Positions 1 to 64,000 of a DNA stretch of 64,000 nt are shown here, one piece after another. Numbering within the stretch: the stretch's first letter is position 1; every line of letters begins with the position of its first letter. A program made the translations under genes and the position numbers. Below the pieces are notes generated by a model. It did no database searches. It worked only from the letters and a program-made list of their open reading frames with translations, and was not told the DNA's origin. This DNA comes from an uncultured Holophagales bacterium (GTDB taxonomy: Bacteria > Acidobacteriota > Thermoanaerobaculia > Multivoradales > UBA5704), in NCBI GenBank assembly GCA_963842525.1, contig CAWJGT010000022.1:1-64000 (forward strand). The letters run 5' to 3'.

Positions 1-201
1 GAGATCGTCGCGCAGTCGCCTCAGGGCGGTGGTTTTGCCGCTGCCCGGCTCGCCGGTGAGCAGGCCGATGGCCCTGGAGTCGACCAGGTAGCGCAGACGG
101 CTGTGGGTTTCGAGCCCCTGAGGCCGAAACAGAGAGTCGGCGGTGAGGGGGCCGTGGAAGGGCGGCCGGGTGAAGCCGAAGGCGGTGGTATAGAGGTTCA
201 C
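1..201 (-). CDS. ExeA-like AAA ATPase, N-terminal part (runs off the window)
   Basis: Manual translation from GTG at 201 gives MNLYTTAFGFTRPPF...GLLTGEPGSGKTT, with the ExeA-type FG..PF start and a Walker A motif. Its start overlaps the upstream transposase stop (GTGA). Confidence 0.8.
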   Translation of the reverse strand, partial: MNLYTTAFGFTRPPFHGPLTADSLFRPQGLETHSRLRYLVDSRAIGLLTGEPGSGKTTALRRLRDDL

Positions 202-1525
202 TGGGGCTCCCCCTGATAGAACTTCTGGCGATGAGCTCGAGGTAGCTGATGCCGGTGGTGGGCGCTTCTCTGGCCGGCTCGCTGTTTCTTTCGAGTCGGC
301 GCAGGGTGGCGTTGGTGGCGAGGTCGAGCCGGCGCAGAGGCAGCTCGGCGCTCTGGCCTTTGCGGCAAAAGTGGACGGGCCGGGCGGGGTCATAGGGATC
401 GTAGAGGACGTCGACGGTCTCACCGGCATAGCCATCGGGAGCCTCATAGAGACGGCCGTCGAGGTGGACGGTGCGGTCGCGGCCGACCCGGCGGGTGACC
501 TTCATGCGCAGCCAGGCCTCCAGGTGCTCGGGGGCCGGGCGGATCAGGGCCTGGTCCTTCAGAAAGCGGTCCAGAGGCGTTTGCCCGTCCAGGCCGCCGT
601 GGGCAGTCTGGTGATACTCGCCCTCCAGCCAGGCCCAGAAGACGCGGTTGAGCTGGGCCAGATCGGCGAGGACCTCGCTGGTGAGGTGGGGGACAAAGGC
701 GGTGCGGACGTGGCGGAAGAAGCGCTCGATCTTGCCGCGACCGCGCGGCTTGTGGGGCCGGGAGTGGACCAGGGAGATGTTCAGCGTGGCGCAGATGACC
801 TGCAGGTGGTGGGTGCGGAAGGTGGCGCCGTTGTCGCAGTAGAGCCGTCGCGGCAGGCCGCGGCGCAGCAGAGCCTGCTTCAGAGCGTCCTGGAAGCAGG
901 CGGCGTTTTCGGCCAGGTAGAAGGCGGCAAACGGCACCATGCGCGAGGCGTCATCGAGGAAGGCGTAGAGGTAGGTCTTGCCGCCGTCCTTGCGCCCCGG
1001 CACCAGCAGGCGGGGCCCGTGCATCAGGTCGGAGGTCCACAGGTCGTTGACATGCGGAAAGGTGAAAGCCAAAGCGTCCGGCTCGGCGCTGGACCCTTGG
1101 CGGGCCGGCACCGCCTGGGCGGCGAAGAAGCGGTGCACGCTGCTGCGCGACAGCCGCAGATTGGGCGCAAAGCGGCCGCACAGATGCACGGCGCGGATCA
1201 GGCTGTCGAGCGAAGCACCGGGCCGCTCGGCCCGCAGCGCCAGCAGCAGATCCTGCACCTCCTCCGGGATCGCCCGCGAGCGCCCGGCATCGGTACGCGG
1301 GCCCGGCTTGAGCCCCTCAAACCCATGGATCTGGTACAGCTCGAGCCAATCTCGCACCGTCGAACGGCCGACGTGGCTGCGCGCGCTGCCCGGGATCGTC
1401 CACGTCTTTTCCGCGATCGCACACAACAGCTTCTCTTTTTCGCGTGGCGCCAACGGCCGGCTGATCAGCTCGGCAATGACGCTGTGGCGAAACAACGCAA
1501 TCTGCTCTCTTTGGCTCTCATCCAT
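198..1525 (-). CDS. DDE integrase/transposase (rve, Mu-like C-terminus), 1-nt frameshift near the 3' end
   Basis: Absent from the ORF track. Manual translation gives MDESQREQIALFRHSVIAEL...WTSDLMHG...FLDDASR...LYCDNGATF...RGKIERFF (DDE motifs). Restoring one base near 230 gives IAQKFYQGEPQ* ending at 198. Confidence 0.85.
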
Positions 1526-1616
1526 CGCACGAAGTCTCCGCAATCGGGCTCTGGGACCATCCCACAGCCCCCGCCAGTAGCTTCGTGGCAGAACCCTGCG
1601 ATGGGTAGTTACCAAC

Positions 1617-2180
1617 CTATGGAGAGGCCTCCCCTGACCGCCAGGACGGCCGGCCGTGGCGGAACAGTCCGCTCACTCCGCCGAAAAAGCAGCCCCAGGA
1701 CGACCACAGAAAGTGCCGCAGCCGCGTCAACCAACCCGCCGCCTGGCCCACCACCTCCTGCGCCCCCCGCCACCACGGAGCCGGCACTGGCCCCAGCAGC
1801 GCCTGCAGCTTGGCGGCAAAGGGCTCGTGCGCGCTGCGCAGCCAACCCCGCACCCGCCGCACCCCCGAACTGCCGCACTGCCCTGAAACCTCGGCGCCTT
1901 CGCTCGGACTCCCCGCAGCCAGACCCGCCTCCACGGCCGCCAAGGTCAAATCGCGATAGGCGCACACGTCCTCCGGCAACACCGCATGGCTGACCCTGCA
2001 ACGCGGGCACCGCACCCGCCGCAAGGCCTGAAGCACTCCTGCGAGGAAGCGCTTGTAGGAGCCGTGGCCCCGCAGACGGGTCCTCTGACAATCCGGATCC
2101 GGGCAGCTCAGCTCGGGAACCGCCCCGCCGTCCATCTGCTCTCGATACTGCTTGCAGCCCACGCCCTTCAGACTTAACAT
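1617..2180 (-). CDS. Zn-ribbon accessory protein of the transposon (DUF6431-like)
   Basis: CPDPDC...LRGHGSYKR...RVRCPRCRVSHAVLP motif; lies directly upstream of the DDE transposase; GAGGAGG RBS precedes the ATG at 2180. Confidence 0.7.
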   Translation of the reverse strand: MLSLKGVGCKQYREQMDGGAVPELSCPDPDCQRTRLRGHGSYKRFLAGVLQALRRVRCPRCRVSHAVLPEDVCAYRDLTLAAVEAGLAAGSPSEGAEVSGQCGSSGVRRVRGWLRSAHEPFAAKLQALLGPVPAPWWRGAQEVVGQAAGWLTRLRHFLWSSWGCFFGGVSGLFRHGRPSWRSGEASP

Positions 2181-2377
2181 GGCCTCCTCTCGGAAGCCCG
2201 TCGGGTCATCCCCGGTCCGCCAAAAGACACAAGGAGAGCCCGGCGGGCTTCGCTTGCCTTGCCCGACCTCTCCACAGGCAAAATCGTCCCGCACTCCTGC
2301 GCCGACGAATCTACCTGACCACGCTGAAAACTGGGAAAAACTCAGGCGGCGGTCACGAAATAAGGCGGGCGTCTACA

Positions 2378-2559
2378 CCTGCTCCTCCACCCGCTGGCGA
2401 AGCTCACCGTTGTCTTGGCGAAGCTCAGAGTTCTCTTGAAGGAGTTCCTCGTAAGTCGGCATGCCTGAAAGACATTAGACCATGCCGAGAAGAGAACTTC
2501 AAGCCCTTGCGGACGTGCCACCGCTCGGGGAAGGCGGCACTAGGGCGGTAAACAGATAC
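2378..2559 (-). mobile_element. IS66 left-end fragment, interrupted by the DDE/ExeA element
   Basis: Reverse complement of 3450-3631: GTATCTGTTTACCG end plus coding sequence for MPTYEELLQENSELRQDNGELRQRVEEQ. Confidence 0.9.
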
Positions 2560-2761
2560 CCCGCTACCTAGCCATTGCCCGGCTTGTGGCTGCCAGGAGA
2601 GCAGGTCCCTCACGGTTCCCGCCCCGCACGCTTGCGCGTGCCTCTGTACATTGTCGGAGCCGCTCTTTATTCAGGCCCCTAGGTTCACCCGGTGGTACGG
2701 GTGGTTCCGTCTCTGACTGCGAGGGGAACAACTTCATATATAAAGCGACATCGTGTCGCAG
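2560..2761 (-). ncRNA. Group II intron, 5' 202 nt (copy 1), interrupted by IS66
   Basis: Reverse complement matches 19420-19621. Confidence 0.85.
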
Positions 2762-2818
2762 CAACGTGATGCGCCTCAGCGGCGCCGCAAGGCGTCCGCT
2801 GCAGGCGCCGGGTTAGCA
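2762..2818 (-). other. attC site (intron inserted after GTTG)
   Basis: Minus strand reads TGCTAAC-CCG-GCGCCT[G]CAGCGG[A]CGCC-TTGC-GGCG-CCGCTG-AGGCGC-ATCAC-GTTG, giving R''/L''/L'/R' boxes with two extrahelical bases. Confidence 0.85.
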
Positions 2819-3449
2819 GTCAGTCCACGTCGGCTATCATATATCTCATTCACAATACGCCCCACTATCCGCCGATATTCGAATCCTGCGGGCTTACCGA
2901 CGACCAGGCTGGGCTTCCAGCCTTCTCCAAATTTAACAGCGATAGCTTCCTTAGGCAGGCCGAGTGGCAACTTCACTTGCAGCCGCTCGGCAATACTCTC
3001 CGAGAAGCGCTTCCATGTCTCGTCGAAATTGAAGGGCCTCGGCTGTGGCACAAAGAGAACAGTCCTCGAAGGCTCCTTCGTAGAGTTAATGTGTTCGAAT
3101 TCCCAGAGTAGCCCCGGAGTATCTCCTATCGTTATACACACGACATCACTTCTGGCAGCGAGTTCAATAAAGTGGTTCATCCACTCTCCGGGAGGGACAT
3201 AGTCGCGGTATGCGCCAAGGGGTGGAGCCAATCTGTCGGGTCTCCCAAACGCAACAACAGGGCCAAGTTCTTGTAACCCAGAGCAAACAAGCTCCTCAAA
3301 GGCCCACGGCCGCTTGTTGACCCAGAATTCCGTATTTAGCATATTGTGAGAGGATGGGGAATTCTGACTGCTCTTTCTCGAATCTTCGCGGAAGGATCTA
3401 AGATAGAGAATTGTAGGGCGCTTATCACACTCAACCGCCTGGGTAGCAG
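2776..3449 (-). pseudogene. Cassette gene truncated at its 5' end by IS66 (LYLRSF..D / GPVVA.GRP / G.T.GL.WE family hypothetical)
   Basis: The frame stays open upstream of the track ATG (DKRPTILYLRSFRED) up to the IS end at 3450. GC is low and the gene ends inside the attC. Confidence 0.7.
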
Positions 3450-4435
3450 GTATCTGTTTACCGCCCTAGTGCCGCCTTCCCCGAGCGGTGGCACGTCCGC
3501 AAGGGCTTGAAGTTCTCTTCTCGGCATGGTCTAATGTCTTTCAGGCATGCCGACTTACGAGGAACTCCTTCAAGAGAACTCTGAGCTTCGCCAAGACAAC
3601 GGTGAGCTTCGCCAGCGGGTGGAGGAGCAGGAGCGCCAGATTGCGCACCTGAAGCGCCGAATCGTCGATCTGGAGAAACTTGTCGAGGAGCTACGGCGCC
3701 GGGGCAAACGCCAGGCTGCCCCCTTCTCGAAGGGAGATCCGAGCGAGGATCCCAAGTCTCCAGGGCGCAAAGCCGGGGATCAATATGGTCAGCAAGCGAC
3801 TCGAGCTGTGCCCGATCACGTCGACGAAACCATCGTGGTGGAGTGCCCGCTGTATTGTGAGCACTGTGGGGGTCAGGTCATTCCGCAGGGCGAAGCTCGC
3901 CAGTATCAGACCGATCTGCCGCCGATTCGGCCGGTGACGACGGAGTTCATCCTCCATTATGGGAAGTGCTCGGCATGTGGCCGGGAAGCTGTGGGGCGTC
4001 ACCCGCGCCAGACTTCCCAGGCGTTCCGGGTCGGCAACGTGCAACTCGGTCCAAACGTGTTGGGGCTCGCCGCCTGGCTCAACAAGGTCGGAGGCTTGAG
4101 CTACGGCAAGATCGCCGCGTTGCTGAAGGAGCTGGCTGGACTGTCTGTGTCGCGCTCGGCCCTGTGCCGCGCGCTGCTTCGCATGAGTAAGAAGCTGGAG
4201 CCCTTGTACGAGGAGCTGAAGGCGAAGATCCGGAGCTCTCCTGTGGTGTACCCGGACGAGACGGGCTGGCGGGAGGGGGGCTATAGCGTGTGGTTGTGGG
4301 TGTTCACCAATCGCAGCGAGACGGTCTACAGCATCCAGCCGGGTCGTGGCTATGCCGAGGCCTCTGAGGTCCTGGGGGAGGGCTTTGTCGGCGTGCTGGT
4401 GGCTGATGGTTGGGCTCCCTATCAGAAATTTGAAG
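3450..4435 (+). mobile_element. IS66, 3'-truncated copy (986 bp)
   Basis: Matches 4436-5421; truncated transposase ORF 3547-4455. Confidence 0.9.
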
Positions 4436-6092
4436 GTATCTGTTTACCGCCCTAGTGCCGCCTTCCCCGAGCGGTGGCACGTCCGCAAGGGCTTGAAGTT
4501 CTCTTCTCGGCATGGTCTAATGTCTTTCAGGCATGCCGACTTACGAGGAACTCCTTCAAGAGAACTCTGAGCTTCGCCAAGACAACGGTGAGCTTCGCCA
4601 GCGGGTGGAGGAGCAGGAGCGCCAGATTGCGCACCTGAAGCGCCGAATCGTCGATCTGGAGAAACTTGTCGAGGAGCTACGGCGCCGGGGCAAACGCCAG
4701 GCTGCCCCCTTCTCGAAGGGAGATCCGAGCGAGGATCCCAAGTCTCCAGGGCGCAAAGCCGGGGATCAATATGGTCAGCAAGCGACTCGAGCTGTGCCCG
4801 ATCACGTCGACGAAACCATCGTGGTGGAGTGCCCGCTGTATTGTGAGCACTGTGGGGGTCAGGTCATTCCGCAGGGCGAAGCTCGCCAGTATCAGACCGA
4901 TCTGCCGCCGATTCGGCCGGTGACGACGGAGTTCATCCTCCATTATGGGAAGTGCTCGGCATGTGGCCGGGAAGCTGTGGGGCGTCACCCGCGCCAGACT
5001 TCCCAGGCGTTCCGGGTCGGCAACGTGCAACTCGGTCCAAACGTGTTGGGGCTCGCCGCCTGGCTCAACAAGGTCGGAGGCTTGAGCTACGGCAAGATCG
5101 CCGCGTTGCTGAAGGAGCTGGCTGGACTGTCTGTGTCGCGCTCGGCCCTGTGCCGCGCGCTGCTTCGCATGAGTAAGAAGCTGGAGCCCTTGTACGAGGA
5201 GCTGAAGGCGAAGATCCGGAGCTCTCCTGTGGTGTACCCGGACGAGACGGGCTGGCGGGAGGGGGGCTATAGCGTGTGGTTGTGGGTGTTCACCAATCGC
5301 AGCGAGACGGTCTACAGCATCCAGCCGGGTCGTGGCTATGCCGAGGCCTCTGAGGTCCTGGGGGAGGGCTTTGTCGGCGTGCTGGTGGCTGATGGTTGGG
5401 CTCCCTATCAGAAATTTGAAGAAGCGACTCATCAGACCTGTCTGGCGCATCTGTTGCGCCGTTGCGAGGAGCTGCTGGAGAAGGCGACAGGGGGTGCGGT
5501 GCGCTTTCCTCGGGCGGTGAAAGAGATCCTGCAGGCCGCCTTGGAGGCGCGAGATCAGCGGGACGCGGGCAAGCTCAGCGGCGAGGCGCTGGAGAAGGTC
5601 AAGCAGGACTTGGAGCTCCAGATGGAAAGGCGTCTGTCGGGGCAGTTCACGAACCCCGACAACCAGCGTCTGGCTCAGCATTTGATACGTCACCAGGAGC
5701 AGCTGTTTGTCTTCCTGGAACGCACGGATGTGGAGGCGACCAATTGGCCGGCCGAACAAGGGATTCGCCCGGCGGTCATCAACCGCAAGACATCTGGGGG
5801 AAATCGGACGGCCGAGGGGTCCCAGGCGCAAGCGGTCTTGATGAGTGCCCTGCGCACATTTCAGCAACACCAAGTCGGGACACTCGAGATCTTGCCCCAG
5901 CTTCTGCGCAGCCCCCAGCTACCGAAGCTTGAGGCAATACTTCCTGCGTCACAGCCACCGTAACAGTTCTCGCCACGAGTTATCCGTGGCTCCAGGTCGG
6001 TAGCCGCTCGCCCTCGTCAGGTCGCCTGGCCAGCGCGGACGTGTGTCCAGGGAAAACCTTCCCCAAAAGTGCCGCTGACGGTAAACAGATAC
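4436..6092 (+). mobile_element. Complete single-ORF IS66 (ISBst12-like organisation)
   Basis: Terminal inverted repeats GTATCTGTTTACCG (4436) and CGGTAAACAGATAC (ends 6092); no tnpA/tnpB accessory genes. Confidence 0.9.
4533..5963 (+). CDS. IS66 family transposase (TnpC-like)
   Basis: Leucine zipper, Zn finger CEHC/CSAC, and the motifs DETGW, ADGWAPY, QTCLAHLLR and TNWPAEQGIRPAV. Confidence 0.95.
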   Translation: MPTYEELLQENSELRQDNGELRQRVEEQERQIAHLKRRIVDLEKLVEELRRRGKRQAAPFSKGDPSEDPKSPGRKAGDQYGQQATRAVPDHVDETIVVECPLYCEHCGGQVIPQGEARQYQTDLPPIRPVTTEFILHYGKCSACGREAVGRHPRQTSQAFRVGNVQLGPNVLGLAAWLNKVGGLSYGKIAALLKELAGLSVSRSALCRALLRMSKKLEPLYEELKAKIRSSPVVYPDETGWREGGYSVWLWVFTNRSETVYSIQPGRGYAEASEVLGEGFVGVLVADGWAPYQKFEEATHQTCLAHLLRRCEELLEKATGGAVRFPRAVKEILQAALEARDQRDAGKLSGEALEKVKQDLELQMERRLSGQFTNPDNQRLAQHLIRHQEQLFVFLERTDVEATNWPAEQGIRPAVINRKTSGGNRTAEGSQAQAVLMSALRTFQQHQVGTLEILPQLLRSPQLPKLEAILPASQPP

Positions 6093-6399
6093 CCTTGGAG
6101 GTGCCGGCGCCCGTGGCTCCTGCGGAACGGCAGCTCTCCCTGCGGCGGGCGTGGAGCTACCGGGCGGACAGTTGGGGCGGTGGGCGTCCGCTCCAAAGGT
6201 TGTGCGCGTCCGATGGTCGGAGGTGGCCCGCCCCAGCTTCTCAGCTCTTTTCTGCGTGAGGAAGAGGGCGGGCCGGCCCCCCGCGGGACGCTGAAGCTTC
6301 GTCTGGGCCTCGTCCCCGCGGCCCCGCCGGGCGCTCAAGCTTTCGGTGGGGCTGGCCAGGATCCGCTGGCTCGGGGGGTGGGAGCGGCCGGGCAGGGCG

Positions 6400-6810
6400 T
6401 TGCGCCTGGACGACTTCCGGCGGGAGCGGGTGCGGGTCAGCGTGTTTTCGACGCTTCGGGTGGCCAACAACGTCTACTCGGTGGTCTCGCGTCTGATCGG
6501 CGAATGGGTGGACATTCGGCTGTATGCGGAGCGGATCGAGGTGCACTTCGCCGGTGAGCGGGTAGCCGAGATGGAGCGCCTGCGGGGCCGCGGCCACGCC
6601 GCCATCGACTGTCGTCACCTGATCTGGTCGTTGATCCGCAAGCCGGGAGCTTTCGAGCTTTCGCGCGCTACCGGTACCGGGAGGCGCTGTTTCCGAGTCT
6701 GATTTTCCGGCAGACCTATGATGCGCTGGAGGGGCGGCACGGAGCGCGGGCGGACGTGGAGTACGTGCGGATTCTGCACCTGGCGGCGAGCACGGGAGAA
6801 AGCGCGGAGG
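6400..6810 (+). pseudogene. IS21 IstA C-terminal remnant, frameshifted
   Basis: STLRVANNVYSVVSRLIG...IDCRHLIWSLIRKPGAF, continuing in another frame as RYRYREALFPSLIFRQTYDAL...EYVRILHLAA. Confidence 0.75.
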
Positions 6811-7223
6811 AGGGTGTGCTTTCGGCCCTCGCGCGCCGGATCGATCCTACGGTCCCACCTTGAGAGTAAAACGGAACTCATGCCGCCTCCAAGGCGCGCT
6901 GGATCGCCTTAGGCGGCGGCACCGGAACGCCACCGGCAACGATCTGAACCGCTACCCCGTCCGGACCCAACCCCAGGAGATTGTTCCCCCGCCGGGGTGG
7001 TCCCCGGTTACGCTCACGCTGGAACTCCGCCAGTACTCCTCCCTTTTGAACGGAGCGAAATTTCCACCCTACCGGCGTAGTACCTCCTGAGTGCCGTAGC
7101 ACCTTTGGCCGAGATAGTACCTAACCCGGCCGAGCCGGAACCAAACAAGTAGCGGAAAGAGAGAGAGGGTATGCTCTTGGGGTTGCCGAGGCAGGTGTTT
7201 CGGCATCTTTGGAGGGCACGCTG

Positions 7224-8741
7224 ATGGTTGCGTTGACGGAACGGTATACGGACCAGATTTTGGGAGTTCTTTCCTGCTTTGACCGGGTCGTGATCACGGG
7301 GACTCTGCCTGAGATCTGCCATGCTGGAGCGATGAGTGCCTATCTTGGCTCCCAAGGCATCCGGATCTTCGACTACACCCGGTTTGCCGAGCCGCTGCGC
7401 GATGAGATCCGCAAGCACGCTGAACGCCTGGCCGCCGAGGCGGGCCTGACGATAGAGTTCATCAGGCGGAGAAACTTTCGCAAAGAGGAGCGGATCAAGG
7501 AGATTCTGGGGAAGCGCGGTGACCACCCGGGCCTGGTCCACATCTTCTCGGCTATGGAGCCTTGCTCTTCCTTCAGGCCCTGGCACGACAAGAAGACCGG
7601 CAAGACCTTCCTGAAGTCGACCGAGGCGAAGTGCCTCCACTACTACTTCTACTTCGTCTGGGAGGGTCTGGGACTCTGCTACTTGCGTGTGCCGACCTGG
7701 GCTCCTTTTCGTCTGCAGTTCTACTACAACGGCCACAACCGGTTGGCAAGCCAGTTGAAGAAAGCCGGGATCGGCTTCCAGATGGCTGATAACGCCCTTG
7801 TCGAGATCGCCGATTTTGAGCAGGCCCAAAAGCTGGCCGACGACATGCGCGTGGATGGGTTGCACGGCATCCTTGACCGAGTCGCCACATGGCTGTGCCC
7901 GGTCGGCGTCCGTTTCAAGGGCGGCTATCACTGGAGCGTGATGCAGATTGAGTACTCCACGGACATCATCTTTCGCAGCAAGGCCGACCTCGAATCTCTC
8001 TACGAGGTTTTGGTCCGTACTGCCATCCATACGGTAAAACCAGACAACGTGGCGACGTTTCTTGGCCGCAAGCTCGATGAGCGCTCGAAGGTCGAGATCG
8101 GCAATGACTTCCATACCCGGATCGAGGGGACTCGGATCAAGCACCACATGGGCCCCAATTCGATCAAGATGTACGACAAACTGGGCCGCGTTCTCCGCAT
8201 CGAGACGACCAGCAACGACGTGACATCCTTTAAGCACCACCGCAGGGTGGAACACCGAGATGGCACCTGGGAGATGAAAAACGCCCCGGTCAAGAAGACC
8301 ATCTATAGTCTGCCTGACCTCCAGGAGTTGATGAGAGCAGCAAACCGGCGCTATCTCGAGTTCCTTTCGGCTCTGGAAGATCCGACCGCCGGGATCAAGA
8401 ATCTGGAGAAGATCTCCAAGCGTGTCCACGATGGGCAGCGCACACAGCGCGGGTTCAACCTCTTCGACAGCACTGATCGCGCCGTCTTTGAAGTGATCGT
8501 CCGAGGTGAGCTCGACATCAGCGGTTTCCACAATCGTCACTTGCAGGCTTTCTTGCCTGGGATGAGCAGCGGACAGATCGCTCGCATCCTCAAGCGGCTC
8601 CGCACTCACGGTCTGGTCAAGAAGATCGGTCACACCTACAGGTACTACTTGACTCAGCTTGGCCAGAGGGTCGTCTGCGCGGCGCTCAAGCTCAGGCGAC
8701 TGTTCCTCATTCCCGAATTGGCCCAAGAGGCCCTTGCATGA
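7224..8741 (+). CDS. Probable transposase of an unclassified family, with C-terminal wHTH (a family I recall as often annotated 'MarR')
   Basis: Motifs CFDRVVITGTLP, KCLHYYFYF, IKMYDKLGRVLRIETT and a C-terminal LKRLRTHGLVKK...YYLT; GGAGG RBS before the ATG at 7224; sits in an IS cluster. Confidence 0.65.
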   Translation: MVALTERYTDQILGVLSCFDRVVITGTLPEICHAGAMSAYLGSQGIRIFDYTRFAEPLRDEIRKHAERLAAEAGLTIEFIRRRNFRKEERIKEILGKRGDHPGLVHIFSAMEPCSSFRPWHDKKTGKTFLKSTEAKCLHYYFYFVWEGLGLCYLRVPTWAPFRLQFYYNGHNRLASQLKKAGIGFQMADNALVEIADFEQAQKLADDMRVDGLHGILDRVATWLCPVGVRFKGGYHWSVMQIEYSTDIIFRSKADLESLYEVLVRTAIHTVKPDNVATFLGRKLDERSKVEIGNDFHTRIEGTRIKHHMGPNSIKMYDKLGRVLRIETTSNDVTSFKHHRRVEHRDGTWEMKNAPVKKTIYSLPDLQELMRAANRRYLEFLSALEDPTAGIKNLEKISKRVHDGQRTQRGFNLFDSTDRAVFEVIVRGELDISGFHNRHLQAFLPGMSSGQIARILKRLRTHGLVKKIGHTYRYYLTQLGQRVVCAALKLRRLFLIPELAQEALA

Positions 8742-8866
8742 AAAGTGACGTACAATCGCTACCAGTTTGGCGAAGATCTCACTGGTAAGGGACTATGTAG
8801 TACCTACGGATGCCCCTGTCTCAGGCTGGAGGGTCTGGCAAGCTCTTTATCTTCTTTGGTTTACGC

Positions 8867-8913
8867 TGGGGTCGACGATCGGGATTGAACCGATGACCTG
8901 CTGATTACGAATC
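8867..8913 (-). tRNA. 3' half of tRNA-Thr(CGT), probable att-site remnant
   Basis: Minus strand reads GA-TTCGTAA-TCAGCAGGTC-ATCGG-TTCAATC-CCGAT-CGTCGACCCCA: anticodon loop, T-arm and CCA, with no D-arm; next to an integrase. Confidence 0.75.
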
Positions 8914-9085
8914 GGCAGCGGCGCACTTGACCAGGTTTGACCGGCCCCTATAAACCCTTGATCCTACTCACTTTCCTCTGCACAGTGCTATGATACCGCC
9001 ATACCCGATTTGACGCAATCTGCTGAGTCAGTGCTGAGTCAGGATCGGATCAGCAGGCCTCGGGCGTATGCGGGGAGGGATCGGA

Positions 9086-10261
9086 ATGGCAAGGCTCACC
9101 AAGCGCACCGTGGACGCCCTGAAGGTCGAACCGGGCCGCGCCGTCATCGTCTGGGACACCGACGTCAAGGGCTTCGGGATCTCGGTCTCGCGCGGCGGCG
9201 TGAAGTCCTTCCTGCTGAACTACCGGGGAGCCGGCGGCCGGGAGCGCCGCTACACCATCGGAAGGTTCGGCGAGTGGACCGTGGAGACCGCGCGGGAGGA
9301 GGCCCGGCAGCTCAAGGCCGCCGTGGGCCGTGGCGAGGACCCGCTCTCCCAGCGGCAGGCACGGCGGCAGGCTCCTGACACGGTGCCCACCGTCGCCGAC
9401 CTCGCCGCTCGCGTCCTTTCCGAGCACTACTCCAAGAAGTCCGCCAGCTCGCGCCGGAACGCCGAGATCCTCTTCCGGCTCTACCTCCTCCCGGCCCTCG
9501 GCTCGCGGACCGTGGAGAGCGTGACGTGGCAGGATCTCGACAAGCTCCACCGGGACCTGGGAGCGAAGCGCCCCTTCATGGCGAACCGCCTGCTCTCCCT
9601 GGCTTCCAAGGCGTGGGCACTCGCTCAGCGCTGGCAGTGGTTCCCCCAGGACCGGAGCAACCCCGCCGCCCGCCACGACCGCTTCGCCGAGCCCCACCGG
9701 GGACGCGATCTCACCCGGGAAGAGCTGGGGCGTATTGGCGCCGTTCTCGAACAGGAAGAGGACACGGCGGCGGTCGCGGCGTTCAGGCTCTGCCTGTTCA
9801 CCGGAGCGCGGCCGGGAGAGGTGGTCTCCGCGCGCTGGGAAGATCTCGACGTCAAGGCCCGCACCTGGCAGCTCAAGGCGGCGAAGACCGGCCCGCGGGT
9901 GGTGATCCTGGGAGAGGCTGCGTTGGAGGTGCTCGCGGGCTTAAAGAAGCGTGGCCCGTGGGTGTTCGTTCGCCCCACCAGCGTCAACGGCGAGCCCCTC
10001 CCGAGCCTGCGCCCACTCTGGGAGCGTGTCGCGGCCCGCGCCGAGCTTTCCGCCGGCATCCGGCTGTACGACGCCTCACGGCACGCCTTCGGCACGGCGG
10101 CGGCCGAGCTGGGCGTGGACCGCGAGGTTCGGAAGCTCCTCATGGGCCACGCGCCGGGAACCGATGCTCACGACCGCTACAGGTCTACGTCGGAATGGCC
10201 GTGGTCTCCCGCCGGCATGCCGGGTTCGCCCTGCTCTGGGTGGGGATCACCTTGGTTCTGA
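9086..10261 (+). CDS. Tyrosine integrase with Arm-DNA-binding N-terminus; C-terminus probably replaced after the catalytic Tyr (~10180)
   Basis: MARLTKRTVDAL...VWDTDVKGFG...RRYTIG; TGARPGE, AKTG, YDASRH, LMGH, HDRY. Confidence 0.85.
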   Translation: MARLTKRTVDALKVEPGRAVIVWDTDVKGFGISVSRGGVKSFLLNYRGAGGRERRYTIGRFGEWTVETAREEARQLKAAVGRGEDPLSQRQARRQAPDTVPTVADLAARVLSEHYSKKSASSRRNAEILFRLYLLPALGSRTVESVTWQDLDKLHRDLGAKRPFMANRLLSLASKAWALAQRWQWFPQDRSNPAARHDRFAEPHRGRDLTREELGRIGAVLEQEEDTAAVAAFRLCLFTGARPGEVVSARWEDLDVKARTWQLKAAKTGPRVVILGEAALEVLAGLKKRGPWVFVRPTSVNGEPLPSLRPLWERVAARAELSAGIRLYDASRHAFGTAAAELGVDREVRKLLMGHAPGTDAHDRYRSTSEWPWSPAGMPGSPCSGWGSPWF

Positions 10262-10727
10262 ATGCTCTGATCGTCCCGCTGTCCGTCTCTGGATTGGAGG
10301 CGGTACCGGTCTGGCAAATTCTCGCCTCGCGCTCGCTCCGGGTGGCGTGGGGAGCGGGCCTCGGCGTGCTCTCCACCCTCTGCGTGTGTGGCTGTCTCTG
10401 GGCCGACGTTCTGCGCGAGGGCCCCGAACTCGGGCACTTGCTTGGCCGCATCGAGCAGGAGCAGGCTCGGCGCGAAGTGGCGGAAGCGCAGCTCGGCGCG
10501 CTGCGAGCGGAGGCTGAGCGCGCTGGCAGCGCCCGGACACTGCCATTCTCACGAGAGGGGATGGGCGCCTCTTGCCGTCGCCGGCTCTGGTACCCCGCGA
10601 AGCGTTCGGCCCGCTTCTGGACTGTCGCTCTGTTGTATACTCTTTGTCGCGAAATCTATGCAAGTCAGGGGAGCCCAGGTTAGGTTCTGAGGAAATTAGG
10701 TAGTCTCCTCATTCCAGGAGAAATAAC

Positions 10728-12257
10728 ATGCCTCTACCGATTCTGGTTACCGGTCCAACGTACGGCGCGATTCCGCATGGACAAACAGCCCCTTCGCCGG
10801 GCTCCAGCCCCCAGGCGATCGCCTTCGGAACGAATGACGATTTCTTTGCCTACCTCTTCTACAACACGCCGTCCTCCCAAGGAAATTATGACATTGTTAC
10901 ATATGTCTATAGTCCCGACGGAGCGCAGACTTGGTCAGCGGAACAACAGACGGAGGTCCCAGGCCTGGGCTTGATGAAAACGACTTCGGTAGCTCCCGTA
11001 GCTTTTGGCTCAACGCTGTACCTCTTCTACAACGGCTGGGGAAACAATGGGATTTGGGTCACAAGAGCCAGTTGGGTCGAAGCGAACCTCGACTCCCTGT
11101 CGTCGTGGAGTAACGGGTCGTCACTCGTCCAAAACGGTGCCACGGGGATGATCGTGCAGCCGGCTACCAGCCCGGCAGCAGTTGTTTTTGGCTCAACCCT
11201 TTATGTCTTTTATACAGGCACTGATGGCAATATCTGGTTCACCACCACCACGGATGGCACCAGTTGGACTTCGGCCCAGTCGACCGAGACGAACGGTGCT
11301 TCAGGAATGGATGGGCAGGCCGCTACCAGCCCAGCAGTCGTTTACGACGGCAGCACCCTTTATGTCTTTTATTTGGTAGCTAGTTCTAGCAGCATTGGCA
11401 TCTCGTTCACCTCCAGCCAGGACGGTAAGACTTGGGCCCCGGTGGCGTCGGTCGCCCCCGGTGGATTCCAAGATATGGAAATCACAGGTGGCACGTACCC
11501 AAGCGTGCTCTACCGCGATAACACTCTGTACGTTTATTATGTGAGTGGGGAAATCGAGAGTACGACCAACTCCATGGTTTATGCGAATCCCTATTACACG
11601 TGTAGCACGGACTCAGGTCTAAGTTGGGAAGAGCCTGTAATGGACAGTCAGATGATTACAGGGTGGCAGTATGGAGAAATCCCGCCAAGCCCTTGCGCCG
11701 TGAGTTTGTTCGATTTATTATACCTTTTCGTAAATTACGGGGGGGAGACGTTTTGGACCACCGAGGCAGTATTTGACCAGAGTGACACCGCCTCGGTTAG
11801 CCAATACTTTGGCCACTACCAATTCGTCCTTCAATACAGCGGCAACGCGGCTAGCGCCTTAGAACAACTGCTCCAAGAAAGCCCTGAGCAACCGATTCCC
11901 GTTCCCCTTAATACAACGTCGCCAACTTCGAGCCTACCCCCGGTAGATCCTTGGGAAGGAATAGGCATTTTCTTAGCGGTTGGAGGAGTGATTGTTGGAG
12001 CGATGCTTTGTTGGATTCCTATTACGCGTTATTACATGCGTGCTAGAGCCCGCCTCGGCCTTCAACCTCCTCAGGCTCCCTTACTCAGGTCCGCCGGCCG
12101 ATCCAGCGAGGCCGAGATACTACCGTCTGGCGGTTCTCGCGATACTGGCCTACGGCCGCGTCCTACCGGATCTGAGGGAGGATCTGCGGAGGCTCGTCTA
12201 CGGCCAGAAAACTCCTCAAGGTCTCCGAGAGCTCGCCCTGAAGGCCCTGATCCATGA
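10728..12257 (+). CDS. Repeat/beta-propeller protein (SPA.V....LYVFY...S.DG.TW repeats) with a C-terminal TM helix
   Basis: About 5 internal repeats, a hydrophobic segment GIGIFLAVGGVIVGAMLCWI, AGGAG RBS, and GC lower than the host. Confidence 0.7.
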   Translation: MPLPILVTGPTYGAIPHGQTAPSPGSSPQAIAFGTNDDFFAYLFYNTPSSQGNYDIVTYVYSPDGAQTWSAEQQTEVPGLGLMKTTSVAPVAFGSTLYLFYNGWGNNGIWVTRASWVEANLDSLSSWSNGSSLVQNGATGMIVQPATSPAAVVFGSTLYVFYTGTDGNIWFTTTTDGTSWTSAQSTETNGASGMDGQAATSPAVVYDGSTLYVFYLVASSSSIGISFTSSQDGKTWAPVASVAPGGFQDMEITGGTYPSVLYRDNTLYVYYVSGEIESTTNSMVYANPYYTCSTDSGLSWEEPVMDSQMITGWQYGEIPPSPCAVSLFDLLYLFVNYGGETFWTTEAVFDQSDTASVSQYFGHYQFVLQYSGNAASALEQLLQESPEQPIPVPLNTTSPTSSLPPVDPWEGIGIFLAVGGVIVGAMLCWIPITRYYMRARARLGLQPPQAPLLRSAGRSSEAEILPSGGSRDTGLRPRPTGSEGGSAEARLRPENSSRSPRARPEGPDP

Positions 12258-12629
12258 GACGTCCAACAAGCCCGATCTCTTGGCTGCCTTGGAGGACGTT
12301 CAGGAGAACATCCTTGACGACAGGCGGACGCTCGATGGCGAATGCCATGGAGCGGCGTGGGCCTGCGAGGGGGGAATGAAGGTGGAGCGGCTTCCTTACG
12401 CTTGCAGCGGCAGAAGCGGAGGGCAGAGGCGCTGGGGAGCGGTTTCACGAGCTGCGGGCCCAGCCCCTGTCTTCAGGGGTGCTTGGCCGACCTTCCCCGC
12501 TATCTGCGCGCACCTATTGGTTGCTGCGGAAGCCGCCTATACCGAGATTGAGATAGAGACTCGATTACCCTCTAGGGTCCGAGGAGGACAGACAGCTTGG
12601 GGCTCCGACCGAGCGCGCTGTTATAAGAC

Positions 12630-12989
12630 TCATGACGAATGTGCCGTACCAGCCGAGCTACTCGCACGCAAAAGGCCGCGCAGATCGTTGATTGCCTCAA
12701 GGAGGTCTCGAATCAGTTGTCTATCCTCTTCCAAGAGCGCACCCGCGGGGGCTGCCGGTGCCGGGGATGCTCCTCCCCAAGCTTCTCCTGATTTCCTGCC
12801 GGGCCGGCCCTTGCTATAGATGCGCTGAAAGATCTTGAGCGCGTTCCTGGGATAACGGCGTCTTCTTCCCTCCCCAACTGCCGGAATTTCAGCAGAATGC
12901 TCCTGAGCGTACTTGATGAGGGTCGGATAACTAATACCCGTCTTCCGCTGAATCTCCTTAAGCGAATACAGCTTTTTCGGTCTGGGCAT
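12630..12989 (-). CDS. Small HTH (MerR/excisionase-like) DNA-binding protein
   Basis: LYSLKEIQRKTGISYPTLIKY...GEGRRRRY; directly downstream of the integrase. Confidence 0.7.
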   Translation of the reverse strand: MPRPKKLYSLKEIQRKTGISYPTLIKYAQEHSAEIPAVGEGRRRRYPRNALKIFQRIYSKGRPGRKSGEAWGGASPAPAAPAGALLEEDRQLIRDLLEAINDLRGLLRASSSAGTAHSS

Positions 12990-13004
12990 CTCTCCCCTCA
13001 GATC

Positions 13005-13962
13005 TCACGCCGCCATCTCTAATTCTGCCGTCTGCAAAGAAGCAAGCTTCGCATGCCAAAGGGCAAGAGCCTCTTTGCGCTCCTTCCAGAATTCATAGAG
13101 GATATAGGTTCGCTTCAGGTCGTCCTTAGCGTGATTCAGCAGAGCTTCCCCGACTTCATCCCTGACACCTAGCATGGAAATATGGGTGCGACCACTACGG
13201 CGGAAGTCGTGAGGTCGGATGTCTCCGAGGTTCGTCAGCTTACGCAATACCCGATTCGCCCTCTTGAGCTGATGGGGATACTCCGTCTCCGTCTTGTACT
13301 CCCAAAAGAGCGGACCCTGTCCTCCAGCCTCACGATAGCGCCGATTGATAATCTCTCCGATGGGGCCGCTCAGCGGAATGAGAAAATCTCTACCGTTCTT
13401 GGTATCCGGAAGCCTCCATACCCGCTCGCCATTGACGAGGATCACGTCCTCTGCCCGAATTGACGCGGCCTCTCCAGGCCTGCACATCGCCGCGAGAACC
13501 AGGGTGTAAACATCTGCCGCCTTCTGGTCTTTCAGTTTCGGCAGACCGGCAAGAAGGGTTCTAAGCTCCGCATCGGTCAACCAACGATCCCGCTTGTTCT
13601 TGGGGACAGTGACCGGTACCCCTAGGCAGGGATTATGCCTGACTCCCTTCACGTGTGCCCTGCCGTAGCTGTAGGCGTAGGAGAGGACGTTCTTCACCTC
13701 CCGCACCATCTGAGGCGCGGTGCGGCAGATAGACCCCCTGCCCTCTCCTGCCACTCGGGTGCTCGCCGAAGTAGTGCCGCTTCTGGGCGGGGCGTCCGGT
13801 TGCCGTGATGACCGTAGGCGACCTGTACTTGATGAAGAAGGTCTTGCGCCCGTGGCGGGTGACACGAATCCCGGCCGAGGGGGTGACGGAATGTAGGATG
13901 TCCTCCTGGGTCTTGCCCGTTTTGAGGCTACGGAGGACGGCCTCGGTAAGTCTCTTGGGCAT
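13005..13962 (-). pseudogene. Tyrosine integrase with an internal deletion/frameshift near 13725
   Basis: The arm domain (MPKRLTEAVLRSL...GRKTFFIKYRSP) is in one frame and the catalytic domain (MCRPGE, DTKNG, HDFRRS, LLNH, Y) in another; the middle region is missing. Confidence 0.8.
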
Positions 13963-14253
13963 GCTCTGGTCTCCTGTAGTGGACAGGCAAAGGGAACCTA
14001 CAGGGAACCGGAACGCATGTCAAGAATTATACAGCCTGCTCATCGTTGAGACGGATCGAGACGCCCAACTATAAGACTATGAATAAGTTAGGCAATGAAC
14101 CGAGACCGCATGACATCCCGTGCAACGAACCAATACAGATCACTACCACTTACCGGGAGAGGGGGGACGAAGAGGAGGCTTCAGAGACGGAGCCGTAGCT
14201 TTGACTCCTCTTCGGCTCCGCATGTCGAAGCTGCTCTCTTGGTGTCGGGGCCT

Positions 14254-14901
14254 TTACGGCTCATTCCTCTTCCGCCAGGCACTGCTCCAGCGCCATGCCT
14301 CCGGCAGGCCGGCGAGTCCCGCCTTGACTGGGTTCTGCTCAATATAGGCGACGGCATTTGCAAAGTGCCGGTCATCGCGGATGAAACGGTCATGGTACTC
14401 GCGAAACCAGAGCTCGCCGCAGCGGCCCAGGATCTGGTTGGCTCTATGAGCGGTGTAGGACTTCCAGGAGTGCACAAGGGTCGCGAGAGGCCAATCCTCC
14501 TGCGTCTCGATGAGGCCGTGGACATGGTTGGGCATGACGCACCATGCGATCAGCCGATAGCGTTGGCCATCAAAATGCAACAGCGCATTTTCCACGAGAG
14601 CTGCGATCCGTTTGTCGCGAAGCCAGCAGGCACCGTGGCCGGCATCCTCGTAGCGGGCGATACGTTTGCGGATCTCGACATCCTGGGAGCTGGCGTCAGC
14701 ACGACCTTGGTGGGACAGCTCGGCTTTCCACGCTTCGAGCACAGTCTCGGGAACGGCGTCGTACAGGCGAATGGTGAGGGACTGCAAAAGCTGGGGTTGG
14801 TCGAAATGGGGGAGGTAACCTCGGGAGCGCCACGCGATTGAACGCGGCAAGGAAGAAGAGGCCGCTGAGGCGACGGCGCTGCCAGGCGAATGTCTGCTCA
14901 T
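14254..14901 (-). CDS. REP-associated tyrosine transposase (RAYT, Y1 HUH)
   Basis: RGYLPHFD, WCVMPNHVH, SWKSYTA, LWFREYHDRFIR, YIEQNPVKAGL, WRWSS. Confidence 0.85.
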   Translation of the reverse strand: MSRHSPGSAVASAASSSLPRSIAWRSRGYLPHFDQPQLLQSLTIRLYDAVPETVLEAWKAELSHQGRADASSQDVEIRKRIARYEDAGHGACWLRDKRIAALVENALLHFDGQRYRLIAWCVMPNHVHGLIETQEDWPLATLVHSWKSYTAHRANQILGRCGELWFREYHDRFIRDDRHFANAVAYIEQNPVKAGLAGLPEAWRWSSAWRKRNEP

Positions 14902-14982
14902 TGGTAGAGATGAGAATATACCGGGGCGGAGAAAAAGATGAGGGCGGTGGGCAACCCCGCCTCATCCATAGGCTCGTGAAGA

Positions 14983-15008
14983 GCCGGCGGGACGCCGGCG
15001 CTCCCAGG
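14983..15008. repeat. REP-like hairpin next to the RAYT
   Basis: GCCGGC-GGGAC-GCCGGC followed by GCTCCCAGG, about 80 bp upstream of the RAYT start. Confidence 0.55.
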
Positions 15009-15110
15009 GCCCGCCCTCCCGCCCCGGCTGATCGGGGTCGGTGGCCCCTCTCGGCCCCGTATTCCGCCTTGTCTCCTGACGACGGATCTTTCTCGAAAGG
15101 AGACGGGACG

Positions 15111-16511
15111 ATGAGTCAGTGGACGAGAGGGTTGACGGTGGTTCTCCTGGTCCTCTGCGCGCGCGTGGCGGTGGCGCAAGGGGATTGGGATCAGGCGTAC
15201 GGCAGCATGGGCAACAAGAGCTTCATGGCGGTGCAGACGAATCTCAGTCCGCGTCCGCTGTGGGAGCTCGAGCTCAACGGCCGCGTGGATTGGGGAGGGC
15301 CGGCGGTCGCCAACGACGGCACGGTCTACCTTGGCACCTCGAACGGGCACTTCTACCCGGTCGACCGCAATGGCACGCTGCGTTGCACGGTCACCTTCCG
15401 CGACGGCGTCTTCGACTCGACGCCGGCAGTCCTGCCAAGAGGCGACGTTGCGTTCCTGGTGCACCGGCAGATGGCGGGCGACACCATCGCCACCGAGCTC
15501 GCTCTGATCAGTCCGGATTGCCAGGTCCTTTGGACGGAGCGGCTGCCGGCCGGCACCGCCGGCGGCGTGGGTGGCTTCGGAGGAGGCTCGGTCAAGGTCT
15601 GGTCGAATATCGCCGCAACCTTCCTCTTCGTGCACGGCTACCTGACCAACGACCATCCGGACGTGACGGATGACGAGTACAGCCCGCACGAGCTGCTGGT
15701 CTATACGGACACAGGCGACCTCTTCGCCCGCCATCAGGTCGGCGGCATCTGCCTCGAGGGCGGTGGTAGTGACTGGCCCAGCCCCTGGGACATCTGGGAC
15801 TTCATCGCGGGCATCGGAGAGCCGGGGACCGTGCCGCCGCTCTATCAGCAGCTCGGGTTGCCCGGCTCGACGCCCGCGATCCTGGACGCACCGATCGACG
15901 GCTTCTCCTCCCCCGAAACGCCTTTGGTGGCGGTGACGAATTGGGGCCCCTGCCAGCCGCAGCTCAAGGTCCTGCAGTTCTTTCCGACGCTGCCGTTCGA
16001 CGATCGCCTGCAGGCCCGTTGGACGCGCAACGAAGACGGCAAGGCCGATCACTTTGCGTCGCCGGCCGTCCTGCCCGAAGGCAAGGTCGTCGTTGGCAGC
16101 ACATCGAAGTGGCTCCGGGTCTACGACCTCCAGTCGCGGTCCGTCGATTGCGACGTGCAGCTCGAGGGACCGATCACCCATCCGCCGGCCATGGGCGATG
16201 GCAGGTGGTTCGTCGGGGTCGAATACCACGTCAACATCGTGGAGCCGGACTGCGATCTCGCGGATACCAGGCGGCCGCAGCCCTATCCGATCGGCGGTAC
16301 GCTGAGCGCTCCGGCCATCGGCCTGAGCCAGGCCTTCGTGCCGAACTTCACCGGCTTCGAGATGTTCTCCTACGACCTCCGGGCCATTACGCATGCGCTC
16401 CAGAGCACGAGGTTCCGCACCGCCAATCCCGCCGTGACCGCGGAAGGCCGTGTCTACGTCATCGGCGAGGAATTCGGCGAGGGCAAGCTCTTCGCCTTCG
16501 GACGTCCCTGA
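15111..16511 (+). CDS. Secreted PQQ-like beta-propeller protein
   Basis: AAAGGAG RBS, signal peptide MSQWTRGLTVVLLVLCARVAVAQ, GDW motif, and PAV..DGTVYLG repeats. Confidence 0.75.
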   Translation: MSQWTRGLTVVLLVLCARVAVAQGDWDQAYGSMGNKSFMAVQTNLSPRPLWELELNGRVDWGGPAVANDGTVYLGTSNGHFYPVDRNGTLRCTVTFRDGVFDSTPAVLPRGDVAFLVHRQMAGDTIATELALISPDCQVLWTERLPAGTAGGVGGFGGGSVKVWSNIAATFLFVHGYLTNDHPDVTDDEYSPHELLVYTDTGDLFARHQVGGICLEGGGSDWPSPWDIWDFIAGIGEPGTVPPLYQQLGLPGSTPAILDAPIDGFSSPETPLVAVTNWGPCQPQLKVLQFFPTLPFDDRLQARWTRNEDGKADHFASPAVLPEGKVVVGSTSKWLRVYDLQSRSVDCDVQLEGPITHPPAMGDGRWFVGVEYHVNIVEPDCDLADTRRPQPYPIGGTLSAPAIGLSQAFVPNFTGFEMFSYDLRAITHALQSTRFRTANPAVTAEGRVYVIGEEFGEGKLFAFGRP

Positions 16512-16549
16512 GGGTCCTGGTTCGCCCGGCGGACAGTCTCACGGTCCGA

Positions 16550-17060
16550 CGGGCGATTCCGAAGGGCTTCAGAGTCTCCGGGAAGCCTTCCAGAAACTTC
16601 TCCAGGCGTCCAGAAGTTTCCGGAGCGCTTCCGGACGGTTCCGAAGCCTTGAAGAAGAATTCCGGAGGCCTTCAGAGTCTTCCGGAAGCGTTCCCGAAAC
16701 TTTTCCAAGCGTCCAGAAGTTTTCCGGAAGGCTTCCGGACAGTTCCGAAGCCCTGGAGAAGAGCTCAGGAAGGCTTCAGAATCTTTCCGAGGCCCTGGAA
16801 AAATTTTTGGAAGGCTCCAGAAACTTTCCGAAGGCCTTCGGAACTGTCCGGAAGGTCTTCAGAACCGTCCGGAAGCCTTGGAGAACCGTCCGGAAGCCTT
16901 CCTGAACCGTCCGGAAGCCCTGGAAAAAGTTTTGGAGGGCTTCAGAACTTTTCCGAAGGCTTCCAGCACTGTCCGGAAGCCCTGGAGAACCGTCCGGAAG
17001 GTCTTCAGAACTGTCCGGAAGCCCTTCCGAATCGTCCTTGAGCCTTCGAGATCTCCTCCG
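16550..17060. repeat. Degenerate tandem array with 7/21-bp period (TTCCGGAAG-rich)
   Basis: Recurrent CCGGAAG/TTCCGAAG/CAGAA units. Confidence 0.8.
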
Positions 17061-17100
17061 AACGCTTCACCATCGTCCCGAAAAGCAGGAAAAGAACCCG

Positions 17101-17766
17101 TCAACTGGTCTGCGCCTGCCCGAAGCGGAGCGAAGAATCCGTCCGCGCCTCCTGAAGATACTTCGCATACTCACGGACGGACTTGACCGTGAGCTGCTCC
17201 TGGCGGGCGGCCTCCTGAAAGAGCATGAGCGCTGCGACCGCCTCGCGGTGGACATCCTGCGCCAGGAAGATGGGAAAGATCTCCTCCGCCAGCCGCTTCA
17301 CATCCGCCACGCGCCCTTCCCGGACATAGAGTAGCGCAAGGTCCTCGATCGACACCATGGCCGCGTCATACCCGATCCCCTGGGCCATGAAGCCGTCGCG
17401 CACCGCCAGGAAGATCCGTTCGGCCTCCTCGCTCCGGCCGAGCCCGGCGGCAATTTTGCCCCGCAGCCACGAGAGCCGGAGCTGCGTCCAGGCCTCCGGA
17501 AACTCCCGATAGAGGCCCTCATCAAGGAAAAGCATCTCCGCCGCCTCGCGGTACTGCCCGTCCTCCGTGAGATAGCGCGCCAGATTGTACCGCGCGCAGA
17601 GGTAGAGCCGCGGGTCGTCCCCGGCCCGGAATGCCTCGAGAGCCGCGGTGGTGGTCTCGATGGCGGGAGTGATATCGCCGCGGTAGAAGTACATGAGCCC
17701 CAGAGTGATGAGAGCCCGCGCTGCCTCCACCTTGTCCCCGCTCAAGCGGTACAGCGTTGCGGCGCT
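17101..17766 (-). pseudogene. TPR-like helical protein, C-terminal part only
   Basis: ARALITLG...LSWLRGKIAAGLGR...YDAAMVS...VHREAVAALMLF; no convincing start or RBS; begins in frame right after the stop of the upstream peptide gene. Confidence 0.65.
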
Positions 17767-18081
17767 CTACCCGTCCGGGTCCATGATGGAGCCGAGATCA
17801 GGGCTGCTCTGGCTCTGGGGGCACCCGTCCGGGTCCATTCCGGAGCCGCTTTCACTCGGGCAGGTGCTGGCTGTCAGACCGTTGAAGCCCGTGCCGGAAC
17901 CAACTCGCTCGAATCCCAGCCAGGAGACGAGCTCACCGAGAGCCTGCCGGATCGTGGCAAAGAGACCGGCTGAGCCCGCGGCCGGCTGAACCCGGCCACC
18001 GGCCGCGACAGCCGGGACCGCTGCGAGTGTCAGAGTGAGAACGACAAGGAAGAGGGCGATACGGGATGAGCCATGGCGCAT
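17767..18081 (-). CDS. Small secreted protein with a duplicated C-terminal GS.MDPDG motif
   Basis: AAAGG RBS; MRHGSSRIALFLVVLTLTLAAVPAVAA signal; ...GSGMDPDG...LGSIMDPDG*. Confidence 0.7.
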   Translation of the reverse strand: MRHGSSRIALFLVVLTLTLAAVPAVAAGGRVQPAAGSAGLFATIRQALGELVSWLGFERVGSGTGFNGLTASTCPSESGSGMDPDGCPQSQSSPDLGSIMDPDG

Positions 18082-18720
18082 CGGGGGACCTTTCTGGAAC
18101 GTCCACCGCTCGCCTTCCGCCGCGGGAGGGAGGGGGGCGGTCCGCGTCCATAGAGATTGTCGGGGAAGGAAGGGCGGCGATCGTAGAAAGATTCTGCCAG
18201 AGGCGCCAGGAAGCCCTGAAAGTGCGGCCGTCTCGCCAGCCTCATATACGACCGGGGACTTCACACCACGCCCGGCAAGTCACTGAGCTGCCGAGACTTG
18301 AGCCCTCCCCTACGGCGCCTTCATGCCCGATCTTCCGCCGCAGATCGCTCTGCTGCACTTGGCCAGGGTTGGCCGGTGAACCCCCGCCTCCTTTAGGGTC
18401 GTGTCTAGGGTCGTGTCTTGTTCGGATCTTCCCCGGCCCGTCTGTCACCTTCCGCGTTTTCGGTGACATTGTTTTGGCTTACACCTTTTTGACGCGCCAA
18501 CATCCATGAGATGATCTCATTTTCCAAATCGCTCAGCGGAACGTGTCTCAAGAGGCCGAGAAGCACCGCAACCAACTGAAGGCAGTGCGGGGTTGCGGTC
18601 GAGGAGTAGATTGGCGTATCATTGCGTAAACCTCGACGGCGGGAGCGTCTTGGGGCCCGCTGTCCCAGGAGGCCGGCGAACGCCGCGTGCACGGGCACAT
18701 GTAGGCATACGTAATAGGCG

Positions 18721-19155
18721 ATGCGAATCTACATGGACAACTGCTGCTTCAACCGGCCTTTCGACGGCCAGACCCAGGCACGCATTCGGCTTGAGACGGA
18801 GGCGAAGCTGCGCATTCAGGAGCGTATTGCGGCTGGCGAGATCGAGCTCGCTTGGTCCTACATTCTGGACTACGAGAACGCGGCAAACCCCTTTGAGGAG
18901 AGACGGACAGTTGTCAGTTCGTGGAGAAGTCGGTCTGTCGTAGATGTTGCTGAAACCCCTGCGCTGCTGGAATATGCCAAGTCGCTGGTCGTTCAAGGGC
19001 TTCGCAGCAAAGATGCTCTCCACGTTGCCAGCGCAGTCGAAGCTTCTTGCGATTATTTCGTAACTACAGACGACATTGTCTTAAAGAAGCTCGCCAAGGA
19101 ATCGCGCATCATAGTGGTTGATCCGGCTACCTTTGTTAGGAGTACCGAACCATGA
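18721..19155 (+). CDS. PIN-domain toxin
   Basis: MRIYMDNCCFNRPFD...DALHVASA...YFVTTDD. Confidence 0.9.
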   Translation: MRIYMDNCCFNRPFDGQTQARIRLETEAKLRIQERIAAGEIELAWSYILDYENAANPFEERRTVVSSWRSRSVVDVAETPALLEYAKSLVVQGLRSKDALHVASAVEASCDYFVTTDDIVLKKLAKESRIIVVDPATFVRSTEP

Positions 19156-19355
19156 TTACAGACGAAGAACTGAAGGTGCAGGGAGTACGTGTACTGATTG
19201 CGGCGCTTGGGGATGTTCAGGCGGAGAGGTTTGTGAGCTTACTCACACGCGCACCGTTTGACTATACGAAATGGCAGGCAAGTCTTTGGCCGGATGTAGG
19301 AGTAGAAGAATTGAGCCATAAGGCGATGCGGATGCGTACTGATCTGGGTAAATGA
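19152..19355 (+). CDS. Putative antitoxin
   Basis: 67 aa, ATGA overlap with the PIN gene; G.VQAERF...DYTKW motif. Confidence 0.75.
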   Translation: MITDEELKVQGVRVLIAALGDVQAERFVSLLTRAPFDYTKWQASLWPDVGVEELSHKAMRMRTDLGK

Positions 19356-19362
19356 AAGAACC

Positions 19363-19419
19363 GCCGAACCCGGCCGATCGAGCGGACGGCAAAGCCGCCG
19401 CTCATCGGCATCCCCGTTA
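19363..19419 (+). other. attC site (intron inserted after GTTA)
   Basis: GCCGAAC-CCG-GCCGAT[C]GAGCGG[A]CGGC-AAA-GCCG-CCGCTC-ATCGGC-ATCCCC-GTTA. Confidence 0.85.
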
Positions 19420-20232
19420 CTGCGACACGATGTCGCTTTATATATGAAGTTGTTCCCCTCGCAGTCAGAGACGGAACCACCCGTACCACCGGGTGAACCT
19501 AGGGGCCTGAATAAAGAGCGGCTCCGACAATGTACAGAGGCACGCGCAAGCGTGCGGGGCGGGAACCGTGAGGGACCTGCTCTCCTGGCAGCCACAAGCC
19601 GGGCAATGGCTAGGTAGCGGGTAAGGTAAACACATGTGAACCTGTGCAACGACCGTCAAGCGCGAACGAGCTAAAGTGGCTGACAAGCTCGAACCAAAAG
19701 GTATGGGGGCCGGAGGTGGATTTAACGGTGCCACCTCGTGGTCGATAGGGCTCCCCGGTCGACAGCAGGTACCTAACCCCGCGCAGACTTCAGGAGCGGA
19801 ACGTGGTAACCCCGTATCTTCGCCCGCAAGGGCAGGTGAACCGCAAGGGGATCTATTGGAGGTGCGGGCTTGGGAGGTCGGAAGAAGCGAATGCCGTCCT
19901 GTAATGGTGCGGATACGGGTTTCAACGTCACCCGGCACGAAAGTGAGCCCACGTCCGACTGGTGCCTCTTTGCGAGAGCGTATGGAGAACACCTTGAACG
20001 GGGAAGGCAAATAGGAGATGGAGGTGGTTCGGCCACCCGTCTGTGCGCCCCCTCCTCTGGCTGGTCCAGAGCTGGTGCCTGCCATGGTAGTATCGCAAAG
20101 GATGTCCAGTTGTAGGGACAACCGGGTCGGTCACGGATCGGCCTTTGAGGTGCTTGAGCCGTATGCGGGGAAACTCGCACGTACGGTTCTTAGAGGGGCT
20201 GGGGGGCCGTAAGGTCCCCCGGCCTACTCGGC
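19420..20232 (+). ncRNA. ORF-less group II intron (813 nt, probably IIB/CL-like)
   Basis: 5' CTGCGACACG; EBS1 hairpin at 19713-19737; domain V GAGCCGTATGCGGGGAAACTCGCACGTACGGTTC (20156-20189); domain VI with bulged A at 20226; no RT ORF. Confidence 0.9.
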
Positions 20233-20244
20233 GACGACGCAGCA

Positions 20245-20745
20245 ATGTCGCACGAGTTCAAACGACAGTTCGAAACCCTCGCAGCAGGGGATGCCGCCCG
20301 ACTAGAACAGCTCGCTCGTGAGCTTTCGGGCTTCCCTCATGGCACAGACAGCTTCATGCACCGACACTGGATCACAAACGCAATTGATTCTGGGTCGATT
20401 CGGTCGGTGAAGTGGATGCTCGAAAAGGGTGTGGACCTCAACTTTCGGGATGCCGAAGGCTACACGCCGCTTCATAGCGCTCTCGAACAGCCCGAGCGAG
20501 TCCGGTATGGACTGTTGGAACTGTTGCTTGAGGCGGCTGCCCCGATCAACATTAAAGGGGTGAACGACTGGACGCCCGCGCACGCCGCAGCCGCAAGAGA
20601 CGATGTTGAAGCTCTAAAGATTCTCGTGAGGCATGGCGCCGATCTTAATGTACGAACTTCAATCGACGACTACGCGACTCCGCTTGAGGAGGCCAGAAAC
20701 CTTGGCAAGCTTGAAGCCGTCAAGTTTCTCGAAGGCGTCGTCTAA
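20245..20745 (+). CDS. Ankyrin-repeat protein (gene cassette)
   Basis: GYTPLHSA, WTPAHAAA and TPLEEA repeats; the stop lies inside the attC R'' box. Confidence 0.9.
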   Translation: MSHEFKRQFETLAAGDAARLEQLARELSGFPHGTDSFMHRHWITNAIDSGSIRSVKWMLEKGVDLNFRDAEGYTPLHSALEQPERVRYGLLELLLEAAAPINIKGVNDWTPAHAAAARDDVEALKILVRHGADLNVRTSIDDYATPLEEARNLGKLEAVKFLEGVV

Positions 20746-20827
20746 CACTTCGCTGGAGCGGACGCGTGAGGGATAAAGTGCCAAGCTCATACATCGGCGC
20801 GCGCGCCGCTCAGCTCAACCGTTCGCC
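20740..20827 (+). other. attC site
   Basis: GTCTAAC...GCT[G]GAGCGG[A]CGCG...CGCGCCGCTCAGC...GTTCGCC. Confidence 0.85.
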
Positions 20828-21021
20828 GTCGCGCACCGGTGTTGTCGCCCTGGCCAGGAGTTGCTGAGGCTGGCCTGGGGCCTCAGGGTCCAGCCTCAGA
20901 GTTGCTTCCGGACCCCCATGGGCAGCGAAGGTTCGGTGCGACTGCTGCCGGGCCTGCCTCTGTGGCTGCACCACCGACATACCCACTTGCAGGGCTATAC
21001 ACCCACTTGTATACTGGCCCC

Positions 21022-21366
21022 GTGCCTGATAAGATGATCGTCTGGGTTGGGGCCTCCTTCGAGGATCTGCGGGACTTCGCCCCAGAAGCTCGGAGGACTG
21101 CCGGCTACGAACTGCGCCGAATCCGTGGTTTGATGCCGACCGACTGGAAGCCGATGCCGAGCATTGGGCCAGGTGTCAACGAGATTCGAATCCATACGCA
21201 TGTAGAGCATAGGGTGATATATGTGGCGAAGTTTGAAGAGGCGGTCTACGTGCTGCACGCCTTCGAGAAAAGAAGCCGGCGGACTGGCGACGCAGACCTC
21301 TCCCTGGCACGCGAGCGCCTCAAGGAGGTTGAAGCCCTCCGCCGCGAGGAAAGGAGAAGGAAATGA
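21022..21366 (+). CDS. higB: RelE/HigB-like toxin (Gp49 type)
   Basis: W.GASFEDLRDF...DWKPMPSIGPGVNEIRI...YVLHAFEKRS; start uncertain (21022 or 21034). Confidence 0.85.
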   Translation: MPDKMIVWVGASFEDLRDFAPEARRTAGYELRRIRGLMPTDWKPMPSIGPGVNEIRIHTHVEHRVIYVAKFEEAVYVLHAFEKRSRRTGDADLSLARERLKEVEALRREERRRK

Positions 21367-21662
21367 CTAGCCGGGTTCGACACTCAACCGGAAATGTATT
21401 CAGGGATCTCGGATTCGGCGAAGACGAGGCAGAGAACCTCAAGATCCGAGCCGATCTAATGATTGAGCTGACCAAGTTGATTGAGGCCCAGGATCTCACA
21501 CAATCCGTCGCCGCGGAGCTCCTCGGAGTGACTCAGCCGCGGGTCAGCGACCTCATGCGAGGGAAGATCGACCGCTTTAGCGTCGATAGCTTGATTGAGA
21601 TGCTCGGTCATGCAGGCGCTTGCGTGTCGGTTGTGGTCACTCGGCGCAGTCAGGTTGCATAG
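21363..21662 (+). CDS. higA: XRE-HTH antitoxin
   Basis: STGNVFRDLGF...LTQ..AAELLGVTQPRVSDLMRGKIDRFS. Confidence 0.85.
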   Translation: MTSRVRHSTGNVFRDLGFGEDEAENLKIRADLMIELTKLIEAQDLTQSVAAELLGVTQPRVSDLMRGKIDRFSVDSLIEMLGHAGACVSVVVTRRSQVA

Positions 21663-21667
21663 CCGGC

Positions 21668-21725
21668 GGCGAACCCAGCCGATCGAGCGGACGGCAAGCC
21701 GCCGCTCATCGGCATCACGTTCGCG
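21668..21725 (+). other. attC site
   Basis: GGCGAAC...GTTCGCG; near-identical to the attC at 19363; its R'' box is the exact reverse complement of the cassette start GTTCGCC at 20821. Confidence 0.9.
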
Positions 21726-21756
21726 CGAGCTATCAAGCCCAACCGTATTCATGGCC

Positions 21757-21977
21757 GCGAGATTCAAGACGAGATTCGAGCCCTCCTGCTTCAAGAGGGG
21801 GATCCAATCGGTGTCGTGGAAATTCCTGAGGCTTAGGATGAGTACGATTCCTATATTGGTGGCGTATACCAGCTTCTCGCTTCAGGTGCTGATGCTCGCG
21901 CAATCGCCGAGCACCTCTTGCGGATCGAGAACGTCCAGGGCTTGGCTCCAGAAGCGTCGAGTCCCTTCTTCCCGTAG
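21757..21977 (+). pseudogene. Decayed cassette gene (WDPIG...DEYD family)
   Basis: REIQDEIRALLLQEGDPIGVVEIPEA*DEYDSYIGGVYQLL...AIAEHL, with an internal stop. Confidence 0.6.
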
Positions 21978-22084
21978 CGGAGCGCCTGTGGGCACTCCAA
22001 AAGCAGCCCCGGCAGGGGCGGTAGCCGTCTTGGTTTTCACCCCGAGGAAAGAAGAGCGCAGATAGCCCCGTTTGCAGAGCAGCA

Positions 22085-22313
22085 CTTCGCGCATCTCTCT
22101 CGCCTCACGAAGGAACCGGTTGTCGTCACCCGCGGTGGCAAGGCCATCGCCGCGCTGGTTCGCATCCGGCCATCCGACCTTGAATCGTTTTTGGTGAGTG
22201 AAAGCCCGGTCTTCAAGCGGATCGTCCGGAAGTCGCGTACTTCATACAAACGCGATCATGGGCTCACACGGGAAGAGCTCGAGAAGCACTTGGCGAGTGC
22301 TCGCGGCGACTAG
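22085..22313 (+). pseudogene. Phd/YefM-like antitoxin remnant
   Basis: AHLSRLTKEPVVVTRGGKAIAALV...SESPVFKRIVRKSR...GLTREEL; no start codon found. Confidence 0.55.
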
Positions 22314-22323
22314 CTGCTTGGAA

Positions 22324-22352
22324 CCCCCGGGCCCGGCGAGCCGGCCCGGGGG
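22324..22352. terminator. GC hairpin downstream of the M16 operon
   Basis: CCCCCGGGCCCGGC-GA-GCCGGCCCGGGGG. Confidence 0.5.
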
Positions 22353-22367
22353 GTGAGTGAGTGCGTC

Positions 22368-23875
22368 CTACTTCTGGAACACCTGCGCGATCGGCACGAT
22401 CTCAATCGCGGTCGGCTTCACCGGCAGGGCCTGGATGGTCTTGTCGACCTCGAGCACCTCCGGTGCGACCTGGCTGCCGTACTTCTTCGGGCTGGGATCG
22501 TCCTTCTGGAGCGTCGCCTTGAGCTGCTCGGCGTTGTCTGTCACCAGGACGGCGTCCCAGTTGTCCGTGGTCAGGTACTTCTTGATGGCCCGGTTCACGT
22601 CGTCGACGGTCATCGTCTTCAGACGCTTCTCGATCTCGTCGATGTAATACGGCATGCCGTAGTACTTGCTGTCCATCAGGAAGCCGAGCCGGTCGGGCTG
22701 GCTCTGCGCCCAGAGCTTCGAGTAGTTGATCAGCAGGTCGCGGATGGACTCGAACTCCTGCTGGGTCATCCCCTTGTCGCGCAGCCGCTGGACCTCGTAG
22801 AGGCCCGCGCGGAGGGCGAACTGGGCATCGGCGGGGACGACCGGCCGGATCCAGACCGAGAAATACTGCTGCCGGCGCGGCACGTTCGGCATCGGGTAGT
22901 CGGTGCCAGGCGGCACGAACCAGTACTCGATGTAGGAGTAGTCGCCGTAGTTCAGGCCACGGTTGCCCCGCAGCTCGTTCATCAGCCGGCCGAAGAAGGT
23001 CCGGTGCTCGCCCAGGTAGCTGTTGGCCACCATGAGCGGGTAGTAGTCCGGATGGGAGCGGTTGATCGGCAGGGGGTAGCCGAAGTGGATGCCCACGGAG
23101 CCGGTCTCTTTCTCGATCAGGGTGATGTTGCGCCCCGCGATCTTCGGCGCCGGAGGAAGGTCCTTCGGCCCCTTCGCTCCGGTCGCCGGCAGCGCCCCGA
23201 AGTCCTTGGCCAGCTTCGCCGGGTAGTCCTTCGGATAGCCACCGGCCACGCCGAGCATCAGGCTCGGCTGGGTATAGTGCTCCTTGTAGAACTTCTTGAC
23301 GTCGTCCAGCGTGATGCTCTGGAGCCCCTCGACGGTGCCCGCGGGGGAGTGGCCGTAGGGATGGCCGCCGTCGAAGATCTCCTGCTGCATCATCTCCAAC
23401 CCGAGCATCTCGTCGTTGCTGCGCAGGTTGTTGGTCAGGTTGGCGAGGAGCTGCTCCTTGTTGCGATTGAAGTCGCTCTCCGCGAAGCCGGGCTGGAGCA
23501 GGACCTCTTCCAGGAGGGCGGTGTAGTCGGCGAGCGTGTCGCGGTGGACCGTGCCGGCGAACAGGGCGACCTCGCGGTCGACGTTCGAGTTGATGGAGGC
23601 GGCCATGGGATAGAGGGCCGTGGTCAGATCGGTGTAGGAGCGCTTCGCGGTGCCGGCTTCCGACACCATGAGGGCGGTGAGGGCGGCGAGCCCCTCCTTG
23701 CCGGCCGGGTCGTAGATCGAGCCGGCATTGAACTGCAGGTGGACAGAGACCAATGGGGAGTCGGCGTTGGGCAGCTCGACGATTTGAGGGGTCTGGATCG
23801 TGGAGGCTCCCTGGGCGAACGCGGCCGGGGCCGCTGCGAGAAGGGCGAGGACGAGCACGGCGATGCTCTTAAGGG

Positions 23876-23879
<4 letters not shown>
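22368..23879 (-). CDS. M16 peptidase, non-catalytic subunit
   Basis: Signal peptide MTLKSIAVLVLALL; AGSIYDPAGKEGLA; RLMNELRGNRGLNYG; no HxxEH. Confidence 0.9.
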
Positions 23880-25249
<1,370 letters not shown>

Positions 25250-25428
25250 GATGGAGGACCTCCTTTCGTGGAACCTGCTTTCGGATTGACCCGGGCCGCA
25301 ATGCCCGGCCATATTCAGACGACATTCAGGCGACGTTCAGGCGTCGGTTCCAGGCGCCCGGTCGGAAAGGCACCATGGGGGGGAACCGCAGTACCCCCGG
25401 CGGGGATTCCCATCTTATCCTACGTGCC

Positions 25429-26747
25429 ATGACGCAGAGAGATTTCCTTCTCCGGTCTCTTCTCCCCTTCTCGTTCGCTGTTTGCGGCATGCTGCTTGCT
25501 CCAGGCGAAACCGCGGCGCAATCCGCCGCCCGCCGCACCCCGGTCGTCGTGGCGGTGGAGCGGGTGTCGCCCGCCGTGGTCAACATCTCCGCCGAGTCGA
25601 CGGTGCGCGAGGTCGACCCCTTCTTCGGCCTCTTCTTCGGCCCCAGCCGCCAGGACCAGTCGCTGGGCTCGGGCCTGATCGTCGACGCCAACGGCATCGT
25701 GGTGACCAATGCCCACGTCATCGAGGGGGCCTCGCGGATCGTGGTCACGATGCTCGACGGCCGCGAGCTGGACGCCGACGTCCTGGGCTCCGACCGCGAC
25801 TCCGACCTCGCCGTCCTCAAGGTCGACGCCCGCGGCCTGCCCGCGATCCCGCTCGGCCACAGCACGGACCTGATGATCGGCGAGCCGGTGATCGCCATCG
25901 GCAACCCCTTCGGCCTGTCGCACACGGTGACCACCGGGGTGCTCTCGGCCCGCGGCCGGTCGGTCCCCTCCGAGCGCGGCGAGCGGCGTGTTCACCGACT
26001 TCCTGCAGACCGACGCCTCGATCAACCCCGGCAACTCCGGCGGGCCGCTGGTCAACATCGAGGGCCACGGTGATCGGCGTCAACACCGCGATCATCCAGG
26101 GGGCGACGGGGATCGGCTTCGCCATCCCGGCCGACCGCGCCCGGCGGGTGGTGGAGGAGCTCCTGCGCTTCGGCGAGCTGCGGCCCCTGTGGACCGGGGC
26201 GCGCCTGCTGACGCTCGACGCCGAGCTGGCCCGGCGCAACGGCCTGTCCGAGCGCCGCGGCGCCCTCGTGCTGCGGGTCTATCCGGACTCGCCCGCCGCC
26301 ACGGCCGGGCTGCAGCAGAACGACGTGATCGTCTCGGTCGACGGGCACCCGGTGGTCAACCGCGAGGACGTGACCACGGCCCTCTACACCGCCCAGGTCG
26401 GGACCCCGATCCGCCTCGACGTGCGGCGCGGCGACCGCTCGGTCGCGGTGACGCTGCGGGCCGTCCGGCCGCCCGAGGGGCTCGGCCTGCGCTTCCTGGA
26501 GAGCAGCCTGGGCTTGAATGTGAAGGCGGCCGGCCGCCAGGGGCTGGTCATCCAGACGGTCAACGACGGCTCGCCCGCGGCCCGGCGGGGGCTCCGTCCC
26601 GGCGACGTCATCCTGGGCGCCAACGGCCAGGAGCTGGAGTCGACCGAGGCCCTGGGCCGCGAGGTCCTGCGCGGCATCGAGCGCGGCGGCATCCTGCTGG
26701 CGGTCCAGCGCGGCCGGTACGTCTACAACCTGGAGCTGCCGCTGTAA
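25429..26747 (+). CDS. HtrA/DegP serine protease with two PDZ domains (frameshifts near 25990 and 26070)
   Basis: VTNAHV, SDLAVL, QTDASINPGNSGG and PDZ segments, spread over three frames. Confidence 0.9.
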
Positions 26748-26834
26748 CCCGCCCTCGCAGACGAACGCCTCAGCCATGTTCCCCCTCTCCCGGGCGCAGG
26801 GTGGTCGGGAGCGGGGGAGAGGAGGAAAGGGGGT

Positions 26835-27257
26835 GAGGTCGTCGTCCTCCGGCGGCTCCACCTCGCCCGGGGTGACCCCGATCCGGGCCAGCTCCTCGTA
26901 GAGCGTGCGGCGGACGAGCTCCTCGATCTCCTCGCGGGTCAGGGGCAGGCCTTCTCCGGGGAGTGGCTCCGGCTCGGTCCCCTCCTCCTGCGGGACGCCC
27001 GCGCCGAGCTGGTCGAGGATCCACTGCGGATCGCGCGGCGGCGCGGCCTGGAGGAACAAGAGGAGCGGCTCGATCCCAAGCTCGCGGGCGAGGGTGTACA
27101 CATGCGAGACCTTCAGCTCGATCCGGCCGTGCAGGAGGCTTCCCAGATAGCCCTGGCTCCACCCCAGAGCCCGCTCGATCCCCCGCCGGGACCGGCGCGA
27201 TTCATGGATCGCCTCGTCGAGGAGCGCGCACAGGCGCTTGGCTTCTTCTCCGTCCAT
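26835..27257 (-). CDS. HTH transcriptional regulator (3' end obscured by a REP-like repeat)
   Basis: SRRGIERALGWSQGYLGSLLHGRIELKVSHV. Confidence 0.7.
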
Positions 27258-27562
27258 GACGAATCCTTCCCGATGTTGGTGAGAAGAATATCACAAGCGT
27301 GGAGGATTCGCCCGGGTCTTCGCAGGGAAAATCGTCAGCCGGGCTGGAATGGGGTGCTATAAACCAGCCGACAGCTCGAGCAAGTCCAAGGCCGGGAGTC
27401 CGGTGGCGATCCCAGTGATGAGACTCGAGGCGAGGCACGGGACGGCGGCCTCGCCACCATAGAGGCCTGCCTGTGGACCGGGGGTACATCGCTGGATTCG
27501 ACACGGCTCCCGGTCCGGTCGCTGGAGTGGAGGGTCCGCTCGACAGAATTTTCAGAGACCCT

Positions 27563-28729
27563 TCAGACCTCGAACTGCGTCTTGCGAGGAGCCGCGGCGA
27601 GGCGGGCCAGCGAGAACCGGGGGAGCGGCTCGGCCTCTCCCAGGACCAGCCCGGCGGCGTGCTCTCCGACGGCCGGGCCGAGCTTGAAGCCGTGCCCTGA
27701 GCCGCCGCCGAGAAGCCAGACGTTGGCGGCTTCGGGATGACGGTCGATCAGGAAATGGCCGTCCGGGCTGTTCTCATATTGGCAGACGCGGCTTTCGACC
27801 AGGGGGGCGTCAGCCAGGGCGGGAAAGCGCAGGGCCAGATAGCGGCGCGCCCGTTCGACCGCCGCCGGATCAGGGGTCCGGTCGCCCGCCGTGGGGTCGA
27901 AGGGCTCGCCGCGGGTGTCGTCTGCGACTTTGAAGCCGCGGTGGTCGTTGCCGGGGATGCCGTAGAAGAACCGCTCGCCGAAATCGACCCAGACCGGCAG
28001 TGTCCCTTCCGCGAAACGGGGATCGCCGGCCGGGGTGCCGAAGAAGAGGATGTCCTGCCGGGTGGGGAGGACCGCGTCGCCGATCACGTCGGGGAAGACC
28101 CGGCCGAGCCAAGGCCCGCAGGCGAAGACATAGGCGTCCGCCTCCAGGGCCGGGCCGCCGGACAGCTCCAGCCGCTCCATCCGGCCGCCGCGGACCGGAC
28201 CGGGACGCGCCTCCGCCTCCCGGACCTCCCCGCCTTCGGCTGTGAAAGCCGCAGCCACCGTCTGGCAGGCCCGCCGGGCGGCGAGCCAGCCGGCCTCGCG
28301 CTCGAAGAAGACTGTGCGGATGCCTTCGAAATTGATTTGCGGGAAGCGCTCCCGGGCCTCGGCCACGGAGAGCTCGGCGACGAGAAGCCCGACCTTGTCC
28401 AGATAGGGGAGCGAGGTGCGGGCGTAGTCGTCCTCAACGCTGAACATCCAGAGCGCCCCGGTCCGGTGGTAGAGGGGGGTCTTCCAGCGCTCCTGGCTCT
28501 CCCGCCAGACGTCGAAGGAGCGGGCGACCCACTCGACATAGACCTCGTCCGGCCCATAGATCCCGCGGATCACCCGCGACTCGCCTCCCGAGCTGGCCCG
28601 CGAATTCCCCGGCCCCCAGGCGTCGACCAGGGTGACCCGGCACCCCCGGCGCAACAGCCAGAGGGCGGTCCACCCTCCGAACGCACCAGCCCCCACCACG
28701 GCGACGTGTAGAGGCGATGTGCTGGGCAT
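27563..28729 (-). CDS. FAD-dependent oxidoreductase (sarcosine oxidase-like)
   Basis: VVGAGAFG, SSGGESRVIR, CQYENSPDGHFLID, GSGHGFK. Confidence 0.9.
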   Translation of the reverse strand: MPSTSPLHVAVVGAGAFGGWTALWLLRRGCRVTLVDAWGPGNSRASSGGESRVIRGIYGPDEVYVEWVARSFDVWRESQERWKTPLYHRTGALWMFSVEDDYARTSLPYLDKVGLLVAELSVAEARERFPQINFEGIRTVFFEREAGWLAARRACQTVAAAFTAEGGEVREAEARPGPVRGGRMERLELSGGPALEADAYVFACGPWLGRVFPDVIGDAVLPTRQDILFFGTPAGDPRFAEGTLPVWVDFGERFFYGIPGNDHRGFKVADDTRGEPFDPTAGDRTPDPAAVERARRYLALRFPALADAPLVESRVCQYENSPDGHFLIDRHPEAANVWLLGGGSGHGFKLGPAVGEHAAGLVLGEAEPLPRFSLARLAAAPRKTQFEV

Positions 28730-28814
28730 GGGGCGGAGATCGGATCGTTATCGGCGTTTCGAAATCGGTGGCAACCCTGGGCGCGGACTCGCGCTTTTGC
28801 CCCTCAGCTCAGCT

Positions 28815-29234
28815 TCAGAGCCGCAAGGCTTCGGCGAGCACAGTCGCCTCGTCCTGGCCGCGCTCCGCGACCAGGAAATCCAAGTGCTCTGCCAGTGTCC
28901 GTTCCCGCATAACCGATCCCTCGCATAGTTGTCCGGCAGCGGAGCGTGTTCGAACACCGAATCGAAAAGTCTGACCCGTCTCGCTCTCCAATTCAGGGGA
29001 AATATCGCCGACGGCGAAAGCGGCGATCCCGAAAGCAGGCTGATCGCGGATCACGTCCTCGGGCCGGCTGTATTTCTCTCGATTGACGGAAAAGGATGGG
29101 AAAGGCAGGAAGGCATCGGCGAGGACACCGTCCAGGAGGTGGTCGGGATGGATGCGCCGGAAAAGACGCTCGGTGTCCGCGAACGCAGGGTCCGGGACCA
29201 GGGGTGCGGCTTGCTCGGCCGCATGTTCAGGCAT
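28815..29234 (-). pseudogene. Hypothetical toxin-like gene, frameshifted and truncated
   Basis: ERLFRRI...FSVNREKYS...HAPLPDNYA, followed by an unrelated short fragment MRERTLAEHLDFLV. Confidence 0.5.
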
Positions 29235-29670
29235 CGAGGAAAGTCGTGATCCGCTCGAGGGCTGTGCGGAAACCCTCTTCGTCCGGGGTCAGGGGCCAGA
29301 TTGTCGGTTCCTGGGCAGGCTCTGACGTGATCGCCAGAACCTCGCCGTCGTTGAAGCACTCGATGTCGGCGTACTTCGAGCTGTCCCTGGCAAAGACGAG
29401 GGCTACTCCCCCCTCGGCCGAGGGCGCGACGAGGACAGGAAGCGAGCTTTCGGAATCCATGAGGAAGAGAAGGACTTGTCGTGCGTTCTCGAGCGCCGTT
29501 TCGTTGGGAGGCTCCGCCTCGTAGCTGTCCCAGCCCGGACGTAGATTGCGAAACGATTCCAGTTTGGACAGATGAGCGACCACATCCGTCTTCCGCGACG
29601 GGTCTGGAGAAGGATGGGCGTGGAAGGCGAAGTCTCGAACGGCCATGACGGCTCCCGGGTCCGTCGACAT
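29227..29670 (-). CDS. Hypothetical protein (L..GWDSY.A.P family)
   Basis: GAGGTGGAGG RBS; LRPGWDSYEAEPP...VAPSAEGGV; overlaps the start of the next gene. Confidence 0.7.
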   Translation of the reverse strand: MSTDPGAVMAVRDFAFHAHPSPDPSRKTDVVAHLSKLESFRNLRPGWDSYEAEPPNETALENARQVLLFLMDSESSLPVLVAPSAEGGVALVFARDSSKYADIECFNDGEVLAITSEPAQEPTIWPLTPDEEGFRTALERITTFLDA

Positions 29671-29722
29671 CTTAACACGGGACCTCCACCTCGCTGAATC
29701 CCCGCGGCGTTCCCTCTGCGCG

Positions 29723-32515
29723 TTATCGGCCCGCCGTCTCTACAGCGCGGCGTGGGGCGGTGGCGTCTCCTCCGGCGGCGGCGGTGTCTCCTCGACCGCC
29801 GGGGCTGGCGGTGGCGTTGGGACCGGCACGGGTGCGGCGGGCGGCGGGGTCTCCGCGGGTGGGAGGGTTTCCGGCGGGCTGGGATGCGAAGGGCGGATGA
29901 GGATCGTGCCGTCCGCGTTCGGGTCCTCGCCCTCCACGGGCTCGATGTCGACCGGGCCGCGCCGGGAAAATCTGGGCCGGCGGGTAATCCTCGGTCGCCT
30001 CCTCCGGCAGCTCGACCGGCTCGAAGTCGGTCAGCGGCTCGCCCTCCGGGTTCTCTCCGCCGTAGCCGTAGGGGAGCGCTGCCACCCCCTCCTCATAGGC
30101 GCCGTAGGCTCCAGTGCCGTAGTAGCCGTTCAGCGGCTGCCCGGTTGCCGGATCGATCTGCGGCGCGTTGCTCATCCCCGCCCAGGTCTCCTGATAGCCC
30201 GGCTGATGGCGGTGGCAGGGCTCGGTCGGGACCTGCCAATCGGGGAGCAGCTCGGTGAGCCGGTACGTGCAGTACGGGGTGGCGAGCTGGCCCGTTGCCG
30301 GATCGATCGTCACCTCGGTCATGCCCGGCGGCGGTGTGAACGGGAGGTAGCCCCGGGCCGGACGCACCGTGGCCATGAAGCGGCTCCAGATCGGCAACGC
30401 GGCCCGCGCGCCCGAGAGCCGCGTCTTCGAGTTGTCGTCGTAGCCCACCCAGACCACCGTCACCCGGTCGGGGGCATAGCCCGCGAACCAACTGTCCCGG
30501 CGGTCGTTGGTCGTGCCCGTCTTGCCCGCCAGCGGGTCGCGCAGACCCCACTGGGCGGCGCCGGCTCCCGTGCCGTGCGCGACCGCGCCTTGCAGGATCG
30601 AGGTCACCAGATAGGCCGCCTGCGGCGGCAGCACGCGGCGCGGCGCCCCGAGGTCGTCGCCCAGGATCGCCTCGCCATAGCGGTCGAGGACGAGGGTCAG
30701 GCCATGGATGCGGGGCTGGGCGCCGTTGCTGGCCAGCGTGCCATAGACCTTGGCCATTTCGAGCGGGCTCGCCTCGAAGGAGCCCAGGGCGAGGGCCGGC
30801 ACCGCGTCGATGTTCCCTTCGATGCCAAGGTCGTGGGCCAGCTCGATGACCCGGTGCAGCCCCACCTGCAGGGCCAGCCGCACAGTGGGGATGTTCAGGC
30901 TCTGCTCCAGGGCGACGCGCGCGGTCACCCAGCCGCGGAAGCCGCGGTCGTAGTTCTGCGGCTTCCAGGGCCGGCCGCTGACCTTGACGGTGATCGGCGA
31001 GTCGCGCAGCAGCGTCGCCGGCGAGGCCACTGCCTCGGAGAACGCCGCCGCGTAGATGACCGGCTTGAAGGCGCTCCCCACCTGCCGGCGCGCCTGCGAG
31101 ACCCGGTCGAACTGGCTGACCTTGAAGTCGCGCCCGCCGACCCAGGAGAGGATCGAGCCGTCGCGCGGGTCGATGGAGACCAGCGCCGCCTGCAAGGGGT
31201 TCTCCTCATTGCGGCGCCGTTTCTCCCACCCGTTCTCCAGCGCGGCGAGCCCACGGGCCACCGCGGCCTCGGCCGCCCTCTGCTCGCGCCAGCCGATGGT
31301 GGAGAAGAGGACGTAGCCCTCGTCCGGCAGGTCGTCGACGTCGAACCGCTCTTCGGCTTCGGCCTGGGCAAACTTGGCGAAGTAGGCAGCCAGCGGGCGC
31401 GTCTGCACGGTCCGCGGGTCGACGACCAGCGGTTGCTGCCGGGCCCATCGTGCCCGCTCCTCCGGGACCGAGCCCAGCTCACCCATCCGCTCCAGCACCC
31501 AGTTGCGGCGCTCGATCGTCTCCTGGGGGTGCGAGACCGGCGAGTAGTCGCCCGGCGCACGGATCATGCCGGCGAGCGTGGCCGCCTCGGGAAGGGTGAG
31601 CTCCGTGGCGTCCTTGCCGAAATAGGTCCAGGCCGCGGCACCGAGGCCTATGATGTTGGCCGGCCCGCGATGACCCCAATAGATCTCGTTCAGATAGGCC
31701 TCCAGGATCGCCTGCTTGCCGTAGCGCGCCTCCAGCATCACGGCGATGACGGCTTCCTTGGCCTTGCGCTCGAGCGTCCGCTCGCTCGACAGGTAGACGT
31801 TCTTGACGAGCTGCTGGGTGATCGTGCTGCCCCCCTGCTGCAGCTCGCCGCCGCGGAGGTTCACCCAGAGGGCGCGGGCGATGCCGGGCACCGATACGCC
31901 GGGATGGACGAAGAAGGCGTCGTCCTCGGCCGCCAGCACCGCCTGGATCACATGCTCCGGCAGCTCGTCGAGGGCCACCGGCCGCCGCTCCTCCAGCTCG
32001 GGCCCGTAGAACGAGGCGAGCAGCGGTGGCTCCAGGACCGCGTTGCCCGCCGCCCGGCCGGCCACCTCCAGCCGGGAAATCCGGCCTTTGCGGAACTGGA
32101 CGGAGAGGGGGACGCCTCCCGCCATGCCCTCGGCGGTGGGGAACCGGCGCAGGTGGACGACGAGCTTGTCGTCGACGATCCGGAAGGTCCCGCGCTTCAG
32201 GGGAGCGTCCGCGCTCTGTGCCGGGCGGTAGCCCTGGCCCTTCAGCTCGGTGGCCAGGGCCTTGGCCGACAACGGATCGCCCGGGGCGAGGCGGCTCGCC
32301 TGCCCGTAGAGCCGCGACGGCTGGCGGAACGGCGCCGTGGGGAACTGCCGGGCGAGGTGCCAGAGGTAGATCACGGACGAGAACCCGGCCACGAAGAGCA
32401 GGCACGAGGCGATGAGCGCTGCGAGGACCGCGCGGCGGCGGGCCGGCGGCAGGAGGTAAAGATCGTCCCACAACGAGCGGAGGGACCTGGTGCGGACGTA
32501 GGCGGTGGTCTGCAT
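29723..32515 (-). CDS. mrcB: Bifunctional penicillin-binding protein (PBP1B-like)
   Basis: TM, UB2H-like region, EDDAF, GGSTITQQLVKN, SAFK, SLN, KTG; probable frameshift in the Pro-rich tail. Confidence 0.88.
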   Translation of the reverse strand: MQTTAYVRTRSLRSLWDDLYLLPPARRRAVLAALIASCLLFVAGFSSVIYLWHLARQFPTAPFRQPSRLYGQASRLAPGDPLSAKALATELKGQGYRPAQSADAPLKRGTFRIVDDKLVVHLRRFPTAEGMAGGVPLSVQFRKGRISRLEVAGRAAGNAVLEPPLLASFYGPELEERRPVALDELPEHVIQAVLAAEDDAFFVHPGVSVPGIARALWVNLRGGELQQGGSTITQQLVKNVYLSSERTLERKAKEAVIAVMLEARYGKQAILEAYLNEIYWGHRGPANIIGLGAAAWTYFGKDATELTLPEAATLAGMIRAPGDYSPVSHPQETIERRNWVLERMGELGSVPEERARWARQQPLVVDPRTVQTRPLAAYFAKFAQAEAEERFDVDDLPDEGYVLFSTIGWREQRAAEAAVARGLAALENGWEKRRRNEENPLQAALVSIDPRDGSILSWVGGRDFKVSQFDRVSQARRQVGSAFKPVIYAAAFSEAVASPATLLRDSPITVKVSGRPWKPQNYDRGFRGWVTARVALEQSLNIPTVRLALQVGLHRVIELAHDLGIEGNIDAVPALALGSFEASPLEMAKVYGTLASNGAQPRIHGLTLVLDRYGEAILGDDLGAPRRVLPPQAAYLVTSILQGAVAHGTGAGAAQWGLRDPLAGKTGTTNDRRDSWFAGYAPDRVTVVWVGYDDNSKTRLSGARAALPIWSRFMATVRPARGYLPFTPPPGMTEVTIDPATGQLATPYCTYRLTELLPDWQVPTEPCHRHQPGYQETWAGMSNAPQIDPATGQPLNGYYGTGAYGAYEEGVAALPYGYGGENPEGEPLTDFEPVELPEEATEDYPPAQIFPARPGRHRARGGRGPERGRHDPHPPFASQPAGNPPTRGDPAARRTRAGPNATASPGGRGDTAAAGGDATAPRRAVETAGR

Positions 32516-32636
32516 GATGTTTTTCCTGGGAGAGCCTCGCCGGTCGGCCGGTTCGCTCCACCTGGCGCTGGGGTAAGGCAAGGGCCGTGCCACCCACCGG
32601 CAGACGTGACATGATGGTCTGGAAGGAGGTGTGGCG

Positions 32637-32963
32637 ATGGGTGATCTGGCATCCCGGACGTGCAAGCCCTGCGAGGGGGACACCCCCGCGCTGCGGGGAG
32701 AGGAGCTGAGGAAGCTCTACAGCCAGCTCGAAGGCTGGACCCTGGTCAGCGAGCACCACATCGAGAAGGAATACCGCTTCCCGGACTTCCGCGAGGCCCT
32801 GGCCTTCGTCAACCGGCTCGGAGAGATCGCCGAGCAGGAAGGGCACCACCCCGACATCTTCCTCACCTGGGGCAAGGTCCAGGTCACGCTCTGGACCCAC
32901 TCGGTCGGTGGGCTCTCCGAGAACGACTTCATCCTGGCAGCGAAGGCGGACGCGGCGGTCTAG
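32637..32963 (+). CDS. phhB: Pterin-4a-carbinolamine dehydratase
   Basis: AEQEGHHPDI...WTHSVGGLSENDFILAAK. Confidence 0.92.
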   Translation: MGDLASRTCKPCEGDTPALRGEELRKLYSQLEGWTLVSEHHIEKEYRFPDFREALAFVNRLGEIAEQEGHHPDIFLTWGKVQVTLWTHSVGGLSENDFILAAKADAAV

Positions 32964-35128
32964 GAGGCCGCGCCGGCGCCGCGAGCCAGGCTGGCCACGA
33001 TCGCTGTGACGTCGTGGATCTGCACCGGCTTGGCGAGGTGCATCTGGAAACCGGCATGCAGGGCCCGCCGGCGGTCTTCGCCGCGCGCGTAGGCGGTGAG
33101 CGCGGCGGCCGGGATCGTACCCCCCTGCTCGGCAGGCAGCTCCCGGACCTGCCGGATCAGGGCGTAGCCGTCCTGCTCCGGCATGCCGATGTCGCAGAGC
33201 AGCACGTGCGGCCGGAACCGCGGCAGCACCGCAAGGGCCTCGCCGGCCGAGCCCACCGCCAGCGTCTCGGCATCGCAGTGCGCCAGCATCTCGGTCAGCG
33301 TCTCGCGGGTGTCCGCCTCGTCGTCGACGACCAGGACGCGGACGCCCCGCAGGCTCAGGGCCGGGTTTTCCCGGCAGTCTGCGCCCTCGACCTCGACCCG
33401 CGGGTGGACCCTCTCCTGCGGGTCCTGCTCCAGATGGGCGACCGACAACGGCAGGCGGACGACGAAGGTCGCGCCTTGGCCCTCTCCCGGGCTGCGGGCC
33501 TCCACCGTGCCGCCGTGCAGCTCGACCAGGTGGCGCACGATGGCCAGCCCCAGGCCGAGCCCGCCGTGCTGCCGCGTCGTCGAGCTGTCGGCCTGGAGGA
33601 AGCGGTCGAAGACCAGCGGCAGCAGATCCTCGCGGATGCCGATCCCGGTGTCGGCCACCACGATCTCGACGTGGGAGTCGACCCGCTCCAGGCGGACCTC
33701 GACCCGTCCTCCCTTGGGCGTGAAGCGGACCGCGTTGGCGAGCAGGTTCCAGGCCACCTGCTGCAGGCGGTCGGAGTCGCCCGCCACCGGTCCGGCCTGC
33801 GGGTCGAGCAGGCGTACCAGACGGATCTGCCGGGCCTCGGCAGCCGGCCGGACCGCCTCGACGGCGGCCTCGATCACCGGCACCAGGTCGATCGTCCGCA
33901 CGTCGAGCCGCATCTTGCCCGAAATGATGCGCGACACGTCGAGCAGGTCGTCGATGAGCTGCGTCTGGAGCCTGGCGTTGCGGATGATCGTTTCGAGGCC
34001 GCGCTGGAGCCTCTCGGGCTCCGGGCTCGCCTGGAGGAGCTGCGCCCAGCCCAGCATGGCGTTCAACGGCGTGCGCAGCTCGTGCGAGACGGTGGCGAGG
34101 AACTCGTCCTTGCTGCGGCTGGCCGCCTCCGCGGCGGCCCGGGCCTCGCGCGCCTGCCGGTAGAGGCGGGCGTTGTCGACGGCGATCGCGGCGTGCACCG
34201 CGATGCGGGAGAGGATGCGCTCCGCGCGCTCGTCGAACATCCCCGGCTCGGGGTGGCCCAAGAACAGACCGCCCAGCACCTCGCCCGAGCGCGAGACCAC
34301 CGGCGCGGCCAGATAGCTGCGCACCGGCAGATGCCCCGGCGGCATGCCGCTGTACGGCGCGTTCTTCCCATAGCGGGGATCGCGCAGGATGTCGTCGCTG
34401 CGCACGATCCCTTCGCCCCGGAAGGTCGGCCCGAAGACCGCGGTGTTGCGCGGCATGGGAAAGCTGGCGAACGCCTCGCGCGGCGCTCCCGAGAGGGCGT
34501 AGAGCGTGTAGCTCTCCCCCCGTTCGCCGATCACGTTGTAGAAGAAGGCACCGAACCCGGCGCCGGTGACCGCGGTCGCCTCGTCGGTCAGCACCTGGAC
34601 GAGCCGCTCGAGGTCGAGCTCCGCAGCCAGCAGGCGGGCGATGCGGACCATGGTCACCTGCTCGTCCAGCAGGTGCCGCACCTCCTCATCGTCCTGCTGC
34701 ACCTCCTCCTGCACCAGCCGCAAGCTCTGCGCCTGCCGCAGGTGCTCCTGCGCCGCGGTCTCGATCTGGCGCCGCGACCGGTGCAGCGCCTCCAGGAGCA
34801 GCGAGATCAGTGTTCCCAACGCCGTGAACAGCGCGATCTGGAGAGCGTGGGACGGCGAGAGCGGGAAGAAGGAGAGCGCCGGCGGTACGAACAGGTACCA
34901 GGCCACGATTGCCGAGAGCGCCGTGGCGAGCAGCCCAGGGCCCAGCCCGCCGATCCAGCCGCCCAGCATCACCGCGGGAAAGAAGAGGATGAACGGCACA
35001 CCCGGCCCCAGCAGCGGGTCGAGCAGCCAGCGGAGGAGCGCCAGCACCGCCACGGCGAGGACCGCGGCACCGTAGCGCAGCAGGGGATTTTCTTTGTCGG
35101 AAGCGGTTGGGAGAGGAGGCAGGGCCAT
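32960..35128 (-). CDS. Hybrid sensor kinase (DUF4118-GAF-HisKA-HATPase-REC)
   Basis: VSHELRTPL, NLLANAVRFT, GLGLGL, VLVVDD, CDIGMP. Confidence 0.93.
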   Translation of the reverse strand: MALPPLPTASDKENPLLRYGAAVLAVAVLALLRWLLDPLLGPGVPFILFFPAVMLGGWIGGLGPGLLATALSAIVAWYLFVPPALSFFPLSPSHALQIALFTALGTLISLLLEALHRSRRQIETAAQEHLRQAQSLRLVQEEVQQDDEEVRHLLDEQVTMVRIARLLAAELDLERLVQVLTDEATAVTGAGFGAFFYNVIGERGESYTLYALSGAPREAFASFPMPRNTAVFGPTFRGEGIVRSDDILRDPRYGKNAPYSGMPPGHLPVRSYLAAPVVSRSGEVLGGLFLGHPEPGMFDERAERILSRIAVHAAIAVDNARLYRQAREARAAAEAASRSKDEFLATVSHELRTPLNAMLGWAQLLQASPEPERLQRGLETIIRNARLQTQLIDDLLDVSRIISGKMRLDVRTIDLVPVIEAAVEAVRPAAEARQIRLVRLLDPQAGPVAGDSDRLQQVAWNLLANAVRFTPKGGRVEVRLERVDSHVEIVVADTGIGIREDLLPLVFDRFLQADSSTTRQHGGLGLGLAIVRHLVELHGGTVEARSPGEGQGATFVVRLPLSVAHLEQDPQERVHPRVEVEGADCRENPALSLRGVRVLVVDDEADTRETLTEMLAHCDAETLAVGSAGEALAVLPRFRPHVLLCDIGMPEQDGYALIRQVRELPAEQGGTIPAAALTAYARGEDRRRALHAGFQMHLAKPVQIHDVTAIVASLARGAGAAS

Positions 35129-35177
35129 GGCAGCTTACATCGATGGGCGTCGATGAAAGCAAGAAGGGTGCCGGGGT

Positions 35178-35443
35178 CCTCACCCCCTGTCCCCCTCTCC
35201 CATCTACCACCCTCCCTTCCCCGGGAGAGGGGGGACGTTGTTGATGCCCCTGTGGCGAGCTCGCGGAATGGCTCCGGATGCGTCCCCCCTCTCCCGGCGG
35301 GGGATGGAAGGGAGATGGGAGAGGGGGACAGGGGGTGAGGACCTACGCCGCGGGCTCGCCACCTGCGCCCCGCCTGCGTCCCCCCTCTCCCGCTCGGGGC
35401 GGGGGGTGGTGGACGCGCGGGGGAGGGGTCGGGGGAGGGGGCC
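35178..35443. repeat. REP-like repeats: an inverted pair plus a third copy
   Basis: CCTCACCCCCTGTCCCCCTCTCCC...GGGAGAGGGGG at 35178-35236, inverted at 35283-35340, third copy at 35379-35443. Confidence 0.85.
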
Positions 35444-37580
35444 TACGCCGACGGCATCCGGCAGGTGTCGCCGCCGGCGGCCGGGAGATAGCACTGCCGG
35501 ACGTAGTCGATCACCATGCGGTCCGCGTTGTAGCGCCAGGCGAGCGTCCGCATCGCCCGCTTGACGCGGCGGATCCAGCCCTGGGGAATGCCCGCCTCGT
35601 CGCGGTGGTAGTAGAGCGGGCACCACCTCGTTCTCCAGCGTCGCGAAGAGCGCCAGCGCGTCGCGCTCGTCCTGCACGTCGGGATTGGCGTGGATCTCGC
35701 CGCGGCCCACGGCGAAGCCGTTGCCGCCGTCGTAGCGCCTCGGCCCACCAGCCGTCGAGGATCGAGCAGTTGAGCACGCCGTTCAGGATGCACTTCTGGC
35801 CGCTCGTGCCGCAGGCCTCCAGCGGCCGGCGCGGCGTGTTGAGCCAGGCGTCGACCCCCTGCACGAGCTGCCGGCCGACGTGCATCGAATAGTTCTCCAC
35901 GAACACCACCCTGCCCGCGAAGCGCGGGTCCTTCTCCAGGTTGGAGACCCGCTGCGCCAGCGCCTTGCCGCCCGTGTCGCGCGGGTGGGCCTTGCCGGCG
36001 AACACGATCTGCAAGGGCCGCTCGGGGTCGTTGACCAGGCGGTCGAGCCGGTCGAGGTCCTGGAACAGGATGTCCGACCGCTTGTAGGTGGCGAAGCGGC
36101 GGGCGAAGCCGAGGGTGAGCGCGTCGGAGCGGAGCGGCTCGCGCTCCGGGGCGGGCAGCCCGAGGCGTGCGCGGCGGTCGGCGAGGCGGCCCCGCACGAA
36201 GGTGAGCAGGCGCGACTTGAGCACCTGATGCACCTCCCAGAGCTCGGCGTCGGCGACCTTCTCCGGTCGCCGTCCACAGGTCGGGCCGGCAGAGCGATTC
36301 GAGCCAGTGCGGGCCCAGAGCGGAGGCCAGCAGGTTGTGCATGTCGGCCGCCAGCCAGGTGCGCACGTGGACGCCGTTGGTGATGTGGCCGATCGGCACC
36401 TCCTCTTCGGTCCGGCTCGGATAGAGGTGGTGCCACATCCGGCGCGACACGCGGCCGTGCAGGGCCGACACGCCGTTGCTGCGCCGGGTGAGGTGGAGCG
36501 CCAGCACCGTCGGGCAGAACGGCGACGCCGGATCGTTCGGGAACTCGGCGCCGAGCGCCACGACCCGGTCGAGGGGCATGCCGAGGCCGGCGGCGAGCGC
36601 CTCCAGGTACCGGCCGGCGAGGTCGGTCTGGAAGCGGTCGTGCCCGGCCTCGACCGGCGTGTGGGTCGTGAACACGCTGGTCGCCGCCACCTCGCGCAGC
36701 GCGTCGTCCGCGGAGAGCCCCTGCTGCTCCACGATCTGGCGCGCCCGCTCGAGCAGGGCGAAGGCGGAGTGCCCTTCGTTCAGATGGAGCACCGAGGGCT
36801 TGATCCCCAACCGGCCGAGAGCGCGGTAGCCGCCGACGCCGAGCAGGACCTCCTGCTGGATGCGCGTCTCCTGGTCGCCGCCGTAGAGGCGCGCCGTCAG
36901 CTCCTGGTCCGTCGGGCGCGTTGGCGTCGTCACGCGCGTCGAGCAGCAGGAGCCGGCTGCGGCCGGCCGCCACGCCCCAGAGGCGGACCCAGACGTTGCG
37001 GCCCGGCAGCTCGACCGCGAAGCGCACCTGCTGCCCGTCCGCGCCAAGCACGGGAGCGGCCGGCAGCTCCGCCCCGGAGATCGGCTCGTAGATGTCCTGC
37101 TGCCAGCCGTTTTCGTCGATGAGCTGGTGGACATAGCCCTCGTTGTAGAGGAGCCCCACCGCCGACCACCGGCACGCCGAGGTCGCTCATGCTCTTCAGG
37201 TGGTCGCCGGCCAGCACGCCCAGGCCGCCGGAATAGATCGGCAGCGACTGGTGCAGGCCGAACTCGGCCGAGAAGTACGCCACCGGGAAGGCGAGCAACG
37301 GGCCGGCATGGGTCGTGCCCCAGTGATCGGCGCCCAGGAGGTATTGCTGGAGCTGCCGGTGCGCCTGGTTGATGCGGGCCTGCATCTCGAGGTCCTGGAC
37401 GCGGCGGGTGATCTCCTCCTCGCTCACGCGCTGCAGGAGGGCGACGGGGTTGTGGTGGACCACGCTCCAGACCTCGGGAGCGATCTCCCGGAAGATGGCG
37501 CGGATCTCGGGCTGCCAGGACCACCAGAGGTTCTGCGCCAGCTCGCGCAGCTTCTGGATGGTGCCGTTGGATTCGGTCAT
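35443..37580 (-). CDS. glgP: Alpha-glucan phosphorylase (several frameshifts)
   Basis: [48 protein letters not shown]. Confidence 0.92.
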
Positions 37581-37706
37581 GAAGTCCTCTCTCCCTCGCT
37601 CCAAGGCGACGCTTCCCCGGGCGGTCCCTGGACGGTTCCGCGCAGCACGCTGCGACCGCTCGGGTGGAAGGACCGACTATAGCGCGAAGGCGGGGGTGTG
37701 CCGAAA

Positions 37707-37760
37707 CCCTCACCCCCGGCCCCTCTCCCATCCGCACTCCCTTCCCCCGGGAAGGGGAGA
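37707..37760 (+). repeat. REP-like repeat
   Basis: CCCTCACCCCCGGCCCCTCTCCC...GGGAAGGGGAG. Confidence 0.8.
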
Positions 37761-37774
37761 AATGCATGATCAGA

Positions 37775-38035
37775 TTCCGGTCCCAAACCTGCCAGCGGAC
37801 CTGCGAAACGCGTCACGCGGATCGCGGCCCGCATGGCGGGGACCACGGTCCCCGCGACCGGACCCGCCGGTCCTGAGCGAGATTGGCGGTCCGCGCCGCT
37901 GGGACCATGCTCCCTGTCACTGGACCCATGCTCCGCATCACGCGTTTCGCGGTCCCAGCGACACGGATCACGAAACCCAGGCGAGCTTGGCGGTCCCAGT
38001 CACAGGGATCGCGGTCCGAGGGGCAGGGAGCGCCA
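37775..38035. repeat. Degenerate ~21-bp array (GGTCCC/GGACC-rich)
   Basis: Recurrent GCGGTCC and GGACCATGCTCC units. Confidence 0.55.
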
Positions 38036-38072
38036 AGGGACAGGGGGGAGGCTCCGGTGGTAGATTCCCCTC

Positions 38073-39216
38073 GTGCCTCCCTCCGCCCGACCCGTGCTCT
38101 CGACCCGCCGCCGCTGGGTCCTCGCCATCGCGTTGACAGCCCTGGCTCTGGCCGTCTGCGCGCTCGCCGCGCGCAGTGTCGCGGCGCTCGGGACGCGGAT
38201 TGACATGCCCACCGGATCGGCGCAGTGGATCTGGGTGGCGCGCGATTGGCGCGACCTCACCCCGGTGGCATTTTACGCTGTCCACGACTTCGATCTGGAT
38301 GATTCCCGCGAGCCACCGGCCCGGGCGCGGCTGCTGGCCATGGCCGACGAGGAGTACGACCTCTCGCTCAATGGCCGCCGGGTCGGCACGGGGCGCTGGC
38401 AGCCGGGAGGCGGCCTGGACGCCTACGAGGTCGGCTCCCTCCTCCAGCCGGGGCTCAACCGCCTGATGGCCGAGCTGCGCAGCGACAGCGGGTCCGGCGG
38501 CTTCCTCGCCAGCCTCAACGACCCGGCGAGCGGCCGGCAGCTCGTGGGCACCGACGAGCGCTGGAGGATCGTGCGGCGCCACGAGCTCGGCCTGGTGCGT
38601 GGCTGGCTGCCGCTCGCGGGGCCGGGCTCCGTCGCCACCGAGCCCGCCTTCTGCCTCGGCCGTCCGCCCACCGGGCGCTGGGGCCGTCCGGCGGTCGGAC
38701 CTCCGAAGCCGCTGGACGCCGGCCTCCTCCGCGGCCGTCCGGTCCCGGCCGTCTCGGCACGCCACGTCCGTTTCGCGAGCCGCGTACCGGAAAGGCCGCA
38801 GCCGCCGCAGATCCTGTTCGACTGGGGGCGCGAGGTCGTCGGCTACCTCGAGCTCGAAATGCCGCGCTCCGACCGCCTGGGCATGGCCCTCCTGTTCACC
38901 GGCCTGGCGCCACCCGATCCGCTCGCCGGGCCGCCGGCAGCAGACATCCTGGTCATACCTGGGAAGGACCGCTGGCTCGACGCCCAGCCGCGCCGGTTCC
39001 GCTATGCGCTGGTCGTGGGAGCGCCCGGCCCGCGGGGAAGCTCGAATGCTGCCTGTCGACGAGGCGGCGCTCGGCCGGTTTCCGCCGCCGCGCGCGGCGG
39101 CCCCGGTCCGCGGCGTGCTGGGGATCGTGCCGCCGCCGCTACGAACGCCGGTGGAGGACGAAGTCTGGCGCGAGCTCGAGGGCGTCCCGGGCGTCGCCGG
39201 GCGGGAAGAACCCTAG
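38073..39216 (+). CDS. Exported protein with rhamnosidase N-terminal-like domains (frameshift near 39040)
   Basis: AQWIW, ADEEYDLSLNG, TDERW, LFDWGREVVGY, RFRY. Confidence 0.7.
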
Positions 39217-40173
39217 CTCCCGCTTCGCCTGGGCCGCGTACCCTTCGGCCATCTCCCGGACCTCCTCCAGCGTCCCCTCGGCGCGCACCAGGCCGAGGAT
39301 CTCCTCCGGCGCGACGCGGGAGAAGCTGCGGTCCTCGAGAACCATCTCGACCCGCCGCCGGTCGGCCGTGGCCACGCGCGGCAGCAGCAGGAGGAGCGGC
39401 AGCGTGAGCTTGCCCTCTTTCAAATCCGAGAGCACCGGCTTGCCGAGCTCGCTCTCGCGTGCCGTGAAGTCGAGAAGGTCATCCACGAGCTGGAAACAGG
39501 TGCCGAGGGCGCGGCCGTAGCGGGCGAGGATCTGGCCGGCGTCCGGGCGCTGCGGCGGGATCAGGCTGGGGATCGAGCAGGCGGCGGCGAAGAGGTATGC
39601 CGTCTTGCGGTCGATGATCGAGAAGTACTCGTCGACCGGCAGGTCGACGGCGCCGAGGCGCTGGAAGGCGAGCAGCTCCCCTTCGGTCATGCGCAGCGTG
39701 GCATCGCAGAGGCGGCGGATGACCTCGATCTCGCCGTGGTGCAGCGCCATCTGCATCGCCTTGGTGTAGAGCCAGTCGCCCAGCAGGACTGTCAGGTTGT
39801 TCCCCCACAGGTTGTTGAGCGTGGGCTGGCCGCGCCGCAGCGACGCGTGGTCGATGATGTCGTCGTGGATCAGCGTGGCGGTATGAATGAGCTCGATGAC
39901 CGCGCCATAGGTGACCTCCTCGTCGCTGTCGTGCCCGAGCAGGCGGGCCGAGAGGAGCAGCAGTGCGGGGCGGATGCGCTTGCCGCCGCCCTGGGAGATG
40001 TAGTCGCCCGCCAGGTGGATGAAGGGGACGTCCGAGTCGAGGTTCTCGCGGAAGACCTCCTCGGTGGCCACCAGCTTGTCGGCGATCAGCTCGAGGAAGC
40101 GGGCGGCGAGGGCCCGCGGCGGGACGGTGTCCTCCGGAGGAGGCGCGATATTGGTGAGCGGTTGGTTCTGCAC
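39139..40173 (-). CDS. Polyprenyl diphosphate synthase
   Basis: GKRIRP, HDDIID...RRG, KTAYLF, FQLVDDLLD. Confidence 0.93.
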   Translation of the reverse strand: MQNQPLTNIAPPPEDTVPPRALAARFLELIADKLVATEEVFRENLDSDVPFIHLAGDYISQGGGKRIRPALLLLSARLLGHDSDEEVTYGAVIELIHTATLIHDDIIDHASLRRGQPTLNNLWGNNLTVLLGDWLYTKAMQMALHHGEIEVIRRLCDATLRMTEGELLAFQRLGAVDLPVDEYFSIIDRKTAYLFAAACSIPSLIPPQRPDAGQILARYGRALGTCFQLVDDLLDFTARESELGKPVLSDLKEGKLTLPLLLLLPRVATADRRRVEMVLEDRSFSRVAPEEILGLVRAEGTLEEVREMAEGYAAQAKRELGFFPPGDARDALELAPDFVLHRRS

Positions 40174-40203
40174 CTGGGGTGGTCCTTGGAGGGGGTTGGC
40201 CCG

Positions 40204-40875
40204 TCAGGGATCCTTGACGGGTTCGAACGGGACCACCTGCTCCAGGCGGCCGTCCCGGAAGCGGTAGACGCGGCCGGCGTCGAAATACCACCAGGAGACC
40301 TCCATCCACCCGGGATACTGCACCCGCTCCACCTTGTCGGGACGGCCCATCTCGCCATAGACCCGCTGCTCGTCGGCGCTCTTCACCGAGGCCATGAACT
40401 CGCGCAGCGCGCGGACGAACTGCGAATTCTGGACGACGATCGCCGAGACCACCGGGCTGCCCGCCAGGGCGCGCCGGGTCACGTCCGTCCGCTCGAGCTC
40501 CTCCAGGCGCTCGTCCTGCGCCTTGCGCACGGGCACGCCGACGACCAGCTCGAAATGGTTGAAATAGCTGTCCCAGGGCCAGTCCAGGGAGTACTCTCCC
40601 TGGCCGTTGGTCGTCGTGCTCACCCGCCGCATCTCGGCCTGCTCGCGCCGCAGGTGGCGCAGGCTGAAATACGTGCGGGAGGCTTCGAGGGCCACCCGCA
40701 CATTGGCGAGCGGCTGCCCCTCGCGGTCGGTGACCACGCCGGTGAACTGAACGCGCTCTCCCTGGGCATACGAGGCCGCGGCGAGCGGCGAGATGCTCGG
40801 CATCAGGCCGGTCGCGAGCAGCGAGGCGACCAGCAGGAGCCGGAGGAGCGGGGACTTCTGGGAGCGGGCTCTCAC
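40204..40875 (-). CDS. Exported protein with a carboxypeptidase-regulatory-like domain
   Basis: Signal peptide; TGVVTDREGQPLANVRV...TTNGQGEY. Confidence 0.75.
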   Translation of the reverse strand: MRARSQKSPLLRLLLVASLLATGLMPSISPLAAASYAQGERVQFTGVVTDREGQPLANVRVALEASRTYFSLRHLRREQAEMRRVSTTTNGQGEYSLDWPWDSYFNHFELVVGVPVRKAQDERLEELERTDVTRRALAGSPVVSAIVVQNSQFVRALREFMASVKSADEQRVYGEMGRPDKVERVQYPGWMEVSWWYFDAGRVYRFRDGRLEQVVPFEPVKDP

Positions 40876-41369
40876 GTCGATCGGTAATTGGTGAACGTGA
40901 GTGGAAGGTCGAGGTCGAGCGCCTTGAGCGCCGCGATGACCGTCTGGAGGTCGTCGCGGTTCTTGCCGGACACCCGGACGGTGTCGCCCTGGATGGCAGC
41001 CTGCACCTTGAGCTTCTTCGCCTTGATCTCGGCGACGAGCTTGCGGGCCGTCTCCTGGGGGATCCCCTGCTGCAGCGTGATCTTCTGGCGCGCCCGGCCG
41101 CCGCTCGCCGGCTCGACCTTGCCGTAGCGCAGCGACTTCAGATTGACGCCGCGCTTGACCAGCTTGGTCTTGAGCACCTCTAAAGACTGCTCCAGCGAGA
41201 ACTCGTCGGCCGCCTCGACCGTGATCTCCTCCTTCTCGAAGCGGAGCTCGGCCGCAGCCTTCTTGAGGTCATAGCGGTTGGCGATCTCCTTGTCCGCCTG
41301 ATTGAAGGCATTGCGGACCTCCTGGAGGTCCACCTCGGAGACGACGTCGAACGAGTTCTCAGCGGCCAT
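40872..41369 (-). CDS. yajQ: YajQ family nucleotide-binding protein
   Basis: SFDVVSEVDLQEVRNA...IQGDTVRVSGKNRDDLQ...FTNYR. Confidence 0.95.
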   Translation of the reverse strand: MAAENSFDVVSEVDLQEVRNAFNQADKEIANRYDLKKAAAELRFEKEEITVEAADEFSLEQSLEVLKTKLVKRGVNLKSLRYGKVEPASGGRARQKITLQQGIPQETARKLVAEIKAKKLKVQAAIQGDTVRVSGKNRDDLQTVIAALKALDLDLPLTFTNYRST

Positions 41370-41450
41370 ATCTCAGTCGGGCTCAGTCACTTCGATCGAA
41401 CCAGCAGGAACCAGGAGCCCGATCGCTGGAGGTGATTATACTTGATCCGG

Positions 41451-41656
41451 ACCTCACCCCCTGTCCCCCTCTCCCATCGCCCCCCCTTCCCCCGGGAGAG
41501 GGGGAACGCAGGCGGAGCTATCTTCGTTCTGTGCAGCCGTCTTTCAACAGAATCTCTGTGGAGCCAGGGCTTCGGCTTCTCCCCTGGAGCCTCCTCAACG
41601 TCCCCCCTCTCCCGGTCGGTGGGGGGGCGATGGGAGAGGGGGACAGGGGGTGAGGT
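41451..41656. repeat. Inverted pair of REP-like repeats
   Basis: Copies at 41451-41506 and 41600-41656. Confidence 0.85.
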
Positions 41657-42285
41657 CACCCTTCCCACCGGATGCCGGTCGGCGGCGAGAACTGCCCCTG
41701 GCGCGGAACGCCTCGGTAGTCCTTGATCTCGAAGCGCGTGAGGTTCCCCTCCCGGTCGTGGTAGGAGACCGCGATCAGGCGCCGGTTTTCGGCGTCGACG
41801 GTCAGCGTGGCGTCCGCCAGCTCGTCGACCTTGCCCTTGGGCGACAGCGCGACCTCGACCCGGCTGCCGTCGAGCGGCTTGCTGATGGCCGTGTAGCGGC
41901 CCTTGAGCTCTTCGACGCCGAGCAGCAGCAGGTCGAGGCCCGGCTCGTTCTTGCGGTCGATCCGGTAGCGCCGGCCGGTCTGGTCCTGCGGGTTCCAGGA
42001 ATGGGCGACGCCGCCGCAGAGCAGGAAGCTCTTGGGGTATGGCTCCTGATAGTCCCACCGCAGGCAGTCTGGCAGGGCCAGGGCCAGGCGGCCGGACTCC
42101 TTCTCGCCCGACGAGAACCCGGCGGGGATGTACGTCTGTGTGAACGTGGCGCCGGTCGGTCCGGCCTCCACCAGGCTCTCGCGAACCCCTGCGAGCACCT
42201 GCCAGGGATCGGAGCCCTGGGCCGAAGCGAAAACAGCCGTCGCCAGAGCGGCGACGGTCAGGATCAGGACGTGCTTTCTCATCAT
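41656..42285 (-). CDS. lolA: Outer-membrane lipoprotein carrier LolA-like
   Basis: ATFTQ...ESGRL...LRWDYQEP...DREGNLTRFE...FSPPTG. Confidence 0.75.
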   Translation of the reverse strand: MMRKHVLILTVAALATAVFASAQGSDPWQVLAGVRESLVEAGPTGATFTQTYIPAGFSSGEKESGRLALALPDCLRWDYQEPYPKSFLLCGGVAHSWNPQDQTGRRYRIDRKNEPGLDLLLLGVEELKGRYTAISKPLDGSRVEVALSPKGKVDELADATLTVDAENRRLIAVSYHDREGNLTRFEIKDYRGVPRQGQFSPPTGIRWEG

Positions 42286-42348
42286 CTCTTCCTCCACATG
42301 CACCTTCCGGCAGGGAAAACACGGGAGGACGGAGGAAGCTTCCCGGGG

Positions 42349-42509
42349 GCCCCTCACCCCCGGCCCCTCTCCCATCCGCCCCCCCTTCCCCCGGGAGAGG
42401 GGAGCAAGGCTCATCCCCATTGCTGATTTCCTGCGTTTTCCTGGTTCCCCCCTCTCCCGGTGGGTTGGGAGTGCGGACGGGAGAGGGGGGTTAGGGGGGT
42501 GAGGGGCCC
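42349..42509. repeat. Inverted pair of REP-like repeats
   Basis: Copies at 42349-42403 and 42446-42509. Confidence 0.85.
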
Positions 42510-44060
42510 TCAGTGCCGGAAGTGCCGCGTTCCCGTGAACAGCATCGCCACCCCCTGCTCGTCCGCCGCCGCGACCACCTCGTCGTCGCGCTTGCTGCCG
42601 CCGGGCTGGACCACCGCGGTGACGCCTGCGCGGGCGAGCACGTCAAGGCCGTCGCGGAACGGGAAGAAGGCGTCCGAGGCGGCGGCCGTGCCGGCGAGCG
42701 GGAGCTGTGCCTTCTCGACCGCCAGGCGGCACGAGTCGACCCGGCTCATCTGGCCCGCGCCGATCCCCACCGTCTGGTCGCCGTTGGCGATCACGATCGC
42801 ATTCGATTTGACATAGCGCTCCACCTTCCAGGCGAGCTCCAGGGCCCGGCGTTCCTCGTCCGTGGGAGAGCGCCGGGTCGGGCAGGTCCAGGCGGACGGA
42901 TCGTCCAGTAGGTCGTCCGGTGGCTGGGCGAGGAAGCCGCCCGCGACCGGCCGCAGCTCGAGGCGTCCCTCGCGAGGACGGTAGAGCGGGCACTCCAACA
43001 GGCGGAGGCTCTTCTTGACCGCAAAGCGCTCCCGCGCCACCGCGTCGAAACCTGGAGCGAGGAGCACCTCCACGAACAGATCGGCCAGCGCTTCGGCGAA
43101 AGCCCCGTCCACCGTCCCGTTCACCGCGATGATCGAGCCAAAGGCCGACACCGGGTCCGTGGCCAGGGCCCGGCGGTAGGCCGCCAGGAGGTCATCCCCG
43201 CGGCCGACGCCGCACGGATTGTTGTGCTTGACGATCACCACCGCCGGCTCGTCGAAGAGAGCCGCCATGCGGCGCGCGGCGTCGGCGTCCAGGAGGTTGT
43301 TCCAGGACAGCTCCTTGCCCTGGAGCTGGCGAAAGCCGCCGAGCACGCCGCCTCCGCCGGACCGGGCATAGACCGCGCCGGCCTGGTGCGGGTTCTCGCC
43401 ATAGCGCAGGTCCATCTCGCGTTCGAGCTGGAGATGGAGAACGAGCGGCATCTCCTCCTCCAGGTCCACGTCCTCCTCATGGGCCAGCCAGACGGCGACC
43501 GCCTCGTCATAGAGCTGCGTATGGCGGAAGGCCTTGACCGCGAGATGCCGGCGCAGCGTCTGGGGGAGAGCGCCGCCGGCGGATTCGAGCATCCGCAGCA
43601 CCTCGCCATAGTCGGCGGGGTCCACCACCACTCCGACGCTGGCGAAGTTCTTGGCCGCGGCGCGGATCATCGCGGGGCCGCCGACGTCGATCATCTCGAT
43701 CGCCTGCGCGAACGAGGCTCCGGTGGCGACCGTCTGCTGGAACGGATAGAGGTTGACCACCACGAGGTCGATGGGGGAGATCCCGTGCTCGGCGAGCTGG
43801 CCGGCGTGAGAGGGGACGGCGCGGTCGGCGAGGATGCCGCCATGGATGCGCGGGTGGAGCGTCTTGACGCGGCCGTCGAGGATCTCGGGGAACCCGGTGA
43901 CGTCCGAGACCGCGGTCGCGGGGATCCCCTTCTCCTGGAGGAAGCGGAGCGTGCCGCCCGTCGAGAGGATCTCGATTCCGAGGCGTCCGAGGCCGCGGGC
44001 CAGCTCCTCCAGGCCGGACTTGTCGAACACGGAGATCAGGGCACGGCGTGCCGGCTGCAT
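42510..44060 (-). CDS. purH: Bifunctional AICAR transformylase/IMP cyclohydrolase
   Basis: [37 protein letters not shown]. Confidence 0.97.
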
Positions 44061-44093
44061 CGTCGAAGCTCCTCCGGGAGCCGTGGGGATGGA

Positions 44094-44879
44094 TCAGCGG
44101 GCGCGGATCGCCCGCGGCAGGACGAACAAACGTTGGCCGCCCACCACGCTCGTCCGCTCGTCAGCGCCCCCCGCGGCAAGCCAAATATAGCGCAGCGTCA
44201 AGGCGACGTCGGTCACCGCGTGGCTGAACGACAGCGAGGCGACGCCGAAGGCGCTGGACCGGTCGTCGAACCGGCCGAGGCCGGAGGCGAACCCGATGCG
44301 CCGGTACTCGCGGCCGACCTGCGCATAGAGAGACCGGCTGCGGCGCAGCGTCTCGGCGAGCAGCGGCGCGACGCCGTTGCCGCCATCGGCGCCTGGGCGG
44401 GCACCGTAGAACACCAGGGGAAAGCGCGGCTCCGCGCTCTGGGCATAGCGTAGATAGTCGACGAAATACCGGCCCTCCTCGGGATCGGCCGCCGAAGCCG
44501 CCAGCGGGTTGTTGGCATCGGCCACATAGTGGGAAACCACCCCAAGGCGCCGCACGATCTCGGCGAACGGCCGATGCGACCGGATCGCCTCGATAGCCCC
44601 CTGAACCTCCTCCTGAAGCACGCGATCGAGCGAGCCCGCCCCGTCGGCGTTCTTCATATGCCGGCCCGGGTCCTGATCCTGGAACGGAGCCACCGCCCCG
44701 GCCTCCATCTCGCGCCGGTGCTTGTCGATCTGCCGAGCCAGGTCCGGAGGCGCCAAACGAGCCGCCTCGCGGGCGATCGACACCTGCGTCTCGGGAGTCC
44801 ACGCCGAGGCCGGGAGGGGGAGGGCAAACAGGGACACGAGGGCCGGGAGCACGCCAGGGAAGAACTGCAGCCGCCGCAT
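44094..44879 (-). CDS. Exported Zn-dependent PLC/S1-P1-like protein
   Basis: Signal peptide followed by AW start; LGVVSHYVADANNPL. Confidence 0.6.
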   Translation of the reverse strand: MRRLQFFPGVLPALVSLFALPLPASAWTPETQVSIAREAARLAPPDLARQIDKHRREMEAGAVAPFQDQDPGRHMKNADGAGSLDRVLQEEVQGAIEAIRSHRPFAEIVRRLGVVSHYVADANNPLAASAADPEEGRYFVDYLRYAQSAEPRFPLVFYGARPGADGGNGVAPLLAETLRRSRSLYAQVGREYRRIGFASGLGRFDDRSSAFGVASLSFSHAVTDVALTLRYIWLAAGGADERTSVVGGQRLFVLPRAIRAR

Positions 44880-44959
44880 GATGGGCCTTATTGTAAAGCA
44901 GGATTGTAAGGCAGGCCCGTATCTGAAAAGATCCCCCGGCTCTCGCGAGGAGCCTTGCC

Positions 44960-45207
44960 GTGCCCCCCGACCGCTATCGCCTCGACGTCACCGGCACCTT
45001 CTGCCCCCTGCCGATCCTCCTTTCGGCGCGGGAGATCCGGAAGCTCCGTCCCGGCGACCTCCTGGAGATCCTGGGCGACGACCCCGGCATCCTGGAAGAC
45101 ATGCCCGTCTGGTGCGAAAGAGCCGGCCACCGCCTGGTCGAGATGGTGGAAGAGGGGGGACGATCCGGTCCCTGGTGGAGAAGGGCCAGCCGAAGCCGCG
45201 CCGCTGA
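44960..45207 (+). CDS. TusA family sulfur carrier (frameshift near 45155)
   Basis: LDVTGTFCPLP...GDLLEILGDDPG..EDMPVWC...GH. Confidence 0.85.
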
Positions 45208-45324
45208 TCCGGAATGCATCCGCTCCCGGACCTGTTCTCAGACCGGGGGAGACTGCGCCGCCCGGCGCTTGACTTGGGGCTCCGCCCCTGGTAGAAATCC
45301 TCCCCTTGAGGCCGTCCGGCCTCT

Positions 45325-45400
45325 GCCCAGGTAGCTCAGTTGGTAGAGCACGTGACTGAAAATCACGGTGTCGGCAGTTCAATTCTGTCCCTGGGCACCA
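45325..45400 (+). tRNA. tRNA-Phe(GAA)
   Basis: GCCCAGG...CTGAAAA...TTCAATT...CCTGGGCACCA, a full 76-nt cloverleaf. Confidence 0.97.
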
Positions 45401-45659
45401 GCTAAACTCAACAACCAAAACTATTTATTCGCCTCCTTCGGGGATATCTCCGGCCGCCCTTTTCGGGCCTGGGGACTCGTTCGAAGAGCGTTGGACCTAA
45501 GTCCTATGGCGCTTACCCGGCATGCCGGTCAAGGTGGCGTAGACCTCGGCGAGGCTGTGCGCGCCGCAGCAGGAGCCTTTTTTCCCGAAGCGGCCATATG
45601 GCGGCGCAAAGGCCCGGCGGGCCTCACAGACAACGGCAGCGGGTCACGCAGTATCCGCT

Positions 45660-46090
45660 TGCCCGGCGCAAAGAAGCGCTCAGTGCGCCGTTGGATGACT
45701 AGAGTGCGCCGCAAATCCATCCTTTGCGACTCTTTATCGATAATTTGCGACGGCAAAACCTTCTGTCGTCGTGCTGTTGGCGCACAGCGAAGCGGTGAGC
45801 GCCCATTTTGCGCCGCTGTGCGACTCTATTGCGCCGTCGCGGGTCTACGTGCGACGGTGCAGCGCTTCGTCGTGGCGCAAAACCCATCCAGGAATCGAGG
45901 AAGGCTTATCGAGGCGCGAAGGATCGATCCAGTGCGACGCGAGATCGATCTTTGCACCGCTGAATCGCTATCGCGTCGCACTGAATCGCTTCTTTGCGCC
46001 GAGGCATCGATTGAGTGCGCTGCTGAATGGCTGGCTCGGCGCAAAGGAAGCTCCGTTTGCGACGTTCGGCGCGAAGTGCTCGGCGCGGCG
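45660..46090. repeat. Degenerate ~21-bp array (TGCG-led motif)
   Basis: Motif at 45684, 45705, 45725, 45746, 45809, 45830, 45850, 45933, 45953, 45995, 46016 and 46058. Confidence 0.65.
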
Positions 46091-46321
46091 CGCAGGATCG
46101 CGGCGGGCTCCAGGTGATAGCAAGGCGACGGCGCCAGGATGGCGAGGACCAGCAGGCGCTCGTCGCCGGTGTTGCGGATGCCGTGGAGGACCCCCCTAGT
46201 GCCGCCCTGCTGGAGGTGCCAGCCTCCTATTCGGTTGCTCACGCGTTCCTTTCGACCTCCTGCTCCGCCAGGGGATCTACGGCGCCCGCGCCCTGCGGGT
46301 ACGGTGAGCGGGCCTCGCAGG

Positions 46322-46561
46322 CTACCCCGGGCAGAAGGGCGCGCCGCAGAAGGAGAACAGGTACACCCACTCGCCGCCGATGCATTGGTACCGCTCCTTC
46401 GGGGTCGACATCCCGTCCTCGCAGCCGCAGGTGGGGCCGACGGTCACGTTCTTGAACTGTCCTTCGGTGCACTGGGAGGACTGCGCGGCCGGCACCTGGA
46501 TCTGGAAGACCGCCGCAAATAGAAGCAAGGCAACAGCGAGCCGGATTGTCGATCTCCTCAT
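46322..46561 (-). CDS. Small secreted Cys-rich protein (79 aa, 6 Cys)
   Basis: AAAGGAG RBS; signal MRRSTIRLAVALLLFAAVF; mature part CTEGQ...CGC...C...CGAPFC. Confidence 0.7.
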   Translation of the reverse strand: MRRSTIRLAVALLLFAAVFQIQVPAAQSSQCTEGQFKNVTVGPTCGCEDGMSTPKERYQCIGGEWVYLFSFCGAPFCPG

Positions 46562-46730
46562 CGCTTCTCCTTTCACGAAATGGCAGCTCCGGAGGAGCCT
46601 CCATAAGAAAGAGGTGCGGCGAGCCGGCGAAAACGAGCCCGAGATAGGTACCAGCCACTTATTCTGGAACAGGACAACCCGCATCCACACAGCCCTTACG
46701 GCGACGACGCAATCCCAGGAGGACCAGAGC

Positions 46731-46859
46731 CTACCCGGGGCCGTCCTTCATCGGAGTCTGGCCGGGATTGTCCACGTGTTGTGCACCCTTGGCGGACGGC
46801 AGGTCCTTCTCCTGGACCGGCGTGACGTTCTCGCGGCCCGGCTTCTCGCTCTTTTTCAT
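46731..46859 (-). CDS. 42-aa peptide, possible double-glycine-type precursor
   Basis: GGGAGG RBS; MKKSEKPGRENVTPVQEKDLPSAKGA-QHVDNPGQTPMKDGPG. Confidence 0.5.
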   Translation of the reverse strand: MKKSEKPGRENVTPVQEKDLPSAKGAQHVDNPGQTPMKDGPG

Positions 46860-46983
46860 TTTCGCCTCCCTGGAAGATACGGCTGATTCTACTCCCTCAG
46901 CGCCCGATCGCCCCCTCGCTGGCAGCACCGGTGGAGTCTCGGGCGCTTTCGATAACGGCTGTGCGGCATATCATGGGCGCGTC

Positions 46984-47960
46984 ATGTCCGAATCCTTGAT
47001 GCAAGGGCGGGGCAAGGGGTGGATGTACGCCGCGGCGTGGCTGCCCTTCCTGACCATCTATGTGGCGGCCTTCACCGCCAACGACGTCCCGCTGCAGCTC
47101 GCGGTGCGCAACGTCCTCGCGACGGTCCTGCCCCAGGCGTTGCTCGGCGCGCTGGTCCTGCGGCTGCCGCGGCGGCTGCCGTGGCCCGAGGTGAGCAGGG
47201 TCCGCTTCTTCTCGGCGCACCTCGGGCTTCTGCTCGCTTTCATTCTCGCCTCGACCGCCGGGTGGATCGCACTGGTGAGGCTCGACGCGCACCTGTTCGG
47301 CGGCTCCTTCGATCCAGGGCTTCATCTGCGTATTTTGCCGTGGCGAGTCCTCAACGACCTGCTCATCTATTGCACCCTCGCCGGGCTTTCCTATGCATGG
47401 CACAACGCGGCCGCCAGCCGTGAGCAGGCGGCGCGCGCAGCCCGCGCCGAGACCATGCGTGCGCGAGCGGAAGCTCGAAGCCCTGCGGAGTCAGCTCAAT
47501 CCCCACTTCATCCTCAACACCTTCCACGCGCTGATCGGCCTGGTGCGGCGCGAGCCCGCGGTCGCGGAGGCGGCGTTGGAGCGGCTGGGCGACCTGCTGC
47601 GCTACAGCCTCCGCATCCAGCGCGAGAGCCTGGATGAGATGACCCTGCGTGATGAGTGGTCGTTCGTCCAGAGCTATCTGGACCTCGAGCGTCTGCGGCT
47701 CGGAGACCGGCTGCGCGTGAGCTTCGAGGCCGCGGCGGCCACGCTGGACTGCCTCGTACCGAGCTTCGCCCTCCAGACCCTGGTCGAGAACGCCATCCGG
47801 CATGCCATTGCCCCGCGCGCCGAAGGCGGGCATCTGGCGGTCAGCGCGCATCAGGTGGATGGCCGGCTGAGGATCGAAGTGGAAGACGACGGGCCGGGAG
47901 ACTCCGCACAGCCGCCTGCCGAGAGCCACAGGCTCGGTCTGCGGCTTCTCCAGGAACCTC
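46984..47960 (+). CDS. LytS/YehU-type sensor kinase (frameshift near 47470; C-terminus lost at a REP)
   Basis: TM helices; LRSQLNPHFILNT, LQTLVENAIRH, VEDDGPG. Confidence 0.85.
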
Positions 47961-48066
47961 TCCCGCCACCCCAGCCGGGAGAGGGGCGCCACCACCCGTC
48001 GATTTTCCCCCTCTCCCGGGGTGGGCGGGAGGCGTGGCGGGAGAGGGGGCCAGGGGGGTGAGGGCC
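47957..48066. repeat. Inverted REP-like pair (first copy partial)
   Basis: CCTCTCCC...GGGAGAGGGG and GGGAGAGGGGGCCAGGGGGGTGAGGG. Confidence 0.8.
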
Positions 48067-50273
48067 TAGTGCCGCCCCACGATCCCGAGGGTGAAGCTCC
48101 TCCCCAGCGCCAGGGCCGCGGTCTCGTCCGCCGACTCGGCAAAGCGGCGGTCGGTCAGGTTGCGGCCGATCACCCGCACCTCCAGGGCCTCGGTGACGTG
48201 GTAGCCGACTCCCAGGTCCAGAGTGGAATAGCCCGGGCGCGCCAGCTCGGCCGGCCCGGGACGGTCGTCCTCCATGTAGTTGAGGGACCGCAGGTAGGTG
48301 TAGCCCCGGTCCATCGACCAGCGCAGCGTGGCGAAGGCACCCGGCGTCGGGACGTCGGCGAGCGATGAGCCGTCCCCGGCCTCGCCCTCAGCCCAGGCGG
48401 CCGCGAGCTCCAGGGCGAAACCCGCCGGCAACGGCATCTGGAGCTCCAGCTCAAGGCCCTTGATCTCCGCCTCGCCGCGGTTGCGGAAGAAGAAGTCGTT
48501 GGCCGGCCGGAAGCGCTCGATCAGGTCCTCGATCTGGTAGAGGTACCCGAAGAGGCCGACCGAGCCGCCGCCCACGATCCAGCGCAGCGAGCCGTCGTAT
48601 TGCAGGCTCCTCTCCGGCTCGAGATCCGGGTTGCCGACGACGAACCCGCGCCCGGAGGGGCCGCGGAAGTAGCGGTCCGACAGCGTCGGATCGCGGAAGC
48701 CGCGCGCTACCTGGAGGCTCCCCGTCAGGTTGTGCGGCAGGCTCGCGGTCAGCGCCGCATAGCCCGAAAGCGCCTGGTGCGAGGTCGACCGGTCGCCGAA
48801 GAATCCGCCCTTGTTCTCGGACTCCACGCGGTCCCCCCGCAGCCCGGCGGAGAGCAGGACGGACGAGGAGACCGGCCGGTCGTAGGACGCGAACACACCG
48901 GTGTCGGTCCGGATGGCGTCTTCGATGGCAACCGTCCGCTGCAGATCGGTCTGCTGGCCGGCCAGGTTGAAGAGCCGCCGATTCGTGATCGACTCGACGT
49001 TGAAGCGCGAGACGACCTCGAAGCCGACCTGCAGGCGTCCGCCGGCCAGGGGCCGCGCCGCCACGCCGCGCAGCGAGCCGTCGTCGGCGTCGGTTTCCGA
49101 GCTTTCGATCTGGCGGGTCACCGTGGCCGTGGGGAGCCTGTCGCGGTCGAGGGCCAGCCGGTAGTTGCCGAGGAAGAACCCGAAATCGAGCGAGTCCCAC
49201 CCCCCGACCGGTCCGGAGGTGAGGGCGAGATTGAACCGCCGCGAGTCCTCCCATGGGTAGATCGAGCGGGTGATGTTGGAGTCGATCGCCGGGCTGCCCG
49301 TGTCGTAGCCATTGGTCATTGAAAAGCCGGCCCGCAGCCGGCCCACCGGCGTGTCCACGGCATAGCGGAGGGCGCCGCCCCGGTCGCGGTAGGAGGAGTT
49401 GTCGATGGTCTCCCCTCCGCCTGACTCGGCTTCCCCGGAGCGCCGGATGTGGAACTGGCCGAGGATGCCGCCGCCGAACAGGTTGCCGGCGGCCTCGATC
49501 CCGGCGGACTCCTCGTCGTCGCCGCCGAACCCCTTGTTGAGCGTGTAGCGCAGCCAGGACGAGCCGGGCTCGGGATAGCGCGGGCGCGCGTTGATGACGC
49601 CGCCCAGGGCGTCCGAGCCATAGGCGACCGAGCCGGGACCGCGAGCCACCTCCACCGAGGCGAGGGTGAAGGGGTCGAGGAACCCGGCCGAAGAGCCGGC
49701 GCGGCGCTCGGTCGTCACCCGCGAGCCGTCGAGCAGGAGCAGGGTCCGGCCGCGGGCGAGGCCGCGGATGGATGGCACGCCCGTGGGGCCTTCGCCGGTG
49801 GTCTGGGTGCCCGGCACAGCCTCCAGGACCTCGGCGAGCCGCTGCGGCCGCCGCTGCTCCAGGTCCTGCTGTCCGACCAGCGTCGTGGCCGCGGCGGGAG
49901 GGGTCTCGAGCCCGGGAGCCACGCCCGCGGTCACAGTGACCGAATCGCGGAAGGACTCCTGGATCCGCACCTCCAGGGGGCCGGACCCGGGGAGCGCGGC
50001 TACCTCGATCGCCGGTGTCACCTCGCCGGCCGGACCCACCGCCACGACCTGGAACGGCAAGGCGGGGTCCGGAGAGATGCGGAACCGGCCCTGCGCGTCG
50101 GTCGTCACCGAGATCGGGCGGCCGACGACGGAGATTTCATAGCCTGCGGCGGGCGTGCCGTCGGGCAGCAGCAGCCGGCCCTCGAGCGCCAGCGTCCACA
50201 CCGGGAACGCGGCAAGGAGAAAGAGAAAAAGGAGCACAGCGGGCCTTTGGGGCCCGCGCGAAATGTTACGCAT
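48066..50273 (-). CDS. TonB-dependent receptor
   Basis: Signal peptide; plug SIRGL...VEVARGPGSVAYGSDALGGVIN; GNPDLEPERS; NLTDRRF. Confidence 0.92.
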   Translation of the reverse strand: MRNISRGPQRPAVLLFLFLLAAFPVWTLALEGRLLLPDGTPAAGYEISVVGRPISVTTDAQGRFRISPDPALPFQVVAVGPAGEVTPAIEVAALPGSGPLEVRIQESFRDSVTVTAGVAPGLETPPAAATTLVGQQDLEQRRPQRLAEVLEAVPGTQTTGEGPTGVPSIRGLARGRTLLLLDGSRVTTERRAGSSAGFLDPFTLASVEVARGPGSVAYGSDALGGVINARPRYPEPGSSWLRYTLNKGFGGDDEESAGIEAAGNLFGGGILGQFHIRRSGEAESGGGETIDNSSYRDRGGALRYAVDTPVGRLRAGFSMTNGYDTGSPAIDSNITRSIYPWEDSRRFNLALTSGPVGGWDSLDFGFFLGNYRLALDRDRLPTATVTRQIESSETDADDGSLRGVAARPLAGGRLQVGFEVVSRFNVESITNRRLFNLAGQQTDLQRTVAIEDAIRTDTGVFASYDRPVSSSVLLSAGLRGDRVESENKGGFFGDRSTSHQALSGYAALTASLPHNLTGSLQVARGFRDPTLSDRYFRGPSGRGFVVGNPDLEPERSLQYDGSLRWIVGGGSVGLFGYLYQIEDLIERFRPANDFFFRNRGEAEIKGLELELQMPLPAGFALELAAAWAEGEAGDGSSLADVPTPGAFATLRWSMDRGYTYLRSLNYMEDDRPGPAELARPGYSTLDLGVGYHVTEALEVRVIGRNLTDRRFAESADETAALALGRSFTLGIVGRH

Positions 50274-50365
50274 GAAGGACCTCGATCCTCGAAAAATGTA
50301 CGTAGTCCATCGAGCCGCCCTCGCAGGGCGCCTCCGCTTCGGCATTGTTCGAGAGGACCGAGGCT

Positions 50366-51085
50366 CTATTCGTTATAGCGGTGAATGAGGGTGCGCACGT
50401 CGGCCGTGGGAAGGATGGCCGGATCCGCGGCAGGGAGGTCCCGGCGCTCTGGAGGAGGCTGGACGTCCGCCGTGGCGGGAGGCGGCAGGCTCGTCCTGGC
50501 GGAGCCGGGCCCGAGCAGAGGCATCCAGAACCCCGCAGCCGGCTCGACCGCGCGCACGGACGGCAGCGCGGCATGAGCCACCATCTCGCGCAGGCGCGAG
50601 CCGTCGCGATTCCCTTCGACCCAGACGACCACGCCAGGGTTCCGGGGCCGCGCCCGCTCGCCGCGCGTCAGAGCCACTCCGCCTTTGAGCAGGCTCAGGG
50701 CCGCCGGGCCCGGCGCGGGCACGATCGAGAAGAGTCCTGGCGCCTCGACCTCCACCTCACGCCGCTCGTCGCCGAAGCGCAGCAGCAGCCGTGCCCGGGG
50801 CGTGGGAACGTCCGGTATCCGGACCGTGAAGCGCCGGATCGAGATGTCCAGGTGGGGCGTGATCCGGACGGGCCACGTCCGCCCGCCGTCCGCCGAGAGG
50901 AAGGCCTCCCACTCCACGATCTCGGAGGGCAGCTCGCCCGCCTCCCACTCGACCGTCACCCGGGACCCGGCGGTCACCTCCGCCCCGGCAGCCGGCGAGA
51001 CCAGCCGGACCGGCAGGTCCGCCCCCGCCGCCGGGACCGCGGCGGTCAGGAGAGCCAGGAGGGGGAGCAAGCTGAGCCGGCGCAT
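50366..51085 (-). CDS. Exported hypothetical protein
   Basis: Signal peptide; LVSPAAG...LSADGGRTW. Confidence 0.65.
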   Translation of the reverse strand: MRRLSLLPLLALLTAAVPAAGADLPVRLVSPAAGAEVTAGSRVTVEWEAGELPSEIVEWEAFLSADGGRTWPVRITPHLDISIRRFTVRIPDVPTPRARLLLRFGDERREVEVEAPGLFSIVPAPGPAALSLLKGGVALTRGERARPRNPGVVVWVEGNRDGSRLREMVAHAALPSVRAVEPAAGFWMPLLGPGSARTSLPPPATADVQPPPERRDLPAADPAILPTADVRTLIHRYNE

Positions 51086-51138
51086 AGGTAACGATGTAGC
51101 TTCTTCCTCGGCGGCTCTCCTGTCAATGGCGCCGGAGG

Positions 51139-51290
51139 GCCCTCACCCCCCTGGCCCCCCTCTCCCAACCGCCCTCCCATCCACCGGGAGAGGGGGGGAA
51201 AGAGATCGAGGAAAAGCCGTCCAACCATCTTTGCTCCCCTCTCCCGGGGGTCGGGGAGGGCGGTTGGGAGAGGGGCCGGGGGTGAGGGGC
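51139..51290. repeat. Inverted pair of REP-like repeats
   Basis: Copies at 51139-51199 and 51235-51290. Confidence 0.85.
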
Positions 51291-51324
51291 TGGGCCGCCA
51301 CGGACTTTGACAGGTCCCAGAGGC

Positions 51325-52104
51325 TCACCCGGGGCTCGTCCCGACCTCGTCCTCCTGCACCTCCGGCCCCTCGACCAGGTGCGCACGCACGATGAACCGC
51401 TTGGGTGCGGACCCCACGTAGTAAAAAGGATAACAGGTGACCAGGGTGAGCGAGGGACCGTCCGTGCCGGTGAGCACCTCGGTCTGGGAGGGACGGACCA
51501 CGCGGGTCCATTCGACCTGGTAGCGCCAGGTGCCGTCGAGCGTCGTCAGCTCGATGATGTCGTTCTTGTCGATGTCCTTGAGGCCGCGGAAGAAGCTGTC
51601 GCGGTGGCCGGCGATCCCGACGTTGCCTCCGATCTCCGACGGCAGCGAGGTGCCCGGGATGTGGCCGACGCCGTGCCGCAGCGTGCGATGGGAGATCCCT
51701 TCGAGGAGGATCGCGGAGACGCCGGTGCCGGGAATCCGGATCCGGCCGAGCAACCCCCCCTCTCCCTGGTCAGGAGATTCGGCCTCCCACTTCCAGACCT
51801 CCTCGCCGAACGAGGCGAACGAATCCGTCTCGGAGGCCGGCGGCGGAGTGTCCGTGGAAGATTTTTCCTTCTCCGCTGGAGTTTCCTCCGCACGAGGAGA
51901 GCGCTCGTCGGCCTGTGCCTGCTTCCGCTGGGCCGCCCGCTCCTGCAGCTCCTGATCCAGCCGGCGGTTCTGCTCGCGTTCGAACAGGCGCGCATCGACG
52001 AAGGCGAACCCGTAGATCCCGAGACAGGCGATGCCAACCACCAGCAGAAGGCGTTCGATCCAGCGGCGGATGGGTGCTCTCTTCTTCAAGTCTCCCCTCC
52101 TCAA
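51325..52104 (-). CDS. Class D-like sortase
   Basis: N-terminal TM; AGHRDSFF, LTLVTCYPF, RFIVRA (His/Cys/Arg triad). Confidence 0.92.
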   Translation of the reverse strand: MRRGDLKKRAPIRRWIERLLLVVGIACLGIYGFAFVDARLFEREQNRRLDQELQERAAQRKQAQADERSPRAEETPAEKEKSSTDTPPPASETDSFASFGEEVWKWEAESPDQGEGGLLGRIRIPGTGVSAILLEGISHRTLRHGVGHIPGTSLPSEIGGNVGIAGHRDSFFRGLKDIDKNDIIELTTLDGTWRYQVEWTRVVRPSQTEVLTGTDGPSLTLVTCYPFYYVGSAPKRFIVRAHLVEGPEVQEDEVGTSPG

Positions 52105-52178
52105 AGGAAATCACCTGGCACCGGAAGGCGCCAGGTGATCGGCCGATGTTGCCCATCGGCGTAGCTCAGGCTGCGGGT

Positions 52179-52616
52179 CTAGAAGCGGCGCACGACGAGC
52201 GCGGCGCCCAGCGCCAGCAGGCCGATCAGGCCCACCAGCGGCAGGTTGGTCGCCGTGGCGGGCAAGGAGTCCGACACCGTGTCGGTCTCGTTGTCCAGCG
52301 AGCCGGTCTCGTCGATGCCGGAGGCGTCCGTATCGGCGTCCGTCGTGCTGTTCACATCGACGTCCACCAGGCCCTCGGCGTTGCTGCCGGTATCGACGTC
52401 GACGTCTACACCCGTGCCGGTCTCGGTCTCAGGCATGGTCGTGGTCGGCTCCTGGAGCGGGAGCGGGTTGCCGGGATTCGGCAGGTCGTTGCTGTTCAGC
52501 CCGGGCTCCTGCTGCTTCGTGGGGCCGGGGACCGAGGTGTTCGGGCCCTGAGCGACGGCGGCGCCCGCCACCGTCAGGGCGAAGATGGTCAGTATGGAAA
52601 AAACAAGACGTTTCAT
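52179..52616 (-). CDS. Sortase substrate (LPATA, TM, basic tail)
   Basis: Signal peptide MKRLVFSIL; acidic D/T-rich body; SLPATATNLPLVGLIGLLALGAALVVRRF. Confidence 0.88.
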   Translation of the reverse strand: MKRLVFSILTIFALTVAGAAVAQGPNTSVPGPTKQQEPGLNSNDLPNPGNPLPLQEPTTTMPETETGTGVDVDVDTGSNAEGLVDVDVNSTTDADTDASGIDETGSLDNETDTVSDSLPATATNLPLVGLIGLLALGAALVVRRF

Positions 52617-52893
52617 GATGTGGTTTCTCCTCTCCAATCCTGCTGGTTGTCCGAGGTCTGGGGACCCTGAGAGCGCCCTCCGCTTCAACTCGTACTGCAA
52701 GGGGGGGAGACTCGGTTTGCCGGCAAACCGGCGGGCGCTTCGGCTAGCACGTCGGGCCCTCCGCCCCTCCCCACTCCACTCGCCCAGAAATTAGTGCAAG
52801 CCCGGTGCCAAAGGCCCCGTTGTAGGGCCGGGCTCCACCGAGATCGCCGTCTCGGGATAGAGTAGCCCTGGGGTTCAACCAGGCGTCCAGGTC

Positions 52894-54165
52894 ATGAGCA
52901 ACATCCTGCCGATCAACGTCGACGACCTCCTCCATTTTCGAGGCGTAGAGTCCGCCCGGGTGGAATTCAAGGAGTCCTGGAACACCGGCCCGACGGGTGC
53001 TCAGGTGCTGCGCACGGTCTGTGCGTTCGCCAACGACCTGCAGAACTTGAACGGCGGCTACGTCATTCTGGGCATCGCCGCGAAGGATGGCATCGCGCAA
53101 CTTCCGCCCGCCGGCCTGCCGCCCGCCAAGCTTGAAGAGATTCAGCGGTGGCTCCGGGGACGCTGCAACACGCTGGACCCGGTTTACCAACCGGTGCTCT
53201 CGCCCGAGTCCGTCGACGGCCGGCACATCCTGGTGATCTGGGCACCGGGAAGCGACACGCGACCACACCAGGCTCCCGAGACCTCGGAAAAGGGAGCGCC
53301 TCGCAAGTATTACGTCCGGCTCGGCGGCGAGACCGTCGAGGCCAAAGGTACTGTTCTGACTCAGCTCCTCCAACTCACGGCGAAGGTTCCCTTCGACGAC
53401 CGCCGTGCCCTCGGCGTGCCCATCGAGAAGATCCGGGAGACACGGATCCGCGAGTTTCTGGCCGACCTCAAGAGCGGTCTATTAGAGGAGACGGACGCGC
53501 GGGAGATCTACCGCCGGATGTTTCTCTCGGCCCGGGTGAACGGCTACGAGGTTCCCCGCAACGTTGCGTTGCTCTTTTTCTCCGATGACCCCGAGGAGTG
53601 GTTCCGGGGCGCGCGAATCGAAGTCGTGCAGTTTGCGGGGGACGCCTCCGGCAATATTCTGACGGAACGGGTCTTCCGAGGCCCTCTGCACCAGCAGCTT
53701 CGAGATGCCTTGACCCATCTCGAGGGCCTCGTGACGAGGTACGTGCAGAAGCTCGACGATCGGCCCGAAGCCAGAACCTGGACGAGCTATCCGGTGACAG
53801 CGGTTCGGGAATGCCTGGTCAATGCCATCTATCACCGCAGCTACGAGGGTGAGCCGGAGCCCACAAAGGTATATCTGTATCCGGACCGCATGGAAATCAT
53901 CAACTATCCCGGCCCGATGCCGGGAATTGAACGAGAGCATTTCCGCCCGGGCGCTGGCATCCCACCGGTCCCGGCGCGCAACCGCCGCATCGGAGAGCTC
54001 CTCAAGGAGCTCCGGCTCGCCGAGGCCAGGGGGACGGGAGTGCCCAAGGTCTTTCGCGCCATGGAGCACAACGGCTCGCCGCCCCCGAGGTTCGACTTCG
54101 ACGATGCCCGAACCTACTTCAGGGTAACGCTGCCTGCGCATCCCGAGCACCCGGTCATGTCCTGA
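52894..54165 (+). CDS. AlbA_2/Schlafen-domain protein with an HATPase_c_4-like domain
   Basis: ESARVEFKE, CAFAND...GGYVILGI, RECLVNAIYHRSY, RNRRIG, EARGTG. Confidence 0.88.
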   Translation: MSNILPINVDDLLHFRGVESARVEFKESWNTGPTGAQVLRTVCAFANDLQNLNGGYVILGIAAKDGIAQLPPAGLPPAKLEEIQRWLRGRCNTLDPVYQPVLSPESVDGRHILVIWAPGSDTRPHQAPETSEKGAPRKYYVRLGGETVEAKGTVLTQLLQLTAKVPFDDRRALGVPIEKIRETRIREFLADLKSGLLEETDAREIYRRMFLSARVNGYEVPRNVALLFFSDDPEEWFRGARIEVVQFAGDASGNILTERVFRGPLHQQLRDALTHLEGLVTRYVQKLDDRPEARTWTSYPVTAVRECLVNAIYHRSYEGEPEPTKVYLYPDRMEIINYPGPMPGIEREHFRPGAGIPPVPARNRRIGELLKELRLAEARGTGVPKVFRAMEHNGSPPPRFDFDDARTYFRVTLPAHPEHPVMS

Positions 54166-54269
54166 GATCTTTGAGCTTGCCGCGATGGCGTCGCTCAGGA
54201 TCTCGCGGCGAGCTCGGACATGGTCTTGCCCTGCGCTTGCGGCCGCCTACGGGCTGAGTGGCCGAGCGA

Positions 54270-54584
54270 TCAGCCCCCTGCGGCCCGACGTCGTGGACGC
54301 CCCTCCTCGGAGCCCAGGAGCAGGAGAATCCGCTCTTTGGCCGCATGGAAGTCGGTGAAGACCTCTTCCGGTCCTTCGAACAGGCCAGCCGCGGGATCGC
54401 TCGATGTATCCACCAGCGAGACTCCGAAACCGAGCCGTGGTCTCCACTCCACGGCCACGAACCGGCCGTGCTCTGCGACATCCAGCCAGCCCGGAGCCTC
54501 CGGCTCCCCAGACCAGTCAAGAGTGAGGTCGAGATCCGGAGAAGAGGCGCGCAGAGCGTCTACCAGTCTTTCGAGGTCAGTCAT
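54270..54584 (-). CDS. Putative antitoxin/immunity protein
   Basis: WLDV...VEWRPRLGFGVS...FEGPEE; overlaps the stop of the upstream gene. Confidence 0.55.
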   Translation of the reverse strand: MTDLERLVDALRASSPDLDLTLDWSGEPEAPGWLDVAEHGRFVAVEWRPRLGFGVSLVDTSSDPAAGLFEGPEEVFTDFHAAKERILLLLGSEEGRPRRRAAGG

Positions 54585-54940
54585 CCCAAACTCCTCGTCC
54601 GTCGCGGCCGGGCGCGCGGAAGACGATCTCACTCTCCCGGACGGTGACAATCTCGACGGCGCCGTTCTCGCGGATGTAGGTGTTGTGCCCCTTGGAGCGC
54701 CATCGCGTCACGTCCGAGCGACCCGGCACCGGACGGCGACTGTCCGGTAAAGGTGGATACAGACGCCCATCCGTCTGCCACCTCTCCGGATTGTAGAGGA
54801 TTCCCGCCAATTCGTCTTCCACCTCGTTCAGGGTCGTGCTCAACACGGCGAGCGCCTCCTCCATTGAGGAAGCGGGCAGCCTCTGTGCGAGGCGCCGGAA
54901 GAGCTCCCGAAAGCCGCTGTGCCCGCGAAGGAATCTCTCC
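54577..54940 (-). CDS. Putative toxin (start uncertain)
   Basis: LNEVED...DGRLYPP..D...RWRSKGHNTYIRENGA...PGRDG. Confidence 0.55.
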
Positions 54941-55135
54941 GATGATCCACCCCCCCTCCATTCCCTGTCGTGCGTTCTGTCCCTACGTGCAAATTTAGCC
55001 TGGGCCGTATCAAAAAGTCGACTCCCGTCTCTACGATGCCCGACCAGACCGACGCTCCCCTGACCTGGAGAGGGGGGACACGTCCGGACTGTCAGGCTAG
55101 CCAGAACCGTCGGTGTTCCGGTCGAGCCGCCGAAG

Positions 55136-58100
55136 TCAATCGCACTTCTCCGGCCCCGGCAGCGCCTCGCAGGTCTTGCGGTAGGGTTTGTCGGCGCCAA
55201 TATAGTTTCGCCATTCCTCGCAGGTCAGATTCCGATTGGCCGTGCGGCAGGCCTCAGCCATGAGGACACCCAAGTCCAAGTCCCACAGGATGACGGTGTG
55301 GTCCTCACCCGCCGAGGCCAGCCGCTTCCCGTCCGGGCTGAAGGCCACGTCATACACCCCGCCCCCGTGCCCCTCCAGCGTGGCCAGCGGCTTGCGGCTG
55401 TCCACGTCCCACAAGATCACGGTCTTGTCGTAACTCGCCGAGGCCAGCCGCTTGCCGTCCGGGCTGAAGGCGACATCCCAGATCCGGCCCTTGTGCCCCT
55501 CTAGCGTGGCCAGCAGTTTGCGGCTATCCACGTCCCACAGGATCACGGTCCTGTCCCGACTCGCCGAGGTCAGCCGCTTCCCGTCGGGGCTGAAGGCGAC
55601 GCTGTAGACCGATTCCTTGTGTCCTACCAGCGAGGCCAGCGGCTTGCGGCTGTCCACATCCCAAAGGATCACGGTCTTGTCTCGACTCGCCGAGGCCAGC
55701 CGCTTGCCGTCCGGGCTGAAGGCCACGCCATAGACCTCGTCCTTGTGCCCCTTCAGCGAGGCCAGCGACCTGCGGCTGTCCACGTCCCAGAGGATCACGG
55801 TCTTGTCCACACTCGTCGAGGCCAGACATCTCCCGTCCGGGCTGAATTCCACGTCAATGCCCAAACCCTTGTGCCCCTCCAACGTGGCGAGCGGCTTGCG
55901 ACCGGCCACGTCCCACAGGATCACGGTCTTATCCAGACCCGTCGAGGCCAGCCATCGACCATCCGGGCTGAAGGCGACGCCATTGACCAAGTCTTTGTGC
56001 CCTTTAAGTGTGGCCAGCGCCTTGCGGCTGTCCACGTCCCACAGAATCACCGTCTTGTTCAAAGTTGTCGAGGCCAGCCGCTTCCAGTCCGGGCTTAAGG
56101 TGTTGCCGAGAACTTGGTCCTTGTGTCCCAGCAGCACCGCCTTGCGGCTGTCCACGTCCCACAAGATCACGGTGTTGTCCCAACTCGCCGACGCCAGGTG
56201 CTTCCCGTCCGGACTGAAGGCGACGCTGCTGACCAGGTCCGTTTGCCCTTGCAGGGTAGCCAGTGGCTTGCGGCTGTCCACGTCCCACAGAATCACCGTC
56301 TGGTCAGCGCTCGCCGAGGCCAGCCGCTTCCCGTCCCGGCTGAAGGCCACGCTTTCGACTCCACTCTTGTGCCCTTCCAGCAGGCCCAGCGGCTTGCGAC
56401 TGTCCACGTCCCACAAGATCACGGTCTTGTCGTAACTCGCCGAAGCCAGCCGCTTCCCGTCCGGGCTGAAGGCGACGCCCCTGACCAAGGTCTTGTGCGC
56501 CGCCAGCGTAGCCAGCGGCTTGCGGCTGTCCACGTCCCATAGGATTACGGAGCTGTCCTGACTCGCCGAAGCCAGCCGCTTTCCATCCGGGCTGAAGGCC
56601 ACGCCCCAGACCCGGTCCTTGTGCCCCTCCAGCGTGGCCAGCGGCTTGCGGCTGCCCACGTCCCACAGGACCACGGTCTTATCCCAACTCGCCGACGCCA
56701 GCCGCTTCCCGTCCGGACTGAAAGCAACGTCCCTGAGCCGGTCCTTGTGCCTCTCCAGAATGGCCAACGGCTTGCGGCTTTCCACGTCCCACAGGATTAC
56801 GGAGTTGTCCTGACTCGCCGAGGCCAGCCGCTTTCCATCCGGGCTGAAGGCGACGTCCCAGACCACGTCCTTGTGCCCCTTCAGCGTGGCCAGCGGCTTG
56901 CGGCTTTCCACGTCCCATAGGATCAGGGTCTTGTCCTTGCTCGCCGAGGCCAGCCGCTTCCCGTCCGGACTGAAGGCGACGCTGTTGACCCGGTCCGTGT
57001 GCCCCTGCAGAAACGCGGAGAGTTGCGGGTGGCTCATGAAGCGCCGCAGAAGCCCAGACGCCACATCAAGTGTCGGCTCTACTCGAACCGCTTCCAGGTT
57101 GACCAGAAGGGATGCATCATAGCTGCCGTCCTGAAGCCGATCCGCGTTGGCCACCAGCCGCGTGATCTCCGCCTCGCGCAGCAGATCGGCGGCTTTCCAC
57201 GCGAGCCACCCGGCGAGCACGATGAGGACGATTACGACGACCGCTCCTGCCAGCACGAGCGCCGCATTGCGCCGGTTGCGCCGCTGCTGCTCGCGCGCCG
57301 TCCGTTCTCGCGCCTTCACTGCCTCTTCGGCCTCGCGGGCACGGCGGCGGTCGCGGCTTTCCTTGACCACGCGGGTCAGCACGTCGTGGGTCAGCTCGAG
57401 GCGGCGCACGCTCTGCCGCTCGTCCACCCGCAGCAGGCGGCGCCGGATCAGCGCATCGACCGCCTCGGAGGTGACGCCCGGCAGAGTCTCGTCCAAGGCG
57501 TGGCTGTCGCGGTGGCCGCGGCCGGTGATGAGCTCGTCTTCGACAAACGTGCGCACGCTCAGATCAAGGCCAGCCACGCTGCGCTCGTAAAAGCCCGAGA
57601 GGATCTCGCGATCGGCTCCTTCCAGCAGCTCGGTCGTAATGCGCTCGAGCGGAGGTTCCGCTTGCTGGCGCTTGTGATTCAGCTCGCTGCATACCACGCT
57701 GAGCAGTGCCGGATCGATCTCGATCTTGTGGAAATTCGACGGAAAGACGGGGGGGCTGGGCTCGTTCTTCCAAGCGAGCATGAGGATCCGCCGTGCGATG
57801 ACATCGTCGACCAGGTGGCCGCCCGCACGGATGACGACCTCGTAAGCCTGCGCGCCATTCATCGCCAGCAGGCGAAAGCGGTTGTACATGAGGGAGGGCA
57901 TCCGCTCCTTGAGCCCCTCCATCTCGGCCAGGAAATCTTCGCGGAAGCTCAACACTAGCTTGACCGTCGAGCGCTTGAAATCGAAGCGTCTCGCCGCCGT
58001 GGATTCGGCTTCCAGCGCCTTCCGGACCGCGTCCGGCGGCCTGTTCTCCACCAGGTCACACAGCTCGGCCAGGAAGGCGGCCGAACGGGCCCGGGACGCT

Positions 58101-58573
58101 TCGCTCTCCTGACCGAGCGTGAAGATTTCCTCGAACTGATCGAACACGACCACGGGAGTCACCGGGCGGTTGCGTTCGCTCCAGAATTCCGCGTCGCGCC
58201 GATGGAAGAACGACCACAGGCTTTCGTCTCCCGCAGGCTGGGCCGCCTGGACCCGATCGGCCTCACATGCCACCTGCAGGGCGCGGAAGATCTGCTCTCG
58301 CAATGCAGGCGCTCCTTCGGCATGATCGAGGCGTACATAGACTGGCAGATAATCTTCGTCACGCAGCAGAGGAAACAAGCCAGCTTTCAGCAGTGAGGTC
58401 TTGCCCAGCCCGGATCGTCCGAACAGCACCGTGAGCAGCTCGCGGCGGACCAATCGCACCAATTCGCCCGCCTCCGCCGCTCGGCCGTGGAAGTACTCTC
58501 GGTCGGTCTCGTCGAAGGGATCGAGCCCGGGCCACGGGTTGTCGGGGCTGAGGGCTTGTCGTTGCAGATCCAT
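55136..58573 (-). CDS. STAND NTPase (nSTAND1-like), TM helix and 14 WD40 repeats
   Basis: NPWPGL..F, GRSGLGKTS, FDQFEEIF, ELTHD; TM segment; 14 x 42-aa WD repeats. Confidence 0.93.
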   Translation of the reverse strand: MDLQRQALSPDNPWPGLDPFDETDREYFHGRAAEAGELVRLVRRELLTVLFGRSGLGKTSLLKAGLFPLLRDEDYLPVYVRLDHAEGAPALREQIFRALQVACEADRVQAAQPAGDESLWSFFHRRDAEFWSERNRPVTPVVVFDQFEEIFTLGQESEASRARSAAFLAELCDLVENRPPDAVRKALEAESTAARRFDFKRSTVKLVLSFREDFLAEMEGLKERMPSLMYNRFRLLAMNGAQAYEVVIRAGGHLVDDVIARRILMLAWKNEPSPPVFPSNFHKIEIDPALLSVVCSELNHKRQQAEPPLERITTELLEGADREILSGFYERSVAGLDLSVRTFVEDELITGRGHRDSHALDETLPGVTSEAVDALIRRRLLRVDERQSVRRLELTHDVLTRVVKESRDRRRAREAEEAVKARERTAREQQRRNRRNAALVLAGAVVVIVLIVLAGWLAWKAADLLREAEITRLVANADRLQDGSYDASLLVNLEAVRVEPTLDVASGLLRRFMSHPQLSAFLQGHTDRVNSVAFSPDGKRLASASKDKTLILWDVESRKPLATLKGHKDVVWDVAFSPDGKRLASASQDNSVILWDVESRKPLAILERHKDRLRDVAFSPDGKRLASASWDKTVVLWDVGSRKPLATLEGHKDRVWGVAFSPDGKRLASASQDSSVILWDVDSRKPLATLAAHKTLVRGVAFSPDGKRLASASYDKTVILWDVDSRKPLGLLEGHKSGVESVAFSRDGKRLASASADQTVILWDVDSRKPLATLQGQTDLVSSVAFSPDGKHLASASWDNTVILWDVDSRKAVLLGHKDQVLGNTLSPDWKRLASTTLNKTVILWDVDSRKALATLKGHKDLVNGVAFSPDGRWLASTGLDKTVILWDVAGRKPLATLEGHKGLGIDVEFSPDGRCLASTSVDKTVILWDVDSRRSLASLKGHKDEVYGVAFSPDGKRLASASRDKTVILWDVDSRKPLASLVGHKESVYSVAFSPDGKRLTSASRDRTVILWDVDSRKLLATLEGHKGRIWDVAFSPDGKRLASASYDKTVILWDVDSRKPLATLEGHGGGVYDVAFSPDGKRLASAGEDHTVILWDLDLGVLMAEACRTANRNLTCEEWRNYIGADKPYRKTCEALPGPEKCD
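55270..57010 (-). repeat. 126-bp tandem WD40-coding repeats, 14 units
   Basis: Recurrent TCCACGTCCCA and CCGGGCTGAAGG at about 126-bp spacing. Confidence 0.9.
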
Positions 58574-58577
58574 TATT

Positions 58578-59948
58578 TCACGCCGCTCGCTGCCGGCGGT
58601 GGAAGTCGCGCACGAGCTCGACGAGCAGCTCGGCGACGTCGGGCGTAACGTTGCCGTCCGGCAAGCTCTTGCCTTGCGCTCTCTTGAAGGAGTCCGGCAG
58701 AAGGGCGCGATCGATGCGCGTGTCGTCGATCACCACAGGAACGATGAAAGCCTCGTCCGGCGCCATCCCGCGGGCGAAATCGTCCGCGTCGTTCCACTCC
58801 CGCCAGAAATATCGACGCCGGTTCTCCTCACTCACAGCCTGGCGCGAGATCACCGGCAGGAAAAGCGAACAGCGCTCGATACCGCGGCGGATGCTGCGTG
58901 CCCAGTCATCTGCCATCTGCAAGGCATTCTTGTCGAACCAAACCTCCAGGCCAGCCGAGCGCAGGCCCTCGGCCAATCTGCTGGCGGCTTCGCGGTCCTC
59001 GCTCGCGTAGCTGACAAAAATCGCCCCGGTTGGGATGCTCCTTCCGGCCGTGCCTGCCTCGGGCTCCGCTTTCCGCGCTTCTGCCGGATGGGTGGCTTGC
59101 CAGCGCCGCGCGAGCTCTGTGACGAACTGCGCTGCGGTCAATGGGACGACGCGGGTGTCGGGGCTGAAGCTTTCGAGGAACAGCGCCAGCCTGGCGTCAT
59201 GTGCAATCTGGTCGCCGACCAGCACGTCCCAGCGCCTGCGCTTCTGAGACAGCTCGAGGCTCCTCGCGGTACGCAGGAAAAAGCGCGCGAGCCAGTCTCC
59301 GTAGTTGCAGCCGAGGATGAGCAAATGGTTGCCGCGCAGCTCGTCGAACAGTTTATTGGGCTGGCGCTGCTTGTCCTGCATGCCATGCAGGAACTCGAGC
59401 AGGTCTTCATCGCAGATTGCGTAGTCCGGGGAAGCCGACGCTCGCCCCAGGAGATGGAACACCATCGGCTGCCGGAGCTCAGCCTTTGGACAGGGGAGGT
59501 CTCGGACGGTCTTCGGCGAATAGGCGATTTGTTCAGCACGCGGCCCGCCGCCGATCCGTGCAGCGCCGATGGCATCCGCAAGCAGCGAGTCAAAGGTCAG
59601 CGAGACGAACAGGTCGAAACCAGGGATGCCGGCCAGCGCCCGCAGCGGCTCGGGCGGTGTCAGCGCGGCGTTGCGCAGCATTCTGTGGATTTGGGCGTAG
59701 AGCTCGTCCCTCTCTCCTCGCCGACGCTGGTGCAGCGCAACGACATGGTTGAGGTCGAAGCCCGCGGGAAGCTCCGCGGTGGGCAGCTCGAGATCGGCCG
59801 CCAGCCGTTGCGCAATCCAGCGATAGAGGGGCACATCGCGGTCGCCTTCCCGAACCGTGACCAGCTCCGAACCGATGACGGGAATGACGGCCCGGTCCTG
59901 GATGTAGTCCAGGAGATTGTCCCAGAACCCCTCCTGCAAGTCGGCCAT
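58578..59948 (-). CDS. SIR2-like domain plus C-terminal TIR domain protein
   Basis: VIPVIG, FVSLTFDSLL, FHLLG, LLILGC (SIR2_2-like); IFVSYASED, VWFDK, YFWREW (TIR with the conserved Glu). Confidence 0.85.
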   Translation of the reverse strand: MADLQEGFWDNLLDYIQDRAVIPVIGSELVTVREGDRDVPLYRWIAQRLAADLELPTAELPAGFDLNHVVALHQRRRGERDELYAQIHRMLRNAALTPPEPLRALAGIPGFDLFVSLTFDSLLADAIGAARIGGGPRAEQIAYSPKTVRDLPCPKAELRQPMVFHLLGRASASPDYAICDEDLLEFLHGMQDKQRQPNKLFDELRGNHLLILGCNYGDWLARFFLRTARSLELSQKRRRWDVLVGDQIAHDARLALFLESFSPDTRVVPLTAAQFVTELARRWQATHPAEARKAEPEAGTAGRSIPTGAIFVSYASEDREAASRLAEGLRSAGLEVWFDKNALQMADDWARSIRRGIERCSLFLPVISRQAVSEENRRRYFWREWNDADDFARGMAPDEAFIVPVVIDDTRIDRALLPDSFKRAQGKSLPDGNVTPDVAELLVELVRDFHRRQRAA

Positions 59949-60096
59949 GGCCGCACACCCCCCCTTGGGAAGTCCTCTGCAGCGTAGGTGAGGGCTCAGT
60001 TTAGCTGATTCGGACAGATGCCGTCCGCCGCGCCGTAATGTCGGTCGTAACACGGCGCCTTTTAGACTTCGATGTTTCCAGGGAGAAAACGGTCCG

Positions 60097-60369
60097 ATGA
60101 GTGTGCGGTTCCGCAGGAACGCTGCTGAGGTCTTTGACGTGACCCGCGCCGTGCTCGCTCCATACATCGGGGATCTCATGGCGCGGACGGCCGCCGCCGC
60201 CCACTGCCGCAGGCTTGGCATCGAGGGGCCGGTGCTCGACCATCACGAGGTCGAATTGCTGCTGGAAAAGCTCGGCCTCGGGCTGGTCATCTTCCTGGGC
60301 CATGGGAAGACCGCCCTCGTGATTGCCTCCGTCCGTCAGGCGATCGAGGGTCTGTCTTCCCCCTCGTGA
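60097..60369 (+). CDS. Small hypothetical protein
   Basis: GGGAG RBS; 90-aa helical ORF with host-like codon usage. Confidence 0.55.
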   Translation: MSVRFRRNAAEVFDVTRAVLAPYIGDLMARTAAAAHCRRLGIEGPVLDHHEVELLLEKLGLGLVIFLGHGKTALVIASVRQAIEGLSSPS

Positions 60370-60461
60370 ACCATAACATCGCGGCTTTCGTTACGTATCT
60401 GGAGAGGAGCGGCCGGCTTCTCCATGGCCGGCCTCAGCTTCCTTTCAAGGAGTTGACAGTC

Positions 60462-62145
60462 ATGCATTCACGAATCCTCCGTCCGGGGGCACGGACCCTC
60501 GGTGCCTTGTTCCTGTTGATGACCCTCACCGGCCTTCCGGCCGCGGCGGCGCCTCCATCGGATACCGAATTGACCCGCTTCGCGGACGAGCTGCTGTCCA
60601 AGACCTACCCGGCGGACGCGCCGGGCGCTTCGGCGCTGGTGGTCCGGAACGGCAAGGTGCTGCTGCGCAAGGGCTATGGCCTTGCCGACCAGGAGCTCGG
60701 CGTGCCGGTGCGGCCGGAGATGGTGTTCCAGCTCGGTTCGGTGACCAAGCAGTTCACGGCCGCGGCGATCCTGATGCTCCAGGAGCGCGGCAAGCTCTCG
60801 GTCCAGGACGAGGTCACCAAGTACCTGCCCGACTATCCGACCCACGGCCAGAAGATCACGATCGAGCACCTGCTCACCCATGCCTCCGGCATCCCCAGCT
60901 ACACAGGGCTGGCGGAGTGGCCTCCGAAATGGCGCGAGGACCTCACGCTCGACCAGCTCATGGCGCTGTTCAAGGACAAGCCGCTGGAGTTCAACCCCGG
61001 CGAGCAATGGGCCTACAACAACTCGGGCTACATCCTCCTCGGGGCAGTCATCGAGAAGGCGTCGGGCAAGACCTATGAGGACTTCGTCGAGCAGGAGATC
61101 TTCGCGCCCCTCGGCATGAAGCACTCGTTCTACAACCACAACGAGGAGCTGATCCCCGGCCGCGTGCAGGGATATGAAAAGGAAGGGGAATATCGGCGGG
61201 CGCGTTATCTCAGCATGACCCACCCCTATGCCGCCGGCTCCCTGATCTCCAACGTGGACGACCTGTGGCTCTGGGAGCAGGGGCTGTCGGCTGGCAAGCT
61301 CATCCGCCAAGAGTCGCTCGATCAGATGTTCACCCCCGCCAAGCTCACCTCGGGGGTCAATTCCCACTACGCCTATGGCTGGAACACCTTCGAATACGGC
61401 GGCCGCAAAGTGTTCGAGCACGCCGGCGGGATCTTCGGATTCCTCACGCACGTGACGCGTGTCCCCGACGAGCACCTGTACGTGGCGATCCTGTCGAACA
61501 ACACCTCGAACGACCCGGAGGATCTGGGGTTGCGGATCGCGGCCAAATCGACCGGCACGGCGTTCGAAGACCGGCCGTCGGTGTCGCTCGACGAGAAGAC
61601 GTTGGACGAGTACGTGGGCGTCTACCGCTTCGACGCAAACACAACGCGAACAATCACCCGCGAAGGCGGCAAGCTCTTCTCCCAGCGGAGCAGCCGCGAA
61701 AAGACGGAGATCCTGGCGTCCGCCAAGGACGAGGTCTTCTTCAAGGACACCCCGGCCCGCATGCGCTTCCAACGCGATGCCCAGGGGAAGGTGACAGGCA
61801 TGGAGGCTCCTGGCCAGCGCCGGGCCCGACGGCGTCGGAGTACGGACCGACGAGCCGCTGCCGGCGGAGCGCGTAGCGGTGAAGCTCGATCCGGCGGTCT
61901 ACGACAGCCTGGTGGGAGTCTATGAGCTGGCGCCGGGCTTCGACTTCACCATCACCCGCGAAGGGGACCAGATCTTCGGCCAGGCCACCGGCCAGGGGAA
62001 GGCCGAGCTGTTCCCGCAGTCCGAGACGGAGTTCTTCGTCAAGGTCGTCGACGCCCAGTTCACCTTCGAGCGCGGCCCGGACGGCAAGGCCACAGGGCTG
62101 GTGCTCCACCAGAACGGGCGGAACATTCCGGGGAAAAAGAAGTAG
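60462..62145 (+). CDS. Serine hydrolase (class C beta-lactamase fold) with two DUF3471-like domains; frameshift near 61805
   Basis: SVTK (SxxK), LLTHASG, YNNSGY, HAGG; LD.YVG.Y repeats. Confidence 0.9.
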
Positions 62146-62299
62146 GCCCCTCACCCCCGGCCCCTCTCCCATCCGCCCGCCCGCACCACCGGGAGAGGGG
62201 AGCGGAGACCATCGCACCCGCATCTCGTCTCGAGACTTTCTTTTCCCCCTCTCCCGGAGGAAGGGTGGGCGGTTGGGAGAGGGGGTAGGGGTGAGGGGC
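62146..62299. repeat. Inverted pair of REP-like repeats
   Basis: Copies at 62146-62201 and 62244-62299. Confidence 0.85.
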
Positions 62300-62397
62300 C
62301 GAGCTGCCCCCGGTCGCCGGATGCGATAACATGCGTCGACTTCGAAGAGGAGAAGGCGCGTGCTACCATGCAGGAGAGAGGCTGGAAGGGGGCAACC

Positions 62398-62961
62398 ATG
62401 GCCGTACGAGACACCGCCCGCCGCAAGCTCACGTACCAGGACTATCTGGCCTTCCCCGATGACGGGCTGCGCCACGAGCTCCTGGACGGGGAGCACTACG
62501 TGAGCTCGGCGCCTTCGCGGAGGCACCAGGCGGCCTCAAGGCGCCTGTGCACGCGTTTCGACAATTTTCTGGAGCGGACCGGGCTCGGCGAGGTGTTTCC
62601 GGCCCCGTTCGAGGTCAAGCTCTCGGAGCACGACGTCGTGCAGCCCGACCTCCTCTTTATTTCCAACGAACGCGCTGGCATCCTGACGGAGGCGAATGTC
62701 CTGGGTGCTCCGGATCTGGTGGTCGAGATCCTCTCGGATTCCTCCCATCAAGCAGACAAGCTGGTCAAGCGCCGGCAGTACGAGCTTTTCGGGGTGCGGG
62801 AGTACTGGATTCTCGACCCGGTCCTCCGGACGGCCAGTGTCTATCGTTGGGGCCAAGGACGCTTCGCCCCGCCCGAAGAGCTCTCGGCGGCGGCAGGAGA
62901 TATCCTGTCCACACCCCTCCTCCCCGGTCTCGCGATCCCGCTGGTCGAGATCTTCATTTAG
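62398..62961 (+). CDS. Uma2 family endonuclease
   Basis: HELLDG, VQPDL, APDLVVEILS, GVREYWILDP. Confidence 0.92.
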   Translation: MAVRDTARRKLTYQDYLAFPDDGLRHELLDGEHYVSSAPSRRHQAASRRLCTRFDNFLERTGLGEVFPAPFEVKLSEHDVVQPDLLFISNERAGILTEANVLGAPDLVVEILSDSSHQADKLVKRRQYELFGVREYWILDPVLRTASVYRWGQGRFAPPEELSAAAGDILSTPLLPGLAIPLVEIFI

Positions 62962-64000
62962 ATAGCAGCGCCTCGACCTCCCTTTTCTGCAACGGATCGA
63001 GCTCGACCGCCCGGGCCAGGGCCCGGCGCGCCTCTTCCGTTTTTTTCTGCTGCACGGCTGGATCGCGGCTGGCCCGGGCGGCGAGGAGGAGGTGGGCTCC
63101 GCGCTGGAGCTCGGCTTCGGCGTTCTTGGGGTTGATGGCCAGGGCGCGTCTCGCGGCGTTCAGGCCCTTGGCGATGGCGGTGTTTGCGGCATCCGCATTG
63201 GCGCCTCGGGCGAGGGCGTCCTCGGCCCGGATCTGCTCGGCGCCGGCCAGGATGATCCAGGTCTTCGGGTCCTGGGAGTTGATGTCCAGGGCGCGGGCGA
63301 GGTCTCGGTCCGCGGCAGCCAGGTCCGGGGCCGGAGAGCGGCCTCGGGTGCGCGCCCATCTCGCGGCGACGAGGGCGAGGTCGGCCCGGCTGGCCAGGAC
63401 TTCGCCGTCGTTGGGGTTCAAGGCGAGGCTCCGGTCCGACGCGCGACGGCCTTCGGCCACCGCCTCGGTGGGATCGAGCTTCCGCCCGAGGAGCGCCAGC
63501 GCGCGGTTGTGCTCGATCGTCGCCAGATTGGCGTGGACGAAAGGGTCATTCGGGTTGAAGGAGAGGCTCGCCTGCACGTCCTCCCGGGCCCGCGCCAGGA
63601 TCGGCAGCGGGTCGAGGCCGGTCTGCAGCTCGTACTCGGCCTGCATGACAAGCACGGCGCCGCGGTTTTCCTGCGGTGGACCGTAGCCGGGCTGGACCTC
63701 CAGGGCGCGGGTGTAGCTCGCCGTGGCCGCGGCGAGGGTGGGGCGTGGATCGATCCCGTGCGTCAGCTCGTATTGGCCCTGGACCGCATGGGCATTGCCC
63801 AGGTTCAGCCAGGCCGGCGCCGCCCCGGCGTCGATCGCGAGAGCGCGCTGATAGCCGGCGATCGACTCGCGCAGGACGGGACGCGGGTCCTGGCCGCGCT
63901 CGACTCCCCATCTCGACATGTGGTAGCGCGTATAGGCCAGGTGATGGTGGAGGATCGCCAGGGAGCCGTCGATGGCGAGCCCCCGCCGGTATGCGTCCAC
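62954..64000 (-). CDS. TPR-repeat protein, C-terminal part (runs off the window)
   Basis: Repeated G.DP.P.L..A...Y.RAL..NP units. Confidence 0.8.
   Translation of the reverse strand: MDAYRRGLAIDGSLAILHHHLAYTRYHMSRWGVERGQDPRPVLRESIAGYQRALAIDAGAAPAWLNLGNAHAVQGQYELTHGIDPRPTLAAATASYTRALEVQPGYGPPQENRGAVLVMQAEYELQTGLDPLPILARAREDVQASLSFNPNDPFVHANLATIEHNRALALLGRKLDPTEAVAEGRRASDRSLALNPNDGEVLASRADLALVAARWARTRGRSPAPDLAAADRDLARALDINSQDPKTWIILAGAEQIRAEDALARGANADAANTAIAKGLNAARRALAINPKNAEAELQRGAHLLLAARASRDPAVQQKKTEEARRALARAVELDPLQKREVEALLSK

What the first reader, a model, noticed from the sequence alone, without database searches (positions are those of the whole stretch)
19363..20235. ORF-less group II intron inserted into the attC core on the cassette-sense strand, with matching EBS1
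Seen: an 813-nt group II intron (clear domains V and VI, no RT) interrupts an attC R' box. Removing it joins GTTA|GAC to give GTTAGAC, the exact reverse complement of the R'' box GTCTAAC that closes the downstream ankyrin cassette. A hairpin GAGGTGG-ATTTAACGGTG-CCACCTC (19713-19737) presents UAACGG, complementary to the last six exon bases CCGUUA. A second copy (2560-2761, minus) sits at the same register in a different attC (ACGTTG|CTGCG). Established: the described integron introns (IIC-attC) carry an RT, insert into the bottom strand antisense to the cassettes, and use a short EBS1 plus the attC hairpin. Inference: this is a distinct, IIB-like, non-autonomous lineage whose EBS1 reads the conserved GTT core. 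It could splice out of cassette transcripts and travel as the 5' part of the next cassette. I cannot confirm it is unreported.
Basis: partly seen in the sequence, partly recalled or inferred. Interest (0 to 1): 0.9.

Follow-up and report, generated by a model that had tools for sequence, protein, structure and literature searches.

The report
Integron-site-homing group II intron, ORF-less copy
A self-splicing-type intron that has lost its own reverse transcriptase sits inside an integron recombination site, and it belongs to a previously unrecognised intron lineage that specifically homes to such sites on the gene-sense strand.

Summary
Window 19420-20232 (+) is an 813-nt ORF-less group II intron (Rfam D1 77 bits, D5-D6 65 bits; six domains, 61 of 220 pairs with compensatory changes). 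It splits the R' box of an attC site as GTTA|GAC. A 5' fragment (2560-2761, minus) sits at GTTG| of another attC and is cut by an IS.

It is not a IIC-attC intron. RT-bearing relatives (2.2 kb) exist in related genomes. Their protein is closest to the TeI4h (IIB1) reverse transcriptase (E 8e-160). In named genome records, 26 of 28 introns with this CUGCG 5' end lie 1 nt after a same-strand attC match, against 2 of 34 sister introns.

The proposed EBS1 (UAACGG) occupies the loop positions that covary with the 5' exon in sister lineages. EBS2-IBS2 pairing, clear in the sisters, is at background here. Extrahelical bases place the intron on the attC top strand, sense to the cassettes.

ORF-less forms of 806-814 nt recur in several genomes. 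No cognate RT gene was found in this genome. Splicing, trans-mobilisation and travel with the cassette are untested.

Nearest precedent: one IIB1 intron next to an attC (Sonbol and Siam 2021). Verdict: new variant of a known kind; interest 0.66.

The parts
18721..19355 (+). Upstream cassette ORFs: a weak PIN-domain protein (18721-19155) and a 67-aa ORF (19152-19355), which looks like a toxin-antitoxin pair
   Evidence: ORFs. Pfam PIN E 3e-4, 21.8 bits, below the 23.6 cut-off; no family for the small ORF. The stop codon lies 8 nt before the attC.
19363..19419 (+). attC site, 5' part: R'' GCCGAAC (19363-19369), L''/L' stems with two bulged bases on the AAC arm, then GTTA of the R' box (19416-19419). 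It serves as the intron's 5' exon; IBS1 is CCGTTA (19414-19419).
   Evidence: R1 hit 19363-19418, 65.8 bits; pair counts; sequence.
19420..20232 (+). ORF-less group II intron, 813 nt. Domains: D1 19426-19805, D2 19811-19868, D3 19876-19960, D4 19961-20154 (ORF deleted), D5 20156-20189, D6 20193-20229 with bulged A at 20226.
   Evidence: Rfam; consensus fold of 8 copies; coordinate mapping; copies.
19713..19737 (+). EBS1 hairpin in distal D1: 7-bp stem and 11-nt loop AUUUAACGGUG. EBS1 is UAACGG at 19723-19728.
   Evidence: pairs at columns 354-358 with 372-376, one of them compensatory. Loop positions 4-9 covary with IBS1 in sister lineages.
19659..19665 (+). Segment homologous to EBS2 of the sister lineages (the 7 nt after CGUCA). 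It shows no complementarity to its own 5' exon here.
20233..20239 (+). First bases of the 3' exon: GAC completes the R' box (GTTA|GAC), and IBS3 is G at 20233. These bases belong to the downstream (ankyrin) cassette.
   Evidence: Reverse complement of R'' GTCTAAC at 20740-20746.
20245..20745 (+). Ankyrin-repeat ORF (166 aa), the cassette that carries the intron at its 5' edge.
   Evidence: Pfam Ank 2.3e-17, Ank_2 5.8e-16.
20740..20827 (+). attC of the ankyrin cassette: R'' GTCTAAC overlaps the stop codon; R' is GTTCGCC.
   Evidence: R1 hit 20740-20823, 42 bits, E 1.3e-8; sequence.
20839..21725 (+). Third cassette: Gp49/HigB-like ORF and HTH_37 antitoxin-like ORF (21363-21662), then attC 21668-21725 (R'' GGCGAAC is the reverse complement of the preceding R' GTTCGCC).
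   Evidence: Pfam; R1 hit 21668-21721, 63.2 bits.
2560..2761 (-). 5' fragment (202 nt, 100% identical) of the same intron, cut at 2560 by an IS end.
   Evidence: RF02012 at 2571-2704, 77 bits.
2762..2818 (-). attC in front of the truncated copy, with junction CACGTTG|CUGCG.
   Evidence: R1 hit 2763-2818 (-), 57.1 bits; sequence.

Best explanation
The element is a non-autonomous (ORF-deleted) member of a monophyletic, TeI4h-like (CL/IIB1-type) group II intron lineage that has specialised in homing to integron attC sites.

[quoted passage not shown] That is 3 nt inside the downstream cassette.

Mostly shown: its EBS1 loop (UAACGG) pairs with the last exon bases (C)CGUUR, so the U can pair with either A or G at R' position 4.

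Shown: the EBS2-IBS2 pairing that its sister lineages use is not maintained.

Inferred: some other feature of the attC supplies the rest of the specificity. Candidates are the folded top-strand hairpin, the conserved L' box read by the RT, or single-strandedness at replication.

Inferred: insertion was by reverse splicing of the RNA into DNA, followed by reverse transcription by an RT supplied in trans by a full-length relative.

Inferred: because it is sense-oriented it is transcribed with the cassettes and can splice out, restoring the attC sequence in the RNA. In DNA it leaves only GTTA of R' next to the hairpin. If the integrase still cuts at G|TT, the intron would move with the ankyrin cassette.
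For: Ribozyme. Rfam D1 and D5-D6 hits are above threshold. In 8 ORF-less copies from 5 genomes, 220 consensus pairs fold into six domains, and 61 of them show compensatory changes.

Lineage.
- An RT-bearing relative (L070, 2216 nt) aligns to intron positions 1-565 and 726-813. About 1.57 kb of it stands in place of 160 nt of the ORF-less D4.
- Its protein has RVT_N, RVT_1 and GIIM. Its best solved relative is the TeI4h RT, 6me0_C, E 8e-160. LtrA scores 1.5e-36 and GsI-IIC 1.1e-33.
- TeI4h is described as IIB1, kin of the CL/IIB1 intron EcI5 (PMC2882425, passages).
- The 10 distinct RT proteins of attC-borne introns form one clade with 100/100 support among 22 rows.

Target.
- Of 62 intron 5' ends in named genome records, 28 follow a same-strand attC model hit within 0-1 nt. 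That is 26 of 28 CUGCG-type and 2 of 34 GUGCG/UUGCG-type.
- 13 of these 28 sites were seeds of the model, so 15 are independent.
- In the window's own genome, 3 of 4 5' junctions are at attC hits.
- Restored R' boxes read GTTAGGC, GTTGGGC, GTTAGCC and the like.

Strand.
- The bulged bases are on the same arm as 5'-AAC-3' and are separated by a 6-bp stem. This is the published mark of the top strand (PMC5027507, passages).
- In the window and in a second array of the genome, ORFs end just before each attC on that strand.
- Of 93 attC sites, 61 have an open frame of at least 60 aa ending at R'' on the model strand, against 41 in the mirror test.
- In the intron-bearing loci, every other attC hit but one is on the intron's strand.

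EBS1.
- In 8 sister introns the same loop positions are 6/6 complementary to their own, different 5' exons.
- Within the lineage, L101 has UAACGU facing ACGUUA.
- A sub-lineage whose loop reads GAACGG inserts one base earlier, at GTT|.

EBS2. A run of at least 5 Watson-Crick pairs with the intron's own exon occurs in 9 of 18 sisters (mismatched control 0.7%). In the attC lineage it occurs in 1 of 22 (control 2.3%).

Mobility. Two full copies and one fragment are 100% identical at three different sites in this genome.
Against: - No splicing evidence: no spliced joint was seen in any laid run.
- No cognate RT gene in this genome. The best match to the lineage's RT is 36-39% identical, and the assembly is 96% complete. 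Trans-mobilisation here therefore needs an unassembled, lost or heterologous RT.
- One identical copy (C9) is at a non-attC site, CCGCTA|C. Two other CUGCG-type introns (L100, L110) are also not at attC.
- The 5' end is CUGCG and the 3' end GGC, not the consensus GUGYG...AY, so catalytic competence is not assured.
- Only 80 of the 106 matching stretches were available for analysis.
- The IIB1 label rests on similarity to one solved RT, not on a tree with reference classes.
- Purifying selection against insertions in genes could inflate the apparent attC preference.
Confidence: 0.78

Rival explanations
1. It is an ordinary IIC-attC intron (S.ma.I2-like) that has lost its ORF.
For: It sits in an attC next to the GTT triplet, after the hairpin on its own strand, as IIC-attC introns do on theirs (PMC7923331, section 3).
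Against: - The related RT is far closer to the IIB1 TeI4h RT (E 8e-160) than to the IIC RTs (1e-33, 6e-32).
- The ribozyme without an ORF is 813 nt. D5 is 34 nt with an AGC triad.
- EBS1 has 5-6 pairs, not 3-4.
- Insertion is at GTTR|RRY of R' in the top strand, sense to the cassettes. IIC-attC introns insert at TTGT/T of R'' in the bottom strand, antisense (PMC7923331; PMC3001079).
Confidence: 0.02
2. It is an immobile relic. One ancient insertion into one attC was copied together with its attC by integrase activity, duplication or gene transfer, so the attC association reflects descent rather than targeting.
For: Cassettes and attC sites are themselves mobile and repeated. No cognate RT was found in this genome. 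No empty allele of the ankyrin cassette was found in 60 related genomes.
Against: - The 5' exons are different attC sites, with different R'' boxes, loops and lengths, and different neighbouring cassettes.
- The 3' exons differ too.
- Copies 100% identical sit behind three unrelated 5' flanks, one of them not an attC.
- EBS1 and IBS1 covary (L101; the GTT| sub-lineage).
Confidence: 0.05
3. Targeting is by EBS1/IBS1 (plus IBS3) alone. attC sites are enriched only because they offer many CGTTRG words in neutral intergenic DNA, where insertions survive. No recognition of the hairpin or of other attC features is involved.
For: - The C9 copy sits at CCGCTA|C without an attC.
- L122 has the same CCGCTA.
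- IBS1 is the only consistently complementary exon segment.
- Many unoccupied attC sites in the genome read GCGTT|RGGC.
Against: CGTT[AG]G occurs 5267 times on the two strands of the genome, while only 44 attC hits were listed. Yet 3 of 4 junctions there, and 26 of 28 in other genomes, are at attC sites and always on the same strand. Loss of EBS2 pairing without any compensation would make a very promiscuous element, and the copy numbers do not suggest that.
Confidence: 0.15

Closest known systems
Group IIC-attC introns (S.ma.I2 and relatives)
   Same: Group II introns that specifically occupy integron attC sites, next to the conserved GTT/AAC triplet and just after the hairpin as read on the intron's strand. 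They rely on a short exon pairing without IBS2.
   Different: IIC-attC introns are class C ribozymes and RTs. They insert into the bottom strand at R'' (TTGT/T), antisense to the cassettes, between a gene and its attC, and they block read-through (PMC3001079; PMC7923331). This lineage is TeI4h-like (IIB1-type). It inserts into the top strand at R' (GTTR|RRY), sense to the cassettes, with a 5-6-bp EBS1, and it has ORF-less derivatives.
UHB.I2, a IIB1/CL1 intron in a cassette array of a soda-lake metagenome (Sonbol and Siam 2021, PMC7923331)
   Same: It is a IIB1-type intron in the same orientation as the cassettes, directly downstream of an attC. It has non-consensus ends (UUGCG...GU), with a non-G first base and a G as penultimate base, as here.
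   Different: It is a single RT-bearing case. Its authors saw no conserved target and only speculated about a role for the top-strand hairpin (sections 7 and 10). Here a whole clade shares a fixed register, an assigned EBS1, lost EBS2 pairing and ORF-less members. Whether UHB.I2 belongs to this clade could not be tested, because its sequence and the supplementary figures were not available.
Thermosynechococcus elongatus TeI4 and TeI3 introns (CL/IIB1)
   Same: They have the closest solved RT (6me0_C). ORF-less derivatives arose by deletion in D4, kept their ribozyme and EBS/IBS pairings, and proliferate through RTs supplied in trans (PMC2882425).
   Different: They home to diverse sequence-defined sites with both EBS1 and EBS2. 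They are not linked to integrons, and the ORF-less copies share a genome with the driver RTs. In this window's genome no cognate RT was found.
Specialised IIB1 introns at start or stop codons (Avi.groEL, EcKTE56.groEL)
   Same: A monophyletic IIB1 sub-lineage tied to one particular genetic context (PMC12584367, Introduction).
   Different: Their context is a codon of housekeeping genes, and they carry a large insertion in D1. Here the context is a recombination site of a mobile-gene platform.

Membership tests
Group II intron ribozyme | Domain V and VI consensus with the AGC triad and a bulged branch A | tested here: met
   RF00029, 65.1 bits against a cut-off of 40, at 20154-20232. D5 is at 20156-20189 and the bulged A at 20226.
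Group II intron ribozyme | Six-domain secondary structure supported by covariation | tested here: met
   220 consensus pairs in 8 copies, 61 with two-sided changes; D1 to D6 are delimited. RF02012 D1 hit, 77 bits.
Group II intron ribozyme | Consensus termini GUGYG...AY | tested here: not met
   The termini are CUGCG...GGC in the 18 attC-lineage CUGCG-type introns whose both ends were read (one of them ends GGU). The same is true of the sister intron L110. Several G1 sisters end AC or AU.
Group II intron ribozyme | Splicing activity | not testable with these tools
   No spliced joints appeared in the laid runs; see Tried and rejected.
IIC-attC introns | Class C ribozyme and RT | tested here: not met
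   The RT of the full-length relative scores 8e-160 to the TeI4h RT and 1e-33 to GsI-IIC. The ribozyme is 813 nt.
IIC-attC introns | Insertion into the attC bottom strand at R'' (TTGT/T), antisense to the cassettes | tested here: not met
   Insertion is in the top strand (bulged bases on the AAC arm), at R' GTTA|GAC, and cassette ORFs are on the same strand.
IIC-attC introns | attC site as the target | tested here: met
CL/IIB1 (TeI4h/EcI5-like) introns | RT of the CL lineage | tested here: inconclusive
   The best solved relative is the TeI4h RT, with 536 bits over residues 22-506. No tree with reference class members was made.
CL/IIB1 (TeI4h/EcI5-like) introns | EBS1-IBS1 and EBS2-IBS2 pairings of about 6 bp each with the 5' exon | tested here: inconclusive
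   EBS1 is met, with 5-6 of 6 pairs in 17 of the 20 lineage introns where the homologous loop was read. EBS2 is present in the sisters but at background in this lineage, 1 of 22.
CL/IIB1 (TeI4h/EcI5-like) introns | EBS3 in the D1 coordination loop pairing with the first 3'-exon base | not tested
   The first 3'-exon base is G in 16 of the 18 attC-lineage CUGCG-type introns whose 3' exon was read. EBS3 was not located.
ORF-less derivative mobilised in trans (TeI3-like) | ORF deleted from D4, ribozyme kept | tested here: met
   (160 nt in place of about 1572 nt). The D4 helices covary.
ORF-less derivative mobilised in trans (TeI3-like) | A closely related RT-bearing intron in the same genome | tested here: not met
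   The best match in this genome is 36-39% identical. By record names, three other assemblies hold both forms.
Integron attC site | R''(..AAC)/R'(GTT..) boxes, L''/L' stem, and bulged bases separated by 6 bp | tested here: met
   16 sites: 93.2% of cells paired against 77.0% in shuffles, 10 pairs with two-sided changes, AAC/GTT invariant.
Integron attC site | Part of a cassette array with an integron integrase | tested here: inconclusive
   The window has three co-oriented attC sites (19363, 20740, 21668) and no integrase. Elsewhere the genome has intI-like genes beside arrays. They score below the TIGR02249 cut-off (238 against 265) and above the NF040815 cut-off (232 against 220).

The most novel reading that the evidence does not exclude
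The top strand of attC sites is a distinct niche that group II introns have entered more than once.

In this one genome two unrelated intron families occupy R' boxes at different registers. One is the ORF-less IIB1-type family at GTTR|. The other is RT-bearing, with an RF02005-type D1, and sits at GT|T.

The IIB1-type lineage reached the niche by giving up EBS2 pairing and recognising the attC by structure or context, as IIC introns do. This would be a convergent switch from sequence homing to motif homing.

Because the intron lies 3 nt inside the next cassette and is sense-oriented, it may have two ways to move: retromobility, and integrase-driven cassette movement. It would splice harmlessly out of cassette transcripts. 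That could explain why ORF-less forms persist across genomes, even in a genome without their RT.
Probability: 0.35. Interest if true: 0.82.

Novelty: new variant of a known kind. Interest (0 to 1): 0.66.

Why it matters
Reviews list three target strategies for bacterial group II introns and assign attC and terminator targeting to class C only (PMC4424553, passages). Here a IIB1-type clade has specialised on attC sites, on the other strand and at the other end of the site. It appears to have dropped one of its two exon pairings in the process.

That gives a natural test case for how sequence homing turns into motif homing. It also adds a sense-oriented, potentially spliceable passenger to the integron mobilome.

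The recurrent 0.8-kb ORF-less forms run against the view that ORF-less derivatives are rare and short-lived in bacteria (same review).

In practical terms, attC finders and cassette annotation will mis-call sites split by such introns. A small IIB1-type ribozyme with a defined 5-6-nt guide could also interest targetron work.

Tried and rejected
- Regex and energy scans for attC sites missed sites and gave false positives. They were replaced by covariance model R1.
- An empty (intron-less) allele of the ankyrin cassette was sought in 60 related genomes. Only attC-like ends matched, so the boundaries rest on copy comparison and on the R''/R' complementarity.
- Expression and splicing. 20 of 24 listed runs hold part of the stretch, none holds half of it. 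Four runs were laid (three RNA libraries, one DNA?, all as contigs). They cover only 19414-20233 at 90-99% likeness, with no joints. Some contigs leave the stretch at the intron's ends into other flanks. This shows relatives in soil data, not transcription or splicing.
- A cognate RT in the window's genome was not found. RF02012-type D1 occurs only in the 4 ORF-less copies.
- TIGR02249 found no integrase above its cut-off.
- The ORF that the C9 copy interrupts has no Pfam family.
- Two further GTGCGCC starts after attC sites (C3:363339, C19:362333) were not recognised as introns by Rfam at E up to 0.01.
- EBS3 was not located.
- The automatic hairpin picker chose a non-homologous hairpin in 13 sister rows and in 2 rows of the lineage (L115, L123). 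Those rows were not counted either way.
- Of the 81 motif matches in the 80 listed loci, 16 had no recognisable 5' end nearby. Some are chance matches, some have variant ends such as GUGCGAG in L135 and L144, and some are truncated. Three more had unrelated 5' words (L103, L147, L164). All 19 were dropped before the counts.
- L134's protein row has a very long branch and is probably a wrong frame.
- G010:C3 was left out of the structural alignment as a degenerate remnant.
- Supplementary files of PMC7923331, which hold the UHB.I2 sequence and its attC figure, could not be seen. They bear on whether that intron shares this register.
- The paper library lacks most subscription journals, for example the 2008-2009 IIC-attC papers, so 'not in print' rests only on the searches.
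Full report
**1. What is at the coordinates**

Window 19420-20232 (+) is a group II intron of 813 nt. Rfam, at its curated thresholds, finds a D1 segment (RF02012, 19477-19610, 77 bits) and D5-D6 (RF00029, 20154-20232, 65.1 bits). No reverse-transcriptase frame lies inside it.

The flanks read CCCCGTTA|CUGCGAC...CUACUCGGC|GACGACG. The boundaries follow from comparing copies. The window's genome (9.95 Mb, 34 contigs) holds:
- an identical copy on contig C9;
- an 87% copy on C13;
- the identical 202-nt 5' fragment at window 2560-2761 (-);
- a 3' fragment on C34.

Likeness between copies stops exactly at these two points. The fragment at 2560 is cut by the end of an IS.

**2. The host site is a real attC, and the intron is on its top strand**

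I built a covariance model (R1) from 16 sites. Its hairpin has 93.2% of cells paired against 77.0% in shuffles and 30-40% when the partners are slid. Ten pairs show two-sided changes, and AAC/GTT are invariant.

In the window R1 hits 19363-19418, 20740-20823 and 21668-21721 on the + strand, and 2763-2818 on the - strand. These are three co-oriented cassettes (PIN-like plus a small ORF; ankyrin; Gp49/HigB-like plus HTH_37) and a separate site in front of the truncated copy.

This is correct, and it fixes the boundaries to the base. It is symmetric between the strands, however, so it does not tell which strand is which.

The strand follows from the bulged bases. They lie on the same arm as 5'-AAC-3', are 6 bp apart, and on the complementary strand read T (15 of 16 sites) and mostly G. 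Nivina et al. give exactly this as the difference between the top and bottom strands (PMC5027507, passages).

Three further observations agree:
- The cassette ORFs end just before each attC on that strand, both in the window and in another array of the genome beside an intI-like gene.
- Of 93 attC sites, 61 have an open frame of at least 60 aa ending at R'' on the model strand (median 132 aa). The mirror test gives 41 (median 52 aa).
- The integrase crossover is G|TT, so the intron lies 3 nt inside the ankyrin cassette.

**3. It is one member of a lineage that homes to attC sites**

Fourteen of 60 related genomes have matches to the intron. Full copies there lie behind GTTA| or GTTG| of attC-like hairpins.

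A scan of one genome per species for an invariant 18-nt D1 word gave 106 stretches, of which 80 were listed. These held 81 matches. Nineteen were dropped because no family-type 5' end lay nearby, which left 62 intron 5' ends.

Of these 62, 28 start with CUGCG and 34 with GUGCG or UUGCG. A same-strand R1 hit ends 1 nt before the intron in 26 of the 28 CUGCG introns. It ends 0 nt before the intron in 2 of the 34 others. Thirteen of the 28 positive sites were seeds of R1 and so match by construction; 15 are independent. The exceptions among the CUGCG introns are L100 and L110.

The attC-borne introns are all in Acidobacteriota records, mostly Thermoanaerobaculia. The others are mainly in Proteobacteria and sit at unrelated sequences. 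In the intron-bearing loci the other attC hits are on the intron's strand, with one exception (L122).

Removing the introns restores GTTAGGC, GTTGGGC, GTTAGCC and similar R' cores.

**4. Class**

One relative (L070) is 2216 nt and encodes a protein with RVT_N, RVT_1 and GIIM. Pfam reported no endonuclease domain. Ten of the 62 introns measure 2218-2234 nt, and eight measure 806-814 nt.

The protein's best solved relative by far is the TeI4h reverse transcriptase (6me0_C, E 8e-160, 536 bits). LtrA scores 1.5e-36 and the IIC enzymes 1e-33 and 6e-32. Mohr et al. describe TeI4h as subclass IIB1 and kin of the CL/IIB1 intron EcI5 (PMC2882425, passages). I did not build a tree with reference classes, so 'IIB1-type' is an inference from this similarity.

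In a maximum-likelihood tree of 22 distinct RT rows, the 10 from attC-borne introns form one clade (100/100). This clade is nested among the non-attC sisters, and the genome's other intron RTs lie outside. So attC homing is a derived trait of one clade.

**5. How the target is read**

The hairpin at 19713-19737 lies in distal D1, between the two halves of an 11-nt-receptor-like motif (that name is recalled, not from a call). In 8 sister introns the homologous 11-nt loop has, at positions 4-9, a perfect 6/6 complement to that intron's own, different 5' exon. Examples are GAAACU with AGUUUC, AGUUGC with GCAACU, and AAAUGC with GCAUUU.

In the attC lineage the homologous loop was read in 20 introns. 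Complementarity to the intron's own exon is:
- 6/6 in 5 introns;
- 5/6 in 12 introns;
- 4/6 in 3 introns.

L101 carries UAACGU opposite ACGUUA. The first U of EBS1 can pair with either A or G at R' position 4. A deeper ORF-less sub-lineage (935-973 nt) has GAACGG in this loop and inserts one base earlier, at GTT|RRRY.

The sisters also show a clear EBS2. It is the 6-7 nt after CGUNA, near position 231. Nine of 18 have a run of at least 5 Watson-Crick pairs with positions -15 to -7 of their own exon, against 0.7% for mismatched intron-exon pairs. In the attC lineage only 1 of 22 does (control 2.3%), and the segment differs between close relatives. The lineage has therefore kept EBS1 and let EBS2-IBS2 go.

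EBS1 plus a G at +1 cannot account for the specificity. CGTT[AG]G occurs 5267 times on the two strands of the genome, while 44 attC hits were listed. What supplies the rest is not shown. My inference is that it is one or more of the folded top-strand hairpin, the conserved L' box, and single-strandedness.

From memory only: RTs without an endonuclease use the lagging-strand template, and chromosomal integrons tend to carry their top strands there. I could not test this on draft contigs.

**6. The ORF-less form**

Against the full-length relative, intron positions 1-565 and 726-813 align at 83-100% identity. A 160-nt D4 stands where the relative has about 1572 nt. The D4 helices covary among ORF-less copies.

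In a D1-D3 tree (31 rows), 10 of the 12 ORF-less rows fall in one clade together with 2 other rows: one RT-bearing (L151), and one whose length was not measured but which holds a 529-aa RT frame (L123). The clade has 92% SH-aLRT support. The form has thus diversified across genomes as an ORF-less element. The nested rows leave open more than one loss, or recombination.

By their record names, three assemblies hold both forms. The window's genome does not: the best match to the cognate RT is 36-39% identical. Yet it has three 100% identical insertions at different sites, including one outside any attC. That one is on C9 at CCGCTA|C, near the 3' end of an unannotated open frame.

Recent retromobility is the simplest reading. 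The RT source, whether unassembled, lost or heterologous, is unknown.

**7. Unusual ends**

All 18 attC-lineage CUGCG-type introns whose both ends were read begin with C and have G as the penultimate base. So does the independent sister L110. Its nearest relative L160 (end read by homology), and also L124, L150 and L136, have G1 with a penultimate A. L088 has G1 with a penultimate G.

A known contact joins the first and penultimate bases of group II introns (recalled, not seen here). A C-G pair there would be a covariation, but this is only an inference. UHB.I2 likewise has UUGCG...GU (PMC7923331).

**8. Comparison with what is known**

IIC-attC introns insert into the bottom strand at R'' (TTGT/T), antisense to the cassettes, between a gene and its attC (PMC7923331 section 3; PMC3001079 passages). 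A review assigns attC and terminator targeting to class C alone and calls bacterial ORF-less introns rare (PMC4424553 passages).

The nearest precedent is Sonbol and Siam 2021. They describe one RT-bearing IIB1/CL1 intron co-oriented with the cassettes just after an attC. They found no conserved target and speculated about the top-strand hairpin.

Four full-text searches found nothing closer. The library lacks most subscription journals.

**9. Verdict**

New here are:
- the clade-wide specificity and its fixed register;
- the strand assignment;
- the validated EBS1 and the lost EBS2;
- the full-length relatives;
- the persistence of ORF-less forms.

Splicing, trans-mobilisation, and the effect on cassette recombination remain untested.

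Noticed in passing
G000:C3:360451-362487 (L193:3952-5988), with identical copies near C11:179933 and C25:512332: A second, unrelated RT-bearing group II intron family is also inserted in the top strand of attC R' boxes, but at GT|T. The exons read ..CGT|GUGCGCC...CGAC|TGGGC. Its D1 matches RF02005 (96 bits), its RT has 451 aa, and its best solved relative is GsI-IIC RT (1.5e-37), almost level with LtrA (3e-37). Together the two families occupy 6 of the 44 attC hits listed for this genome.
   Followed up: partly
G000:C3:356860-357834 (L038:1360-2334), with identical copies on C9 and C25; fragments at C9:1070920-1073893: Three identical intI-like tyrosine recombinase genes (325 aa) lie upstream of attC arrays and in the same orientation as them. 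They score 238 bits on TIGR02249 (cut-off 265, in two stretches that skip model positions 178-235) and 232 bits on NF040815 (cut-off 220). A fourth copy looks broken.
   Followed up: partly
window 1-6100: Nested insertion sequences. IS66-family transposase frames are at 3547-4455 and 4533-5963. The same IS end repeats near 2509, 3500, 4486 and 6035. An rve/Mu-type transposase (2-1615, minus) with a DUF6431 ORF (1617-2294, minus) interrupts the IS that cut the second intron copy.
   Followed up: partly
L075:1864-2880 (G010:C3:6937863-6938879): A degenerate 1017-nt remnant at an attC (GTTG|). It keeps the intron's first 93 nt and last 96 nt around leftovers of the RT frame, including a YADD-coding stretch. 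Most of D1-D3 is lost.
   Followed up: no
L104 and L108 (named beta-proteobacterial record), 5' exons of the introns: ORF-less sister introns of about 806 nt are inserted into what looks like D1 of another group II intron. The exon resembles the CCUGGCAGCCACAAGCC...GCUAG region, so this is a twintron-like arrangement.
   Followed up: no
window 19420 and 20231; loci listed: The first and penultimate intron bases co-vary: C with G in the attC lineage and in L110, G with A in several sisters. L088 is an exception (G with G).
   Followed up: partly
window 19414-20233, coded runs X1, X7, X16, X17: Contigs of soil metagenomes and of RNA libraries carry 90-99% alike copies of the intron only, joined to other flanks at its ends. 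The cassettes of this window were not seen in them.
   Followed up: partly
G000:C34:603835-604000 (L005): A 3' fragment of a 92% alike copy, with an attC hit about 1.1 kb downstream on the same strand. What replaced its 5' part was not examined.
   Followed up: no

Follow-up and report, generated by a model that had tools for sequence, protein, structure and literature searches.

The first nucleotide of a group II intron (nt 1, canonically G) contacts its next-to-last nucleotide (n−1, canonically A). This contact, attributed to Chanfreau and Jacquier 1993, is important for the second step of splicing (PMC4238363, PMC3669008). Few tertiary contacts have been assigned to that step, and this one also forms part of the argument for a mechanism shared by group II introns and the spliceosome. 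The locus described here raises the question of whether both partners of the contact can be replaced together in nature. In a 64,000-nucleotide (nt) stretch of DNA from an uncultured Holophagales bacterium (the window, that is, the whole stretch analysed), a group II intron begins with C and carries G at n−1. The initial annotation, which invoked the same contact, read these letters as a natural compensatory pair of changes, G1 to C and A(n−1) to G. Here we place the intron among its copies and relatives, and weigh that reading against misplaced boundaries, ribozyme decay, shared ancestry and a changed splicing pathway.

Rfam matches and the flanks of its copies identify positions 19420–20232 of the forward strand as an 813-nt group II intron without an open reading frame (ORF). 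The domain I core is present (RF02012, group-II-D1D4-7; 77 bits at 19477–19610, gathering score 34), and domains V and VI match RF00029 (65 bits at 20154–20232, gathering score 40), with the end of the model falling exactly at 20232. A 5′ hairpin at intron nucleotides 3–17 (19422–19436) is a signature held in common with relatives that begin with G, and recurs in many bacterial introns, where it is mostly preceded by G. Domain V (20156–20189) comprises 34 nt with an AGC triad, a 2-nt bulge and a GAAA loop, and domain VI (20193–20229), delimited by the RF00029 alignment, carries a bulged branch A at 20226. The intron is predicted to be of the IIB type, as judged from its 34-nt domain V, AGC triad and six-letter exon-binding site 1 (EBS1). 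At its 5′ end, CUGCG, positions 2–5 fit the consensus GUGYG and position 1 (19420) is C; its 3′ end, CUCGGC, closes with GC in place of the consensus AY. The 3′ terminus reads CTACTCGGC, and the letters at 20223–20232 are CCTACTCGGC; here the bulged A occupies 20226, the penultimate G 20231 and the last C 20232. A20226 is the seventh letter from the intron end counting itself, that is, six before the end, and these letters are as the initial annotation had described them. Other group II intron families of this genome end in GAC, UAU or UAC. In all structural features tested, the two consensus end letters excepted, the element is a group II intron.

The genome (9.95 Mb, 34 contigs) contains three full copies of the intron, one 5′ fragment and one 3′ fragment. 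Besides the copy in the window, full copies lie on contig 9 (99.9% identical) and contig 13 (87% identical), and the 3′ fragment lies on contig 34. The 5′ fragment, comprising intron nucleotides 1–202, is in the window on the reverse strand (2560–2761); it is 100% identical to the full copy over these 202 nt and also matches RF02012 (2704–2571, reverse strand). Identity between 2560–2766 and 19415–19621 stops at 2560, where the fragment is cut by a copy of an IS66-family element: the repeat 2378–2560 recurs at 3449–3631 and 4435–4617, beside IS66-family transposase genes. The initial annotation had counted two copies in the window, both starting with CTGCG; the two starts are there (at 19420 and, on the reverse strand, at 2761), but the second copy is only this 5′ fragment, which ends at 2560.

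The copies also delimit the intron. At four 5′ ends in the genome, likeness starts exactly at CTGCG, and the letters before it differ (GTTA, GCTA, GTTA and GTTG); at four 3′ ends, likeness stops exactly after CTCGGC, with G, C, G and G as the next letters. The C1/GC termini are repeated in two more full copies and the 3′ fragment of the same genome, and recur in relatives' genomes and in metagenome contigs, which rules out a sequencing slip as the source of CTGCG and GGC. Because the 3′ flanks of near-identical copies diverge from 20233 onwards, an intron end at 20235, which the initial annotation had kept as a possibility, is excluded. The 5′ fragment shows no difference from the full copy in 202 nt and yet has G at exon position −1, where the full copy has A; this difference argues that the purine before CTGCG lies outside the intron.

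To place the termini in a wider family, we searched the DNA of 41 genomes (G000 and 40 relatives) and found matches in 12. Introns of these relatives start with either CTGCG or GTGCG and end with either GGC or GAC; the C1 copies with a 3′ end in relatives' genomes all end in GGC. Further introns were collected by an exact pattern for the first 18 nt after nt 1 (the hairpin), and the sampled introns therefore all carry that motif. With nt 1 unrestricted, the scan of the species genome collection gave at least 118 loci and at least 121 hits, the motif being preceded by G in at least 89, by C in at least 14, by T in at least 14 and by A in at least 4, some of the non-G cases being chance matches outside introns. 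In metagenome contigs, where only C or T was admitted at nt 1, the pattern gave at least 120 stretches. The 3′ ends were found with a domain V–VI profile built from the copies, in those hits whose available sequence extended far enough, and an alignment had to cover the ends of the profile. Among the matches listed, 64 of 241 hits were usable (35 from genomes and 29 from metagenomes).

The pairings at the two splice sites agree with the boundaries drawn from the copies. UAACGG (EBS1, 19723–19728), in the terminal loop (loop region 19720–19730) of a hairpin of domain I, is perfectly complementary to CCGUUA (IBS1, 19414–19419), the six letters with which the 5′ exon closes. In G1 relatives and in those with C or U at nt 1 (Y1), the homologous loop changes with the exon: the exon letters ACGTTA go with the loop letters TAACGT (L109), TAACGA with TCGTTA, and CAGCGA with TCGCTG. 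When a match was defined as a six-letter stretch within intron positions 271–350 with a pairing score of at least 10 of 12, a six-letter exon match ending just before nt 1 was found in 24 of 36 Y1 and 15 of 27 G1 introns (63 confirmed introns, among the matches listed). A register that pulls nt 1 into the exon pairing was uniquely best in 2 of the 36 and 1 of the 27, again among the matches listed. UAGCGG at 19615–19620 was also considered as EBS1, and was rejected because its surrounding motif stays conserved in relatives irrespective of the exon they have. At the 3′ end, the last intron letter, C20232 (γ′), pairs with γ, the J2/3 G at 19873 (intron position 454). All 61 of the 61 aligned relatives among the matches listed preserve this pairing, as G with C (54 of 54) or A with U (7 of 7), with one row gapped.

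It is extremely improbable that the boundaries are misplaced, with the intron ending at 20235 or with nt 1 being the purine ahead of CTGCG and C an inserted second letter: GAC is repeated after the 3′ end, and a purine closes 9 of 9 5′ exons among the closest copies, but the diverging 3′ flanks rule out the former, the differing −1 letter of the fragment and an EBS1 that pairs with six letters including the purine, and changes with them in relatives, rule out the latter, and γ–γ′ covaries with the letter at 20232. The mobile unit is the stretch from C19420 to C20232.

The unit lies in a recurrent target context. The window copy stands 16 nt behind a GC-rich hairpin (19373–19409), a REP-like repeat upstream of the insertion site, and the contig 13 copy and the 5′ fragment stand 16 and 15 nt behind similar hairpins. 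Dispersed as a repeat through this genome and those of congeners, the hairpin occurs with and without introns behind it, and its empty copies end in CGTT followed by any letter. A search with the flanks of three copies in five congeneric genomes gave no empty orthologous site, the matches being to the hairpin repeat only. A different intron family (RF02005 type, with a GUGCG start and a GAC end) follows this repeat at three further loci, inserted three letters further upstream than the C1 intron. Group IIC introns such as B.h.I1 also insert downstream of a hairpin motif (PMC1702495), and have a CGC triad in domain V (PMC7923331). They are further marked by a short IBS1 that directly follows a terminator hairpin. 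The window intron, by contrast, combines the AGC triad in a 34-nt domain V with a six-letter EBS1 and a spacing of 15–16 nt behind the hairpin, which rules out membership of group IIC.

Across the family, the letter at n−1 follows the letter at nt 1 (20231 and 19420 in the window copy). The 35 genome-scan rows among the matches listed comprise 25 G1/A, 1 G1/G, 6 C1/G and 3 U1/G introns and no Y1/A intron; the 29 rows of the pyrimidine-only metagenome scan, likewise among the matches listed, comprise 13 C1/G, 15 U1/G and 1 U1/A. Thus, in the 64 relatives among the matches listed, G1 goes with A(n−1) in 25 of 26, and C1 or U1 goes with G(n−1) in 37 of 38, so that the covariation across homologues which the initial annotation had proposed as a check is present. 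No C1 intron with an AY end, the combination it had named as contrary evidence, was found among the matches listed, where 19 of 19 C1 rows end in GC. U1 is about as common as C1 among the matches listed. One of the six genome-scan C1 rows, L055_1744, was matched to the domain V of the next copy and is to be set aside; read directly, the ends of the C1 copy in that genome also give GGC. The coupling has an exception in a single contig, L218, in which U1 occurs with A(n−1). Moreover, the G034 genome contains three G1 and two C1 copies, and the 3′ ends read there (two G1, one C1) are all GGC; as G1/G(n−1) occurs in this one genome, the paired change is not strictly obligatory. A Fisher test on the genome-scan rows among the matches listed gives 5e-7, a descriptive value that ignores relatedness.

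The ribozyme behind these termini is well preserved and bears the marks of selection. In 54 distinct sequences, drawn from both G1 and Y1 introns, the helices of domain V and basal domain VI are 98.4% paired, with double changes in 15 of 21 pairs; none of 500 shuffles reaches the observed pairing, and slid helix registers pair in only 31–49% of cells. None of the 54 aligned relatives departs from A at the branch position. Among the matches listed, introns longer than 2 kb have open frames of 416–635 codons in 10 of 10 C1 cases and in 13 of 14 U1 cases, the remaining U1 intron (L144) having 353 codons. The protein of one full-length relative, L067, contains RVT_N, RVT_1 and GIIM (group II maturase) domains and no endonuclease domain.

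The 813-nt intron, in which the longest open frame is 124 codons, is therefore an element without a reverse transcriptase (RT), and it does not contain the RT/maturase ORF of an autonomous retroelement. Its positions 1 to ~565 and ~700 to 813 match 2.2-kb relatives, in which the ORF region (about 565–2110) takes the place of about 135 nt here. This domain IV remnant (19985–20118, approximate limits) is homologous in seven of seven ORF-less copies of ~810 nt, to which two genomes and four metagenome contigs contributed; its hairpins show paired changes among the ORF-less copies. The ORF-less form is therefore no recent accident but a single non-autonomous lineage that has persisted.

No close cognate RT was found in the assembly, which is 96% complete: the best of 16 matches is 36–40% identical, and these matches are part of other intron families. 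The copies in this genome may thus have lost their mobility; otherwise they would depend on a foreign protein or on a helper copy missing from the assembly. That three copies are nearly identical (99.9%, and 100% for the fragment) speaks for recent movement. In soil metatranscriptomes (four runs), assembled contigs of relatives, 85–99% like the window intron, cover the intron and show no joint at the intron ends; the assembled RNA contig of one relative reaches 20233 and then diverges.

The lost ORF and the lack of a close RT in the assembly, together with one copy truncated by an IS element and another reduced to a 3′ fragment, are what would be seen if these were decaying relics, with C1 and G(n−1) as lesions of a dead ribozyme. 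That explanation is nevertheless very unlikely. The same termini stand in 2.2-kb relatives with long RT/maturase frames, and compensatory changes accompany the conservation of domains V and VI, the branch A, EBS1 and γ–γ′. In addition, ORF-less copies of different genomes and contigs differ by the paired changes in their domain IV hairpins, and near-identical copies occupy different sites.

Both end letters might instead have changed once, in an ancestor, and been inherited together without functional coupling. Most C1 rows do belong to one 13-row clade of Acidobacteriota-type genomes and soil contigs, and relatedness inflates the raw counts and Fisher tests. We therefore compared the introns on a tree built from the 5′ 329 nt and the 3′ 88 nt, from which nt 1, n−1 and the final letter were removed; two rows of apparent length above 3.5 kb were dropped and seven copies from the genome and its relatives added, giving 69 rows, 63 of them different. 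The tree requires at least 11 changes between G and Y at nt 1 and at least 9 changes at n−1. Seven independent, well-supported pairs differ at nt 1; n−1 changes with it in 5, never in the opposite direction, and stays the same in 2 (p = 0.0625 in a conservative sign test, the lowest value attainable with 5 of 5). Y1/G(n−1) introns are found in several clades beside G1/A(n−1) sisters: L144 (U1..GC) and L053 (G1..AC) are 91% identical over 2355 nt, L171 (C1..GC) and L106 (G1..AC) are 83% identical over 2553 nt, and L242, with Y1/G(n−1), sits among G1 rows.

A scan of the well-filled columns of the 5′ 560 nt and 3′ 125 nt (about 685 columns) revealed that n−1 shares 0.76 bit of mutual information with nt 1 and the next best column 0.34 bit, so that no other column tracks nt 1 comparably. 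The J2/3 letter before γ (19872) is G only in Y1 introns; it was ruled out as a third required covarying partner because it does not change across close G1/Y1 pairs. A single ancestral mark is accordingly quite unlikely. The comparison shows that the switches at nt 1 and n−1 are repeated, with n−1 as the single outstanding partner, and, through the covariation together with the repeated co-switches, it lends support to the interpretation of the swapped ends as a paired change, as the initial annotation had suggested.

We consider it likely that 19420–20232 is a non-autonomous, ORF-deleted retroelement of the IIB type, belonging to a family that swaps G1/A(n−1) for C1/G(n−1). Its splicing and the physical contact between nt 1 and n−1 are predicted here from the comparison and from the published accounts of the contact (PMC4238363, PMC3669008). 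Splicing would proceed in two steps. In the first, A20226 would attack the 5′ splice site to form an A(2′–5′)C lariat; since these introns retain the branch A and its helix, the lariat would be expected to carry a pyrimidine at its branch. In the second, the 3′ splice site would be set by γ–γ′ together with the contact between nt 1 and n−1, which would here be C–G (U–G in relatives), probably a standard or wobble pair that replaces the canonical G–A. New copies would arise where CCGUUR follows a GC-rich hairpin, through reverse splicing with an RT supplied in trans; full-length relatives encode one.

A different course of splicing in Y1 introns, such as a mainly hydrolytic first step or circle formation, with G(n−1) serving that pathway, is unlikely. 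It draws on the hydrolytic splicing reported in vitro for some bacterial IIB-like lineages (PMC3753933), and on the unusual branch that a 5′ pyrimidine would make. However, Y1 introns conserve the bulged A and the domain VI helix as well as G1 introns do, and no other structural difference tracks nt 1.

Within its family, the window intron is closest in kind to canonical IIB-type introns (GUGCGACACGARGUCGCUU..GAC) of Pseudomonas, Acinetobacter, Streptomyces, Lachnospiraceae and further bacteria. These have the same 5′ hairpin, domains V and VI, EBS1 loop position and branch-A spacing, and their RT/maturase is of the same type as that of the full-length members of the C1/U1 family. They differ in having G1 and A(n−1), and most carry an ORF, whereas the window copy has lost its own.

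Similar ends have been described twice, in 2021 papers that treated them as isolated oddities (PMC7923331, PMC8208691). UHB.I2, a CL1/IIB1 intron from a soda-lake metagenome, has the boundaries 5′-UUGCG..GU-3′, a deviation that its report notes; in the available text of that report, no link is drawn between the deviating ends and the contact of nt 1 with n−1 (PMC7923331). By description, rather than by sequence, UHB.I2 resembles the window intron in its pyrimidine at nt 1, its G(n−1) and its site after a stem-loop; it lies directly behind an attC stem-loop, and its intron-encoded protein has no endonuclease domain (PMC7923331). It differs in having U1 and in containing an ORF. Its CL1 label, given the similar termini, is a lead towards a possible CL1 placement of the window intron's family. 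SPAM3, an ORF-less IIB intron in the mitochondrial rnl gene of Ceratocystis, has a 5′ UUGCG and a 3′ GC that its authors termed previously unreported (PMC8208691). It shares the G(n−1), the GC end and the ORF-less state with the window intron, but it is fungal and mitochondrial, has U1, and is described there as a single oddity. RmInt1 of Sinorhizobium meliloti is a mobile bacterial intron with a non-AY end (CC), and its report discusses the predicted contact between nt 1 and the penultimate letter; it differs in keeping G1, in having C at n−1 and in belonging to a different class (PMC4238363). Our search of the main texts of the open-access literature yielded no description of natural covariation between nt 1 and n−1 or of a group II intron beginning with CUGCG.

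The exceptions can be read in terms of base pairing as well. U1/A(n−1) of L218 and the G1..CC ends of RmInt1 could also form standard pairs. G1/G(n−1) copies form neither a standard nor a wobble pair; in them G(n−1) is tolerated with G1, and they may represent a possible intermediate.

Nuclear introns offer a parallel. In AU-AC spliceosomal introns, the two end nucleotides that meet in the second step have undergone a natural paired change; there the contact joins the first and the last nucleotide, whereas in group II introns it joins the first and the next-to-last. We tentatively put forward, as a generalization on which we are nearly evenly divided, that the contact between nt 1 and n−1 has a natural alternative, Y1/G(n−1), which would have arisen repeatedly in bacterial IIB-type retroelements through a viable G1/G(n−1) state. 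The variant pairs would be standard or wobble pairs, which the canonical G–A is not, and the lariats would be A(2′–5′)C or A(2′–5′)U. Such introns would be a group II counterpart of the AU-AC introns, so far unrecognized as a rule.

Collectively, the comparison indicates that the element is of an ordinary kind, a non-autonomous group II intron, and that its paired end change is a real, recurrent variant of a known contact, as far as can be judged from sequence. Annotation pipelines that seek GUGYG...AY will misplace or miss such introns. For the biology of the family, the natural and repeated swap to Y1/G(n−1) provides comparative support for the contact between nt 1 and the penultimate nucleotide.

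At the J2/3 nucleotide that adjoins gamma (window 19873, intron position 454, which pairs with the last intron nucleotide), introns beginning with C or U often carry a different residue from those beginning with G. This nucleotide (window 19872, intron position 453) is G in 24 of the aligned introns of the former group, and its equivalent is A in 21 of 24 G-initial introns; no G was seen at this position among the well-aligned G-initial rows. Position 453 is unchanged within the closest pairs of G-initial and C- or U-initial introns, so the G may have arisen afterwards, as an adjustment to the altered end pair.

Further variant introns were found elsewhere. A relative's genome (contig 3, locus L017) holds a 1,017-nt copy that shares its first 93 and last 96 nt with the window intron, including the initial C and the GGC end, and whose interior contains a partial reverse transcriptase frame with a YADD-coding stretch; its internal deletion is thus of another kind than that of the window intron. 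On metagenome contigs (L173, L282, L231, L245, L170, L199 and L286), several introns starting with U or C stand behind purine-rich exon ends: GGAGGG, GGGGG and TCTTAGGRGA, the third of which is similar to the beginning of a domain VI and may reflect insertion into another intron. Contigs assembled from four soil RNA libraries, compared with window 19300–20350, include close relatives, 85–99% alike over most of the intron length, and are evidence solely of the presence of such relatives in RNA libraries.

The intron lies between two gene pairs, both likely of toxin–antitoxin type. The upstream pair (within 18721–19355) comprises a PIN-domain protein, a weak match below Pfam's cut-off, and a 67-residue open reading frame; downstream, beyond an ankyrin-repeat gene (20245–20745), a Gp49-like protein is paired with an HTH_37 protein (within 20995–21662). 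A Mu-type transposase gene (rve, Mu-transpos_C; 2–1615, reverse strand) is also present, as are two IS66-family transposase genes side by side (open reading frames 3547–4455 and 4533–5963), of which one is shortened. The IS66-family genes have in common a 300-nt direct repeat (3448–3747 and 4434–4733). The beginning of this gene occurs a third time, adjoining the truncated intron fragment (2560–2761, reverse strand); the stretch 2378–2560 there recurs at 3449–3631 and 4435–4617.

Other repeats comprise an array of about 14 tandem 126-nt units (55148–57079), a 21-nt periodic region with many TCCGGAAG-like words (16556–17068) and a second dispersed inverted-repeat family, C-rich/G-rich and of the CCCTCACCCCC...GGGGGTGAGGG type, with hairpin pairs at about six places (35173–35452, 37700–37760, 41449–41660, 42347–42512, 51144–51299 and 62146–62308). 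A tRNA gene occupies 45325–45397. On contig 6 of the same genome, an Acido-Lenti-1 RNA match (L290, 2932–2978) adjoins another group II intron.

The GC-rich hairpin repeat preceding the intron (19373–19409) has a further copy 1.5 kb downstream (21685–21716), apparently without an insertion. At three other loci of the same genome (L006, L007 and L010), what follows the hairpin repeat is not this intron but a group II intron of another family (RF02005 type), which has a canonical GUGCG start and a GAC end. Two intron families thus share one dispersed landing site.
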